Source of the DNA: Heterodontus francisci
Taxonomy: Eukaryota
Reading direction: 5' to 3'
DNA: 64,000 bases
Assembly (NCBI RefSeq): GCF_036365525.1
Contig: NC_090380.1
Location: 84,391,658 to 84,455,657 of the forward strand
Translations under genes and position numbers: made by a program
Part shown: positions 1-64,000 of the stretch, one piece after another
Numbering within the stretch: the first letter of the stretch is position 1
Layout of the letters: every line of letters begins with the position of its first letter
The notes under the pieces: model-generated
Database searches by the model: none
The model's input: the letters and a program-made list of their open reading frames with translations, nothing else
What the model was told of the DNA's origin: nothing

Positions 1-1010
1 ACCAGATCTAAAATAACCTGTTCCCTGGTTTGTTCCAGAACATATTGTTCAAAGAAACTATCCTGGATACACTCTGTGAACTCGTCCTCCAGGCTACCTT
101 TGCCAATTTGATTGTCCAATCTATATGAAGATTAAAGTCGTCTACGTTTATTGCAGTATCTTTTTTACAAGCCCATTATTTCTTGATTCATACTCTTTCC
201 TACAGTGTAGCAGCCGTTAGGGGGCCTGTAGACTACTCCCCTATTCCCAACAGTGACTTCTTTCTCTTGTTTTTTTTTATCTTCACCCAAACTGATTCTA
301 CATCTTGCTCTGAGCCAAGATCATGGGCTGGATTTTGTGTAGGAGGCGGGACTCCCAGCGTCAGGCTGGAAAGGTGGAGGAGCCAGAGCCCCACCTCAGA
401 TTTTTCGTACCTCCCCAGAGCAATCCTTCGGTCTTCTTACATCTAAGTTTCACGAGCCGGGGTCCCCGTCCCTTTTAAGACAGGGATCCCACCTCCAAGA
501 GCTGCCAGCCAATCACAGGGCCCGCAGCGGTATCGGCAGCGCCACTGGGGCTGGTAAGGTCGCTTGGCGATGGGCCCTCGAACCCCCATCGCGATTCTCC
601 CCACACCTCAGGGAGGCCCATAAAATCCAGCCCGATTTCTTACTTCTGTTGTGATCTCATCCATTATGAACAGAGCTACCCCACCTCCTTTTCCTTTCTT
701 CCTATCCTTCCGAAATGTCACATACCCCTGAATATTCAGTTCCCAGTCTTGGTCACCTTGCATCCATGTCCCTGTAATGGCTATCAGATCATACCATTTG
801 CGCCATCAATTGCATCTATCTATTCATCAAATACTATGTGCATTTAGAGAAAGTGCATTAAATTTTGTCTTTTTACCATTTTTCCCTATTCTGACTTACT
901 TTGCTGGTGCACTTATATGACTATATGTTCTGTCCCTTCCTGTCACACTCTGGTAATCATTACCCGTCTCACTACCCCGCACTATTGCCTTGTCCATTCT
1001 CTTCAACTTG
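1..1010 (-). mobile_element. Decayed CR1 LINE fragment (APE endonuclease N-terminus), split by a MITE at 325-633
   Basis: Minus strand gives CR1 APE motifs (LNAHSI, GVVYRPP, EQTREQVILDLV) with stops and frameshifts. Confidence 0.75.
325..633. mobile_element. PIF/Harbinger-type MITE
   Basis: TIRs GGGCTGGATTTT...AAAATCCAGCCC; flanks cat/gat; interrupts CR1; internal similarity (inverted) to 60693-61230. Confidence 0.8.
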
Positions 1011-1174
1011 CTAAATTTAATCTCTTACTTCAATTTACCACATTGAATTGGTGAATATAAGATTGGCCAAAGGGTTTTAGCAGGTGCTAAATGGGTGCTG
1101 TGCTAATAAGACAGGCCAGGCTAGAAAATTGTGCACTCCAGTCTTTTGGCTCGGAGGTTTGCGATTTGCAGCCC

Positions 1175-1232
1175 TTTTTTAAAATTAATTTATGGGATGT
1201 GGGCGTCGCTGGCCAGGCCAGCATTTATTTAT
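1175..1232 (-). mobile_element. 3' tail fragment of family B LINE/SINE
   Basis: Reverse complement is AATAAATGCTGGCCTGGCCAGCGACGCCCACATCCCAT...A-tail, the same tail as at 19160, 21147, 39760, 53486 and 54886. Confidence 0.85.
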
Positions 1233-2610
1233 TCAGTGGTTGGGAAACTATTGGAAAAAATTCTGAGGGACAGGATTAATCTCCACTTGGAGAGGCAGGG
1301 AATAATCAGGGATAGGCAGCAAGGCTTTGTCAGGGGAAGATTGTGTCTAACTAACTTGATTGAGTTTTTCGAGGAGGTCACTAGATGTGTAGATGAGGGT
1401 AAGGTAGTTGATGTAATCTACATGGACTTCAGTAAGGCTTTTGATATGGTCCCTCATGGGAGATTGGTTAAGAAGCTAAGAGTCCATGGGATGCAGGGCA
1501 ATTTGGCAAATTGGATCCAAAAGTGGCTTGGCGGCAGGAGACAGAGGGTAATGGTCGAGGGTTGTTTTTACGAGTGGAAGCCTGTGACCAGTGGTGTACC
1601 ACAGGGATCAGTGCTGGGACCCTTGCTGTTTGTAGTGTACATTAATGATTTAGACATGAATATAGGAGGTATGATAAGTAAGTTCGCAGATGACATGAAA
1701 ATTGGTGGTGTTGTAATTAGTGAGGAGGAAAGTCTTAGATTACAGGACGATATAGATGGGCTGGTAAGATGGGAGGAGTTGTGGCAAATGGAATTTAATC
1801 CTGAGAAGTGTGAGGTGATGCATTTTGGGAGGACTAACAAGGCAAGGGAATGTACAATGGATGGTAGGACCCTAGGAAGTACAGAAGGTCAGAGGGACCT
1901 TGGTGTACTTGTCCATAGATCCTTGAAGGCAGCACCACAGGTAGATAAGATGGTTAGGAAGGCATATGGGATACTTGCCTTTATAAGCCGAGGCATAGAA
2001 TGTAAGAGCAGGGAGGTTATGATGGAGCTGTATAAAATGCTAGTTCAGCCACAGCTGCAGTACTGTGTACAGTTCTGGGCACCACACTACAGGAAGGATG
2101 TGATTGCACTGGAGAGGGTGCAGAGGAGATTCACCAGGATGTTGCCTGGGCTGGAGCATTTCAGCTATGAAGAGAGACGAAAAGGCTAGGGTTGTTTTCC
2201 TTAGAACAGAGAAGGATGAGGGGGGACATGATTGAGGTATACAAAATTATGAGGGGCATTGATAGGTTAGATAGGAAGGGACTTTTTCCCTTAGCGGAGG
2301 GGGTCAATAACCAGGGGGCATAGATTTAAGGTAAGGGGCAGGAGGTTTAGAGGGGGTTTGAGAAAAAATATTTTCACCCAGAGTGTGGTTGGAATCTGGA
2401 ACGCACTGCCTGAAGTGATGGTAGAGGCAGGAACCCTCACAACATTTAAGAAGTATTTAGCTGAGCACTTGAAATGCCATAGCATACAAGGTTACGGGCC
2501 AAGTGCTGGAAAATGGGACTAGAATAGTTAGGTGCCTTGATGACTGGCACAGACACGATGGGCCGAAGGGCCTGTTTCAGTGCTGTATAACTCTACGATT
2601 CTATGACTAC
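1233..2610 (+). mobile_element. 5'-truncated CR1 LINE (RT domain + 3'UTR)
   Basis: ORF has YMDFSKAFD, GVPQGSVLGP, KFADD and KCEVMHFG; frameshift near 2180; CR1 3' end GGGCCGAAGGGCCTGTT followed by (CTATGA)-type tail. Confidence 0.95.
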
Positions 2611-2781
2611 ACCAATTTACCATTCTTAAATATATCAAAAAATATTTCTTAATGCAGCTGTTCATGGCAGATTTGTCATTCAGCAATATGCAAGTAGGTG
2701 AGCAGAAACTTGAGCAAACAATTCACAAAAACCAACCTGTTAATGGTCAAAAATATGCATTATTGGCTAAATGTGAAGGAC

Positions 2782-2958
2782 TGGCTGGATTTTATCTCAA
2801 GTGGCTTTAATGCGCTTGTGCATTTAATTAGCCTCCCAGTGGATTTCCTGTCTGCCACGGTGCCCAGAACACACACTGCCCAATGCCATCCCACGCCAAT
2901 TTGTCTGCCCGCCCCCAGCCTCTCAGCCAGTCTCCAAGGGATGGATAAAATCCAGCTC
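2782..2958. mobile_element. Short Harbinger-type MITE
   Basis: TIRs GCTGGATTTTATC...GATAAAATCCAGC. Confidence 0.65.
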
Positions 2959-3277
2959 ATTATGCCTGAGATGTTGATGGCTTTCACAGTAACAACAGAT
3001 GTATTGAAATTGGAGCAGTATTAATCAGCTGAATGTGAACTTGTGAACATAAAAATGTTTTTGCTGTAGAGAAATGCTACTCACACTAAATATGAAAACT
3101 TTACTCAAAATGTTATCAAGCTCAGCAAATAATTAATGAGGCAATTAATTACACTTTATTCAAAACGAAAGCCGGAAATTTTTGAGTGTTGGCAGCATCA
3201 AAGCATTACTCCATACTCCCTCTGATACATGAAACTCCCAATCTGCTAGTCAGTGCAATAATATATATTTCTCTTAC

Positions 3278-3351
3278 CTGCACGAGGTGAAGACTCTACA
3301 GTTACATAATCTGGACCACGGGGTAAGATGGACTTCTTGATATTGACTTCA
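3278..3351 (-). CDS. NXPE3: NXPE3-like gene, third coding exon (74 nt)
   Basis: ttttcag|T GAA GTC AAT ATC AAG...CGT GCA G|gtaaga. Completes the phase-2 codon AG+T and reads (S)EVNIKKSILPRGPDYVTVESSPRA, matching the NXPE3 'SGVNIK...GPDWVTV' segment. Not in the ORF track. Confidence 0.88.
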
Positions 3352-3387
3352 CTGAAAATATATTATTTTTGTTGCATGTTAAGTCAC

Positions 3388-4170
3388 TGGCTGAATTTTT
3401 TAAGCCCACCGCTGAAATCGGCAGTGGGCGGAACAACACGCCAAAGGGCTGCCGTGATTCCAAGTGCTGTGGTTCATTTAAGTAGCCGGGGCGGGCCACC
3501 ACCTCTCCCCACCGCCCCCCCCATCCCCAGCCCCCAATCACGTGGACAGGGCAGGCCGTCCGTCCCCGGCAATGGTGCAGCTGCCTGTGCGCAGACGCTG
3601 ATGCCATTTTTAAAGGGCTGTAAGCCCTACTGGCATATTTAAATATTTAAAGAAACATTTAATGAATTTAAATGAATACATCTCTTTTGCCCCTCTCCCA
3701 CCACCCCAATAACAATTAAATTAATTATTTGTCCTCCTCCCCAAAACACTTACCTTTACCCTCTGACCTTCCCCCTACAACTGCACAAACCTTAAATTGT
3801 ACCCCTTCCCACCATCCCCTACACACGACATTAATTTGACCCCATCCCCCACGCCCCCAGACTGAGAAACCTACCTCCTCCCCCCTCCCGACCAGTGTTG
3901 TGCCTCGTTTCCCCGGATGGGTATCTGAAGGCACGGGAATGCCGGCCGCCGGGCCACAGATCGCAGTGGGACATCAGGAGGTGAGATAAGTTTATTTAAA
4001 TTAATCATTTTAATTGATTTAAATATTCAAATTATGGTCCAGTCACCTAGCAGTGGGGAGCATCGGGCTGGGCCCTGCTGGCGTCGAGGTCTGTGGCAGG
4101 CCTCATCCGGGGCCATCTTCAGTCCCCCCACCACAGATCCCGACGCCAAGGTTTCCTTAAAATCCAGCCC
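3388..4170. mobile_element. Harbinger-type non-autonomous element
   Basis: TIR-like ends tGGCTGAATTTT...AAAATCCAGCCC; interior colinear with 58980-59683, the right end of the transposase-bearing element. Confidence 0.75.
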
Positions 4171-4909
4171 ACTATATTATCTCCATGGAAGGAGTGAGTA
4201 GCTCATACAGTTGGAAGTTTAAAAGTACTATTGCACTTGTCTCATTCCTCAAGATTCGAATACCTAAAGCTTTGGTTTAAGGTTATTTTAGGAGAATGAT
4301 TTTAGGCATCACACAAACTCTTGGCTGATCAGCTAAAACAACACGACTATCAAGTCTGCAATTCCTTTCCCTCCACTAGTTGGGTGCATTTTCAGGATGC
4401 GTCTGGTATGCCTTAGGTCCACAAACGAAATGCACCCTTGACCTTAGTTAACTTTCCAACCACAAGGTCATGAATAAACTGAGGTGGGCTCCCCAGTCTC
4501 TACCAGGGAATCTTGACAAAATGAAGATGGAGTTCTGACACAGCAGGTCTCAGCCTATCACATTGTAGGAGTGCAGATAGACTCAGTACTGCCTATAAAA
4601 CGGGATATTTGTTCTTCAAAAATTGCGCTTTTCCTTCTTGGGTCTGTAGCAGGTTGTGCTAATTTAGTGATTACAGTGATGCAAGTGTCAGAGTAGCACT
4701 CTTGCCTCTGAGTCAAGAATTTTGAGCTTAAGCCCCATTTCTACACTTGAACAGATAACTTGGGTTAAGACTGTTGCTTTTCAGATGGAACGTTAAACCG
4801 CGGCACCCCTACTCTCTACAGTGAAATCAAAGGTCCCATGGAAGATAAGGAGGTCTCTCTGTGCCCTGGTCAACATTTATCCCTCAATCAACATCACTAA
4901 AATGGATTA

Positions 4910-6209
4910 TAAAAGCAAAATACTGCGGATGCTGGAAATCTGAAATAAAAACATGAAATGCTGGAACCACTCAGCAGGTCTGGCAGCATCTGTGGAAAGA
5001 GAAGCAGAGTTAACGTTTCGGGTCAGTGACCCTTCTTCGGAACTGGCAAATATTAGAAATGTCAAAGGTTATAAGCAAGTGAGGCGGGGGGTGGGGCAAG
5101 AGATAACAAAGGAGAAGGTGTAGATTGGACAAGGCCACATAGCTGACCAAAAGGTCATGGAGCAAAGGTAAACAATATGTTAATAGTGTGTTGAAAGACA
5201 AAGCATTAATACAGATAGGGTGTTAATGGAGGTTTACAACATGTTCTTTATTGCCACACTGGGAAACCTCCTGCTAAAGCATCAAATAGCAACACAGGCA
5301 GTGCACTCAGATATTCAGAAGCTAATGTAAACAAATGGCAATGGTATGGTGTGTAGTTGTGACTTGGTCGTACTTCTGTTTGTATGGCAGCTTTAAAAAA
5401 TCTGGATGCAACAGGTAACAACCAGTAATGAACTCCAGTGTTATACACTAACAGACCTGTATCCACCAGTACTGTACCCGTGTTATACACTCTCAGACCT
5501 GTATCCACCAGTACTGTACCCGTGTTATACACTAACAGACCTGTATCCACCAGTACTGTACCCGTGTTATACACCAACAGATCTGTACCCACCAGTACTG
5601 TACCCGTGTTATACACCAACAGATCTGTACCCACCAGTACTGTACCCATTTTATACACTATCAGACCTGTATCCACCAGTACTGTACCTGTGTTCTACAG
5701 TAACAGCCCTGTACCCTGGAGTTCATTACTGGTTGTTAACTGTTGCATCCAGATTTTTTAAAGCTGCCATACAAACAGAAGTACTACCAAGTCACAACTA
5801 CACACCATACCATTGCCATTTGTTTACATTAGCTTCTGAATATCTGAGTGCACTGCCTGTGTTGCTATTTGATGCTTTAGCAGGAGGTTTCCCAGTGTGG
5901 CAATAAAGAACATGTTGTAAACCTCCGTTAACACCCTATCTGTATTAATGCTTTGTCTTTCAACACACCATTAACATATTGTTTACCTTTGCTCTTTGAC
6001 CTTTTGGTCAGCTATGTGGCCTTGTCCAATCTACACCTTCTCCTTTGTTATCTCTTGCCCCACCCCCTGCCTCACTTGCTTATAACCTTTGACATTTCTA
6101 ATATTTGCCAGTTCCGAAGAAGGGTCACTGACCCCAAACGTTAACTCTGCTTCTCTTTCCACAGATGCTGCCAGACCTGCTGAGTGGTTCCAACATTTCT
6201 TGTTTTTAT
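4910..6209. mobile_element. 1.3-kb palindromic Penelope-derived insertion with captured cargo
   Basis: Inverted arms 4945-5438 / 5716-6209 nearly identical; 35-nt unpaired tail 4910-4944; TSD ATCACTAAAATGGATTA at 4893-4909 and 6210-6226; outer arm homologous to the Penelope 3' end at 19100-19670. Confidence 0.9.
5439..5715. repeat. 42-bp minisatellite, about 6.5 copies
   Basis: Unit TGTTATACACTAACAGACCTGTATCCACCAGTACTGTACCCG repeated; forms the loop of the palindrome. Confidence 0.95.
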
Positions 6210-6406
6210 ATCACTAAAATGGATTACCTGGTCAGTTACATCTTTGTTATTTGTGCAACCTTGATGTGTCCAAATTTAGGTATCACATTCCCATGCATTA
6301 CAACAGTAATTTTAACAGACAATTTCAAATGCACTTCATTGGCTGTGAAGCAATTTGAGATGTCCTGAAAATGTGAAAGGAGCTAAAGAAAATAAATTAT
6401 TTTCTT

Positions 6407-6766
6407 TCTAGTGATCATGATACTGGACTAGAAAGATTTGAGTTCAAATTCCATCACTGCAAGTTGCAAAATTGCATTTACTAAATCTGTTGATTTACAT
6501 CAGTCCCAGAAAAATGACTATGAAAGCTGCTGATTGTTAAAAAGACCCAACTGGTTAATTAATGCCTTTCTAGGGAACGGCATCTACTCCACCACTCCTG
6601 CCTATGCATGCAATATTCATTTTATGGTCTTTTGAAGTGCCTGAGCAAGCTACTCAATTGTAAAAACTATTGCTAGAAGAATGGCCACATATCTCAGAGC
6701 AGCCAGGGTGAGTAATAAATGTGCCCTTGCTGATTTTGACCTAATTCTGAGAACAAACAGAAAAAA
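6407..6766 (+). mobile_element. Old SINE related to the family B head/tail SINE
   Basis: Degenerate B box GAGTTCAAATTCC, body CTGGTTAATTAATGCCTTT..AGGGAA and GCAAGCTACTCAATTG, tail AATAAATGTGCCCTTGC. Confidence 0.55.
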
Positions 6767-7549
6767 TGAAATGTGACGAGAAAGTCAACAATGTCAATGA
6801 GAACTGTGCCATAAAGTTCGAGGGGAGAAGTCTTTTGAGTTGAGGAGGGAGATGGTTCGAGGGGAGAGTGCCTCTGTGATTTTGGGGAAGATGATTAGAA
6901 AGAGTGATGTTAAGCCTTTTTGTTCAATTTTCGATGTATGTTCAACTTAATGAAATGACTTCAGTGTCAAATAAATGTGCTATGTAATTACTTGTCCAAC
7001 TCCTGTGCCTAACTAAATTAGAAAGAAAGGGACCAAATAGGAAGATGGGTATTGAATGCTTAAATAGAATTGACCAGATTTGTGACTGGATAGTCAAGGT
7101 GCTTTATCCTCTCTGTGACACATGGCTTTGGATCTTCCTAAAGATGTGTTCACTAGTGACTGTGTGTGGAAACAGGGGGCTCTATTTCAAAGAATTTAAA
7201 TTTGTTGAAAATGGCACTGTTAGCACAATGAATTGGTTGCAAAGCATGTTTATTACGGGTTGCAGGTGCAATTTTCTGATTCCCCTCACCTGTTCTACTC
7301 CTATGGATATATGAGGGTGATCTATGATGACTTGTGCTTTGACATCGCTTCCCTCATTTAACGGAAATATTTTCCTGTCTTTTAAATTAATGAAAGCTCC
7401 AATTGAATGCCACAAAAATGGTTTAAATATTCTAATATTCTAGGATGTCCAATGTTGAGATTTTTGAATTGACATTCCAGTGTCTGGCTCATGTACAAAA
7501 ATCATAATCTGTGTACAGAAAGGAAGATATAAAAAAAGTTGTGACATAC

Positions 7550-8337
7550 CTTTGGAAATAATGCCCTTCTTCTCCTATTAAGAGTTTCTGCTCATAACCT
7601 CCCATCATATGGTTGATACGCGCAGAGCAGGGGAGTTTTTCTGGTTTGTAACAGAACCAGGGCTCCCCAGTCCTGAGATCAGTAAAGTTACAGAGTGGTT
7701 TAGTTTGAGGCAAACAAAGATTACATACTGTGGTCTCAGAGGTATCTCCTGATTTGAAAGTACTTTTAAAATACACTCTCCCTGGCCATTCCTCACGTAG
7801 CCTTTGAAGTGCTTGAACCCCTTCACTGGGATGAACCAAGGAAACAGACACTTCAACTTTCCCTGGCCAAGATAAATTAAAATTTATCAAGTAAGATCCA
7901 TTTTGGTTATCTATAACTGTTCCTGCTGAACCAGCTTTTAAAGCTGGGGTGTGGATCCGGGCTTGGAGATAGTCACCACCATATTGCTTTGGGTGTCCTT
8001 CAAAATCATTCATTTGTAGCATCACTTGTAACTGATCTCCAACACAGAAAGTCTTTGCAAAATTTAAAATAACAAATCGAACATGTGATGGGTCACTGCT
8101 TTTCTGATAGGACACAGCAGGGTTTGGTGGTTTTGGCCATTCGATCATCTTCAAAAGGAATGTTCCCTCTGACCTTTCTTCAGGGGTGAAGCTGTGATTC
8201 TGGTAGCCACACCGCACCAATCTATGTGTCCATGGAACCCTCTTTAGCTCCATTTGTTGCTTCTTTGTGGAATTAAGCTTTGGAACTGGGTAAATCTGCC
8301 AATTTTGTTCAGCTCCATAGTTCGAATAGCTAGTGTA
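7550..8337 (-). CDS. NXPE3: NXPE3-like gene, second coding exon (788 nt; Ig-like/neurexophilin region)
   Basis: ccttttcacag|TAC...TTC CAA AG|gtatgt, open throughout; NXPE motifs VGDQLQV, DFEGHPKQYGGDYLQARIH, DNQNGSY, VSLVHPSEG, CNFTDLRTGEPWFCYKPEKLPC. Family is certain; exact paralogue is less so. Confidence 0.93.
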
Positions 8338-9545
8338 CTGTGAAAAGGAATAATATTTTTAATACTGTAAAAATGTTTTTTTATTTACAGTTCTTATTGG
8401 CTACTTTTCAATATATCACCTCCTTCAGTCAAGAAACCCCCTTCAGTTAATAAAGAAACAATGAAAGGTGCTTCTGAATAAAGATTTCTTCAGAGTTAAA
8501 GATCATTCCACTTCATGATTCAAGGGTGTACAGTTAAATACAACAGTCTGTATTCAATGTGTTACATTACCAATAGACAAAAAACATAGGCAGTGACCTC
8601 TGATTTCCTGATACGTGGTGCTGTTGTGGAGGTTCCCTGTCATCAGCATGAACTTGGATGATCAGCTTCACTCTGTCCTTCTCAGTGCCTTCCCTGGAAA
8701 TTTACTGCACAAGTTTATCATCCATTGCACTTGACTTCCCTTCTTAGATTTTATTTTTATAATGTGTACCTCTTCAGATTTGTGAACAGTTTGCCCAGAC
8801 CAACTTTTCAATTTTCTTCATAATCTTAAAGGCACTGAAATTATGTCATGGGATGGAAACATCTGAACACATAATGCTTTCTTTAACTTATTGCTGGTGT
8901 GCGAAACTAGTCTTGCAGGTCACCGCCCATTATGGAAACCATCCAATTTGATTTTCTAATGAAATTATTTCTGATGAATGCATTAGGCATTCACATTTTA
9001 TGTTCTATGATGTAATTTCCAGGCTGTAAACTTCAATTAGTGGAGCACAGTAAGGACCAGGGATTTTGCTGCCAGAACAGTGCATTAACTCAGTCTGCAT
9101 CACCAGTACGGTTATTAGAAAAATAAAATGAAATTTTAAAATGTAAGAAAAGATGCAACTGAATAACAATAATGTTATTGGTCCAGAATTTCCACTTCCC
9201 AAGGATGCCTTAAATTTGTTGAATGCCATATTGGCCAGGGTAATATTCACGCATCCTTGGCAGTCACCTTAAACAGGTGTTAGGCCACTGTATATGTTAG
9301 TGAAGCCTAACAATGCTTTAAGGACCCCTCTCTGAAATTGGTTAGAAACCGAGTGAATCAAACGCCAGCGTGGTCCACTCAGCTTTTCCAGTTCCTGAGG
9401 CAACCCGTGGCCTTTAAAGGCAGGTATTTTCTTTTAATTTACCTTAATGTGGTGACAGAGATACCAGGACTGCTCCCTCCATTCATCTTCTCTGTCTCCC
9501 AGGAGTTATCTGAGGGCCTTTGCTGACATGCAAATTTGTGAAGTG

Positions 9546-10128
9546 AAGGTGTGGAAAGAGATGCAGTGGTTTTTGTCAAGGTTCATCCCAAGCAGCTCTG
9601 TAACACAGGAGTCTGTGCTCTACGGGCTGTTCCCAGGGACGCACACCGAGACAAACATCAACTGCTGCTGGAGGACTATCAATTCGGTGAAAGACGCCCT
9701 TTGGTCTGCCCGAAACTTGCTGGTCTTCCAGCGCAAAGAGTTGTCCACCACCGAATGTTGCAGACTGGCACATTCCAAGGTCCAGGACTACGTGCTGAGG
9801 GACGCACTAAAGCTTGGGGCAGCCGCAGCAAAGGCTCAATGGGGAAAGGCCACAGTGTAAGGTTCCCCCACCAAGCTGGACTGAGGGGCTGGATCCATGG
9901 GAAACCCCTCAAACTGTATCGTTAATATTCTGAATTGCTGTAAATGTAAAACTGTAATTGACATGACAATTGTGAAACGGAAGGGTTGGGAAGAAACTCA
10001 TGACAGTATTGAAGGAAACTGATCTCCCTTGCAATGTTTGTAATTTTGGTGCGGTTTGGAAACTGTTTGGCAATGTAATTTTTACAGATTTTTATGAATA
10101 AAGTCTATTTTGGAAATTAAAAAAAAAA
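9546..10128 (+). mobile_element. 5'-truncated L1/Tx1-type LINE 3' end
   Basis: Tx1-like ORF2 C-terminus (KDALWSARNLLVF...), AATAAA, poly(A); TSD AAATTTGTGAAGTG at 9532-9545 and 10129-10142. Confidence 0.85.
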
Positions 10129-10152
10129 AAATTTGTGAAGTGTTCCATATTT

Positions 10153-10709
10153 TTGTTTTTGTCGAGGTGTGTCCCAAGCAGCTCTGTCACACAGGAGTCT
10201 GTGCTCTACGGGCTGTTCTCAGGGGGACACACTGAGACAAACATCAACTGTTGCTGGAGGAACAGCAATTCGGTGAAAGACGCTCTTTGGTCTGCCCAAA
10301 TCTTGCTGGTCTTCCAGCGCAAAGAGTTGTCCATAACTGAGTGTTGCAGACTGGCACATTCCAAGGTCCAGGACTACGTGCTGAGGGACGTACTAAAGCT
10401 TGGGGCAGCCGCTGCAAATGCTCAATGGGGAAAGACCACTGTGTAAGTCCTCCCACCATAGTGAACTGAGGGGCTGGACCCATGGGAAACCCCTCGGGCT
10501 GTATACACCAAATATGGGTTTTCTGTAAAATGTACATGGCATCCAAAATGGAATGGAAGGGTTGTGATGCAACTCACTCCTGTATTGAAGAAAACTGGTT
10601 TCCTTTGCACTTTTTTTGAATGTCAACTTGGTGCTGTTTTGAACTGTTTTGTAATGTATTTTTTTTTTTACAGATTTTTATGAATAAAGTATATTTTTGG
10701 AAATAAAAT
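10153..10709 (+). mobile_element. Second Tx1-type LINE 3' end (different subfamily)
   Basis: Same ORF2 C-terminal peptide, diverged 3'UTR, AATAAA followed by A-rich end. Confidence 0.8.
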
Positions 10710-11524
10710 CACAGATGGCCAAAATTAGTCCAGAGGAAACTGGTGAGCTGCCTCAGGAGACCCGACAGGTGTCCACAGCTCATCGGAATTACTCATAAGG
10801 TCCTGGGCTCAATTTTCAATAAGCTTTGTCCTCCAGCTGAGTGCTGAGTCCAAAACTATTGCTTTCAGCAATGGCACGTGCAGATACGTATTGATGAAGA
10901 AGAGGTGCTTTTATGGGTGTAGCCAAGAATTAAAAAATATCAAAAAAGAGCAGAGATTTGATCTAACATTATTTTGAACTCATGAATTTAAATACATTCG
11001 CCTGCAATGTTATTCTTCGGTCTATGTTGCTGCAGTGAGAAAACAGGCTGAAATCCAGGAAATTTACAATCACCATTGATTTAACTTGTGGTACTCAATT
11101 TTGCACAGATTTGGTGAGGGTAATGGCAGAATGGAAATTATGGTGTTCAGTAAATAATGGTGTCCCTCAATCACTTGAGATTTTACTGGTGTAAAACAAA
11201 CCCAGTGCCACATATATGCCATTCCAATAACACAAGTCTCCAAGAAATTCTGGGACATATGTAGTTCACATATTGTAGCCAAAAACAGTAGCTGCCAACT
11301 AGATTGAAGGATGAGGCGTCTGGCTGGTATATCCCCATACAATGCACCTGTATACATTACTATTTAATTACATCCTAGAAAATAGGTATATTCTAAAAAT
11401 CAGAAAGAACATTCACAGTTCGATAGGTTTCCAGTTAGATTGTTTCACCAATTTTAACAAGCTGTTCAGTTTCTGTTTGCAGGATGAAGTAAATATAAAT
11501 TAGGGGTAGTGAAATGAAACTCCT

Positions 11525-12201
11525 GACTGGATTTTATTTTGGTGATGGGGGTCCCGCCGACAGGCCAGAAGGCGCGGGAACAGCGGGAAGACCCCACTTT
11601 GGCCCTTTGTCAGACCCCTGGCTGAATTCAATGGTAGGCAGGCAATTAACTGCCTGGCATCGGGGATGCCGTCCCCTTTAAGGGACAAGATTTTGCTCCA
11701 AGGGCTGCTGGCCAATCAGAAGGCTGGCAGCTCAGCAGTCCCAGCAACGTCACTGGGAGCGGTGGCCACTGCTGGTAGTGCAGGAGGCCCAGAGCAACAG
11801 CTATGGAGGAGGCCGCCGAAGACAGGTGAGTGAGTTTGGATTTACTGGGGCCACTTGGAGGGGGGTTGTTACTGAGGGCAAGGAGTGTCTATCAGTGGGC
11901 TGGAGACCTTGACACTGGAGGAGCCCTTTGTGGCCACTGAGTAGCCGTGTAGGAGTGCCCCTCCCAACCTGAACTCGCTTGGCGACTGACAGGTTTGGCT
12001 AAATGCAACTGGATGCTGCCTTTGTGGCCCTTAATGAGCCACTTAAGTGGCTCGATTGGCCTCCCAGCGGACATCCCGTCCACCACAGCTGAAATGACAT
12101 GGGCAGGCAACATTGGGCATGCTGCCTGATGCTGCCCCACACCATTTTGTCTGTGCCTCCACCTCCCAGCCCGTCTCCAAGGGCAGGATAAAATTCAGTC
12201 C
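11525..12201. mobile_element. Harbinger-type MITE
   Basis: TIRs GACTGGATTTTAT...ATAAAATTCAGTC; interior motif CCAATCAGA..GGCAGC shared with 325-633. Confidence 0.7.
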
Positions 12202-12829
12202 TGCATGTCAGAACACTAGCAAATGGTGCCATGAAACCAGAGGATACAGATTCAATACTCAGCTCAAATCGCAATGTAAACTCTACAGAATGGTGCCTTC
12301 AGAGATCACAATCCATACTGACAGAGCAGAAAGCGAAAAGTAAATAGACAAGTCAATGGACAAGAAAATCGGATGAGGTGTCAAGCAGGCTACTGATTCA
12401 CTATGAGCCTGTTTCATGCTGCTGGTGAAGACCAATTTCAACCCCATGGTTCCCTTGTTAGACCACTATTGAGCATCTCTTAATAACTGACCAAAGTGGG
12501 TACTGGCAGAAATGTCTGAATATACTGCACTGCTCATGTGCAATTCCAGGTTAAAAATATGGCCCTCACTTAAAGAGACAAAAACATGGTTCCTTTGATG
12601 TCTTCGAGTTAACAATGTGGATGAGAATGTTACTTCCTCCCCCCACACAACTGAAACTGGGCAGGTGGTCAGTTAAAATGGAGTGAGTGAAATTCCCTCT
12701 CTTTTCCTGTTTGTCTGGCATTACAATATGCCAGTTTTTCAAGCGTAGGAGGCACCTGCCTGAGTCAAGCAATATATATATGAAAATTGTGGTCATATTA
12801 CATCAATAGGACCCTAATGCCATTTCAAT

Positions 12830-13851
12830 ATAGAACTATTTATTTTCTCCTCTGTGTAAAATAGTGTGCCTTGAAGACTCTGTCTAAAAAGTGTACTTTT
12901 AAGACAGAGTGAGAAGCTTTAAGATGGAGAAAAGTGAGTGCAGCAGCTGCACCTGTTACCTAGGCAACAACAGGAGAGTGAGGAGGGCACATGGTGTAAT
13001 GCTTTAATTTGACTGTGTGCAGGGACTGGCTGAAACCGGTTTTGAGAGACACCAGCAAAGCATGCTTACTGGAGGAAGGAGCTGTTTAATTCTCTCAGTA
13101 GAAATTCTGCAATGAGCTATAGGCAGTGTTAATTGCCTAAGGAGAAAAAAAAACCTTTGAAGAGAACATTTGTATTGCTGGAGGTAGCAAAATTCCTTTT
13201 CTGTACTTCCAATCTAAGAAGTCTTTGCTTCAAGATTGACTCTCTCGACTGATTGTGTTTTCTGGAATTTGCAGTAAAGTTTCGACTGAAAGACTACCAA
13301 TTTTAAAATCCAAATATAGACCTGTCGTTACACTCCATGCTGAAAAGATTGTGTGATGTCTGCTGCAGCCGAAGTGCTTTGAATGTCTATCAAGTAAAGA
13401 CTGTTCATCAAATTAGTGTGGAAACTTCGAATGGCATCTGATTTTTTTTACACTAGGATTCCTCACCTATCAGGAACGTAACCCACAAGGACTTACAACC
13501 CAGTTATTTATTCATTCTTAAGAAACAGCTAATTTTTAAAACACCATTTTTAAAAAACAGTTAACAGATTTTGAATGTATGTGTGAGCATGGGGGTTAGG
13601 TTAAATAAGAAGTTATAAGCTCTTTAGAAATAAATTTATCTTAATAGTGTTAAGATTTAGGTTATTAATAAATACTTAATTTGTTGTTGTCCAAAGATAG
13701 CTGGTTTGGTGTATTTTTCCTATTCTTGGAGTTAATAAAGTGTTTAATTTGGCTGTTTTCCGGTTAGGTGGGGAAACTTTAATAATATGCTGCGACCCGT
13801 GGAGTGATGGGACTGAATTGACAGTGCATTGCTCCCCCATCGGTCATAACA
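12830..13851 (+). mobile_element. Probable solo LTR related to the Gmr1-type element
   Basis: 13560-13851 aligns to the reverse complement of 45456-45760 and ends ...CATAACA; left boundary is approximate. Confidence 0.65.
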
Positions 13852-13969
13852 ATAGGAGTAAGTGTAAGTGGGGTTCCTGTAACAGCTGGCTCGACAGCTG
13901 AAACCTGGCCAGTTTAAAATTCTGGGGTCAGGAGGAGATGGAGTGCTTCTACGGACCCCCACAAGGAAA

Positions 13970-16520
13970 GTGGAGACCTCCCTTCACTTCAAAAACAAAA
14001 ACTCATCAAGAAAGACCCATCTGTGGCTCACTCAGGAAATTAAGGAGAGTATTAGACTAAAAGAAGCGGCTTACAACTTTGCAAAAAAAGTAGCAAGTCT
14101 GAGGATTGGGAGTGTTTTGGAAATGAACAAAGGGCCACAAAAAGTTTATAAAAAGAAAAAAAAATAGAATGAGAGTAAACTAGCCATCAATATCAAAACA
14201 GATTGTAAGAGCTTTTATAAGTACATAAAAAGGAAAAGAATAGCTAAAGTAGACGTTGGTCCCTTAGAGGCAGAACAAAGAACAAAGAACAAAGAACAGT
14301 ACAGCACAGGAACAGGCCATTCGGCCCTCCAAGCCTGCGCCGATCTTGATGCCTGCCGAAACTAACACCTTCTGCACTTCCGGGGCCCATATCCCTCTAT
14401 TCCCTTCCTATTCATATATTTGTCAAGATGTCTCTTAAACGTCGCTATCGTATCTGCTTCCACCACCTCCCCTGGCAGCATGTTCCAGGCACTCACCACC
14501 CTCTGTGTAAAAAACTTGCCTCGCACATCCCCTCTAAACTTTGCCCCTCGCCCCTTAAACCTATGTCCCCTAGTAACTGACTCTTCCACCCTGAGAAAAA
14601 GCTTCTGACTATCCACTCTGTCCATGCCGCTCATAACTTTGTAAACCTCTATCATGTCCCCCCTCCACCTCCGTTGTTCCAGTGAAAACAATCCGAGTTT
14701 TTCCAACCTCTCCTCATATCTAATGCCCTCCAGACCAGGCAACATCCTGGTAAACCTCCTCTGTACCCTCTCCAAAGCCTCCACGTCCTTCTGGTAGTGT
14801 GGCGACCAGAATTGCACGCAATATTCTCAGAGACAGGAGAAATCATCATGGGGAATGAGGAAATGGCATTGAACAAATATTTTGCGTCTGTCTTCACAGT
14901 AGAAGACACAAGTTCCACACCAGAAATAGGCAGTAACCTAGGGGCTAAAAAGAGTGAGGAAATTAAGGATATTGATATCAGCCGAGAAAACATATAGGAG
15001 AAACTTGAGGGACTAAAATCTGACAAGTCACCCCGGGACCAGATGGCCTACATCCTACGGTTCAGGAATGGTCCCATCAAATTGGAAGTTGGCAAATATT
15101 ACACCGCTTTTCAAGGAAGGATGTAGAGAGAAAACAGAGAACTACAGGCGAATTAGCCTAACATCAGTCATTGGGAAGATGCTAGAAACTATTATTAAAG
15201 AAGTCTTAACACTGCACTTGGAAAAGCATAGTATGATTAGAATAAGTCAGCATGATTTTACTAAAGGGAGATCCTGTTTGACAAATTTATTAGTGTTTTT
15301 TGAGGATGTAACTAGCAGGGTAGATAAAGGGGAACCAGTAGTATACCTGGATTTTCAAAAGGCATTTGATAAGGTGTCACATAGGCAAGATAAGGGCTCA
15401 TGGTGTTGGAGGTAATAGAGGATAGAGGATTGGTTAACAGACAGAAAGCAGAGAGTGGGCATAAATGGGGCATTTTCAAGTTGGCAGGCAGTGAACGGTG
15501 GGGTGTCGCAAGGATCAGTGTTGGGCCTCAGCTATTTACACTCTATACTAATGACTTGGATGAAGATGCAGAGAGTAATGTATCTAAGTTTCCTGATGAT
15601 ACAAAGCTCGGTGGAAAGATAAGCTGTGGGGAGGACATAGAGAGACTGCAAAGAGATATAGACTGGTTAAGTGAGTGGGCAACAAGATGGCAAATGGAGT
15701 ATAATGTAGGGAAATGTGAAGTTGTTCACTTTGGAAATTAAAATAGAAAAGCAGAATTTTTTTAAAAAGGTGTCAAACTGGTAAGTGTTGATGTTCAGGG
15801 AGACTTGGGGGTATTCGTTCAAGGAACGCACAAAATTAACATGCAGGTGCAGCAGGCTATTAGGAAGTCAAATGGCATGTCGGCCTTAATTTCAAGGGTA
15901 TTGGAGTACAGGAATAAGGAAGTCTTACTAAAATTGTACAGGGCTTTGGTGAGACCGCACCTGGAATACTGTGTGCAGTTTTTGGTTTCCACATTTAAGA
16001 AAGGATATACCTGTACTGGAGATGGTGCAGCAAAGCTTTACTAAATTGGTCCCTGGGATGAGGGGGTTATCCTATGACGAGAGGCTGAGTAAATTGGGGC
16101 AACATTCTCTGGAGTTTAAAAGAATGAGAAGTGATCTAATTGAGACATACAAGATTCTGAAAGGGCTTGATAGGGTAGATACTGAGAGATTGGTCCCACT
16201 GGTCAGGGAATCTAGAACATGGGGACACAGTCTCAGGATAAGGGGCCACTCATTCAGGACTGAGATGAGGAGAAATTACTTCACTCAAAGGGTTATAAAT
16301 CTTTGGAATTCTCTACCACTGAGGGTTGTGGATGCTCCATCATTGAATACATTTAAAGCTGGTATAGATAGATGTTTGGTCTTGTGGGGAATCAAGGGAT
16401 ATGGGGAGCAGGCAGGAAAGTGGAATTGAAGCCCAAGATCAGCCATGATCATATTGAATGGCGGAGCAGGCTCGATGGACCATATGGTCTAATTCTGCTC
16501 TTATTTCTTGTGTTCTTGTG
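13970..16520 (+). mobile_element. Decayed CR1 LINE ORF2 (interrupted at 14273-14827)
   Basis: Frameshifted CR1 peptides WKLANITPLFK, YLDFQKAFDKV, KFPDDTKLGG, LWNSLP; CR1 3'UTR. Confidence 0.9.
14273..14827 (-). mobile_element. Young 5'-truncated CR1 with (TTTGTTC)n tail nested in an older CR1
   Basis: Open ORF2 C-terminus near-identical to 62540-63000; GAACAAA repeats at the left end. Confidence 0.92.
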
Positions 16521-17784
16521 ACTCCAGCACCCCATTGCAAACTGCTGACTGCCCCAGAACCCTTGTCGCACTCATCCCATATTTACCTTGGGCCCATCCG
16601 GGACCTCTGTGCTGTCCAACATTCTGCCACTTCCCACTAAATTGTCGCACATTTTAGGTCAGTAAGCTGGCCAGTGACATGTCAATGAGGCACAGCTATT
16701 AAAATCTACTGGGCCTCCCACTGCTGCTCACCTGTGCATCTGTTAGGCTGCTTTCCCACCCAGGAGTTAAAATTCCCACCACTAGCTCTGGAAATCCACA
16801 GCTGTTTTGGCACATTCCCACTGTAATTTCTGTTGGACATAAGGCGCCAGGACTGGATTTATGTTAGGACCTAGTGTAGAATTGGCACAGGTAAGTCTTG
16901 TCTCACCAGGTGTACCTTCTTGACACCTAAAAAAAAAGCAGGACCCACAAGAAATCTGTGACTGGACCCCTGCAGATCCTACCTCTGGACTATGATCCAC
17001 CTACAGAACATCAAGCCATTGTATCCAGGACTATCACTGGCCTCATCTTCTCTAGAGATCTTCCCTTCATGGCCTTCAACCTCATAGTTCCCCAACCCCG
17101 TACAGCCCGCTTCAACCTCCTTCCCAAAATCCACAAACAAGACTGTCCTGGTAGATCGCTTGTTTCAGTCTGTTCCTGCCCCACTGAACTGATTTCTTCC
17201 TATCCTGACTCTATTTTTACTCCCCTTGCCCAGTTTCTTCCCACCTATATCAGTGACTCTTCCCATGCCCTCTGTCACTGCATCTGTTTTCAGTTTCCTG
17301 ATCCTTACTATCTCCTATTCACCATGGGCTTTCTGTCCCTCTACAACAGCATGGTCTAATAGCTCTCTGCTAGTGGAGGTTCAAACAATCACATCCACCA
17401 CCCCCTCCTCTGCCTGGCTGAACATGTTCTCACATTGAACAACTTCTTCTAAATAAATGGTGTTGCTATGGGTACCTTCATGGGTCCTAGCTATACCTGC
17501 CTTTTTGTAGGATATGTGGAACATTCCTCGTTCCAGTCCTACTCTGCCCCTCCCTCACCACTTCGTCCAGTACATTGATGACTGTATCGATGCCCACTTC
17601 CTGCTCTCACCCTGAAGTGGAAAATTTCATTGACTTTGTTTCCAATTTCCACCCTTCTCTCACCTTCACATGGTCCATCTCCGACTCTTCCCTTCCCTTC
17701 CTCGACTTTTCAGTTGCAATTTCTGGGGGTAGACTATCAACCAATATTCACGAGAGGCCCACAGATAACCACAGCTGTCTGGTT

Positions 17785-18280
17785 TAAAGGCTTGCTACCT
17801 GACCCGAACCCAACGACATGTGTCAGGTCCGGGTTGGGTCGGGTTGCTCTTCCAGGTCTGGCTTTTGGGCTCGGCTCGGGTCGGGCCAGGTCCCCGTCAG
17901 GCCAGAACTGGGTCGGGCTCGGTCCGGGTAGGACACACACGGTATTAATTGGGCTTGAAAGGTTGTTTAAAAAGATGAAGACTGGAGCCCAAAGTCAATG
18001 ATTGTTTGGTCATGAGTTAAACAGAAACCCTTGGAGTTGCGCCAAGACAGGTTGTGGCACACTGTACCAGTATCTGTATTGCTTAAAATAAGTCCTGACA
18101 GTGATCAAATTATATTTTTTGATATAAATACTGCATATTTTATAATAATTAATCACTCAGGACTTTCCTGGTCTCAGTTGCTCACTGGATAAACTTGCAG
18201 CAAGTATTTCAATCTGTAAAGCAGGAGTCTAGGTAATGTATAATGATATTTTCTGAGCCTTTGGGCAATTGCTGTGTTTC
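17785..18280. mobile_element. hAT-type non-autonomous fragment inserted in Penelope
   Basis: Starts TAAAGGCTTGCTACC with ACCCGA/TCGGG subterminal repeats, like 26854-29315; right TIR not found. Confidence 0.55.
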
Positions 18281-19159
18281 CCTTCCCTCCCAGAACCATG
18301 ATAGGGTTCCCCTTATATTCACCTTCCACTCCACCAGCCTCCATATTCAACAGATCATCCTCTATCATTTCCATCACCTCCAGCGTAATGCCACCCACAA
18401 ACACATCTCTCCCTCCCCTTTCAGCATTCCGAAGGGACTGTTCCCTCTGTGACACCCTGATCCATGCCTCAGTCAGCCCCAACACCTCCCCGCTCTCCTA
18501 TGGCACCTGCCCTTTTATCACTTCGCTCTTCACTGTCCAAGGCCCCAAACACTCCTTCCAAGTGAAACAGCAATTTACTTGTACTTCTTTCAATTTAGTA
18601 TACTGTAGTCACTGCTCACAATATGGTCTCTTCTACATTGCGGAGACTAAATGCAGACTGGGTGACTGCTTTGCAGAACACCTCCGTTCAGTCCGCAAGC
18701 GCAACCTCAAGTTTTCTGCTGCTTGTAATTTCAATTCTCCACCTTGCTCCCACACTGACCTTTCTGTCTTTGGCCTGCTGCAGTGTTCCAATAAAGCTCA
18801 ACACAAGCTCCAGAAACAGCACCTCATCTTTCGATGAGGTGCTTTACAGCCTTCAGGTCTCAACATTGAGTTCAATAAATTTAGATCATAACCTCTGCTC
18901 CCATTTTTTATTTTTTCATGTTTTTTTGATGATTCGTTTCCCCCTCCCGCACTTGCTTCTTTCTTAATCCCTTTAGTTTGTGTTAGGACAGCTGCTATCC
19001 AGATATTTACACCTCATCCAGACACAGCTTTTGTTTCTTTACTTGTCCCATTACCACTCCCCTTGACTATGTACCATGAAACATTTTGTCATTTAATCTC
19101 TCCTGCCCTCACCCTATCTCAGATCTTCCCTTTTGTTCTTCTTCCCCTCCCCCTTTCAC

Positions 19160-19503
19160 TTTTTTTTATTCATTCCTGGGATGTGGGCGTCGCTGGCCAG
19201 GCCAGCATTTATTATCCATCCATAATTGCCCTTGAGAAGGTGGTGGTGAGCTGCCTTCTTGAACTGCTACAGTCCATGTGAGGTAGGTACACCCACAATG
19301 CTATTAGAAGGGAGTTCCAGGATTTTGACCCAGCAACAGTAAAGGAACAGCGATATAGTTCCAAGTCAGGATGGTGTGTGGCTTGGAGGGGAACTTGCAG
19401 GTGGTTACCCATGCATCGTGTTCCCATGCATCTGCTGCCCTTGTCCTTCTAGGCGATAGAGGTCACGGGTTTGGAAGATGCTGTTGAAGGAGGCTTGGTG
19501 ATT
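19160..19503 (-). mobile_element. Family B LINE 3' fragment in the Penelope 3'UTR
   Basis: Family B tail and GSKSWNSL peptide. Confidence 0.85.
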
Positions 19504-19813
19504 TGCTCAAAACCTTTTACATTTCTAACTTTTCCCAGTTCTGATGAAAGGTCACACATACCTGAAATGTTTTTCTGTTTTTTCTCTCCACAGATGCTGC
19601 CTGACCACTGAGTATTTCCATCAATTTCTGTTTTTATTTCAGATTTACAGCTTCCACAGAATTTTGCTTGTGTTGTGTTGATGAGGACCCGACTAATCTT
19701 TTCTATTTGGAATGAGTATTTAATATGCATATCACATTTTTAATCACTGCCCCTTCAAGCTTTCTTTGGCATAACGGTTTACTTTGAACACATTGTTTAA
19801 TTACTCTACACAC

Positions 19814-19927
19814 CTTTATCCAATCGACGGTTAGAAGCAGAACCAGCAATACCATCACCATCAACAACATGAAAAGGCACAAGTGTGTGGAGAAGGGAAG
19901 CAAGGATTTTGTGCGTTTTTCATCCAT
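19814..19927 (-). CDS. NXPE3: NXPE3-like gene, first coding exon (type II membrane anchor); exon including UTR is 19814-19991
   Basis: attATGG start; MDEKRTKSLLPFSTHLCLFMLLMVMVLLVLLLTVDWIK then AAG|gtgtgt, phase 0, matching the phase-0 acceptor at 8337; upstream acceptor ttttttcag at 19992. Confidence 0.78.
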
Positions 19928-20207
19928 AATTGGAGCTCACAGTTCATCCGTATTATCAATCAGTTTGGTCAATACTTCTTGCTTCTGAAATCTGAAAAAA
20001 GAATCACAGCCTAGAAAGCTAAGGACTGGAGAAACCGGAGGTCATTCTTGCCGTCAGATCTCTCATATTGTTTTATATTTTACTTATACAGCAACATGTC
20101 AGCAAGCAATCATTCATTGTTGTAAGGTGACATTAATGTCAGTTTGCCATAGCAAGAAATGGAGGAGATAGTCAGGGGAAACATTTTCTGAGACTATTGA
20201 AAGCAGA

Positions 20208-20870
20208 GGGCTGAGTTTTCCCTGCTCCAGACTGGCAGGCTTGGAGGCAGGAGGGGGGCCAGGAAAATAGGGGGAAGTGTGTCTGGACGGGTCCATGAAG
20301 CAGTCCCTCTGCTGGGGACGGTTCCCAGGGGCAGCCGAGGAGTGAATTGCTAGCCTGATGCACGGAGGCGGGCAGGCAATTTACATGCTTAAGGCCAAAA
20401 TTTGGGGTGATTTTGTGGGATCGCCGGCATGGTACCAGCAGTGGGGCATCCCCCTGCCATGTGGGAAGCTGTAAGCTCCATGTAGGCCAGAGGGGGAGTG
20501 GGCATCAGAATGGGAAGTGCCACGTCCCAAAGAGGGGGCCGCTGTCAGAAAAGGCTGCACCTGAAGCCCAAACGTTTCCGATGGAGGGGTTTCACCTCTA
20601 TTCCGAAGGGCCTACTGGCTTGGTGCCTCTGAAAATTCCATTTAGATTAAAGCCTCCAACCTGCTCACCTTTCCCAGTGGGGCTGCTGAGGCTTTAGAGC
20701 TACCGGCCCTGTGACTGGGCTGGCAGCATTGGAAGCCTGCCTGTCGTTCTTAGTAGGATGGTGAGCGTGGAGGTGGCCAATTAGGAAACTGCCTCTGGGA
20801 AGATTGCTCAGCCAGTCTCATGGTGAGTGTGGTCCCGGTCAGGTTCTGAAGCCTGCGGCAAAATTCTGTG
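20208..20870. mobile_element. Degenerate Harbinger-type MITE
   Basis: GGGCTGAGTTTT...AAAATTCTG ends, GC-rich interior with family motifs. Confidence 0.45.
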
Positions 20871-21146
20871 CAGACAGTTGGACTATTCTTTCTGCTGAAG
20901 TAGTGATTACAGTGAAGATGCGCTAATCTCTATTTGTTCTCATGCATGACTGAGAAGTGGCAAATCAGCAAGCAAATGCAGAAATGAACACTTCACAAGG
21001 TTCAAGAAAATTATAAACAAATTAAATTAGTTCAAAAAAGAAAAAGCCAATCTAACAGTCATGTGCGAATAGCAGATTTCTAGCCTTACTTTTAAGTCAC
21101 AAAGCACATTTCACTCATGAGGCTATGCAGATGTTGGTAGTTACTG

Positions 21147-23956
21147 TTTTTTTTTATTCATTCATGGGATTTTTGGGCGTCGCTGGTCAGGCCAGCATTT
21201 ATTGTCCATCCCTAATTGCCCTTGAGAAGGGGTGGTGAGCTGACTTCTTGAACTGCTGCAGTCCATGTGAGGTAAGTACACCCACAGTGCTGTCAGGAAG
21301 GGAGTTCCAGGATTTTGACCCAGCGACAGTGAAGGAACGGCGATATAGTTCCAAGTCAGGATGGTGTGTGACTTGGAGGGGAACTGGCAGGTGGTGGTGT
21401 TCCCTGCATTTGCTCGCCTTGTTCTTCTAGTTGGTAGAGGTCGCGGGTTTGGAAGGTGCTGTCTAAGGAGCCTTGGTGCCTTGCTGCAGTACATCCTGTA
21501 GATGGTACACACTGCTGCCACTGTGCGTCGGTGGTGAAGGGAGTGAATGTTTGTAGATGGTGTGCCAATCGAGCGGGCTGCTTTGTCCTGGATGGGGTCG
21601 AGCTTCTTGAGTGTTGTTGGAGCTGCACCCATCCAGGCAAGTGGAGAGTATTCCATCACACTCCTGACTTGTGCCTTGTAGATGGTGGACAGGCTTTGGG
21701 GAGTCAGGAGGTGAGTCACTCAAAGAACAAAGAACAGTACAGCACAGGAACAGGCCATTCAGCCCTCCAAGCCGGCGCCAATCTTGATGTCTGCCTAAAC
21801 TAAAACCTTCTGCACTTCCAGGGACCGTATCCCTCTATTCTCATCCTATTCATGTATTTGTCAAGATGCCTCTTAAACGTCGCTATCGTACCTGCTTCCA
21901 ATACCTCCCCCGGCAGCAGGTTCCAGGCACTCACCACCTTCTGTGTAAAGAACTGCCTCACACATCCCCTCTAAACTTTGCCCCTCTCACCTTAAACCTA
22001 TGTCCCCTAGTAACTGACTCTTCCACCCTGGGAAAAAGCTTCCACTCTGTCCATGCCGCCCATAACTTTGTAAACCTCTATCATGTCACCCCTCCACCTC
22101 CGTCGTTCCAGTGAAAACAATCCGAGTTTTTCCAACCTCTCCTCATAGCTAATGCCCTCCAGACCAGGCAACATCCTGGTAAACCTCTTCTGTACCCTCT
22201 CCAAAGCCTCCATGTCCTTCTGGTAGTGTGGCGACCAGAATTGCACGCAATATTCTAAGTGTGGCCTAACTAAAGTTCTGTACAGCTGCAGCATGACTTG
22301 CCAATTTTTATACTCTATGCCCCGACCGATGAAGGCAAGCATGCCGTATGCCTTCTTGACTACCTTATCCACCTGCGTTGCCACTTTCAGTGACCTGTGG
22401 ACCTGTACGCCGAGATCTCTCTGCCTGTTAATACTCCTAAGGGTTCTGCCATTTACTGTATACTTCCCACTTGCATTAGACCTTCCAAAATGCATTACCT
22501 CACATTTGTCCGGATTAAACTCCATCTGCCATTTCTCCACCCAAGTCTCCAAACGATCTATATCCTGTTGTATCCTCTGACAATCCTCATCACTATCCGC
22601 AACTCCACCAACCTTTGTGTCGTCCGCAAACTTACTAATCAGACCAGCTACATTTTCCTCCAAATCATTTATATATACTACAAAGAGCAAAGGTCCCAGC
22701 ACTGATCCCTGCGGAACACCACTAGTCACATCCCTCCATTCAGAAAAGCACCCTTCCACTGCTATCCTCTGTCTCCTATGACAGAGCCAGTTCTGTATCC
22801 ATCTTGCCAGCTCACCTCTGATCCCGTGTGACTTCACCTTTTGAACCATCTGCCATGAGGGACCTGGTCAAAGGCTTTACTGAAGTCCATATAGATAACA
22901 TCCACTGCCCTTCCTTCATCAATCATCTTTGTCACTTCCTCAAAAAACTCAATCAAATTAGTGAGACACGACCTCCCCTTCACAAAACCATGCTGCCTCT
23001 CGATAATAAGTTCGTTTGTTTCCAAATGGGAGTAAATCCTGTCCCGAAGAACCCTCTCTAATAATTTCCCTACCACTGATGTAAGGCTCACCGGCCTATA
23101 ATTTCCTGGATTATCCTTGCTACCCTTCTTAAACAAAGGAACAACATTGGCTATTCTCCAGTCCTCTGGGATCTCACCTGTAGCCAATGAGGATGCAAAG
23201 ATTTCTGTCATGGCCCCAGCAATTTCTTCCGTTGCCTCCCTTAGTATTCTGGGGTAGATCCCATCAGGCCCTGGGGACTTATCTACCTTAATGCTTTGCA
23301 AGACACCCAACACCTCCTCCTTTTTGATAATGAGATGACTGAGACTATCTACACTCCCTTCCCTCGGCTCATCATCCACCAAGTCCTTCTCTTTGGTGAA
23401 TACTGATGCAAAGTACTCATTTAGTACCTCACCCATTTCCTCTGGCTCCACACATAGATTCCCTTCTCTGTCCTTGAGCGGGCCAACCCTTTCCCTAGTT
23501 ACCCTCTTGCTCTTTATACATGTATAAAAAGCCTTGGGATTATCCTTAATTTTGTTTGCCAATGACTTTTCATGACCCCTTTTAGCCCTCCTGACTCCTT
23601 GCTTAAGTTCCTTTCTACAGTCTTTATATTCCTCAGGATTCCTAGCCTCTGATCTGCTCTTGTAGCCACGGTATTTATATGGCTACTCCAGTTCAGTTTC
23701 TGGTCAATGGTAGCCCCTAGGATGTTGATAGTGGGGGATTCAGCGATGGTAATGTCATTGAATGTCAAGGGCAGATGGTTAGATTCTCTCTTGTTGGAGA
23801 TGGTCATTGCCTGGCACTTGTGTGGTGCGCATGTTACTTGCCACTTATCAGCTCAAGCCTGGATATTGTCCAGGTCTTTCTGCATTTATGCACAGATACT
23901 TCAGTATCTGAGGAGTCACGAATGGTGCTGAACATTGTGCAATCATTATTGTATTA
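21147..23956 (-). mobile_element. 5'-truncated family B LINE split by a young CR1
   Basis: MEYSPLAWMGAAPTTLKKLD and MTISNKRESNHLPLTFN segments rejoin; TSD TTGGT(A/G)GTTACTG at 21134-21146 and 23957-23969. Confidence 0.88.
21721..23630 (-). mobile_element. Young CR1 LINE, 5'-truncated
   Basis: ORF2 pieces of 242 and 280 aa with few frameshifts; GAACAAA tail. Confidence 0.95.
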
Positions 23957-25238
23957 TTGGTGGTTACTGTAATGGTCACATATGATTGTTTCATTCTTCG
24001 ACCACCCAGTAAGGTCATTGCGGGGTGGATCTTAACTTGTGTGATGATGTAAAATGGGTGATAGTGAATCAACAGTCCTTTTTCCATCTGTCCTGATATT
24101 TCTTTTTTTTGAAGTGGGTAGAAATAAATATCAGGAAAGATGTAAAACAGGCAGCTGATTGGCTATCATCAGTTCTACACTATCGTCCAAAGTCAAAGTC
24201 TTCCCCAGGAGTATGATAGCAAGTGACTGACGATGTGGTCAATGCTGTGTCCAAAATGTATTGGCTTCTGTCCCATTTAAACACTAGTGAGGTTTCTGCC
24301 ACTTTCTCAACTGTCCTGTGAGTCTGTAAGGGATCTTCCTAGGTGGCCTTGGGATTTGCAGTCAAAATGCCTTCTAATAGGCCTTGGGGAACTCAAGTCT
24401 GTTTATTGCAGGCAGGTTCCCTACAGAACCTTAAGAAGGCTGCATGCAGCTAAGGGTAGGAGAGAATTGATCCTAGAAGGATTGATTACCTAATAATGGC
24501 TAAAATTTTCCTGACGTGGCCATAAAATACATAATTAAAAGGTTCTCTTTCAACTTGTTAAGAGCCTCTTCCTCCTTCATTCAGGCTTCCCAGCCCAACT
24601 ATGAAAATGACTCTGTCTCCACAGTTTATGACAGGGTCTACGGTGTTGGCTGAAGTTGGACAAGAGTGCCACTTGCTGCACTTCTAAAATTTTGGGGCCT
24701 CAGAGAAAAACAATAATTATCAACAATAATATTGAACTTCACATTTCACCAAGGAATGTAGTGTGCTGCTGCAATTTAAAATAAAATGATTTAAATAAAT
24801 AGTGAAGAAGTTCTGTATATCTTTGTTAGAAATGTGGCAGATCATAAGCTTTGAAGCCTCTATATTATGAACAGATAGGACTTGGTTTTAGTTGGGACCA
24901 TATTAAAGGAAGCCAGGGAGGAAATAGTGGATGCGCTGAGGATAATCTTCAAATCCTCACTGGATATAGGCGAGGTGCCAGAGGATTGGAGGGCTGCGGA
25001 TGTTATACCATTGTTTAAAAAGGGTGCGAGGGATAGGCCAAATAATTATAGGCTGGTCAGTCTGACCTCGGTGTTGGGTCAATTATTAGAATCAATTCTG
25101 AGGAACAGGATTAAGTGCCACTTAGAAAGACACGGATTAATCAGGGATAGTCAGCATGGATTTGTTAAGGGAAGGTTATGTCTTACTAATTTAATTGAAA
25201 TATTTGAGGAAGTAACAAGGAGGATTGATGAGGGTAGT

Positions 25239-26423
25239 TGTCGCACCAGCTTTCTGGCCATTTTTATGAATCATATTTTAAATCCAAAATCCAATAAGAA
25301 CTGTACTGCTTGGCAAGTTTATGGAAGTGGCTTAGGGAATAGGATTGACTGGCAGGAGTTTCAAGCCAGGCTAACCTGACTAACGTGCATTCATATGCAA
25401 ACAGAGATTTCACACTGACAGGCTGGGTGGAAGGGAACCTAGGCCGATTGACATCATCACCATCTAACATGATAACTTGGAACAATACCCTGAGAGGTAA
25501 CTCAATAAAGCACAGGCACGACTCAGTCCCACCCGAATCTGGTGGAAGGCAGGAGATGGCTGGGTCATTGTCTTCCAGGAAATAAGCCAGTTAAGCAAGA
25601 TCAGTTTGAGATTGAAACCCATTAACTGCTAATGGGGGCTGTCAACTCAGGAAACGACAGACATCCAGTAATCAGCACTTTGTCTCTCTAGGTGCCAGGC
25701 CTGGGAGCGGGAAAACAAAATATCATTTTTCACAAAGATTTCAAAGGTTATGACTCACTCCAGGCCACAGTGGGAGGGTTCAGACAGATCACCTGAGTCA
25801 ATACATCGATCAGTATTGGCTGGAGAAAAGGTGATGGCTTTTGGATATATATGGAGCCAGTGCTGGCTCTTCGCTCTTCTTGCGAGTCTACAGCGAGTCT
25901 CCCGAGTGGGGCTCAGCTTGATTCAACAGAACACCTCCAGAAGCTGTGCACTGCTCTTCATCCCTCATCAACAGACCTCGACTCAAACTGGAACTTGGAT
26001 ATTGCGTCAGTGGTATGGAACCAGGAGTGAGATATACAGGAAGAGGCTACAAGCAAGACAATGGACAATCGGGGTGAGTATATTGCCTGCGCCCACACAT
26101 CCACAAGACACATAGCTGTGTGAGGGGGTGATTGTAAGTCCCAACCAAACATAAGAGGGTTTTAGTGCTGGCGGTCCTGTGTTAGTTTATTTTAGGGGAG
26201 GGTTCTTTTATTAGGCTGTGGTAATTTAGCACGGTAGGGCTTGTAGGACAAGCCAGGGTTGTACTGTTTTGTACTGTTTATGAGTGTTATTGTTAATCTT
26301 ATTAAACACAATACGGTTCAGCCCGAAAATGTGGGTCCTAGTCTGATCTGTCCATATAATCCCTATTGTCCAGCACTTGTAGCAAGAGGTGTGTTTTCGG
26401 TATGCCGGAGAAAACCACTTACA
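25239..26423 (+). mobile_element. Solo LTR (1185 bp)
   Basis: TG...CA ends, 4-bp TSD TAGT; removal restores the CR1 frame; TATA-like GATATATAT near 25845 and ATTAAA near 26301. Confidence 0.85.
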
Positions 26424-26853
26424 TAGTGCGGTGGATGTGGTCTATATGGATTTTAGTAAAGCATTTGACAAGGTCCCGCATAGCAGACTGGTCAGTAAAA
26501 TGAAAGCCCATGGGATACAGGGGAATGTGGCAGGTTGGATCTAAAATTGGCTCAGTGACAGGAAGCAAAGGGTAGTAGTTGACGGATGTTTTTGTGAATG
26601 GAAAGCTGTTTCCAGTGGCGTTCCACAGGGCTCAATGTTGGGTCCCTTGCTGGTTGTGGTATATATTAATGATTTCGACTTAAATGTGGGAGACATGATT
26701 GGGAAATTTGTGATGACACAAAAATTGGTCATGTAGCTGATAGTGACGAGGATGGCTGTAGACTCCCGAATGATATCAATGGTTTGGTTGAGTAGGCGGA
26801 AAAGTGGCAAATGGAATTCAATCCGGAGAAGCGTGAGGTAATGCACTTAGGGA

Positions 26854-29315
26854 TAAAGCCTGGCTACCCAACCCGAACCCGACCAAGCCCAGCTATATGT
26901 GTTGGGTTCGGGTCAGGTCGGGTCTACATTCTGTGTCCAACATTCGGGCTGGGGTCGGGTTGGGTCGGGCTGGACTGTACTGTTTAGATTTGGCAGTCTT
27001 GGTGCCACTTGTCATGTCCGCTTATGTGAAAACATCAATATAAATACATATTATGTATTAAAACTTAAGTGTGACATTTTTCAACCAAACTTTTCACTGT
27101 TATGATTAAAAAAAAATTTAAAATGTGGGAACACGTTTTATTTTTCCAGACTGCTTTTAAGTCTGGAAATTTTTGTGAATTACATTTCTAAGGCAATTGT
27201 ATTTAAAATGATTTTAGAGTATAAAATTCAGTAACACAATTTAGAGGCTGCCTTCTCTGCCCAACGGAAACCCAGGAGTAGATTATAAGGTCCATTCATA
27301 TTTCAGTTATAGTGGCTGCCAAAATGGTATGAAATTTACTGGATAATTTGAGTAACAGTCATGTGAGTTAAAACTAGCCTCTAAAGGAATACTAATGTCT
27401 CATTTTATACATAACACATGATTAAAATATAATTTATGAACTTGTTTGTTCTAACATTGCAAGTACAGATTTGGAAAAATAACTGTAGTGCCCTGCCCAC
27501 ACCACCCTGGTTGTAAGAATGTTGATGATTTATCTTAACTTTAAAAAAACAAACATTTTCAAGAATTAGATCTACCCGGTTATTGAAAGAGGACAAAATA
27601 ATTTGTCTACCACGAATTCCATGATGGGATTGTTCATGTAGAAAGTCATGTTGTAGCTGTTGTGTGATGTACATCTGGAAAGCTCCCACATTATGTTTGA
27701 AAACGAGTGCCATTGATCACATCAATCAATCTTGCGGACAAAATCCACTAGGAATTATGAGATAAGCCAAAACACAGGATCCAATTTACTTAATTCTCAT
27801 TACTGAATGGGTAAGAGACTAACTTATACTCAAGTTATCTTAGTTTTGATAACCCAGTGTTTCAAATGCAAATATTAAAAATGAAAATGTATAGAACCAA
27901 TATTTATTGTATGTAGTCTAGACGTTGTGCACACTGTTTTTTTCGTATATATGGGGTGGAGGGGGTCGGTGTTGAATAATCACCACTGGCCATCCAAGTA
28001 TAAATTCTAAATCTTCCACAGTAATTAATTAAAACACCCTGGCATATTAATCTGCTGTTACAGTCTATATTAGCTTGTGTTCTTGAATGAAGTATTCCTC
28101 TGATTCCAAAGGGCTGGTGTTCTGTTCCATGGGAGTGAATAGAGAGTTGGCTATCTCTAGAAACTTCGGTTCATGTCAATACCATTTTCAACACAATAAA
28201 CAGTGTAGCATTATTAATGCAACATTTTCCCATCAAATGTAGATAATTTCAAACAAGCTATAATGGCTGTAGAATTAATGTTGCTTGATTTTCAAAAGCA
28301 AGCCTTTGCCTCATTACTTGCTAACTGATTGGTTCACAGTAGCAGACAAGTAACGTTGCAGAGAGAAACCCATCTATGAGCTTAACTAAAAAAAAGTATA
28401 TCAAACCACATACGCATAGGAATAGACAGGTGGTTCGTTTCCCAGAGAATGTAGCGCCTCTAGAATACATTGTCAGCTGGTGAGGTGGGTGCTGACTTTC
28501 TCAACGGCTTCAAGAGGGAGCTCAATCAGTTCCTGACTGTGAGAAAGACTGCGTCATATAGAAGGCAAGTTTCTTTATAGGTAACACGTGGTCCATGTAA
28601 TCTCCTGGACAGGTTTTTGACTGTCAGGGCAGCAGGACATTGGAGAGGAAATTTACTGAGTTTTTCCCCCCACATTGGCCCAGGGTTTTTATGTTTTCTT
28701 GCCACTCCTAGTAGAGTTATATGCGCGTTAGGGAGAGGGAAGAAGTGTTTAGCCATGATGGTCCAGCTATCTTGGTGTGGGGCCATCTTGATGGGACAGC
28801 TAATCTTCCCGCATCATTTCCATAAGTTTGTAAGCTGGAAATTTCCCTCTATATTCACTCAAATTGTACAGGGACCTGAATGCAACAAATGCTACAAGTA
28901 CCTCCTTCTTCAATATTGTAGACGAAGAAGTAAGTAGCAGAGGATCTAAAACAGACATAAGTTGGTTATGCTCTCTGACAGCACCATGTCTGGGTTCCTG
29001 AACTGTCTGCTAATGCAACAGTCACACTTGTTGACTTATCTGGTCTACTTTAGGCACCCTCGCAGAGTTTGGGAACACTCTGACACAGTACTACTGATGT
29101 AAATTCCCAATTGCACTACTATTTGCCATTCCCATTAGCTGGTGGTATTGTTTTATTTTCAATCTACAATTTTTTTCGGTTCCAATAAAATGTTTGATAT
29201 TTTCAGGTTGGGCATGAAAAGAAATTAAAGGACTTGAGCCCGGGTCGGGTTTGGGTTGGCTGTTATCAGGTTGGGCCCAGGTTATGTTTTAATTTTATAC
29301 TCGAGCCAGGCTTTA
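26854..29315. mobile_element. hAT-type non-autonomous DNA transposon (2462 bp)
   Basis: Perfect 12-bp TIR TAAAGCCTGGCT, 8-bp TSD CTTAGGGA/CTTGGGGA, subterminal ACCCGA/TCGGGT repeats; no transposase seen. Confidence 0.88.
28400..28835 (+). mobile_element. Old CR1 3' relic inside the hAT element
   Basis: Degenerate F.QR.V..WN.L...NGFKRELNQFL followed by a long 3'UTR. Confidence 0.6.
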
Positions 29316-30287
29316 CTTGGGGAGGGTAAATAAAATGAAGGAATACACAATAAACGGGAGGATATTGAGAAGGGTAGAAGAAGTGAGAGACTTTGAAGTG
29401 CTTATCCACAGGTCCCTGAAGGTGGCAGGACAGGTAGAAAAAGTGGTGAAGAAGGCATATGGAATGCTTTCCTTTATTGGCCGAGATATAGAATACAAAA
29501 GCAGGGATGTAATGCTAGAACTGTATAAAATGCTGGTTCAGCCACAGTTGGAGTATTGCGTACAGTTCTGGTCGCCACATTACAGGAAGGGCATAGTTGC
29601 TCTGGAGAGAATGCAGAAGAGATTTACAAGAATGTTGCCAAGGCTTGGAAGTTGCAGCTATGAAGAAAGATTGGATTGGCTAGGGTTGTTTTCCTTAGAA
29701 CAGAGGAGGCTGAGGGGTAACTTAATTGAGGTGTACAAAATTATGAGAGGCCTAGATAGAGTCGACAGGAAGGACCTGTTTCCCTTATCAGAGAGGTCAA
29801 TTACCAGGGGACACAGATTTAAGGTGATCAGCAGAAGGATTAGAGGGGACATGAGTAAAAGCCTTTTCAGCAAGAGGGTGGTGAGTGTCTGGAATTCACT
29901 GCCAGGAACGGTGGTGGAGGCAGAAACCCTCAATTCTTTTAAAAGGTACCTTGACATGCACCTGAAGTGCTGTAACCTGCAAGGCTATGGACCAGGTGCT
30001 GGAAGGTGGAATTAGATTGGGCAGCTAGTTTTCAGCCAGCACAGACATGATGGGCTGAATGGCCTCCTTCTGCGCTGTAATTTTTCTATGGTTCTGTGGC
30101 ATTGCGAGCCGATTGCCTATCAGGGAGTGGAAGCAGGCAGGCTTGGTTGATTGCAACAGCCAGGGCTTCTTGGCATGCTGTTTAGTGATCTCTCTACCAA
30201 AATGGGCTGGAAGTGGCTGCGCAGTCATTAAGATCACACAACTGGAAGCCGCCACCAGAAAGCCAGGGCTTTGGTCTCTGGCAGAAG

Positions 30288-31102
30288 GTAACAACAACCT
30301 ACACCTTTATAGCACCTTTGACATAATAAAACTGGAGGATTACAAAGCAAACTTTGATACCAAGCCACATAAGGACATATTGGAGCAAACAGCCAAAAGC
30401 TTGGTCAAAGCAGTAAATTTTAAGAGTGTCTTAAAGAAGGAAAGAGAGGTAGAGAGGCGGAAAGGTTGAGTGAGGAAATTCCACAGCTCAGAGCCTAGGC
30501 ACCTGAAGACCTGACCATTAATGGTGGAGAAATTAAAATCAGGGATGCTCAAGAGGCCAGAATTAGAGGACCGGAGATATTTTGGAGGTTTGTGGGATAG
30601 AAGGAGACAGGGAGGGGCGAGGCTGTGGAGGGAATTGAAAACAAGGATGAGAATTTTATTTAACTGGAAGCCAATGTGAGTCAGCAGACACAGGGGTGAT
30701 GGGTGAACGGTACTTGCTGCAAGTTAGGACACAGCCAGCAGAGTTTTAGATGACCTCAAGTTTATGGAGGGTAGAACATGGGAGACCAGCCAGGAGTGCA
30801 TTGGAATAGTCAAGTTTAAAGGTAACAAAGGCATAGATGAGGGTTTCAGCAGCAGATGAGTTGAGGTAAGGGCGGAGTCGGGTGATGTTACGGAGGTGGA
30901 AATAGGTGGTCTTGGTGATGGCGCCAATATGTGATTGGAAGCTTATCTTAAGATCAAATGCAACACCAAGGTTGTCAACAGTCTGGTTCAGCATCAGATA
31001 GTTACCCGGGAGAGGAGGCTAGAGAATGGAGCTTGTCGTTGGGACCAAAGGCAATGGCTTCAGTATTCCCATTATAATTGGAGCAAATTTCTGCTCATCC
31101 AG
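30288..31102 (-). mobile_element. L2 LINE 3' fragment
   Basis: LGVAFD..ISFQSHI...YFHLRNITRLRPYL...LIYAFVTFKLDYSNALLAGLP. Confidence 0.88.
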
Positions 31103-31651
31103 TGAGGAGAAACCATTTGAGGGAGTAGGGAGGAAGCCTGGGGCAGGGGAGTTCATCACTGCTCCCCACTTAGGCCTCAGGTTAAAATGGCTGATCAGGC
31201 CCCAATGAAGTAATTGAGTTTGATCTGCCTATTTAAAGATGAATCTGCCAGCTTGGGACAGCAATCTTTGCTGCCTGAAATTTAAGATTAAAGTTGGCCA
31301 GATTGGGCCAGGAAAGGAATGGGTAAGTCCCTCGCTCCCTTTTAACTGCCTATCTGCTTGGTTTCTAACCAAATACTTTGTTTCCTACCTTTTACTAACA
31401 TTTGCAGGAGTTTGAATATCATGATCTCTGCTCATCTGCATGCCTGCTTTTGCACTTCAGCTACTGGTGCTTTCCAGTCAATACTGAGTTACTTATTAGG
31501 CATAGCTTGCTGGAGAAGAAAACGTTCAAGAACATACCGTACAATAGTCGAGAAGCTAAGGGAATAACTAAATTTGAACTCCAATAATATAATGAAGATT
31601 GACACAACTTCGAATTGGGAACACAGGGCCAAGCTTAAACAGAGGGATAGT

Positions 31652-32035
31652 TTAGAAACATTGAAACATAGAAAATAGGAGCAGGAGTAGGCCATTTGGC
31701 CCTTCCAGCCTGCTCCGCCATTCATTATGATCATGGCTGATGTCCAACTCAGTAACCTGTTCTGGCTTTCGGCCCCATATCCTTTGATCCCTTTTGCCCC
31801 AAGAGCTATATCTAACTCCTTCTTGAAAACATGCAATGTTTTGGCCTCAACTATTTTCTGTGGTAGCAAATTCCACAGGTTCACTACTCTCTGGGTGAAG
31901 AAATTTCTCCTCATCTCAGTCCTGAAAGGTTTATCCCGTATCCTTAGACTATGACATCTGGTTCCGGATTCCCCCACCATCGGGAACATCTTTCCTGCAT
32001 CTACCCTGTCAAGTCCTGTTAGAATTTTATAGGTT
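31652..32035 (-). mobile_element. CR1 3' fragment
   Basis: RRNFFTQRVVNLWNLLP...GIKGYG; GAAACATA-type tail. Confidence 0.9.
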
Positions 32036-32132
32036 TAGATGTCACTGTTCTACACAAAGGGTGAGCTTGGTCGATTCGTTCTGTTTATAAATCGCACTAA
32101 AATTTGCACTAAGCAAACCCGGGGACAGTCAC

Positions 32133-32170
32133 CTCATCGGAGTTTGCTGACAAGTTTTCGCAACGTATTC
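32133..32170 (-). other. Candidate 38-nt 5'UTR exon of the NXPE3-like gene
   Basis: tttgctttcatgttggtgtag| ... GATGAG|gtgact in unique sequence; splice signals only. Confidence 0.3.
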
Positions 32171-32474
32171 CTACACCAACATGAAAGCAAATAAGCAGCC
32201 AGAGCAGGAAACATTCTGTTATCAAGCTGCAACTATCGGTTCTCTTTTTTAAACTTTTCAAACAGCAAATATCTTTAAAAAGAGTTTAAAATACACATAA
32301 CCGTAACAGGACAGCATTTCACTCCTGACTATTTAGCCTTGCTCTTTCAGTCAACCATCGCTAAAGCTGAAAATATCAATAGTATTTGTTTGGTAAAGTT
32401 ACTCTCATCGATCAACATTATTAATTTAGTACAAACACACATGCGAATACGGTTCTCAATATTAACCAACTTAC

Positions 32475-33100
32475 ATTTTCTTAATAATCAGCTGCTCTGT
32501 TTTCACCAGCGCCACGCGTCTCAAAAATGTCTGTCCACAAACACCATGTTGCTTTTATCTCATATCAATTTTGGACGTAATTGCTGCAACATCTCCTTCT
32601 GTTTTCCTGAAAGTTATTGTTATTTGTTAAGAAGAATTGTTTTCTTTCCAATTTTATTTCTCCGTTGTTTTCTTGCGTTCCTCCCAACTTTAACTGCAGC
32701 ATGCCCCCAAATGATTGATTTAAAGTATCTGCTTACTATTTCTCCGTCTTCCAGGGTACATGTTCGGGTCCCTGCTTATTATGTTCTAACCACTCATTCG
32801 AATCATGGAACTGGTTATTCTAAACGGAGAAGTATAAGCCTCCGAAATTAAAAGAAAAAACACAAAGAAATCGAAACTGTTAACGGAAGTTTCACACACA
32901 CAGCCACAATCTCCTTTTCTAACTTTAAAAACTCTAATGGTAGAAACTTTGGACAGATTAATCTTTCTTCGCAGCTACCTTCCTCATTGCTGCCATGCAG
33001 TACGGCCAGGAAATTTCTCCTGTCTTCTTGAACTGTGAATACTTCCAAGCCAACGCTAGCCCCAGGAAGAGTGCCAGTATGAGCTGCAGACCAATTACAT
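32475..33100 (-). promoter_or_regulatory. Candidate promoter/first exon with ISRE (32867-32878) and ETS site
   Basis: TE-free, CpG-retaining stretch; minus-strand AGTTTCGATTTC = ISRE consensus; CGGAAGT adjacent; donor AAT|gtaagt at 32475/32474. Confidence 0.4.
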
Positions 33101-33531
33101 TGAAACAGCAGTGCCTAAAGTCAAGGCTGTGGGTACATTATGTGTTGGATGCACATTTTTACATTACTGCCCAAAGTCAAATTTGCCCCCAATGGGCTGA
33201 ATTTTACCGGCCCTTCGATGCCGCAGGTCGCGGCGCGGAGGCCCGTAAAATGCTGCGGGGAGAGGCCTGCCACAGCCCATGATGTCGAGAAGGGCCCACT
33301 GCACATTACCGGCGGCGGCGGGACCTCGGTGCGGCGCCCCCCACCCCCGACCGCACCACAATTAGCATATGTAATTATGCTGATTATGCAATGCAGCCCA
33401 CTGCCTCTCCACTGACACTTCCAGATTTTTCGATAAACAGGCGGCCGTCACGTGCCGGCCGGTACACGATTTGAAAAACCGCGGGTCCTCGGAGGCAGAA
33501 GTTGTCGCCAGCAAAAGTAAGTTCTGTTATT

Positions 33532-33660
33532 CAGGGGTCTCACTCTGCATTACAGAAGGAATGAGGGAGGGGGATACACAGGGGTCTCACTCTGCATTTT
33601 GGAAGGGAGGAGGGAGGGGGATACACAGGGGTCTCACTCTGCATTCTTAAAGGGAGGGTG
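33532..33660. repeat. About 45-bp tandem repeat x3 inside Harbinger
   Basis: CAGGGGTCTCACTCTGCATT...GGGAGGGGGATACA repeated. Confidence 0.8.
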
Positions 33661-34099
33661 TCTGGGATTACTGGAGGGAAAGCTGTGCTGGCATGAAAGG
33701 AGGTACTGTGTACCATCCCTCCGTTAACAGTGTACGCTCTGTGTTTGTGAGGGGCAATGGCACACTAGGCACCGTGTGTGGGGAGGGTGCCAGAAAGGAC
33801 ATGAGCATTAAGATGTTATGGAAGGTGGGGGCAATCGATTCAGCTGGTAGGATCTTGATGTGATCATGTTGTGCCACTCTGAGTGTTGGCCAAGATGGGC
33901 AATGCCAAGGCACGCCACATAGTTGATCCAGGAAAACAGCTGATGTACCCATCAACACTAATCCATGTCCTGTTGGGAACCTTCGAATACATGCAGGGTT
34001 CAACTTTTTTTATCACGTGAAAATAGGTATGGCTCATCCTACATTGTGTGATCCTCTGCATGTGAGGATCCGTATGCACCAGAGGCAAAATCAACAGAC

Positions 34100-35115
34100 A
34101 GGTGCGGTCCACATAGAGGGCCCCGGTCATGAGCAGCAGCTCCCGAGGGGAGGTCGCCATTACATTTGCCGTGCATCTACATGCCCCACATGACATGCCA
34201 TCAGATGTCAGAACACCAGTGTCAGAGGTGATTGCGCATTTAGAGAGGGTGGTGACACGTCTCAGTGCCCTGCTCAAGGATAACCTGCAGCCCATGGGCT
34301 CCAGTGGACATCCCATGCCTTTATTCCTCATAGTGGTAGCGGTTCTCAAGCCTGATGCCTCTGCAGCCTTTTAGGGACCGCCAGAGACCTTTGTGGGGTC
34401 ACACAGTCAGCAGTGCACCGCTGCATCGGGAAGGTTACCAATGCCCTGCACCGGAGGGCCAGTGAGTATGTCCGCTTCAGGATGGACTCTCATAGCCAGG
34501 CCCAGAGGGCCATTGGTTCTGGCATCATTGCTGGAGAACCAAAGGTTGTAATTTTCATAGACTGCACACATGTGGCCATCAGGCCTACTGCCAGGTTACC
34601 ACCTGCAGATGTCACCATTAAAGCAGCCCTCTCAATCTAGGTGAAGCTGGTATGTGAACACCGCAGATGCTTGCAGCAAATGTGTGACCGCTTCTCAGGC
34701 AACTGCCATGACACCTGGGTCTTGCACCAGTCCTGGCTGCCACCGCTGTTCACTGAACCAGCTCAGATGGAGGGGTGGCATTTTGGAGAAAAGGGCTATC
34801 CTTTGCAGACATGGCTCCCGACACCGGTGAGAGACTCCACCACTGCTGCAGAGGATACATCGCCAGCCACTGAGCTACATGAGCCACCATTGAGCAGGAG
34901 ATTGGTATGCTGAAAGAGTGCCTCCAATGCCTGGATGGATAGGGTGATGCCCTGCACTACGGGCCGAAAAGGCCAGCTGCTTTCTTTGCTGCTCTTCACA
35001 ACTACGCACCCAATAGGGGCCAGGCCTGGCATGATGAGCAGAGACGTCAACAGGATTTCTCCTCGGACTATGAGGACGCTGAGGACCCACAACATGAAAG
35101 ACGCATGGGAGGGCT
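34100..35115 (+). pseudogene. Harbinger DDE transposase pseudogene
   Basis: [29 protein letters not shown] across frameshifts. Confidence 0.85.
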
Positions 35116-35719
35116 GATGGCACCCAGGCTCTGCATGCAGGGCTAGCGGTGAGGTAGGGATGTATGTAAGTGGCTTATCAGACAAAGGCTCTCTGCGCCA
35201 TGGGAACCGACATGAGCTCTGCAAGCCACACATCACCCTCGCTCACCTGCTGTGCATCCCTGTGTAAACCATTCGAGGCAGAAGCTGACTGAGCCAATGT
35301 CCATGTCACTGCATCCGTGGAGACGCTCATGAGTAATGGTGGCATGACAATGATGTTATTGCATACATTGGCTCTCCTGAAGGGCCAACGGTGCAAAGGG
35401 ATGCATCATTGGCACTACAGGCTGGCACACATCATTCACACAGAGAAAAGGACACACATGTTGGTGAGGAACATTTAGTGAAAGACGTATTTACATTGTT
35501 ATGACACCCGTGTATTTCCATTTGTTTCAGTGTTTTCTCTGTAAACCTCTGTAATACCTTTTATGGTCTATTTAAGTCTCACGTCCTGGAATGTGCAAAT
35601 GTACGATTATTCACCCAGGTGTGGTATGCCTACAAGAAGGAATGTTACACTTGAGTGGGAGAAGAGGATCGCAACTTCACAGGACACTGGGACACAGCAG
35701 GGTAGGCATGTGGCAGCAA

Positions 35720-35850
35720 AGTGGAATGTGCTGGGGTCACTCAGCAGGTCAGGCAGCATCTGTGGAGAGAGAAGCAGAGTTAACTTTCTGGTCTGTGAAC
35801 TTGGACAAGTTAACTCTGCTTCTCTCTCCACAGATTCTGCCTGACCTGCT
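35720..35850. mobile_element. Mini palindromic Penelope-end derivative
   Basis: Arms AGCAGGTCAGGCAGCATCTGTGGAGAGAGAAGCAGAGTTAAC and its reverse complement, with a spacer of about 24 nt. Confidence 0.8.
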
Positions 35851-36088
35851 GGATTCCTGCAGACTTTCTGCTTTGCTGCCAGATTGACAGCAGCCCCACT
35901 CTTCAGGTAAGTATTCTTTGACAGCTGTCAGGAAGCAGGTGCTGGGGTGCTTAAAATAGGGCCCCAGCACCTGCTGCACAACTGTCAAAAACTCTCGCTG
36001 CGCTGAATATCCCGCCTCTCCCCACGTAATATTGTGGGAGGGGGGGGCGGGAGGCGCGTGTCCTCAATGGAGATGAGCCCCCGCAATA

Positions 36089-36275
36089 ACTTGCAGGTGA
36101 TAGGTAAATTAGCCATTATAAATTGCCCCTAGTGTAGGTAGGTGTTAGGGAATATGGGATTGCTGTAGGGTTAGTATAAATGGGTGGTTCTTGGTCGGCA
36201 CAGACTCAGTGGGCCAAAGGGCCTGTTTCAGTGCTGTATCTCTTAATGAATAATGAATAATGAATAATGAATTAA
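36089..36275 (+). mobile_element. 3' half of a V-SINE (HE1-like) with (TGAATAA)n tail
   Basis: Matches the reverse complement of 52810-52992. Confidence 0.85.
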
Positions 36276-36424
36276 TAATTTGGGGGCTCGGTGGCGACCG
36301 GCGAATGCAGGTGCACCGCTGAGTTCAAAGGGCGGCACCGCAGAGTGCGGCGCCCCAGTAAAATCGAGCCCAGTGTGTCTAGGCTTAAATTGCTAATATC
36401 ATGGAAAAGTGTGAATGTTTAAAA

Positions 36425-36785
36425 AGAAAGATTTCCATTAATACAGTGCCTTTTACAACCTCAGGATGTCCCACAGCACTTTACAGCCAATGAAGTACTT
36501 TTGAAGCGTAGTCACTGTTGTAATGTAGGAAGTGCAGTATCCAATTTGCACACAGGTCCTTTCCACAAACGGGCATTTGATATTGGCCAAATAAATTGTT
36601 TTCTTAGTGATGTTGGCTGTGGGATAAATATTGGCTCGGACATTGGGATAACTCCTTTGTTCTTTGAATAGCACCATGGGATCTTATATGTCTACTGTAG
36701 CAGGCAGACAGGACCTTGATTTGATGTTTCATTCAAGAAATGGCACCTCTGACAGTGCAACACCCCCTCAGTACTGCACAAGCCA
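36425..36785 (-). mobile_element. Old Deu-domain SINE
   Basis: Reverse complement GTGCAGTACTGAGGG...GCACTGTCAGAGGTGCC and tail TACTTCATTGGCTGTAAAG...GGGACATCCTGAGG. Confidence 0.65.
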
Positions 36786-37225
36786 CATGATGTTTTAAAT
36801 TAGAGTTGTTTCGAAGGAATAATAAAATAACTAGGTTGTAACATTTGGCTGTATTTTCCTGGATCGGTGAGGTGTCCCAGAGTTGAATAGTCAGATGCTA
36901 CTCGATGTCTCTCCAAGTGAAATTAATGAACAGTCTATAATGGGTAGGCATTCAAGGTAGTTCATCTGCAGTAGGCATCACACAGATCTTTTAGCAATAG
37001 GTTGTAGCAACAGGGCTGTTTAAATTTTAAAGTAGCAGTCTATCAGCAGACACTTTCTTGAGATTTCAGGAGCTTCCAAAACACAAAAGTCAACAGGACT
37101 TACTCTTAACAAAGGAGGCTTCTCCACAGAGCATAGCAATTATAGAACTCATGCATCAGGCAGGAATCCTTGAAAGAAGGCAACAGCAACTTTGCCATAC
37201 CCAAAACAGACTTCCTTTCTTCAAA

Positions 37226-37445
37226 TAAATAAAAGGAAAATACTGCGGATGCTGGAAATCTGAAATAAAAACAAGAAATGCTGGAAATACTCAGCAGGTC
37301 TGGCAGCATCTGTAGAGAGAGTAGAGTTAACATTTCAGGTCAGTGAAGTTCTGAAGAAGGGTCACTGACCTGAAACGTTAACTCTGCTTCTCTCTCCACA
37401 GATGTTGCCAGACCTGCCGAGTATTTCCAGCATTTCTTGTTTACA
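37226..37445. mobile_element. 220-bp palindromic Penelope-end insertion with hammerhead, inside the LTR
   Basis: TSD TTCCTTTCTTCAAA at 37212-37225 and 37446-37459; absent from the sister LTR near 46165; arms about 37269-37346 / 37362-37443. Confidence 0.92.
37347..37384 (+). ncRNA. Minimal hammerhead ribozyme motif
   Basis: AGTT-CTGAAGA-aggGTCACTGACCt-GAAA-CGTT-AACT. Confidence 0.65.
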
Positions 37446-39759
37446 TTCCTTTCTTCAAAGCAATGTTACTCCACAGAGGGTAGCAATCCCTCCTTTCTCT
37501 GGGTCTCTTCCTCAGGCAGGTCAAAACCTCACCTTAAATGTAGCACTTTTCCCCTTGAAATGCAGAGCTTATTTTCAGAGAGAATAGGCCTTTTTCTCTG
37601 GTCTATCAGCAATTCACAGCTCCCGCCACTGCTCACAGCTCTCTCTCTGTCCTGTTTCACTGCAGAACTGCAACTAAACTTTTTTTTTCCACAGGAGTCA
37701 TAAGACTATCATAAAATCTTGCTGTTGCTTGGATACTAATTGCCCTGTACTCTTCAAACACCATATGTCAACAGTCAATGCACAGAAGGTCTTTTTTTCG
37801 CCTCAGTTTGAAAGGCACACAGATCTTTTGTTTTTTTTTAAAAAACAAAAGCGCTAATGATGCCTCCACCCTTGGTGAAATGAAATGCCATTCTCGAATG
37901 CATTTCATCATAATGTAATCAAAAATTGTAAACAAAAAAATTGAAAAAAACGTTTAAATATATTTTCACATTCATGCCCACATTCACTCGACTAATAATT
38001 AACACAATTTTTTTTTACCATTGTTCCTCATGTAACTCAACAAGTTTGAACTTGTGACAAAGCATCGACAATAACATCGTTTTTTCCTGAAATGTATATA
38101 ATTTCCAAATGCTAAGGCTGTAACAATAAACTCCATCTGAACATTCTGACATTTCGCTTTTAAGTTTTTTTGCAAAGGTTGTCCCATTCAGACAATTGCA
38201 ACCTTCCAAACATAGTCTCCCAGTTGTTTCATGTTTTCCTTCCAAATGTCCGTAATAGACCATCACCTCAACCAGGAGAACTGCACAGTTAGGAACACTA
38301 GCCACTGGGTTCACTATTCTCTGAGAAGTTTCTCAAGCACCCATTAACCTGCGTGGTATCACTTGATACTGAAAAACCCCATCCAGTGTAGCAAAAATTG
38401 ATTCTTCCTTATCTTGGGGTGTCAAAGGAATTTGACAGTATCCCTTCAACAAAATTTATCTCTGTAAGACACGTAGCACTGTCCACTCTGTCAATATAGT
38501 CTTCTAAACAAGGACTTAGGTAGGAGTCTGCCTTCGTTACCAGATTGACTTTTTTGTAGTCAATGCAAGGTTGAGTTGACCCATCAGGTTTAGTCACTCA
38601 TACTATTGGTGAACTCGAGCTGCTTTGACTAGGTTCAATTAAGTTGTTTTCCAGCATATTTTGGATTTCTGCGATTACTCGGGCCTGTTGGTCTGGACTT
38701 AAGAGGTAAGAATGTTGCTTTAAAGGAACGGATTGCCCTATCAAGTGTGGTTAAGGTTGTACATCCTGGCTTATCCCTACAGACTCTTCGAAATGTTGTT
38801 AAAAGTCTTGTTAGGTCTTCACGTTGTCCTGCATCTAAGTACAAAAGCATGTTGTTCAATTTTCCTAGCCATGCTGTATTCACTATCCGGATAGTAGGAG
38901 GTTCAATCTGAGAATTGTCTAGGCCTCCTTCTGCCTCATCCTCACTATTCTTTTCCTTCTCAACAGTCCCCATTACCTGACATACCTGTACTGGGTTATC
39001 CTCCTCCCTGCAATAATATTGCTTTAACATCTTGATAGCACACAACTGATTCTTTTCCCGGCAATCAGGGGTGTCAATCAAGTAATTTACCTTACCCATA
39101 CTTTTGAACACTTATATGGGCCACTGAATTGTGCTTTAAATGGTTCACCCTGTAATGGTAACAATACTAATACTTCATCCCTTGATTGAAAATTTCAGAT
39201 CTTTGCATTCTTGTCTGCCCATTTTTTCATATTGACTTGGGATGCTTTAAGGTGTTCCTGAGCCACTTTGCAAGCATTGGTGAGACTTTCCCGGAACACA
39301 GATACATAGTCTAGTATCGATGATTTGTTCCTTTGCTCTAAGAAACTGTCTTTGATGAGTCTTAGAGGACCTCTTATTTCATGTCTGTAAACCAATTCAA
39401 AAGGTTTAAAACCGGTAGACCCATACGGTGACTCGCTTGTGGCAAATAAAAGAAAGTCTAGCCCTTTATTCCAATTATGTTGATATTCCTGACAGTATGC
39501 TCTAATCATTGTTTTGAGAGTTTGATGGTATCTCTCTAAAGTTCCCTGTGTCTGTGGGTGATATGCTGAAGATTTAAACTGTCTGATACCCAAATTGCCC
39601 ATGACTTCTTGAAATATTTTTGACATGAAATTAGAACTTTGATCCGATTGAACTTCATATGATAATCCATAACTCAACAAAGAATTGGGTTAACTTCTCT
39701 ACTACCACTTCAGCAGTAATTGTCCTCAAAGGAATAGCCTCTGGAAATCGAGTAGCCAT

Positions 39760-42700
39760 TTTAAAAAAATTCATTCATGGGATGTGGGTGTCACTGGCTA
39801 TACCAGCATTTATTGCCCATCCCTAATTGCCCTTGAGAAGGTGGCGGTGAGCTGCCTTCTTGAACCGCTGCAGTTCATGTGAGGTAGGTACACCCACAGT
39901 GCTGGTAGGAAGGGAGTAGCAGGATTTTGACCCAGCAACAGTGAAGGAACAGCAATATAGTTCCAAGTAAGGATAGTGTGTGACTCGGACGGGAACTTGC
40001 AGGTAGTGATGTTCCCATGCATCTGCTGCTATTGTCCTTCGAGGTGGTAGAGGTCGAGGGTTTGGAAGGTACTGTCCAAGGAGCCTTGGTGCATTGCTGC
40101 AGTGCATCTTGTAGATGATACACACTGCTCCCACTGTGCATCAGTGGTGGAGGGAGTGAATGTTTGTGGATGGTGTGCGAATCAAGTGGGCTGCTTTGTT
40201 CTGGATGGTGTCGAGCTTCTTGAGTGTTGTTGGAGCTGCACCCATCCAGGCAGTTGGAGAGTACTCCATCACACTACTGACTTGTGCCTTGCAGATGGTG
40301 GACAGGCTTTGGGGAGTCAGGTGAGTTACTCGCCGCAGGATTCCTAGCCTCTGACCTGCTCTTGTAGCCACGGTATTTATATGACTACTCCAGTTCAGTT
40401 TCTGGTCAATGGTAGCCCCTAGGATGTTAATAGTGGGGAATTCAGCGATGGCAATGCTATTGAATGTCAAGGGGAGATGGTGAGATTCTCTCTTGTTGCA
40501 GATGGTCATTGCCTGGCACTTGTGTGACACAAATATTACTCACCACTTATCAGCCCAAGCCTGGATATTGTCCAGGTCTTGTTGCATTTCTACATGGACT
40601 GCTTCAGTATTTGAGGAGTTGCGAATGGTGCTGAACATTGTGCCATCATCAGCAAACATCCCCACTTCTGACCTGATGATTGAAGGCAGGCCATTGATGA
40701 AGTAACTGAAGATGGTTGGGCCTAGGACACTACCCTGAGGAAATCCTGCAGTGATGTACTGGAGCTCAGATGATTGACCTCCAACAACCATAGCCATCTT
40801 TCTTTGTGCTAGGTATGACTCCAACCAGCAGAGAGTTTTCCCACTGATTCCTATTGACTCCAGTTTTGCTCGGGCTCCTTGATGCCATACCCGGTCAAAT
40901 GCTGCCTTGATGTCAAGGGCAGTCACTCTCACCTCACCTCTTGAGTTCAGCTCTTTTTTCCATGTTTGAACCAAGGCTGTAATGAGGTCAGGAGTTGAGT
41001 GGCCCTGGCAGAACCCAAACTGAACATCACTGAGCAGGTTATTGCTAAGCAAGTGCTGCTTGATGGCACTGTTGATGACACCTTCCATCACTTAACTGAT
41101 GATTGAGAGTAGACTGATGGGGCAGTAATTGGCTTGGGTTGGACTTGTCCTGCCTTTTGTGTACAGGACATACCTGGGCAATTTTCCACATTGCAGGGTA
41201 GATGCCAGTGTTGTAGCTGTACTGGAACAGCTTGGTTAGGTTTGGAGCAGAGGTCTTCAGTACTATTGCTGGAATATTGTCAGGACCTATAGCCTTTGCG
41301 CTATCCAGTGCCTTCAGTAGTTTCTTGATATCATGCGGAGTGAATCGAATTGGCTGAAGTCTGGCATCTGTGATGCTGGGGACGTCAGGAGGGGGCCGAG
41401 ATGGATCATCAACTCGGCACTTCTGGCTGAAAATTGTTTCAATTGCTTCAACCTTATATTTTGCACTGATGTGCTGGGCTCCCCCATCATTGAGTATGGG
41501 GACATTTGTGGAGCCACCTCCTCCAGTTAGTTGTTTAATTGTCCACCACCATTCACAACTGGATGTGGCAGGACTGCAGAGCTTAGATCTGATCCGTTGG
41601 TAATCGGATCGCTTAGCTCTGTCTATTGCATGCTGTTTATGCAGTTTGGCATTCAAATAGTCCTGGGTTGTAGCTTCACCAGGTTGACACCTCATTTTCA
41701 GGTATGCGTGGTGCTGCTCCTGGCATGCCCTCCTGCATTCTTCATTGAACCAGGGTTGGTCTCCTGGCAATGGTAGAGTGGGGGATATGCTGGGCCATGA
41801 GATTACAGATTGTGGTTGAGTACAATTCTGCTGCTGCTGATGGCCCACAGCGCCTCATGGATGCCCAGTTTTGCATTGCTAGATCTGTTCGAAATCTATC
41901 CCGTTGAGCATGGTGATAGTGCCACACAACACAATGGACAGTATTCTCAATGTGAAAGCGAGACTTCGTCTCCACAGGACTGTGCGATGGTCACTCCTAC
42001 CAATACTATCATGGACAGATGCATCTGCAGCAGGCAGATTGGTGAGGACAAGGTCAAGTATGTTTTTCCCTCGTATTGGTTCCCCCACCACCTGCCGCAG
42101 ACCCAGTCTAGCAGCTATGTCCTTTAGTACTCGACCAGCTCAGTCTGTAGTGGTGCTACCGAGCCACTCTTGGTGATGGACATTGACGTCCCCCACCCAG
42201 AGTACATTTTGTGTCCTTGCCACCCTCAATGCTTCCTCCAAATGGTGTTCAACATGGAGGAGTACTGACTCATCAGCTGAGAGGTGGTAATCAGTAGGAG
42301 GTTTCTTTGCCCATGTTTGGCCTGATGCCATGAGACTTCATGGGGTCCAGATTCGATGTTGAGGACTCCCAGGGCAACTCCCTCCCTACTGTAGACCGCT
42401 GTCCCGCCACCTCTGTTGGTGGGACAGGACATACCCAGGGATAGTGATTGCAGTGTCTGGGACATTGTCTGTCTGGTACGATTCCATGAGTATGACTGTG
42501 TCAGGCTGTTGCTTGACTAGTCTGTGGGACAGCTCTCCCAACTTTGGCACAAGCCCCCAGATGTTAGTAAGGAGGACTTTGCAGGGTCGGGTTTGCTGTT
42601 GTCGTTTCCGGAGCCTATTTCGATGCCGGGTGGTCCGTCCGGTTTTCATTCCTTTTTATTGGCTTCGTAGCGGTTAGGTGCAACTGAATTGCTTGCTAGG

Positions 42701-42935
42701 CCAGGTAAGGACAGCAGATTTCTTTCCCTAAAGGGCATTAGTGAACCAGATGGGTTTTTACAACAATCAACAATGGTTTTATGGCCATCATTAGACTAGC
42801 TTTTAATTCCATATTTATTAATTGAATTCAAATTCCACCTTCTGCTGTGATGGGATTCGAACCCATGTCTCCAGATCAATGCCCTCGGTCTCTGGGTTAT
42901 TAGCCCAGTGATAGTACCACTACGCCACCGCCTCC
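39760..42935 (-). mobile_element. Near full-length family B LINE (CR1 group, possibly Zenon-like): tRNA-derived head, single APE-RT ORF, no ORF1
   Basis: APE start TNIWGL...VILMES from ATG 42649; RT ALDIKAAFDRVWH, GFPQGSVLGP, MFADD; inserted in the Gypsy integrase with ccat at both sides; clade name is tentative. Confidence 0.9.
42852..42935 (-). promoter_or_regulatory. tRNA-type Pol III internal promoter at the LINE 5' end
   Basis: A box TGGCGTAGTGG (42927-42917), B box GGGTTCGAATCCC (42864-42852). Confidence 0.8.
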
Positions 42936-45422
42936 CCATGTTAGTACAGATATATTGATGACCAGTTTTAGTTTTTGGCAAGAATCCTACACTGTCTGCC
43001 AATACCCTACTAAATGGTTCCTCACCAACAAATATGGGAATTAGTGCTGCAGGTTTTATCGTAGATTATGGTTTTCCCACCAAGTGGCATGTATGGCATG
43101 TCCTACAAAGCTGCTTCACATCTTTTGTAAGGCCTGGCTAATAATAATGTTGACTTATTCATGATTTGGTCTTCCAAATCACCCTATGCCCTGCTAGAGG
43201 TATGTCATGTTATAACCTTAATAATTCCAGGCGATACTTAGGCAGTACCACTATCTGTCGAACAAATGTCCAGTCTTCATCCGCAGGTCTTTGACGTGGT
43301 CTCCAATTCCTTCTCAAAACCCCGTCTTCAATATAATAGCCTTCTGGAACTCCTTTCGACTCAGCTTCTTTCAGAGCCGTCTATGCTATTCCATGTAACT
43401 CAGGATCAGCTTGTAGTGCTGCAATTATAGAAGATTTGTTGAACATCTCATCTGGATTATCCAAATTCCCAAATTAAGTTTCAGATACTCGGCTATCTGA
43501 TTGTGGTGCCAATTTTATCAACTACAATGGAACCTGTTTAGCCATTGCTCGGGTTACTACATACACAGGAAATATTCCTGGAACTTGTTCCTGTAATTCC
43601 ATTTCTTTAACTTGGTTTCTCTGTGAGCACATGAGAAACTGATTCCTTTGATCCGGCCAAATCATTCCCTAGGAGTACCTCAATTCCCTCTCCTGGCAAA
43701 CTATGGAGAATTCCTACAGTTACCATCCCAGATATCAGGTCACATTCTAGGTGCACTCTATATAAAGGTATGGGTATATAGTCCCCATCAATTCCAATAA
43801 CTAAAACTTTAGCGTTCAGTGTACTCACTGGTGGAAACGTTATACCTTTCCCCAGCAAAAGAGTTTGGGTTGCTCCTTTATCTCCAGGTATAATGATAGG
43901 TTTTCCTGCCTCACTTAAGGGATATGGAGTTACTTTTTCCTTTGATAAGAATTCATTATAACTTTCAGGTATCTCATTCTTAACCTCTACACTCACTTTG
44001 GTTTTTGTGTTGGTTTTTACAGCTGCTGTTAAAGCTACAGCCTGGTCTGCTGTACTCTCAGTCAGAAAAAGAGGCTCTTTCTCAGCATTGGCTTTCTGTA
44101 CCCCAACAAATACCTTAGATTTACCTCGTAACTTCCAGCATTCTGACCGAAGATGTCCTACCTTGTGGCAATGATTACACTTCGGCTTGCAGACCTCATT
44201 TCTACCCTCAGCACCTTCTTTTCTGACCTGAGGAGGTGATCCTGGGGAATTCTCAGCTGTTCCTTCTTGTCCTCGGCTATTTGCCTTCCTTTCACTCTCC
44301 CACTTTCTATCCGTCTCGGGTTTGTGGGGGTGATGGAAAAAAGGTTTTGGCTTATTCACAAGCTCAAAATCATCAGCAATTTCCACTGCTTGTCTGGTTT
44401 TTAACACTTTCAGGTTCTCTACATGAGTTCTCACTACTGGAGGGATTGAATTTTTAAACTATTCCAAGAGAATCAGTTCCCTAAGTTTCTCATATGTGTT
44501 TTCCATCTTTAATGCCCGTAACCAACGATCAAAATTAATTTGCTTCACCCTCTCAAATTCTATATATGTCTGCCCAGCTAATCTCGATAAGTTTTGAAAC
44601 TTCTGACAATAAGCTTCAAGAATTAACTCATATGCAACAAGAATAGCCTTTTTTACTATCTCATAATCTGCAGAAGCCTCTTCAGGAAGCATATCATAAA
44701 CTTCATGAGCTCTGCTCATCAACCTGCTTTGCATAAGCAGTGTCCAGCATTCCTTTGGCTATTTCATTTGTTTGGCTATTTTTTAAAAAGAAATGGAAAA
44801 TGCCTCTACGTCCATTTCCTCAAACTTTGGGAGAGCTTGTATAAATTTAATCAACTTTTCGCTGGGCCCTGGGCTAGATTCAAATTCTTCCTGACCAGAA
44901 TTTTCCCTGGAGTCAAGATGACCCCTTTTGTCTTAGTTCCATCTCTTTTAATTTGAATTCTGTTCCGTTTTTTCACTTACTCTCTGAAATTCTATCCTAA
45001 GTCTTTTCAGTTCTATTGCTTTTTCTTTTTCCTGCTGAAGCTTAAATTTTTCCAATGCTATTCCAATTCTTTTGCTGTCTCAAGTTTTTTCGTTTCTAAC
45101 TGAATTCTAGCCAATTCCACTGCATCACTCTCTGACATACTATCTTCTTGTTCCTCTTCCAATTTTAAATGTTGGACTATTATGTCAAATATCTCTGCTT
45201 TTTTAGCACCTAATTTCAACTCTCACCCCAATTTTGTTGCCAACTCTATCAATTTAACCCTGGTTAAAGTTTTCAAGTCACTGACGGACACATTCTCCTT
45301 TCCCAGAAACTCTGCTGCAACTGCCATTCCGATAGTGTAGCCTTTACCCTTATACAAGAAACCTGGTTCCTTTTTATTTTTTCTTTCGAATTATTACTCA
45401 CGTAATTCACGTAATTAGCGTT

Positions 45423-45448
45423 GGATTCAAATCCCGCAAGAGCCCCCA
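45423..45448 (-). promoter_or_regulatory. Primer-binding site, tRNA-Pro
   Basis: TGGGGGCTCTTGCGGGATTTGAATCC adjacent to the 5' LTR, close to the complement of the tRNA-Pro 3' end. Confidence 0.85.
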
Positions 45449-47604
45449 AATAATATGTTACAACCGAGGTGGGAGTAATGCATTGTTAATTTAGTCCCAC
45501 TACTCCACAGGTCATAGCATATTCGTAAAGTTTCCCACCTACCAGAAAAATAGCCAAATTAATCACTTTACTTATCCCCAGAATAAAGCACAGCAAACCA
45601 CATTTCTTTAAACAACAACAATATTAACTATTTATTAATAAACCAAGTTTTAAATGATAATGAGATGAATCTATATGTAGGAAAAGATTTTATAACTCCT
45701 TAATCTTCCTAACCCTCATGCACACACATATCCAACAGGTAACCATTTTTAAAAATGATGTTTTAAATTAGAGCTGTTTCGTAGGAATAAAATAGCTGGG
45801 TTGTAACGTTTGGTTGTATTTTTCTGGATCGGCAAGGTGTCCCAGAGTCAAATAATCTGATGCTGCTTGATATCTCTCCAAGTGAAATTAATGAACAGCC
45901 GATGATGGGTAGGCGTTCAAGGTAGTTCATCTGCAGCAGGCATCACACAGATCTTTCAGCAACAGGGCTATTTAAATTTTAAAGTAGCAGTCTATCAGTA
46001 GACACTTTCTTGAGATTTCAGGAGCTTCCAAAAACACAAATGTCAACAGGACTTACTGTTAGCAAAGGAGCATTCTCCACAGAGCATAGCAATTACAGAA
46101 CTCATGCTTCAGGCAGGAATCCTTGAATGAAGGCAACAGCAACTTTGCCACACCCGAAACAGACTTCCTTTCTTCAAAGCAGTGTTTCTCCACAGAGGGT
46201 AGTAATCCCTCTTTTCTCTGGGTCTCTTTCTCGCTCTTCAGGCAAGTCAAAACCTCACCTTAAATGTAGCACCTTTTCCCTTGAAATGCAGAGCTTATTT
46301 TCAGAGAGAATAGGCCTTTTTCTATGGTCTTTCAGCAACTCACAGCTCCAGCCACTGCTTACAGCTCTCTTTCTGTCCTGTTTCACTGCAGAGCTGCAAC
46401 TAACTTTTTTTCCACAGGAGTCATAAGATCGTCGTAAAATCTTGCTGTTGCTTGGATAATAATTGCCCTGTACTCTTCAAACACCAAAGGTCTTTTTTCT
46501 CCTCAGTTTTAAAGGCACACAGACCTTTTAGTTTTTTAAAAAACAAAAGCACTTATGACAATACAAATGATCCTGTTATCTGCTGCCGCTCAGCACTCCC
46601 ACTGATCTGTTGGAGAAGGGACTGTTGAACATCCATAGCCCAACTGAAGCCCTATCCCTTCAGTTTTCTATCTTATTCAATGTGGACAAGATGGTTGACC
46701 CATCTGACCCCACTAGGAGCATGCCTGGGAGGTGCTATTACTGCTGCCACAGGCTATTGCAAGGAGGGTCCAATAGCAGAGACCTTGGTTGATTGCAGAA
46801 TGTTGATGCCATATGTCAGGCAAGTCAGTATTAAACTCCTGCACAATCTCCAACATGTTGCAGTAACCCTTTGGCTGGCAGTCCAATACTTTAAGCAATT
46901 ACTGGTACAAAGAAAAGATTTTTCTTTTAAAGGCTGGGCCCTGAAAATCTAAATCTCTTTCCTCTTCAGCAGACCTGGGGCCCTAGCTTACCATCACTGA
47001 TGTTGGCACAAGACAACAACTTGTATCAAACAGTCCACCTGTTTCAAGTATCAACACAAATCCTCGCACCATGTAGAGTCCAGGCAGCAAGTGTGTGCAC
47101 CACTCCCAAATGCGATGGGAGGAGAGGAACAGGGAAATTCAGGAAAGGCTGAGAGCCCCAAATTTTTCTCTGCTTAATCAACATCACAGATCTTGCTGTG
47201 TGAAAATGTAGCTGTTGTGTTTCCCACATTACAACAGTAACTACACTTCAAAACTTCTTCTTTGGCTGTAAAGCACTTTGGAATGCCTTGACGTTCTTTT
47301 GTATTTCATACTATGCACTTCACTGCAACTACCTTCAGGTCAGAGTTAATGAAGGTGCAGAAAGGCTTCATGACATTCTGAGGGATTTAGGTAAATGCTA
47401 AGCAACATGTAGCAAATGACATCTTAGTAGTCATCTGAAGGGAAGTTACGAAAGCCAAAGGGATCAAGCACCGACTCAATTTTTCTCACCAATGCTGTCA
47501 CAACCCATTGATTGGCATCTTAGGCGTTCATTTATAAGAGCCTGTGACTATTCAGTTTACATGATGGGGGGAAGAGCATGGCAAAACTTGTCAACTTTGT
47601 CTAA

Positions 47605-48000
47605 GGGTAGATGATGGTGGAGTGGCAATGTCACTGGATTAGTAGTCCACAGACCCAAGCTAATACCCTGGGGTCATGGGTTCATATCCTACCACCACAG
47701 CTGATGGCAGTTAATTAGTTCAATTAAATAATAAAAATCTCGAATTGAAAGCTAGTTTTAGTAATGGTGCGATGAAACTAATATTGATTGTTGCAAAAAT
47801 CCATCTGATTCACTTATGTGCTTTAGCGAAAGAAATCTGCTGTCCTAACCTGGTCCGGTTGACATGTGATTCCAAACCCGTAGCAATGTAGTTGACTCTT
47901 AACTGCCCTCTGAAGTGGCCAAGCAAGCCACTCAGTTGTCTATCAGGGATGGGGAACCAATGCTGGCCTATGCCACACCCCATGAAAGAGTAACAAAAAA
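47605..48000 (+). mobile_element. tRNA-derived SINE made of the family B LINE 5'UTR plus family B 3' tail
   Basis: Colinear with the reverse complement of 42935-42680 up to GCAAGCCACTCAGTTG, then AGGGATGGG..AATGCTGGCC..CCCATGAAAG-A tail. Confidence 0.85.
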
Positions 48001-48872
48001 TCAAGTTAAAAGAAATTTGGGCCTGTTTGAAATACTAGCTCTGAAATCTGTGCAAACTCCAAGGACACAAAATTCAGAACACCACAAGTTGATCACACCA
48101 ATTCATATCTATGTCTAAATACTGAATTAGCTCATGGTGCACATGATTGGTTTCTGCTAATAATATAACCAATAATGGTTTAGCATGGATCAAACAGATC
48201 ACTGAAATTGGAAGACCAGAGAAGGTAGTCGACATTTACACTGATGTGCCCGTAGATTTGTTTGACGTCTGGTGGGACCGATAAAATACTGGATCAAAAA
48301 TTCCAATCCATGCAACATCTAAGAAGCAATTTTATGAATTTGAACTTCTCGCAAGGAAGCTTCATTTGTTGGAAATTCAGGCTCCCATGATTTATATCCA
48401 ATTTTGAAGGAGAAATATCTGATTTACTGATATACATTGCAGGCTCAGAACAAATTCATTAAATTACCGTTATGATTTACATATTAAAGGGAGTTAACTT
48501 CCTTGTGGTGATTGTAGAACTGGTGTCCAACTAACTTCTGGCTCAGACATGAGAATTACGAGAATAGTGGAGCACATGCAAACTTCTGGATTAAATATCT
48601 AACTTTAATAGATTAGCTCAAAATATATCGAAACATACAACAGGAACCTATATTCTTCTATGGACCACTTAGCACTTACAATAAATTGTTTGAAATATGA
48701 AGCAAGCAAAACATAGATACAATGACCCACCAGAGGTCAATTTCAAGTTGATTGCAGTTTCCTAATGAATGACCAGGCCACTCTTCCCTACAGCTTTAGC
48801 ACTGAGATCCTGTTAACAAATTCCTTTATACCTGCTTTCCAAGGAGGAGCAGAATACCAGACTGTCAGAGTC

Positions 48873-48984
48873 AGAGATTGTCAGGGTTCTGAAGAAGGGT
48901 CACTGACCCGAAACGTTAACTCTGCTTCTCTTTCCACAGATGCTGCCAGACCTGCTGAGTGGTTCCAGCATTTCTTGTTTTTAC
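48873..48984 (+). mobile_element. 112-bp Penelope-end insertion
   Basis: TSD GTCAGAGTC at 48864-48872 and 48985-48993; same sequence as 6111-6208. Confidence 0.8.
48882..48924 (+). ncRNA. Minimal type I hammerhead ribozyme (Penelope type)
   Basis: Stem I CAGGGTT/AACTCTG, core CTGAAGA, stem II GGGTC-ACT-GACCC, GAAA, palindromic ACGT stem III, predicted cleavage after GTT (48917). Confidence 0.75.
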
Positions 48985-51534
48985 GTCAGAGTCCTATTGT
49001 CTAATTGACATTTGCCTCAGGCTCAAATGTCCCATTAAGTGCCAAGATCTTGTTTAAACCATGGGGTGGGAACATCCTGATATTCTTCATCTATTTTTAA
49101 ACTTCATTCAGTAGCTTTCCATCATGTCAAGACCATGGGGGTCATAAATTGGATTGGACAGTTTACGCAAGTCTTAGCCGTTGAGTTGGCAAACTTCCAG
49201 AAAAGGATATTTGCAGAAAAGATCAGCAGACTGCTGGGTCTCATGTTATCTCACTTTTGAAGAACCTTCAAAGTTTGTTTTCTCATTAATTCAAATAAAG
49301 ATGTTCCTTTTTGACTGCCAAATCTTTGTGTCTTCCCGATAGCATTGTCTAGTTTCACAGCTCAGCAAGTTCAGCAAATTCATTTTAACAGGCAGAAAAC
49401 AAGCACTTCAAGACTGTTCACAGTCTCTCAGGCATGACTTAATTTGGCCAAGCTTCAGAATTAATTCTTCTAGTAGTTTCTTTACTGTTCTACGTGAGTT
49501 GCACCAGTGTTGGATCAATGGAAAACATTTGCACCCACCAGTGGTCTGGAGTGGAATTTACATGAAGATCTTCTGGGTCATTTTATTTGACTAACCATTT
49601 GAGCAGCGACTCAACCAGTGCAAATCTTGTATTAAATAGCATTAATCTGGTGGCTACATGCAGCCTTTAAAAAGACAGTTCTGTTTCAATGTTTTAGCAA
49701 CAGACTGGAGGAAAACCACGAAAGGAACTGTTGAGTTATTGTCTTCTTCAGCAATTAAGTACCGAACAATCTTGAGTTGAAATGTAATCAAACAGTGGGT
49801 TCGTTATTATTAAGTAACAGGTTTACAAGAGAGCTTTATAATACACTTGCAACTAGGTGTCGAGCACAACTCCAACTGATCTATCATTTGTTGGTTAATG
49901 TCACTTCTTGTGATAATGTGTGAAGTACTCAGACTGCTAAAGTGTTATCACAAGATCCTTCTTTCCCAAAATGGAAATGCACAAAAGATAAACTATGTAC
50001 ATGATGAAAGAAAACAGTTTTGAGCGATATTTACATATGCACTGACTTTCAAGTCCTTCACTCAAGTGTCTCTAAAACGTACAGGTGGTCCACTGACTTG
50101 ACCTGATCTTGTCACTGTGCAGCTTGGTTGAGAACTAGACTTGTCTCTTGAACTGCCTGTGTGTTCTGACAGTCATCCTGTGCTTGAGCATTACACTTGT
50201 CACTTTTCTATGCTACTTTTTGTCAATTGGAATGTGAAAGTGTTCTCAACACAATAGTGTTGTCGGGCACAATGTTGTTAGCTAAGTCGACATTGGTTTC
50301 TCCTTAGTACTGCTCCATTAGGGGTGGCACCTTTATACCATCTTGGTTCAGTGCAGATTTTGGACACTTCCATGGGAATCCACGTTCCTTCCTGCGGATG
50401 GATCACTCGAGCTTCTGTTCAATCTGTAACGGTGATAGTTCCACGCCTGCGCGTTTGTGGGACACAGCTTTCATCTTCACTTGAATGTCTATCAGTTGAT
50501 CCTGTATTGACAAAGATTTCATGAAGTAATGACTTGGTAGAGTCATCTTAATCTGTCTTCCAAACATAACTCCCATAAGTGATCGTAATCCTGTGCCAAT
50601 TGGTGTTGCCCTTAAGTGTAACATGTCTACATGTCGATCTTGCTTTGTTTCTCAATACTTCACAATCAGAGATTTGACTGTGTGCATCATTGTTTCTGAT
50701 AGGCCGTTCAACCTAGGGTAATGTGATGAAGATGTGACATGGTTTACTGCCCATTTCTTAAACATATATTCAAACAGTTTGACATTATATTGCTGTCCTT
50801 TGTCCGATATTATCTCCTCCGAGGGCCAAACGAGCTGAATTATTGCGCTGCTAGTATTAGCAACTGATTGGCTCAACGTGTCCATCAACTGTCAGATTAT
50901 GGGCAACTTGGAGAAGTAATCTTTTAGCACGAAATAATTGTCATCTTTCATAGAGAAGAGATCAGTGGCAACACATGTCCAAGGATGAGATGGAATTGCA
51001 TGCAGGAGAAGTGGTTTTTTTTATGTTGGTTTGATTGATGCTTTTGACATGCATCACCTGACTGTACTGCTCTCTCAATGCCATTGTTAATTGCTGGCTA
51101 GTACACAGTTTCGCATGTGTGTTTTCTGGAGTTCTCTACATCCGTATGACCCAGGTGCAACTGCAAAAGAATGTCAAGGTGAGACGATTGTAGAATTAAC
51201 ACCTGCCTTCCCTTGAAGATCACGTCACTAGAAATGCCCAATTCAGCTTGGTATGGCCAAAAGATTATAAGTTCTGCAGGAACTTCTTGTATTGTGTCAG
51301 GCCATCTTTGACAATGAGTTGCCGTAGCTTCATTAAGACTGGGTTTCTGGAAGTTTCTTCTTGTAGTTCCTTGCTCTTCCTTTGTCGGACAACATCTTCC
51401 AGTTTCATGTCGACTTCGTCAACCTGGATGTCTAATGGGATGTCTTCACACTTTCTGAGATTGGGTAGCTGGCTAACGGTGTCTGAGGTCACCATAAGCT
51501 TCTCAGGCTTGCAGTTGACCTCATAGTCTTATCC

Positions 51535-51710
51535 TACACATATATGAACATATACATACGAACTAGAAGCAGTATTAGGCTATTCGACCTGCTCCGCCAT
51601 TCTATAAGATCATGGCTGATCTATTTGTGGACTCAAGTCCAATTTCTTGCCTACCCCTGAAACCCTTTGACTCCCTTGTTTGTCAAGAATCTGTCTACCT
51701 CTGCCTTTTT
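51535..51710 (-). mobile_element. CR1 3' tail fragment inside Gypsy
   Basis: Reverse complement GTCAAAGGGTTT...ATCAGCCATGATCTTATAGAATGGCGGAGCAGG. Confidence 0.75.
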
Positions 51711-52806
51711 ATCAATAGTCATCGTAGACGTGGTGGCACACTGGTGAATGGTTTCTGCCATATCATAACCAGTGGTTTATGATCCGTCTCAACTATGAAA
51801 TGCTTCCCAAACAGATAAGTGTGAAACTTGATGATTCTGAATACCAGAGCTAGTGTTTCCCTTCCTCTGTTGGAATAACTTGCCTGTGTGGGTGACAAAC
51901 TCTTTGAGTCAAAAGCAATTGGATGAATCTCTTGTGGTAAGCATGCTTCCAGATCTTTCAACAAAGCATCTACTTCAAGATCAGTATCCTTATTCACGTC
52001 AAGATACTGTAAACAGGCCTCTGTCGACAATGATTGCTTCAGCAAATCAAATGTATGCTGGTGGTCCTCATGCCACAGATAAGTGTATCCTTTTTAAGAG
52101 GAAACATAGAGATGAAAACTTCTCTGCAAAATTTGAGATATAAAGGAGCTAGGAAATCAAATAGACCAAGATATCTCCTTGTCTTGTGGACTTGGTTTTA
52201 GGCTGAATATCCTCTATTTTGCCAGGATCCAGTTTTATGGCTGCAGCTGTGTAAGTGGAACTAAAAAGTTGATGTGATTCATGTCCAAGGCACATTTCTT
52301 GCTGTTGAATACAAGGCCTTCCTTTCCAGCAGTTTGCATGAGAATATGCAGATTCCTTTTTTGCTTTCTTTCTGGGTTGCCTATCACCGCTATATCGTCA
52401 GCAATACAGACATACCCTGGAACATTCTCTGTGATAAGATGCACACATTGCTGAAATAAGTCCTGGCTTACTGATAAACCAAATGGTAGGTATCTCCCAA
52501 ACAGAGTCCTGAAAGTTGTTAATTCTTGCAAACTTTCAGAGAGATGGACCAACCAGTATCCATACTTTGTATAAAGCTTGGAAAACAATGTAGTCTTTGA
52601 AAACATTTTCAGTTCCTCCAACGTGGGGATTTTATTTGGACATCTTTTTAATGCCTGATTTAGCCTTCTAGCCACCAAACATACCCTGATGTTGCAGTCT
52701 TTTTTAATCACCGCTGTATAGAACTGCACCAATCTGTGTGCTGCTGAACATGCCTGATAGTTCCTTGCTTTTCCATAGTATCCAGTTCGACTTTGAATTT
52801 GCCCTT

Positions 52807-53143
52807 AATTTAGTTTAGAGATACAGCACTGAAACAGGCCCTTCGGCCCACCGAGTCTGTGCCGACCATCAACCACCCATTTATACTAATCCTACACTAA
52901 TCCCATATTCCTACCACATCCCCACATTTCCCTACCACCTACCTATACTAGGGGCAATTTATAATGGCCAATTTACCTATCAACCTGCAAGTCTTTTGGC
53001 TTGTGGGAGGAAACTGGAGCACCCGGAGAAAACCCACGCAGACACAGGGAGAACTTGCAAACTCCACACAGGCAGGACCCAGAATTGAACCCGGGTCGCT
53101 GGAGCTGTGAGACTGCAGTGCTAACCACTGCGCCACTGGACCC
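52807..53143 (-). mobile_element. Full-length V-SINE (HE1-like)
   Basis: A box TGGCGCAGTGG, B box GGGTTCAATTC, V domain TGTGTGGAGTTTGCA..TTCTCCC, CR1-derived tail GGGCCGAAGGGCCTGTTTC. Confidence 0.9.
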
Positions 53144-53485
53144 TACATTTCCTGGTGGCTTTATAGAAGGAATGGCATCATCTTTTATAGGTAGAGTGGC
53201 TACTCCTTTGAAACTCCCCACTATATTAAAATGATCCAGCTGCATTGCTGTAAACCTTGGATGGATTCAATGGGATCACACCTGTTTTGGAGGTCTGTCC
53301 TTGGCACGCTGCTGATCTCATAGATTGTCACAATTCGAAGCTCGCTGCATGTTGGTAGCTCTGCAATTGCTGGCCCGTTCGTGTCGACAAAGTAGAATGT
53401 TTGCTGTGACCATGAAGAGTTTCCATACCTACATTCCAGCTTTCCCGTTGCCATATATTTGATTTGGGTGCCATTGTACACAGTG

Positions 53486-54870
53486 GTTTTTTTTTTATTC
53501 GTTCATGGGATGTGGGCATTGCTAGCTAGGCCAGCATTTATTGCACATGCCTAACTGCCCTTGAGAAGGTGGTGGTGAGCCGCCTTCGTGAACTGCGGTA
53601 GTCCATGTGCTGTAGGTACACCCACAGTGCTGTTAGGAAGGATCCAGGAAGTTCCAGGATTTTGATCCAGCAATGGTGAAGGAATGGAATAGTCTCCAAA
53701 TTAGGGTGGTGCATGCCTTGGAGGGGAACTTGGATGTGGTGATGTTCCCATGCATCTGCTGCCCTTGTCCTTCTAGGTGGTAGAGGGCGCGGGTTTTGCA
53801 GGTGCTGTCGAAGGAGCCTTGGTGAGTTGCTGCCATCAATCTTGTATATGGTACACACTGCTGCCACTATGTGTCGGTGGTGGAGGGAGTGAATGTTGAA
53901 CGTGGTGGATGGGGTGCCGATGAAGTGGACTGTTTTGTCCTGGATGATGTCGAGCTTCTTGGGTGTTGTTGGAGTCGCACTCATCCAGGCAAGTGGAGAC
54001 TATTCCATCACACTCCTGACTTGTGCCTTGTAGATGGTGGACAGGCTTTGGGGAGCCAGGAGGTGAGTTATTCACTTCAGAATTCCTAGTCTTTTACCTG
54101 CTCTTGTAGCCACGGAATTTATATGGTTGGTCCAGTTCAGTTTCTGATCAATGGTAACCCCCAGGATGTTGATAGCAGGGATTCAGCAAGGGTAATGCCA
54201 TTGAATGCCAAGAGCAAATGGTTAGATACTCTCTTGCTGGAGATGGTCATTGCCTGGCAGATATGTGGTGCAAATGTTACTTGCCACTTATCAGCCCAAG
54301 CCTGGATGTTATACAGGTCTTCCTGCATGTGGGCATCAATATCTGAGGAGTTGTGAATGGTACTAAACATTGTGCAATCATCAGCGAACATCCCCACTTT
54401 TGAATTTATGATGGAGGGAATGTCATTGATGAAGCAGCTAAAGATATTTGGGCCTAGGAACTCCTACAATGGTGTTCTGGGGCTGAGATGATTGACCTCC
54501 AACAAGCACAACAATTGTCCTTTGTGTTAGATATGATGCCATCCAGTGGAGAATTGTCCCCCCAATTCCCATTGACTTCAATTTTGCCAGGGCTCCTTGA
54601 TGCCTCACTTAGTCAAATTCTGCCTTGATATCAAGGACAGTAACTCTCATGTCACCTCGGGTTTAGCTTTTCTTTTGAGGTTTGGACCAAAGCTATAATG
54701 AGGTCATGAGCTGAGTGGTTCTGGCGGAACCCTAAGTGAGCATCAATGAGCAGGTTATTGCTGTGTAAGTGCCGCTTGATAGTACTGTTAGCGACACCTT
54801 CCATTACTTTGCTGATGATAAAGAGGAGGCTGATGGGTGGTAATTGGCTGGATTTGATTTGTCCAGCTGT
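53486..54870 (-). mobile_element. Older family B LINE, 5'-truncated
   Basis: MFADDCTMF...QAWADKWQVTFAP and family tail. Confidence 0.88.
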
Positions 54871-54885
54871 TTTTTTAATTATAGA

Positions 54886-56690
54886 TTTTTTTATTCATTC
54901 ATGGGATGTGGGCGTCGCTGGCCAGGCCAGCATTTTATTGCCCATCTCGAATTGCCCTTGAGAAGGTGGTGGTGAGCTGCCTTCTTGAACCGCTGCAGTC
55001 CATTTGGGATAGGTATACCCACAGTGCTGTTAAGAAGGGAGTTCCAGGATTTTGACCCAGCGACAGTGAAGGAACGGCGATATAGTTCCAAGTCAGGAAG
55101 GTGTGTGACTTGGAGGGGAACTTGCAGGTAGTGGTGTTCCCATGCATTTGCTGCCCTTGTCCTACTAGTTGGTAGAGGTGGCGGGTTTGGAAGATGCTGT
55201 CTAAGGAGCCTTGGTGCATTGCTGCAGTGCGTCTTGTAGATGGTTCACACTGCTGCCACTGTGCATCGGTGGTGGTGGGAGTGAATGTTTGTGGATGAGA
55301 TGCTAATCAAGCAGGCTGCTTTGTCCTGGATGGTGTCGAGCTTCTTGAGTGTTGTTGGAGCTGCACCCATCCAGGAAAGTGGAGAGTATTCCATCACACT
55401 CCTGACTTGTGCCTTGCAGATGGTGGACAGGCTTTGGGGAGTCAGGAGGTGAGTTATTCTCCGCAGGATTTCTAGCCTCTGACCTGCTCTTGTAGCCATG
55501 GTATTTATATGGCTACTCCAGTTCAGTTTCTAGTCAATGGTAGCACCTAGGATGCCGATAGTGGGGGATTCAGCGATGGTAATGCCATTGAATGTCAAGG
55601 GGAGATGGTTAGATTCTCTCTTGTTGGAGATGGTCATTGCCTGGCACTTGTGTGGCGCGAATGTTACTTGCCACTTATCAGCCCAAGCCTGGATATTGTC
55701 CAGGTCTTGCTGCATATGGACACGGGCTGCTTCAGTATCTGAGCAGTCACTAATGGTGCTGAACATTGTGCAATCATCAGCGGACATCCCCACTTCTGAC
55801 CTTATGATTGAAGGAAGGTCATTGATGAAGCAGCTGAAGATGGTTGGGCCTAGGACACTACCCTGAGGAACATACTTGGGCAATTTTCCACATTGTTGGG
55901 TAGATGCCAGTGTTGTAGATGTACTGGAACAGCTTGGCTAGGGCGCAGCTATTTCTTGAGCACAAGTCTTCAGTACTATTGCCAGAATGTTGTCAGGGCC
56001 CATAGCATTTGTTGTATCCAGTGCCTTCAGCCATTTCTTGATACCCTTTGGAGTGAATCGAGTTGGCTGAAGTTTGGCAAATATGATGCTGGAGACTTAA
56101 GGAGGAGGCCGAGATGGATCCTTTACTCAGCACTTCTGGCTGAAGATGGTTGTAAATACTTTAGCCTTGTCTTTTTCACTGATGTTCTGGGATCCCCCAT
56201 CATTGAAGATGGGGATATTCATGGAGCCACCTCCTCCTGTTAGTTGCTTAATTGCCCACTACCATTCACGACTGGATGTGGCAGGACTGCAGAACTTAGA
56301 TCTGATTTGTTGGTAGTCAGATCTCTTAGGTCTGTTTATCACATGCTGCTTCTGCTGTTTGGCATGCAAGTAGTCCTGTGTTGTAGCTTCACCAGGCTGA
56401 CACCTTATTTTTTGGTTTGCCTGGTCCTGTTCCTGGTATGTCTTCCTGCCCTCTTCATTGAACAAGGGTTGATCCCTTGGCTTGATGGTAATGGTAGAGG
56501 GAGGGATATGCCAGTCCATGAGGTTACAGATTGTAGTTGAATACGATTCTGCTGCTGCTGGTGCCCCACAGCGCCTCATGGATTTCCAGTTTTGAGCTGC
56601 TAGATCTTTTTTGAATCTATCCTATTTAGGACGGTGGTAGTGCCACACAACACAGTGGAGGGTATGCTCAGTATGAAGATAGGACATTGC
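54886..56690 (-). mobile_element. Family B LINE with an internal deletion
   Basis: Jumps from IAQVC directly to VPQGSVLGP near 55870; family tail. Confidence 0.88.
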
Positions 56691-56829
56691 CAGCAAGGCT
56701 CAAATCCATGAAAGAATAAAAAAAACCTTTAGGATGGGGCCTCCACCCTCCCCCTACGAAGTAATGAGCATTAGGGATGGCGTGGCATGGGAGGGACTTA
56801 CGTTAAGTTAAAATCAACTTGAATTCAGA

Positions 56830-57200
56830 TAATGATTTTAACATACATAAACCTCCCAAGGCACTACACAGAGGCATAACCAGGCAAAAATTACTAAGTG
56901 AAAGGTGATGTTAAGGTGGTGATCAAATGCTTGGTCAAAGAGATGGCTATTAATGAGTCTTAAAATGAAGAGAGGTAGGTGGAGAGTTAGGGACGTTGAG
57001 GGAGGAAATTCCAGTACTTGGGGCCTTGTTGCTGAAGTCACTGCTGCCAATGCTGGGGTAATTGGAGTGGGGAATGCACAAGAAGGCTGAGTCAGAGGAA
57101 TGCAGTTGTCTTGGAAAGTTTAGGGATGAAGAAGGTCACAGAGAAAGGAATGGTGAGGCCATGATGGAATTTGAACACAAGATTAGAATCTTAAATTTGA
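56830..57200 (-). mobile_element. Old L2 3' relic
   Basis: Colinear with 30340-30660. Confidence 0.55.
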
Positions 57201-57299
57201 GTAATTCGGGGAGCAGAAGTTAGGGAAATTTGTTCAGAGAAAAAAAAAATTAACTACCTGTTTGTAACACCTGTCAACATCATTCTTTGTTAGGTGCCT

Positions 57300-59683
57300 T
57301 CGAAGAAGGGAAGGAACCGAGTTTAATTGCAACCTGGAGATGGGAATGGTTCATCCAATATTCATTGATCTACTTGTTGTGAGGAGCCATATGCGCCACA
57401 GGCAAAACCAAGAGGCAAGTGCAGCCCACATGGAAGCCCCCGATGGTGATCTGCAGCAGCCCCCAAGGAGAGCTCACCACTACAGAGCACTGCGCATCTA
57501 CAGGTCCCGCATGAGTTACCTGCAGATGTCTGAGCACCAGTGTCAGAGGTGACTGTGGAATTCGAAAGAGGCAGTGACACATCTCTGTGCCCTGCTGAAT
57601 GATGAACTGCAGCCGATGGGCTTTGGTGGACATCCTATGCTTGTGGCCCTCAAAGTGACAGTGGCTCTTAAGCTTTTACGCATCTGCATCATTTTAGGGG
57701 CCCACCAGAGACCTTTGTGGGGTCACACAGTCAGCAGTGCACCATTGCTTCAGAGAGGTCACCAATGCCCTGTGCCAGAGGGCCAGTTACTATGTCCGCT
57801 TCAGGATGGACCCTGAGAGCCAGGCCCAGAGGGCCATCGGTTTCGGCTCCATCACGGGATTCACACAGGTCCAAGGGGTCATGGACTGCATCCATGTGGC
57901 CATTAAGGCTCCTACTGGGCAACTAGCTGCATAGGTAAACCGTAAGGGCATCCACCCGCTCAATGTACAGCTAGTATGTGATCACTGTAAACGCTTCTTG
58001 CAAATTTTTGCCCACTTTCCAGGCAGCTGCCATGACGCCTTCATCCTTTGCCGTTGCTATTCATTGAACTGGCTCAGATGGAGGGGTGGCTTCTTGGAGA
58101 CAAGGGATACCCCTTGCAGACATGGCTCCTGACGCCAGTGAGAAACCCCACCACTGCTGCAGAAGAGCGATACAACTCCAGCTACGGAGCTACAACATCC
58201 ACCGTTGAGCTGGTGATCGGTATGCTGAAAATGCAATTCCGCTGCCTGGATAGATCGGGTGGTGCCCTGCAGTTCGAGCCGGAAAGGGTAGCTCATATCA
58301 TTGCTGTTTGCTGTACTCTGCCCAACTATGCACTCAATCGAGGGGAAGCCTTGCAGGATGAGGAGAGACGTGAGCAGGACTCCTCCTCGGACGATGAGGA
58401 CACTGAGGACTTACAGCAGGAAAGGTAAATGGAGGACAGAGAGCATCCAGGCAGCGCATGTAGGCAAAGCAGCGAGCAAGGGATGCACGTCAACGATTTA
58501 TTGATCAATGGTTCTCCACGCCATAAAAACCATTGTGTGCTCTGCAAGCTACATACCACCCTCACTCACCTGTTGCGCAGCAACATCTTTGGCTCCACCA
58601 TTACTGGCAGCAGTAGACTGAACCATTGACCATGTAAATGCATCCACGGAGAGGCACATGAGTAATTTTGGCATTGAAATGATATCATTCCATACATTGG
58701 CAGTTCTGAAAGGCCAAAGATGTAATGGGAGGAGACACAATCAGTACATGCTGGCACACTTCATTCACACAGTAAAAATGACACACATGCTAGTGAAGCA
58801 CATTTAGCGACATTTTTTTACATTGTAGTGTCACCCATGCAGACCCATTTGTGTCAAGGTGATTTTCTAGAATGCTTGCATGTGCTCCTTCGCCACCTCT
58901 GCACTAGCAGCCTGACTAGAGGAAGGCTGCTGATCAGATTGCCCTTCAGCTGTGGAGGCTGTGGACCGCCCTCCCAATCATGTGGAGGGGGCAGGCGGTC
59001 TGTTGCAGCAATGGCGTCAGGTGCTGGTGCTATTTTTAAAGGGCAGTCAGCCCCACCAGCACATTTAAGTTTTTGAAGAAGTAACCCCCCAAAATTAAAT
59101 AAATAAAGTTATAAGCCCCTTCCCCATCACCTCCAATAACAATCACAGTAACTATTTGCCCTTCCCCTCAAAACACTTATCTTTTACATCTGACCTTCCC
59201 TCCCCACCATTCTGCACAACAGTTAAAGATCAGCCCTTCCCACCATCCCTTACACCCATTATGTTTATTTGACCGCATTGCCCCCCCACTCCCACAGTGA
59301 AAGTCTTAGCTCCTCCACCCTCCCTCCCCCCCACCCCCCACCCCCGCCCCACCAATGTGGCTCCATGTTTCCCGGAGACTTGAAGGCATGGGAGTGCCGG
59401 CCGCTGTGCAAAGGATGACTGTGGGCCCTCAAGATCGCAGGTAAGTCTATTTAAATGTATTCATGTTGTTGATATGAATATTTTAACTGAGGTCCCATCA
59501 CCCAGCAGCGGGGGGGGTGGCGGGGGGGGGGGGGGGGTGAGGGTGGTGGCATCTTGGAGCCGCTGCCAAGAGAATGGGGCCGGGCCCTCATGGCATCGAA
59601 GTCCGTTGCAGGCCTCATCCAAAGCCATCTTCAGGCCTCTCACTGCCATGGAACCCAACACCTGGGGGAGGAAAGCCCAGCCC
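57300..59683 (+). mobile_element. PIF/Harbinger element with transposase pseudogene (57340-58428); left end not found
   Basis: [54 protein letters not shown]; stops and frameshifts; right TIR-like AAAGCCCAGCCC. Confidence 0.85.
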
Positions 59684-60192
59684 CTAGTTTCTATCATGTG
59701 ACCATAGTTTCTCTTTCCATGGCCCTCATAAACAGTTTCTGATGGTTAGGTTATTGTTATACAATGGAGTCTAGATGTCAATTCATCCTCATATCATCTT
59801 GATTAAGTAGAGCTTTTCACACCCATTCTTTGGAATTTGAGTTTGGAGTCAAAAGCTGCAACATCATTGTTAACTCAAAAAGCATTACCACAGAAAGGGT
59901 CATTTGTATTTTAATGATTTCTCAGGGATGTGTCCAGAAAGGTTGATTGTATTTCAATGACTTCTCCAAGACTTGTCCAGACATGAAAATTAACTCAGGG
60001 TTCTTGTAGCTCTATGTGTCACCTGATCTCTTATTGCATTTTGTTTTACAAGAAAAGTGTCCATTTCGGGTTTATTTCATAAGTTCATTTTATAGTTCAT
60101 AAGTTGTGAATGAGTGGGCGTCATAATACATGCACTGTAACCTAATTTTATTCTTCATGCATTCCTCCCTATTCTCACCCCACCTAATACCT

Positions 60193-60352
60193 TAAATGAA
60201 AACAGAAAATGCTAGAAATACTCAGCAGATCTTACCGACTGGAAACATTAACTCTGTTTTTCTCTCTCCACAGATGATGCCAGACCTGATGAGTATTTCC
60301 AGCATTTTCTGTTTCATTTCATATTTCCAACATCTGCACTATTTTGCTTTCT
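60193..60352. mobile_element. Older inverted Penelope-end derivative
   Basis: Short inverted arm AAATGAAAACAGAAAATGCTAGAAATACTCAGCAG followed by sense arm plus tail ...CATCTGCACTATTTTGCTTT. Confidence 0.75.
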
Positions 60353-60692
60353 TGCAACTAATACCTCACTATTTCTCACTCTTGCTCTGCCAATCCTTTG
60401 TTCATCTTGTTTATCCTTCTGAATGTGACATCCTGGTTCCCTCGCCCCTGTCAAGCAAGGTTAAACCCTCCCCAGCAGTACTAGCAAACCACCCAAACAT
60501 CAGCAGATGTGTATCCTGAGCATTGGTTTGTTGTATCTCAGCCATCACCTTCATTTGCAAGTAGTGTGGAATCGAGCTTAGAAACAATGAAATAATGCAC
60601 ACAAAAATGACAATTATGATGCATATTTTTAAAATGGTATCACATAGGTAATTCTCTCAGTTTGTGCCATGCGGCTCAGATACCACACAAAA

Positions 60693-61230
60693 GGGCTGGG
60701 ATTTTACAGGATCAGAGGTGGGGGGGCCACAGAGTATCGTGATGGTTGGCGACAGCGGGACGGAGGGCCTGTCATCTCCCTGTCATGGAGTGATCTTCTC
60801 GGGGAAGGCCTTCCTGCCCAGAAGCCAATTGAGGCCTTTAAGTGGCCTATTAATGGCCAATTAAGGGCCTCTTCTCGCCGCCGCTAGGAACAAATTTACC
60901 CCTCTGGGACCCCTCTTCCCCTGGACTGAACGACCAGCCTCCCACGCCCCCTCATCATGGCCTTTCAGACTGGCCTGGCACCAGTGACCCTACCTCATCT
61001 ACCTCTGTTCCGGGGTTCTAATGCTAGGCCTGGGTCCGTGGCCTCTGCTGTACCGGCAATGGCCACCGCTCCTGGCCCTCTGATTGGCCAGCAGCTCTTG
61101 GAGCGGGATCCCTGTCCCTTTGAAGTCTTTTGGAGGATCGCTCTGGGCGGGAAAGAAAAGGCACAGGCGGGGTTCCCCCTGCATTTTCGGTCCAGCACCG
61201 GGATCCCGCCTCCAGCGTAAAATCCAGCCG
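60693..61230. mobile_element. Harbinger-type MITE
   Basis: TIRs GGGCTGGGATTTTAC...GTAAAATCCAGCC. Confidence 0.8.
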
Positions 61231-61409
61231 AGTGCATGCAACAGTGAGCAAAAACCTCACCATTACCTTCTTCCCAATACCATCAAATCTCTTTTGCATT
61301 TGTAACAGTTGCGCAAGATATTTGTGACTGTATTGACTTGGTTGGCAATTGCCCTCCATGCAACTAGAACTTGCGTTTTTACTGAAGTTCAAAACAGGCC
61401 ACCCTATCT

Positions 61410-62450
61410 GTGTGCCAAACTGCATAAGCAGCATGCGATAGACAGAGCTAAGCGATTCCATAACCAACAGATCAGATCTAAGCTCTGCAGTCCTGCCACA
61501 TCCAGCCGTGAATTATGGTGGTGGACAATTAAACAACTAACTGGAGGAGATGGCTCCACAAGTATCCCCAGCCTCAATGATAGGGGAGCCCAGCACATCA
61601 GTGCAAAAGATAAGGCTGAAGCATTTGCAACAATCTTCAGCCACAAGTGCCGAGTTGATGATCCATCTCATCCTCCTCCTGAAGTCCCCAGCATCACAGA
61701 TGCCAGACTTCAGCCAATTTGATTCACTCAGTATGATATCAAGAAACGACTGAAGGCACTGGATACTGCAAAGGCTATGGGCCCTGACAATATTCCGGCA
61801 ATAGTACTGAAGACCTGTGCTCCAGAACTTGCCGTGACCTGAGCCAAGCTGTTCCAGTACAGCTACAACACTGGCATCTACCCAGCAATGCAGGTATGTC
61901 CTGTGCACTAAAAGCAGGACAAGTCCAACCCGGCCAATTACCGTCCCATCAGCCTACTCTCAATCATCAGTAAAGTAATGGAAGGTGTCATCAACAGTGC
62001 CATCAAGCGGCACTTGCTCAGCAACAACCTGCTCAGTGACGCTCATTTTGGGTTCCGCCAGGGCCACTCAGCTCCTGACCTCATTACAGCCTTGGTTCAA
62101 ACATGGACAAAAGAGCTGATCTCAAGAGGTGAGGTGAGAGTGACTGCCCTTGACATCAAGGCAGCATTTGACCGAGTATGGCATCAAGGAGCCCTAGCAA
62201 AACTGAGGTCAATGGGAATCAGGGGGAAAACCCTCCGCTGGCTAGAGTCATACCGAGCGCAAAGGAAGATGGTTGTGGTTGTTGGAGGTCAATCATCTGA
62301 GCTCCAGGACATCACTGCAGGAGTTCCTCAGGATAGTGTCCCAGGCCCAACCATCTTCAGCTGCTTCATCAATGACCTTCCTTCAATCATACGGTCAGAA
62401 GTGGGGATGTTCGCTGATGATGGCACAATGTTCAGCACCATTCGTGACTC
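61410..62450 (+). mobile_element. Family B LINE fragment, interrupted by a young CR1
   Basis: SRELWWWTIKQLTG...ALDIKAAFDRVWH...MFADDGTMF. Confidence 0.9.
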
Positions 62451-64000
62451 AAAGAACAAACAAAGAACAAAGAACAGTACAGCACAGGAACAGGCCATTC
62501 GGCCCTCCAAGCCTGTGCCGATCTTGATGCCTGCCGAAACTAACACCTTCTGCACTTCTGGGGCCCATATCCCTCTATTCCCTTACTATTCATATATTTG
62601 TCAAGATGTCTCTTAAACGTCGCTATCGTATCTGCTTCCACCACCTCCCCTGGCAGCAGGTTCCAGGCACTCACCACCCTCTGTGTAAAAAACTTGCCTC
62701 GCACATCCCCACTGAACTTTGCCCCTCGCAATTTAAACCTATGTCCCCTAGTAACTGACTCTTCCACCCTGGGAAAAAGCTTCTGACTATCCACTCTGTC
62801 CATGCCGCTCATAACTTTGTAAACCTCTATCATGTCACCCCTCCACCTCCGTCGTTCCAGTGAAAACAATCCGAGTTTTTCCAACCTCTCCTCATAGTTA
62901 ATACCCTCCAGACCAGGCAACATCCTGGTAAACCTCCTCTGTACCCTCTCCAAAGCCTCCACGTCCTTCTGGTAGTGTGGCGACCAGAATTGCACGCAGT
63001 ATTCTAAGTGTGGCCTAACTAAGGTTCTGTACAGCTGCAACATGACTTGCCAATTTTTATACTCTGTGCCCCGATCGATGAAGGCAAGCATGCCGTATGC
63101 CTTCTTGACTACCTTATCCACCTGCGTTGCCACTTTCAGTGACCTGTGGACCTGTACGCCCAGATCTCTCTGCCTGTCAATACTCCTAAGGGTTCTGCCA
63201 TTTACTGTATACCTCCCACCTGCATTAGACCTTCCAAAATGCATTACCTCACATTTGTCCGGATTAAACTCCATCTGCCATTTCTCCGCCCAAGTCTCCA
63301 AACGATCTATATCCTGCTGTATCCTCTGACAATCCTCATCATTATCCGCAACTCTACCAACCTTTGTGTCGTCCGCAAACTTACTAATCAGACCAGCTAC
63401 ATTTTCCTCCAAATCATTTATATATACTACAAACAGCAAAGGTCCCAGCACTGATCCCTGCGGAACACCACTGGTCACATCCCTCCATTCAGAAAAACAT
63501 CCATCCACTGTTACCCTCAGTCTTCTGTGACTGAGCCAGTTCTGTATCCATCTTGCCAGCTCACCTCTGATCCCGTGTGACTTCACCTTTTGTACCAGTC
63601 TGCCATGCAGGACCTTGTCAAAGGCTTTGCTAAAGTTCATATAGACAACATCCCTTCCCTCATCAATCATCTTCGTCACTTCCTCAAAAAACTCAATCAA
63701 ATTCGTAAGACACGACCTCCCCTTCACAAAACCATGCTGTCTCTCACTAATAAGTTCGTTTGTTTCCAAATGGGAGTAAATCCTGTCCCGAAGAATCCTC
63801 TCTAATAGTTTCCCTACCGCTGACGTAAGGCTCACCGGCCTATAATTTCCTGGATTATCCTTGCCACGCTTCTTAAACAAAGGAACAACATTGGCTATTC
63901 TCCAGTCCTCTGGGACCTCACCTGTAGCCAATGAGGATGCAAAGATTCCTGTCAAGGCCCAGCAATTTCTTCCCTTGCCTCCCTCAGTATTCTAGGGTAG
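62451..64000 (-). mobile_element. Young CR1 LINE (471-aa open RT region), runs off the window
   Basis: Open RT to C-terminus; GAACAAA tail; near-identical to 21721-23270. Confidence 0.95.

Follow-up and report, generated by a model that had tools for sequence, protein, structure and literature searches.

A palindromic insertion in an NXPE intron

How can an insertion that carries the 3' end of a Penelope-like retroelement at both of its outer ends be made up mostly of host sequence? The question is raised by positions 4910-6209 of the stretch of DNA that we analysed, 64,000 nucleotides of the genome of the shark Heterodontus francisci, which we refer to as the window. The insert consists of two inverted arms of 494 bp each (arm 1, 4945-5438; arm 2, 5716-6209), with 10 substitutions between them, around a minisatellite loop (42-bp units, 6.9 copies in 277 bp). 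It is flanked by a 17-bp target site duplication (TSD), ATCACTAAAATGGATTA, the two copies of which (4893-4909 and 6210-6226) are 100% identical. The features are listed here; the donor is the locus on contig C1171 described in the following section.

4893-4909, no strand: left TSD copy, 17 bp, within an old interspersed repeat
4910-4944, minus strand: Penelope "tail", 35 nt, unpaired, at the outer element end on the arm 1 side only; a one-sided tail is also found in family pairs
4945-5230, minus strand: Penelope 3' end (pLTR region) of arm 1, apparently copied from the donor stub (C1171:3297-3620), with a shared 1-bp insertion
5007-5044, minus strand: hammerhead-like motif of arm 1, read from sequence; minimal, core CCGAAGA, GAAAC box intact
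5229-5242, minus strand: upstream copy of the donor's 14-bp TSD, carried in arm 1
5231-5438, minus strand: cargo of arm 1, assigned to CYP20A1 intron 1 (C1171:3089-3296)
5439-5715, minus strand: loop, 277 bp, the donor intron's 42-bp minisatellite in its full span, with the near-end unit at one edge and the degenerate far-end unit at the other
5716-5923, plus strand: cargo of arm 2, a second copy of the sequence assigned to CYP20A1 intron 1, with an incidental AATAAA at 5902-5907
5912-5925, plus strand: arm 2 counterpart of 5229-5242, the donor's upstream 14-bp TSD copy; its last 2 nt overlap the Penelope start
5924-6209, plus strand: Penelope 3' end of arm 2, without tail
6110-6147, plus strand: hammerhead-like motif of arm 2, with a private G-to-C change at 6135 in the GAAAC box
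6210-6226, no strand: right TSD copy, 17 bp
7550-8358, minus strand: open frame that includes the neurexophilin-domain exon of NXPE upstream of the host intron

The target was an old interspersed repeat, which the insert splits. In six of the seven homologous repeat copies that match both flanks, the flanks overlap by exactly 17 nt (by 15 nt in the other one); the 17-mer is single at these homologous empty sites, and the 17-bp repeat is thus a true TSD. Coordinates and arm alignment bear out the layout described in a first-pass annotation of this DNA (TSD of 17 bp, tail of 35 nt, arms of ~494 bp, minisatellite loop of 277 bp), and the AATAAA that it recorded lies where it had been placed. The annotation was also right to locate the insert in an NXPE intron: a Neurexophilin exon on the minus strand ends at 7550 (Pfam PF06312, E=1.4e-40), with a splice donor at that point. 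Two more exon-like ORFs in adjoining stretches (L109 and L110) may be NXPE exons as well, judging from their motifs. Computed as RNA, the insert folds into a long duplex with -1038 kcal/mol and perfect pairing over up to 141 bp, and the prediction that NXPE pre-mRNA would form dsRNA is sound in silico. The insert is a real, single insertion, most likely both dead-end and neutral.

Cargo and loop match a single donor locus

A search of the genome DNA with the 208-bp cargo yielded one match outside the window, at G000:C1171:3089-3295 (99% identical). On this contig the minisatellite, the cargo and the Penelope end are contiguous and in the same order, with 95.7% identity over 811 bp (window 5716 to 4906). 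The minisatellite is equally restricted: all 11 occurrences of its 34-nt core unit are at the donor or in the window, and the degenerate far-end unit occurs exactly twice in 6.0 Gb, once in each. The degenerate unit with which the window loop finishes has its match at the far end of the donor array, and the loop therefore spans this array from end to end. There are 7 units in the window compared to about 37 at the donor today, and the order of units is not colinear; at least one of the arrays has therefore turned over since the insertion, so that today's array length does not give the length at the time of the event. A search with the donor sequence upstream of the array found nothing in the genome beyond the donor itself and old repeats.

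The Penelope sequence at the donor is a 324-bp 5'-truncated end (C1171:3297-3620), which we refer to as the stub, with its own 14-bp TSD (one mismatch). Both copies of this TSD are present at the donor and only the upstream copy is present in each arm of the window insert, which gives the direction of transfer from donor to window, with the stub inserted first and the window insert made later. At the position of the mismatch, the arms have the base of the donor's downstream copy. A 1-bp insertion ~140 nt from the arm end is common to the donor and both arms and is found in none of the 28 other fetched copies of the family. One derived change is shared by the arms and absent from the donor, and private changes are present on each arm and on the donor. 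Over the 494 bp, arm 1 and arm 2 differ from the donor by 7 and 8 substitutions, compared to the 10 between the arms; set against 3.3% between family copies, these differences place the event within the family's recent burst.

These results alter the earlier interpretation of the cargo, which had been taken for an mRNA 3' end on account of the AATAAA and its position near the junction with Penelope sequence. That junction is the insertion junction of the stub, and the 14 nt from 5912 are the donor TSD; the resemblance to an mRNA end is thus due to chance. Likewise, where the annotation expected the search with 5716-5923 to find a donor 3'UTR, the donor appears to be intron 1 of CYP20A1, and a count of other loci with the same fusion, which it had also suggested, found the donor and the window only. 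Since the fusion of cargo, array and Penelope end is confined to these two loci, there is no dispersed non-autonomous composite family, with the proviso that DNA searches for fusion copies give lower bounds. We rejected three other readings. A processed retrocopy of an mRNA 3' end does not fit with cargo that is intronic and a donor that continues past the stub. The upstream part of a Penelope consensus is not the source of the cargo either, as 28 of 28 other copies differ from it, and cargo and loop are unmatched in four long copies. Finally, we considered that the cargo might be a coding last exon, based on a frame through loop and cargo, but the 56-aa end of this frame has no Pfam hit and the donor shows an intron. 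The minisatellite at the donor (L004:1531-3279) contains long open frames, of 582 and 529 codons, on its two strands, the plus-strand one of which enters the cargo; they are probably a by-product of the 42-nt period.

The donor was assigned to a gene from the exons around it. Exon 5, downstream of the stub, matches proteins named CYP20A1 at up to 98%, with a protein labelled Heterodontus francisci as the best match. When a full-length shark protein is aligned to the genome, the downstream exons fall on the C1171 plus strand and exon 1 falls on contig C7; exon 2 is read at C1171:3919-3968, and an assembly gap starts 58 nt after exon 1 on C7. On this evidence, we place the array, cargo and stub in CYP20A1 intron 1, with the stub in sense orientation ~300 nt before exon 2; the position of C1171 behind exon 1 is a placement by exon order and gap, not by spanning sequence. 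Exon 1 lies at G000:C7:114330088-114330218 and is followed by the N gap; the rest of the gene is on the small unplaced contig C1171, which probably fills this gap. The best-matching named protein (P0001) does not have the first 34 residues of other shark proteins.

The family that supplies the ends

We characterized the Penelope family from 30 loci fetched with the stub, out of 40 scored and 1922 candidates, a set that is biased to donor-like copies. All 28 copies other than the donor and the window run upstream into family sequence. Among the 30 loci the hammerhead core is CCGAAGA in 22 (including donor and window), CTGAAGA in two and different in four, with two unparsed; the CCGAAGA core, which had been noted as a mutation of this copy, is thus the family state. 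Minimal type I hammerheads of Penelope-like elements are defined by helices I and II and a core of CUGANGA and GAAA-NUH. Helices I and II of the hammerhead-like motif fold, with a z of about 0, and the U-to-C change in the core is family-wide. Rfam gave no hammerhead hit at the gathering score in the whole window; minimal hammerheads with low activity have been described (PMC4209133).

Two longer copies (L042 and L044) have a single frame with a reverse transcriptase followed by a C-terminal GIY-YIG endonuclease. Atlas matches of the family frame reach 0.95 to HTH_animal/RVT_1/GIY-YIG clusters; the GIY-YIG Pfam match of this frame (E=0.0011) is below the curated cut-off, Pfam RVT_1 has no match in it, and a PDB sequence search with it returned nothing meaningful. 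In the family translations we read a DKG motif and a CCHH motif, the two cysteines of which lie between GIY and YIG, and both longer copies have CX4CxxC before the endonuclease, which fits the CX2-5CxxC linker motif of Neptune/Nematis elements. By these motifs, the family would be Neptune/Nematis-like (PMC8557442). Its insertions have what is expected of endonuclease-positive (EN+) Penelope-like elements, namely an inverted 5'-truncated copy, a one-sided tail of 30-40 nt and a TSD, and the outer ends and TSD size of the window insert are those of the family.

Other Penelope sequences were seen in passing. Nine equally scoring copies of the stub region lie on one contig (G000:C40:22.8-34.4 Mb), which suggests segmental amplification. 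In the window, decayed frames of the Penelope-type reverse transcriptase and GIY-YIG type at 16931-19669 have no Pfam hit and are followed by a related 3' end, and there are more short Penelope ends at 35729-35898, 37229-37442, 48886-48990 and 60234-60350, the first two of which are head-to-head pairs without cargo.

Family pairs seldom carry cargo and are often asymmetric

To survey head-to-head pairs of the family, we searched for the tail-less end with two patterns, which match 2595 and 3482 places in the genome, and took the first 30 loci on contig C1 for each (60 loci, L049-L108). A tailed arm was present within 1.5 kb at 33 of the 60 loci, one of which (L066) was dropped as two separate insertions, leaving 32 pairs. 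None of these 32 pairs has non-family sequence in both arms, within the 1.5-kb range of the survey, beyond which cargo falls outside. Thus, host capture is uncommon, and more cases are likely among the thousands of ends.

For the comparison of arm lengths, we left out L101, in which a later 260-bp insertion lies inside one arm. Of the 31 plain pairs compared, 17 have symmetric arms, 12 have a tail-less arm that exceeds the tailed one in reach by more than 15 nt, and two have a longer tailed arm; the tail-less arm likewise reaches further in L024 and L031. The 5' edge of the hammerhead, ~100 nt from the arm end, is the stopping point of the tail-less arm in 19 of 32 plain pairs, and several solo copies among L049-L108 also stop there; this edge is probably the element's own start site. 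In six other pairs, rare variants common to both arms occurred at 36 of 3384 sites, compared to 63 of 39815 between pairs (~7-fold). The arms overlap at their junction by 1 nt in the window insert versus 3-5 nt in three family pairs.

Several loci deserve separate mention. L089 and L090, 8.6 kb apart, have an identical insert layout and probably arose by local duplication, so that the pairs are not fully independent. L058 has tail sequence and 90 nt before a pLTR piece inside one TSD, perhaps a permuted tandem, and L063 has a 55-nt stretch, not assigned to the family, inside a weak TSD. At L036 (G000:C13:93909058-93912381), within a 13-bp TSD, a tail-less arm of 26 nt is followed by an inverted 470-bp copy of flanking sequence (98.9% identical), the source of which lies ~720-1190 nt beyond the insert. 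By its sequence, we read L036 as a template jump to local sequence, one among 28 family loci, which indicates that the enzyme can switch templates.

Probable copying of unspliced CYP20A1 RNA through a dead stub

We consider it highly probable, from the sequence relationships set out here, that the insert was copied from unspliced CYP20A1 RNA by a Penelope enzyme acting in trans, with the dead intronic stub as its point of entry. The earlier step is seen in the sequence: a 324-bp Penelope end inserted in sense in intron 1, with a 14-bp TSD. Transcription of the host gene would then have produced an RNA that reads through the minisatellite, the unique intron sequence and the stub. Germline expression of CYP20A1 in this shark is assumed by analogy with zebrafish (PMC8669017). 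A protein with reverse transcriptase and GIY-YIG domains may have bound the stub and cleaved its target in the NXPE intron on both strands, with 17 nt between the cuts, as the in vitro activity suggests (PMC11167929), and cDNA synthesis would have started at two internal sites 35 nt apart, at which the RNA 3' end is not needed (PMC11167929). The tailed cDNA, to go by the sequence that it left, would have run through the cargo and the entire minisatellite, and the tail-less cDNA would have stopped at the near edge of the minisatellite, after which the two would have been joined head to head with 1 nt of overlap. Since the copy runs through the hammerhead motif, the hammerhead of the template RNA was not cut. 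That the arms end at the edges of the array is something for which this model offers no explanation.

This reading draws on work with an anole Penelope protein, which is reported to cut and extend both strands, to start reverse transcription inside the RNA at two sites that bound the tail, and not to require hammerhead cleavage (PMC11167929). If initiation is internal and RNA cleavage is dispensable, a host RNA with a stub in sense orientation can be a template, and the predicted product is what is found in the window, with outer ends at the two family starts and a copy that proceeds through the hammerhead into the intron. The in vitro model belongs to the Penelope/Poseidon clade, in contrast to the Neptune/Nematis-like family here. 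The template of the insert reached ~670 nt further upstream than the hammerhead 5' edge, so that an upstream promoter is needed, and that of CYP20A1 is the one at hand; the donor lies in sense in intron 1, and this host promoter may have supplied the RNA. The upstream flank of the identified source element sits inside the new TSD, and the insert is by analogy a 5' transduction, functionally comparable to those of SVA (PMC12593883; PMC6431247). The annotation's proposal of one Penelope-type insertion, by which host sequence was moved in trans, is supported.

For the second arm, we favor two primings on the same RNA source, which we regard as probable. In the family at large, the 12 of 31 pairs with unique sequence in each arm point to two primings as a general route, since fold-back of one cDNA cannot yield an arm with a tail that its template lacked. 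Moreover, single-copy cargo in both arms implies one source, as two independent draws from thousands of copies rarely match; two primings on one RNA molecule or at one transcription site are the simplest reading. The shared rare variants within pairs also indicate one source per pair, to which later gene conversion could have contributed. Fold-back on the first cDNA, on the other hand, is geometrically possible in the window, where the tailed arm contains everything, and we regard it as a less likely origin of this second arm. The derived base that the arms share and the donor lacks fits an early error followed by fold-back, a different donor allele or conversion between arms. More tentatively, we propose that a Penelope dimer may prime both cut strands from one RNA, in which case any sense intronic pLTR stub would make a pre-mRNA its substrate.

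Alternative explanations

The same donor could also have been copied in the opposite sense, if transcription from the pLTR of the stub itself gave an antisense RNA that ran to the far edge of the minisatellite and there primed itself. Self-priming on an antisense template has been argued for rotifer Penelope elements (PMC3846280), and it would account for the turn at the array edge and for a head-to-head palindrome that contains intron sequence. We nevertheless think it unlikely, because the Penelope protein examined in vitro starts on sense RNA at two tail-matching sites (PMC11167929), such RNA would be available from the host gene, the overlap at the turn is only 1 nt, and the 12 of 31 pairs with unique sequence in either arm are beyond what one fold-back can produce. 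Synthesis might instead have started on family RNA and switched, by homology, to RNA or DNA of the donor; alternatively, donor DNA might have been used to patch a break. The family does jump templates, as at L036, but a jump to one and the same distant single-copy locus would be needed for each of the arms, and the donor-private insertion is in both arms ~140 nt from the arm end; a DNA-repair patch would not give family start sites at both outer ends together with a family-sized TSD. We regard this route as similarly unlikely.

The annotation had favored a model in which the enzyme switched between three RNAs, one of Penelope, one providing an mRNA 3' end and one from a separate minisatellite; the AATAAA 16 nt before the junction spoke for it. 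We give this almost no credence: the three parts are contiguous at one donor, so that switching is unneeded, the junction lies at an intronic insertion site with TSD copies on both sides, and the minisatellite variants occur only at the donor and in the window. It might finally be asked if the palindrome is an assembly fold-back or chimera, since the donor is on a small unplaced contig and the evidence comes from assembled sequence only. The sequence itself argues against such an artefact, which we consider highly improbable, as the exact 17-bp TSD is single in the homologous empty sites, the arms have 10 differences between them, each arm as well as the donor has changes of its own, and many family loci have the same architecture. 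The reading that we prefer remains copying in trans from unspliced CYP20A1 RNA.

Relation to known systems and implications

The closest precedent is in the rotifer Adineta vaga, in which Penelope is reported to move intron-containing host DNA as cargo between two pLTRs; its authors favored an antisense template and left a sense unspliced template open (PMC3846280). The Pen3a_Av insertion with an NRPS gene is like the shark insert in having intron-type host DNA that was mobilized in trans and no element sequence other than pLTRs, and the family architecture there similarly includes a TSD and an inverted pLTR with a one-sided tail (PMC3846280). In contrast, the cargo of Pen3a_Av is bounded by a pair of direct pLTRs, accompanied by a short inverted one, and that account resolves neither a donor stub nor the template strand (PMC3846280), whereas a donor with its older TSD is identified here. 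The shark insert further differs in that one downstream sense intronic stub is the handle, the cargo is in both arms, and the host is a vertebrate. Insertions of EN+ Penelope-like elements resemble it in their inverted 5'-truncated copy, 30-40-bp tail and pLTR hammerhead, as well as in the Neptune/Nematis-type linker zinc finger of the longer copies (PMC8557442), but the shark arms and loop are mostly host intron, not element sequence. The anole Poseidon protein likewise has two starts separated by the tail, cuts and extends both strands and uses uncut RNA; that work, as cited here, is in vitro, on another clade and with element RNA only, and leaves the inverted arm unaccounted for (PMC11167929). 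In a literature word search, to which subscription journals and supplements were outside the scope, we found no vertebrate Penelope 5' transduction via a single intronic stub.

SVA and L1 prime on the poly(A) end of processed RNA, whereas the shark insert has no poly(A), its source is a dead intronic stub and its product is a head-to-head pair. What the systems have in common is that an upstream host promoter supplies the flank 5' of the source element, as described for SVA and L1 5' transduction (PMC12593883).

The insert bears on a step of Penelope transposition that is stated as open in published accounts, namely the way in which the inverted copy is made and the use of sense or antisense RNA (PMC3846280; PMC8557442). 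Such an insert is what internal initiation would be expected to produce in vivo, and the host tag in both arms together with the mapped donor indicates one source locus for both arms and an uncut hammerhead. This is one event with noncoding cargo and no sign of function, of a type that is rare in the sample, and it represents a way to seed introns and minisatellites at new vertebrate loci. If our explanation is true, dead intronic Penelope stubs could be handles for moving host DNA. Under the more tentative dimer reading, the thousands of stubs in this genome would provide for a poly(A)-independent, intron-retaining duplication of host intron, exon and minisatellite sequence as long palindromes in sharks. 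Cargo-tagged inserts would then also be natural barcodes with which to resolve how Penelope inverted repeats form.
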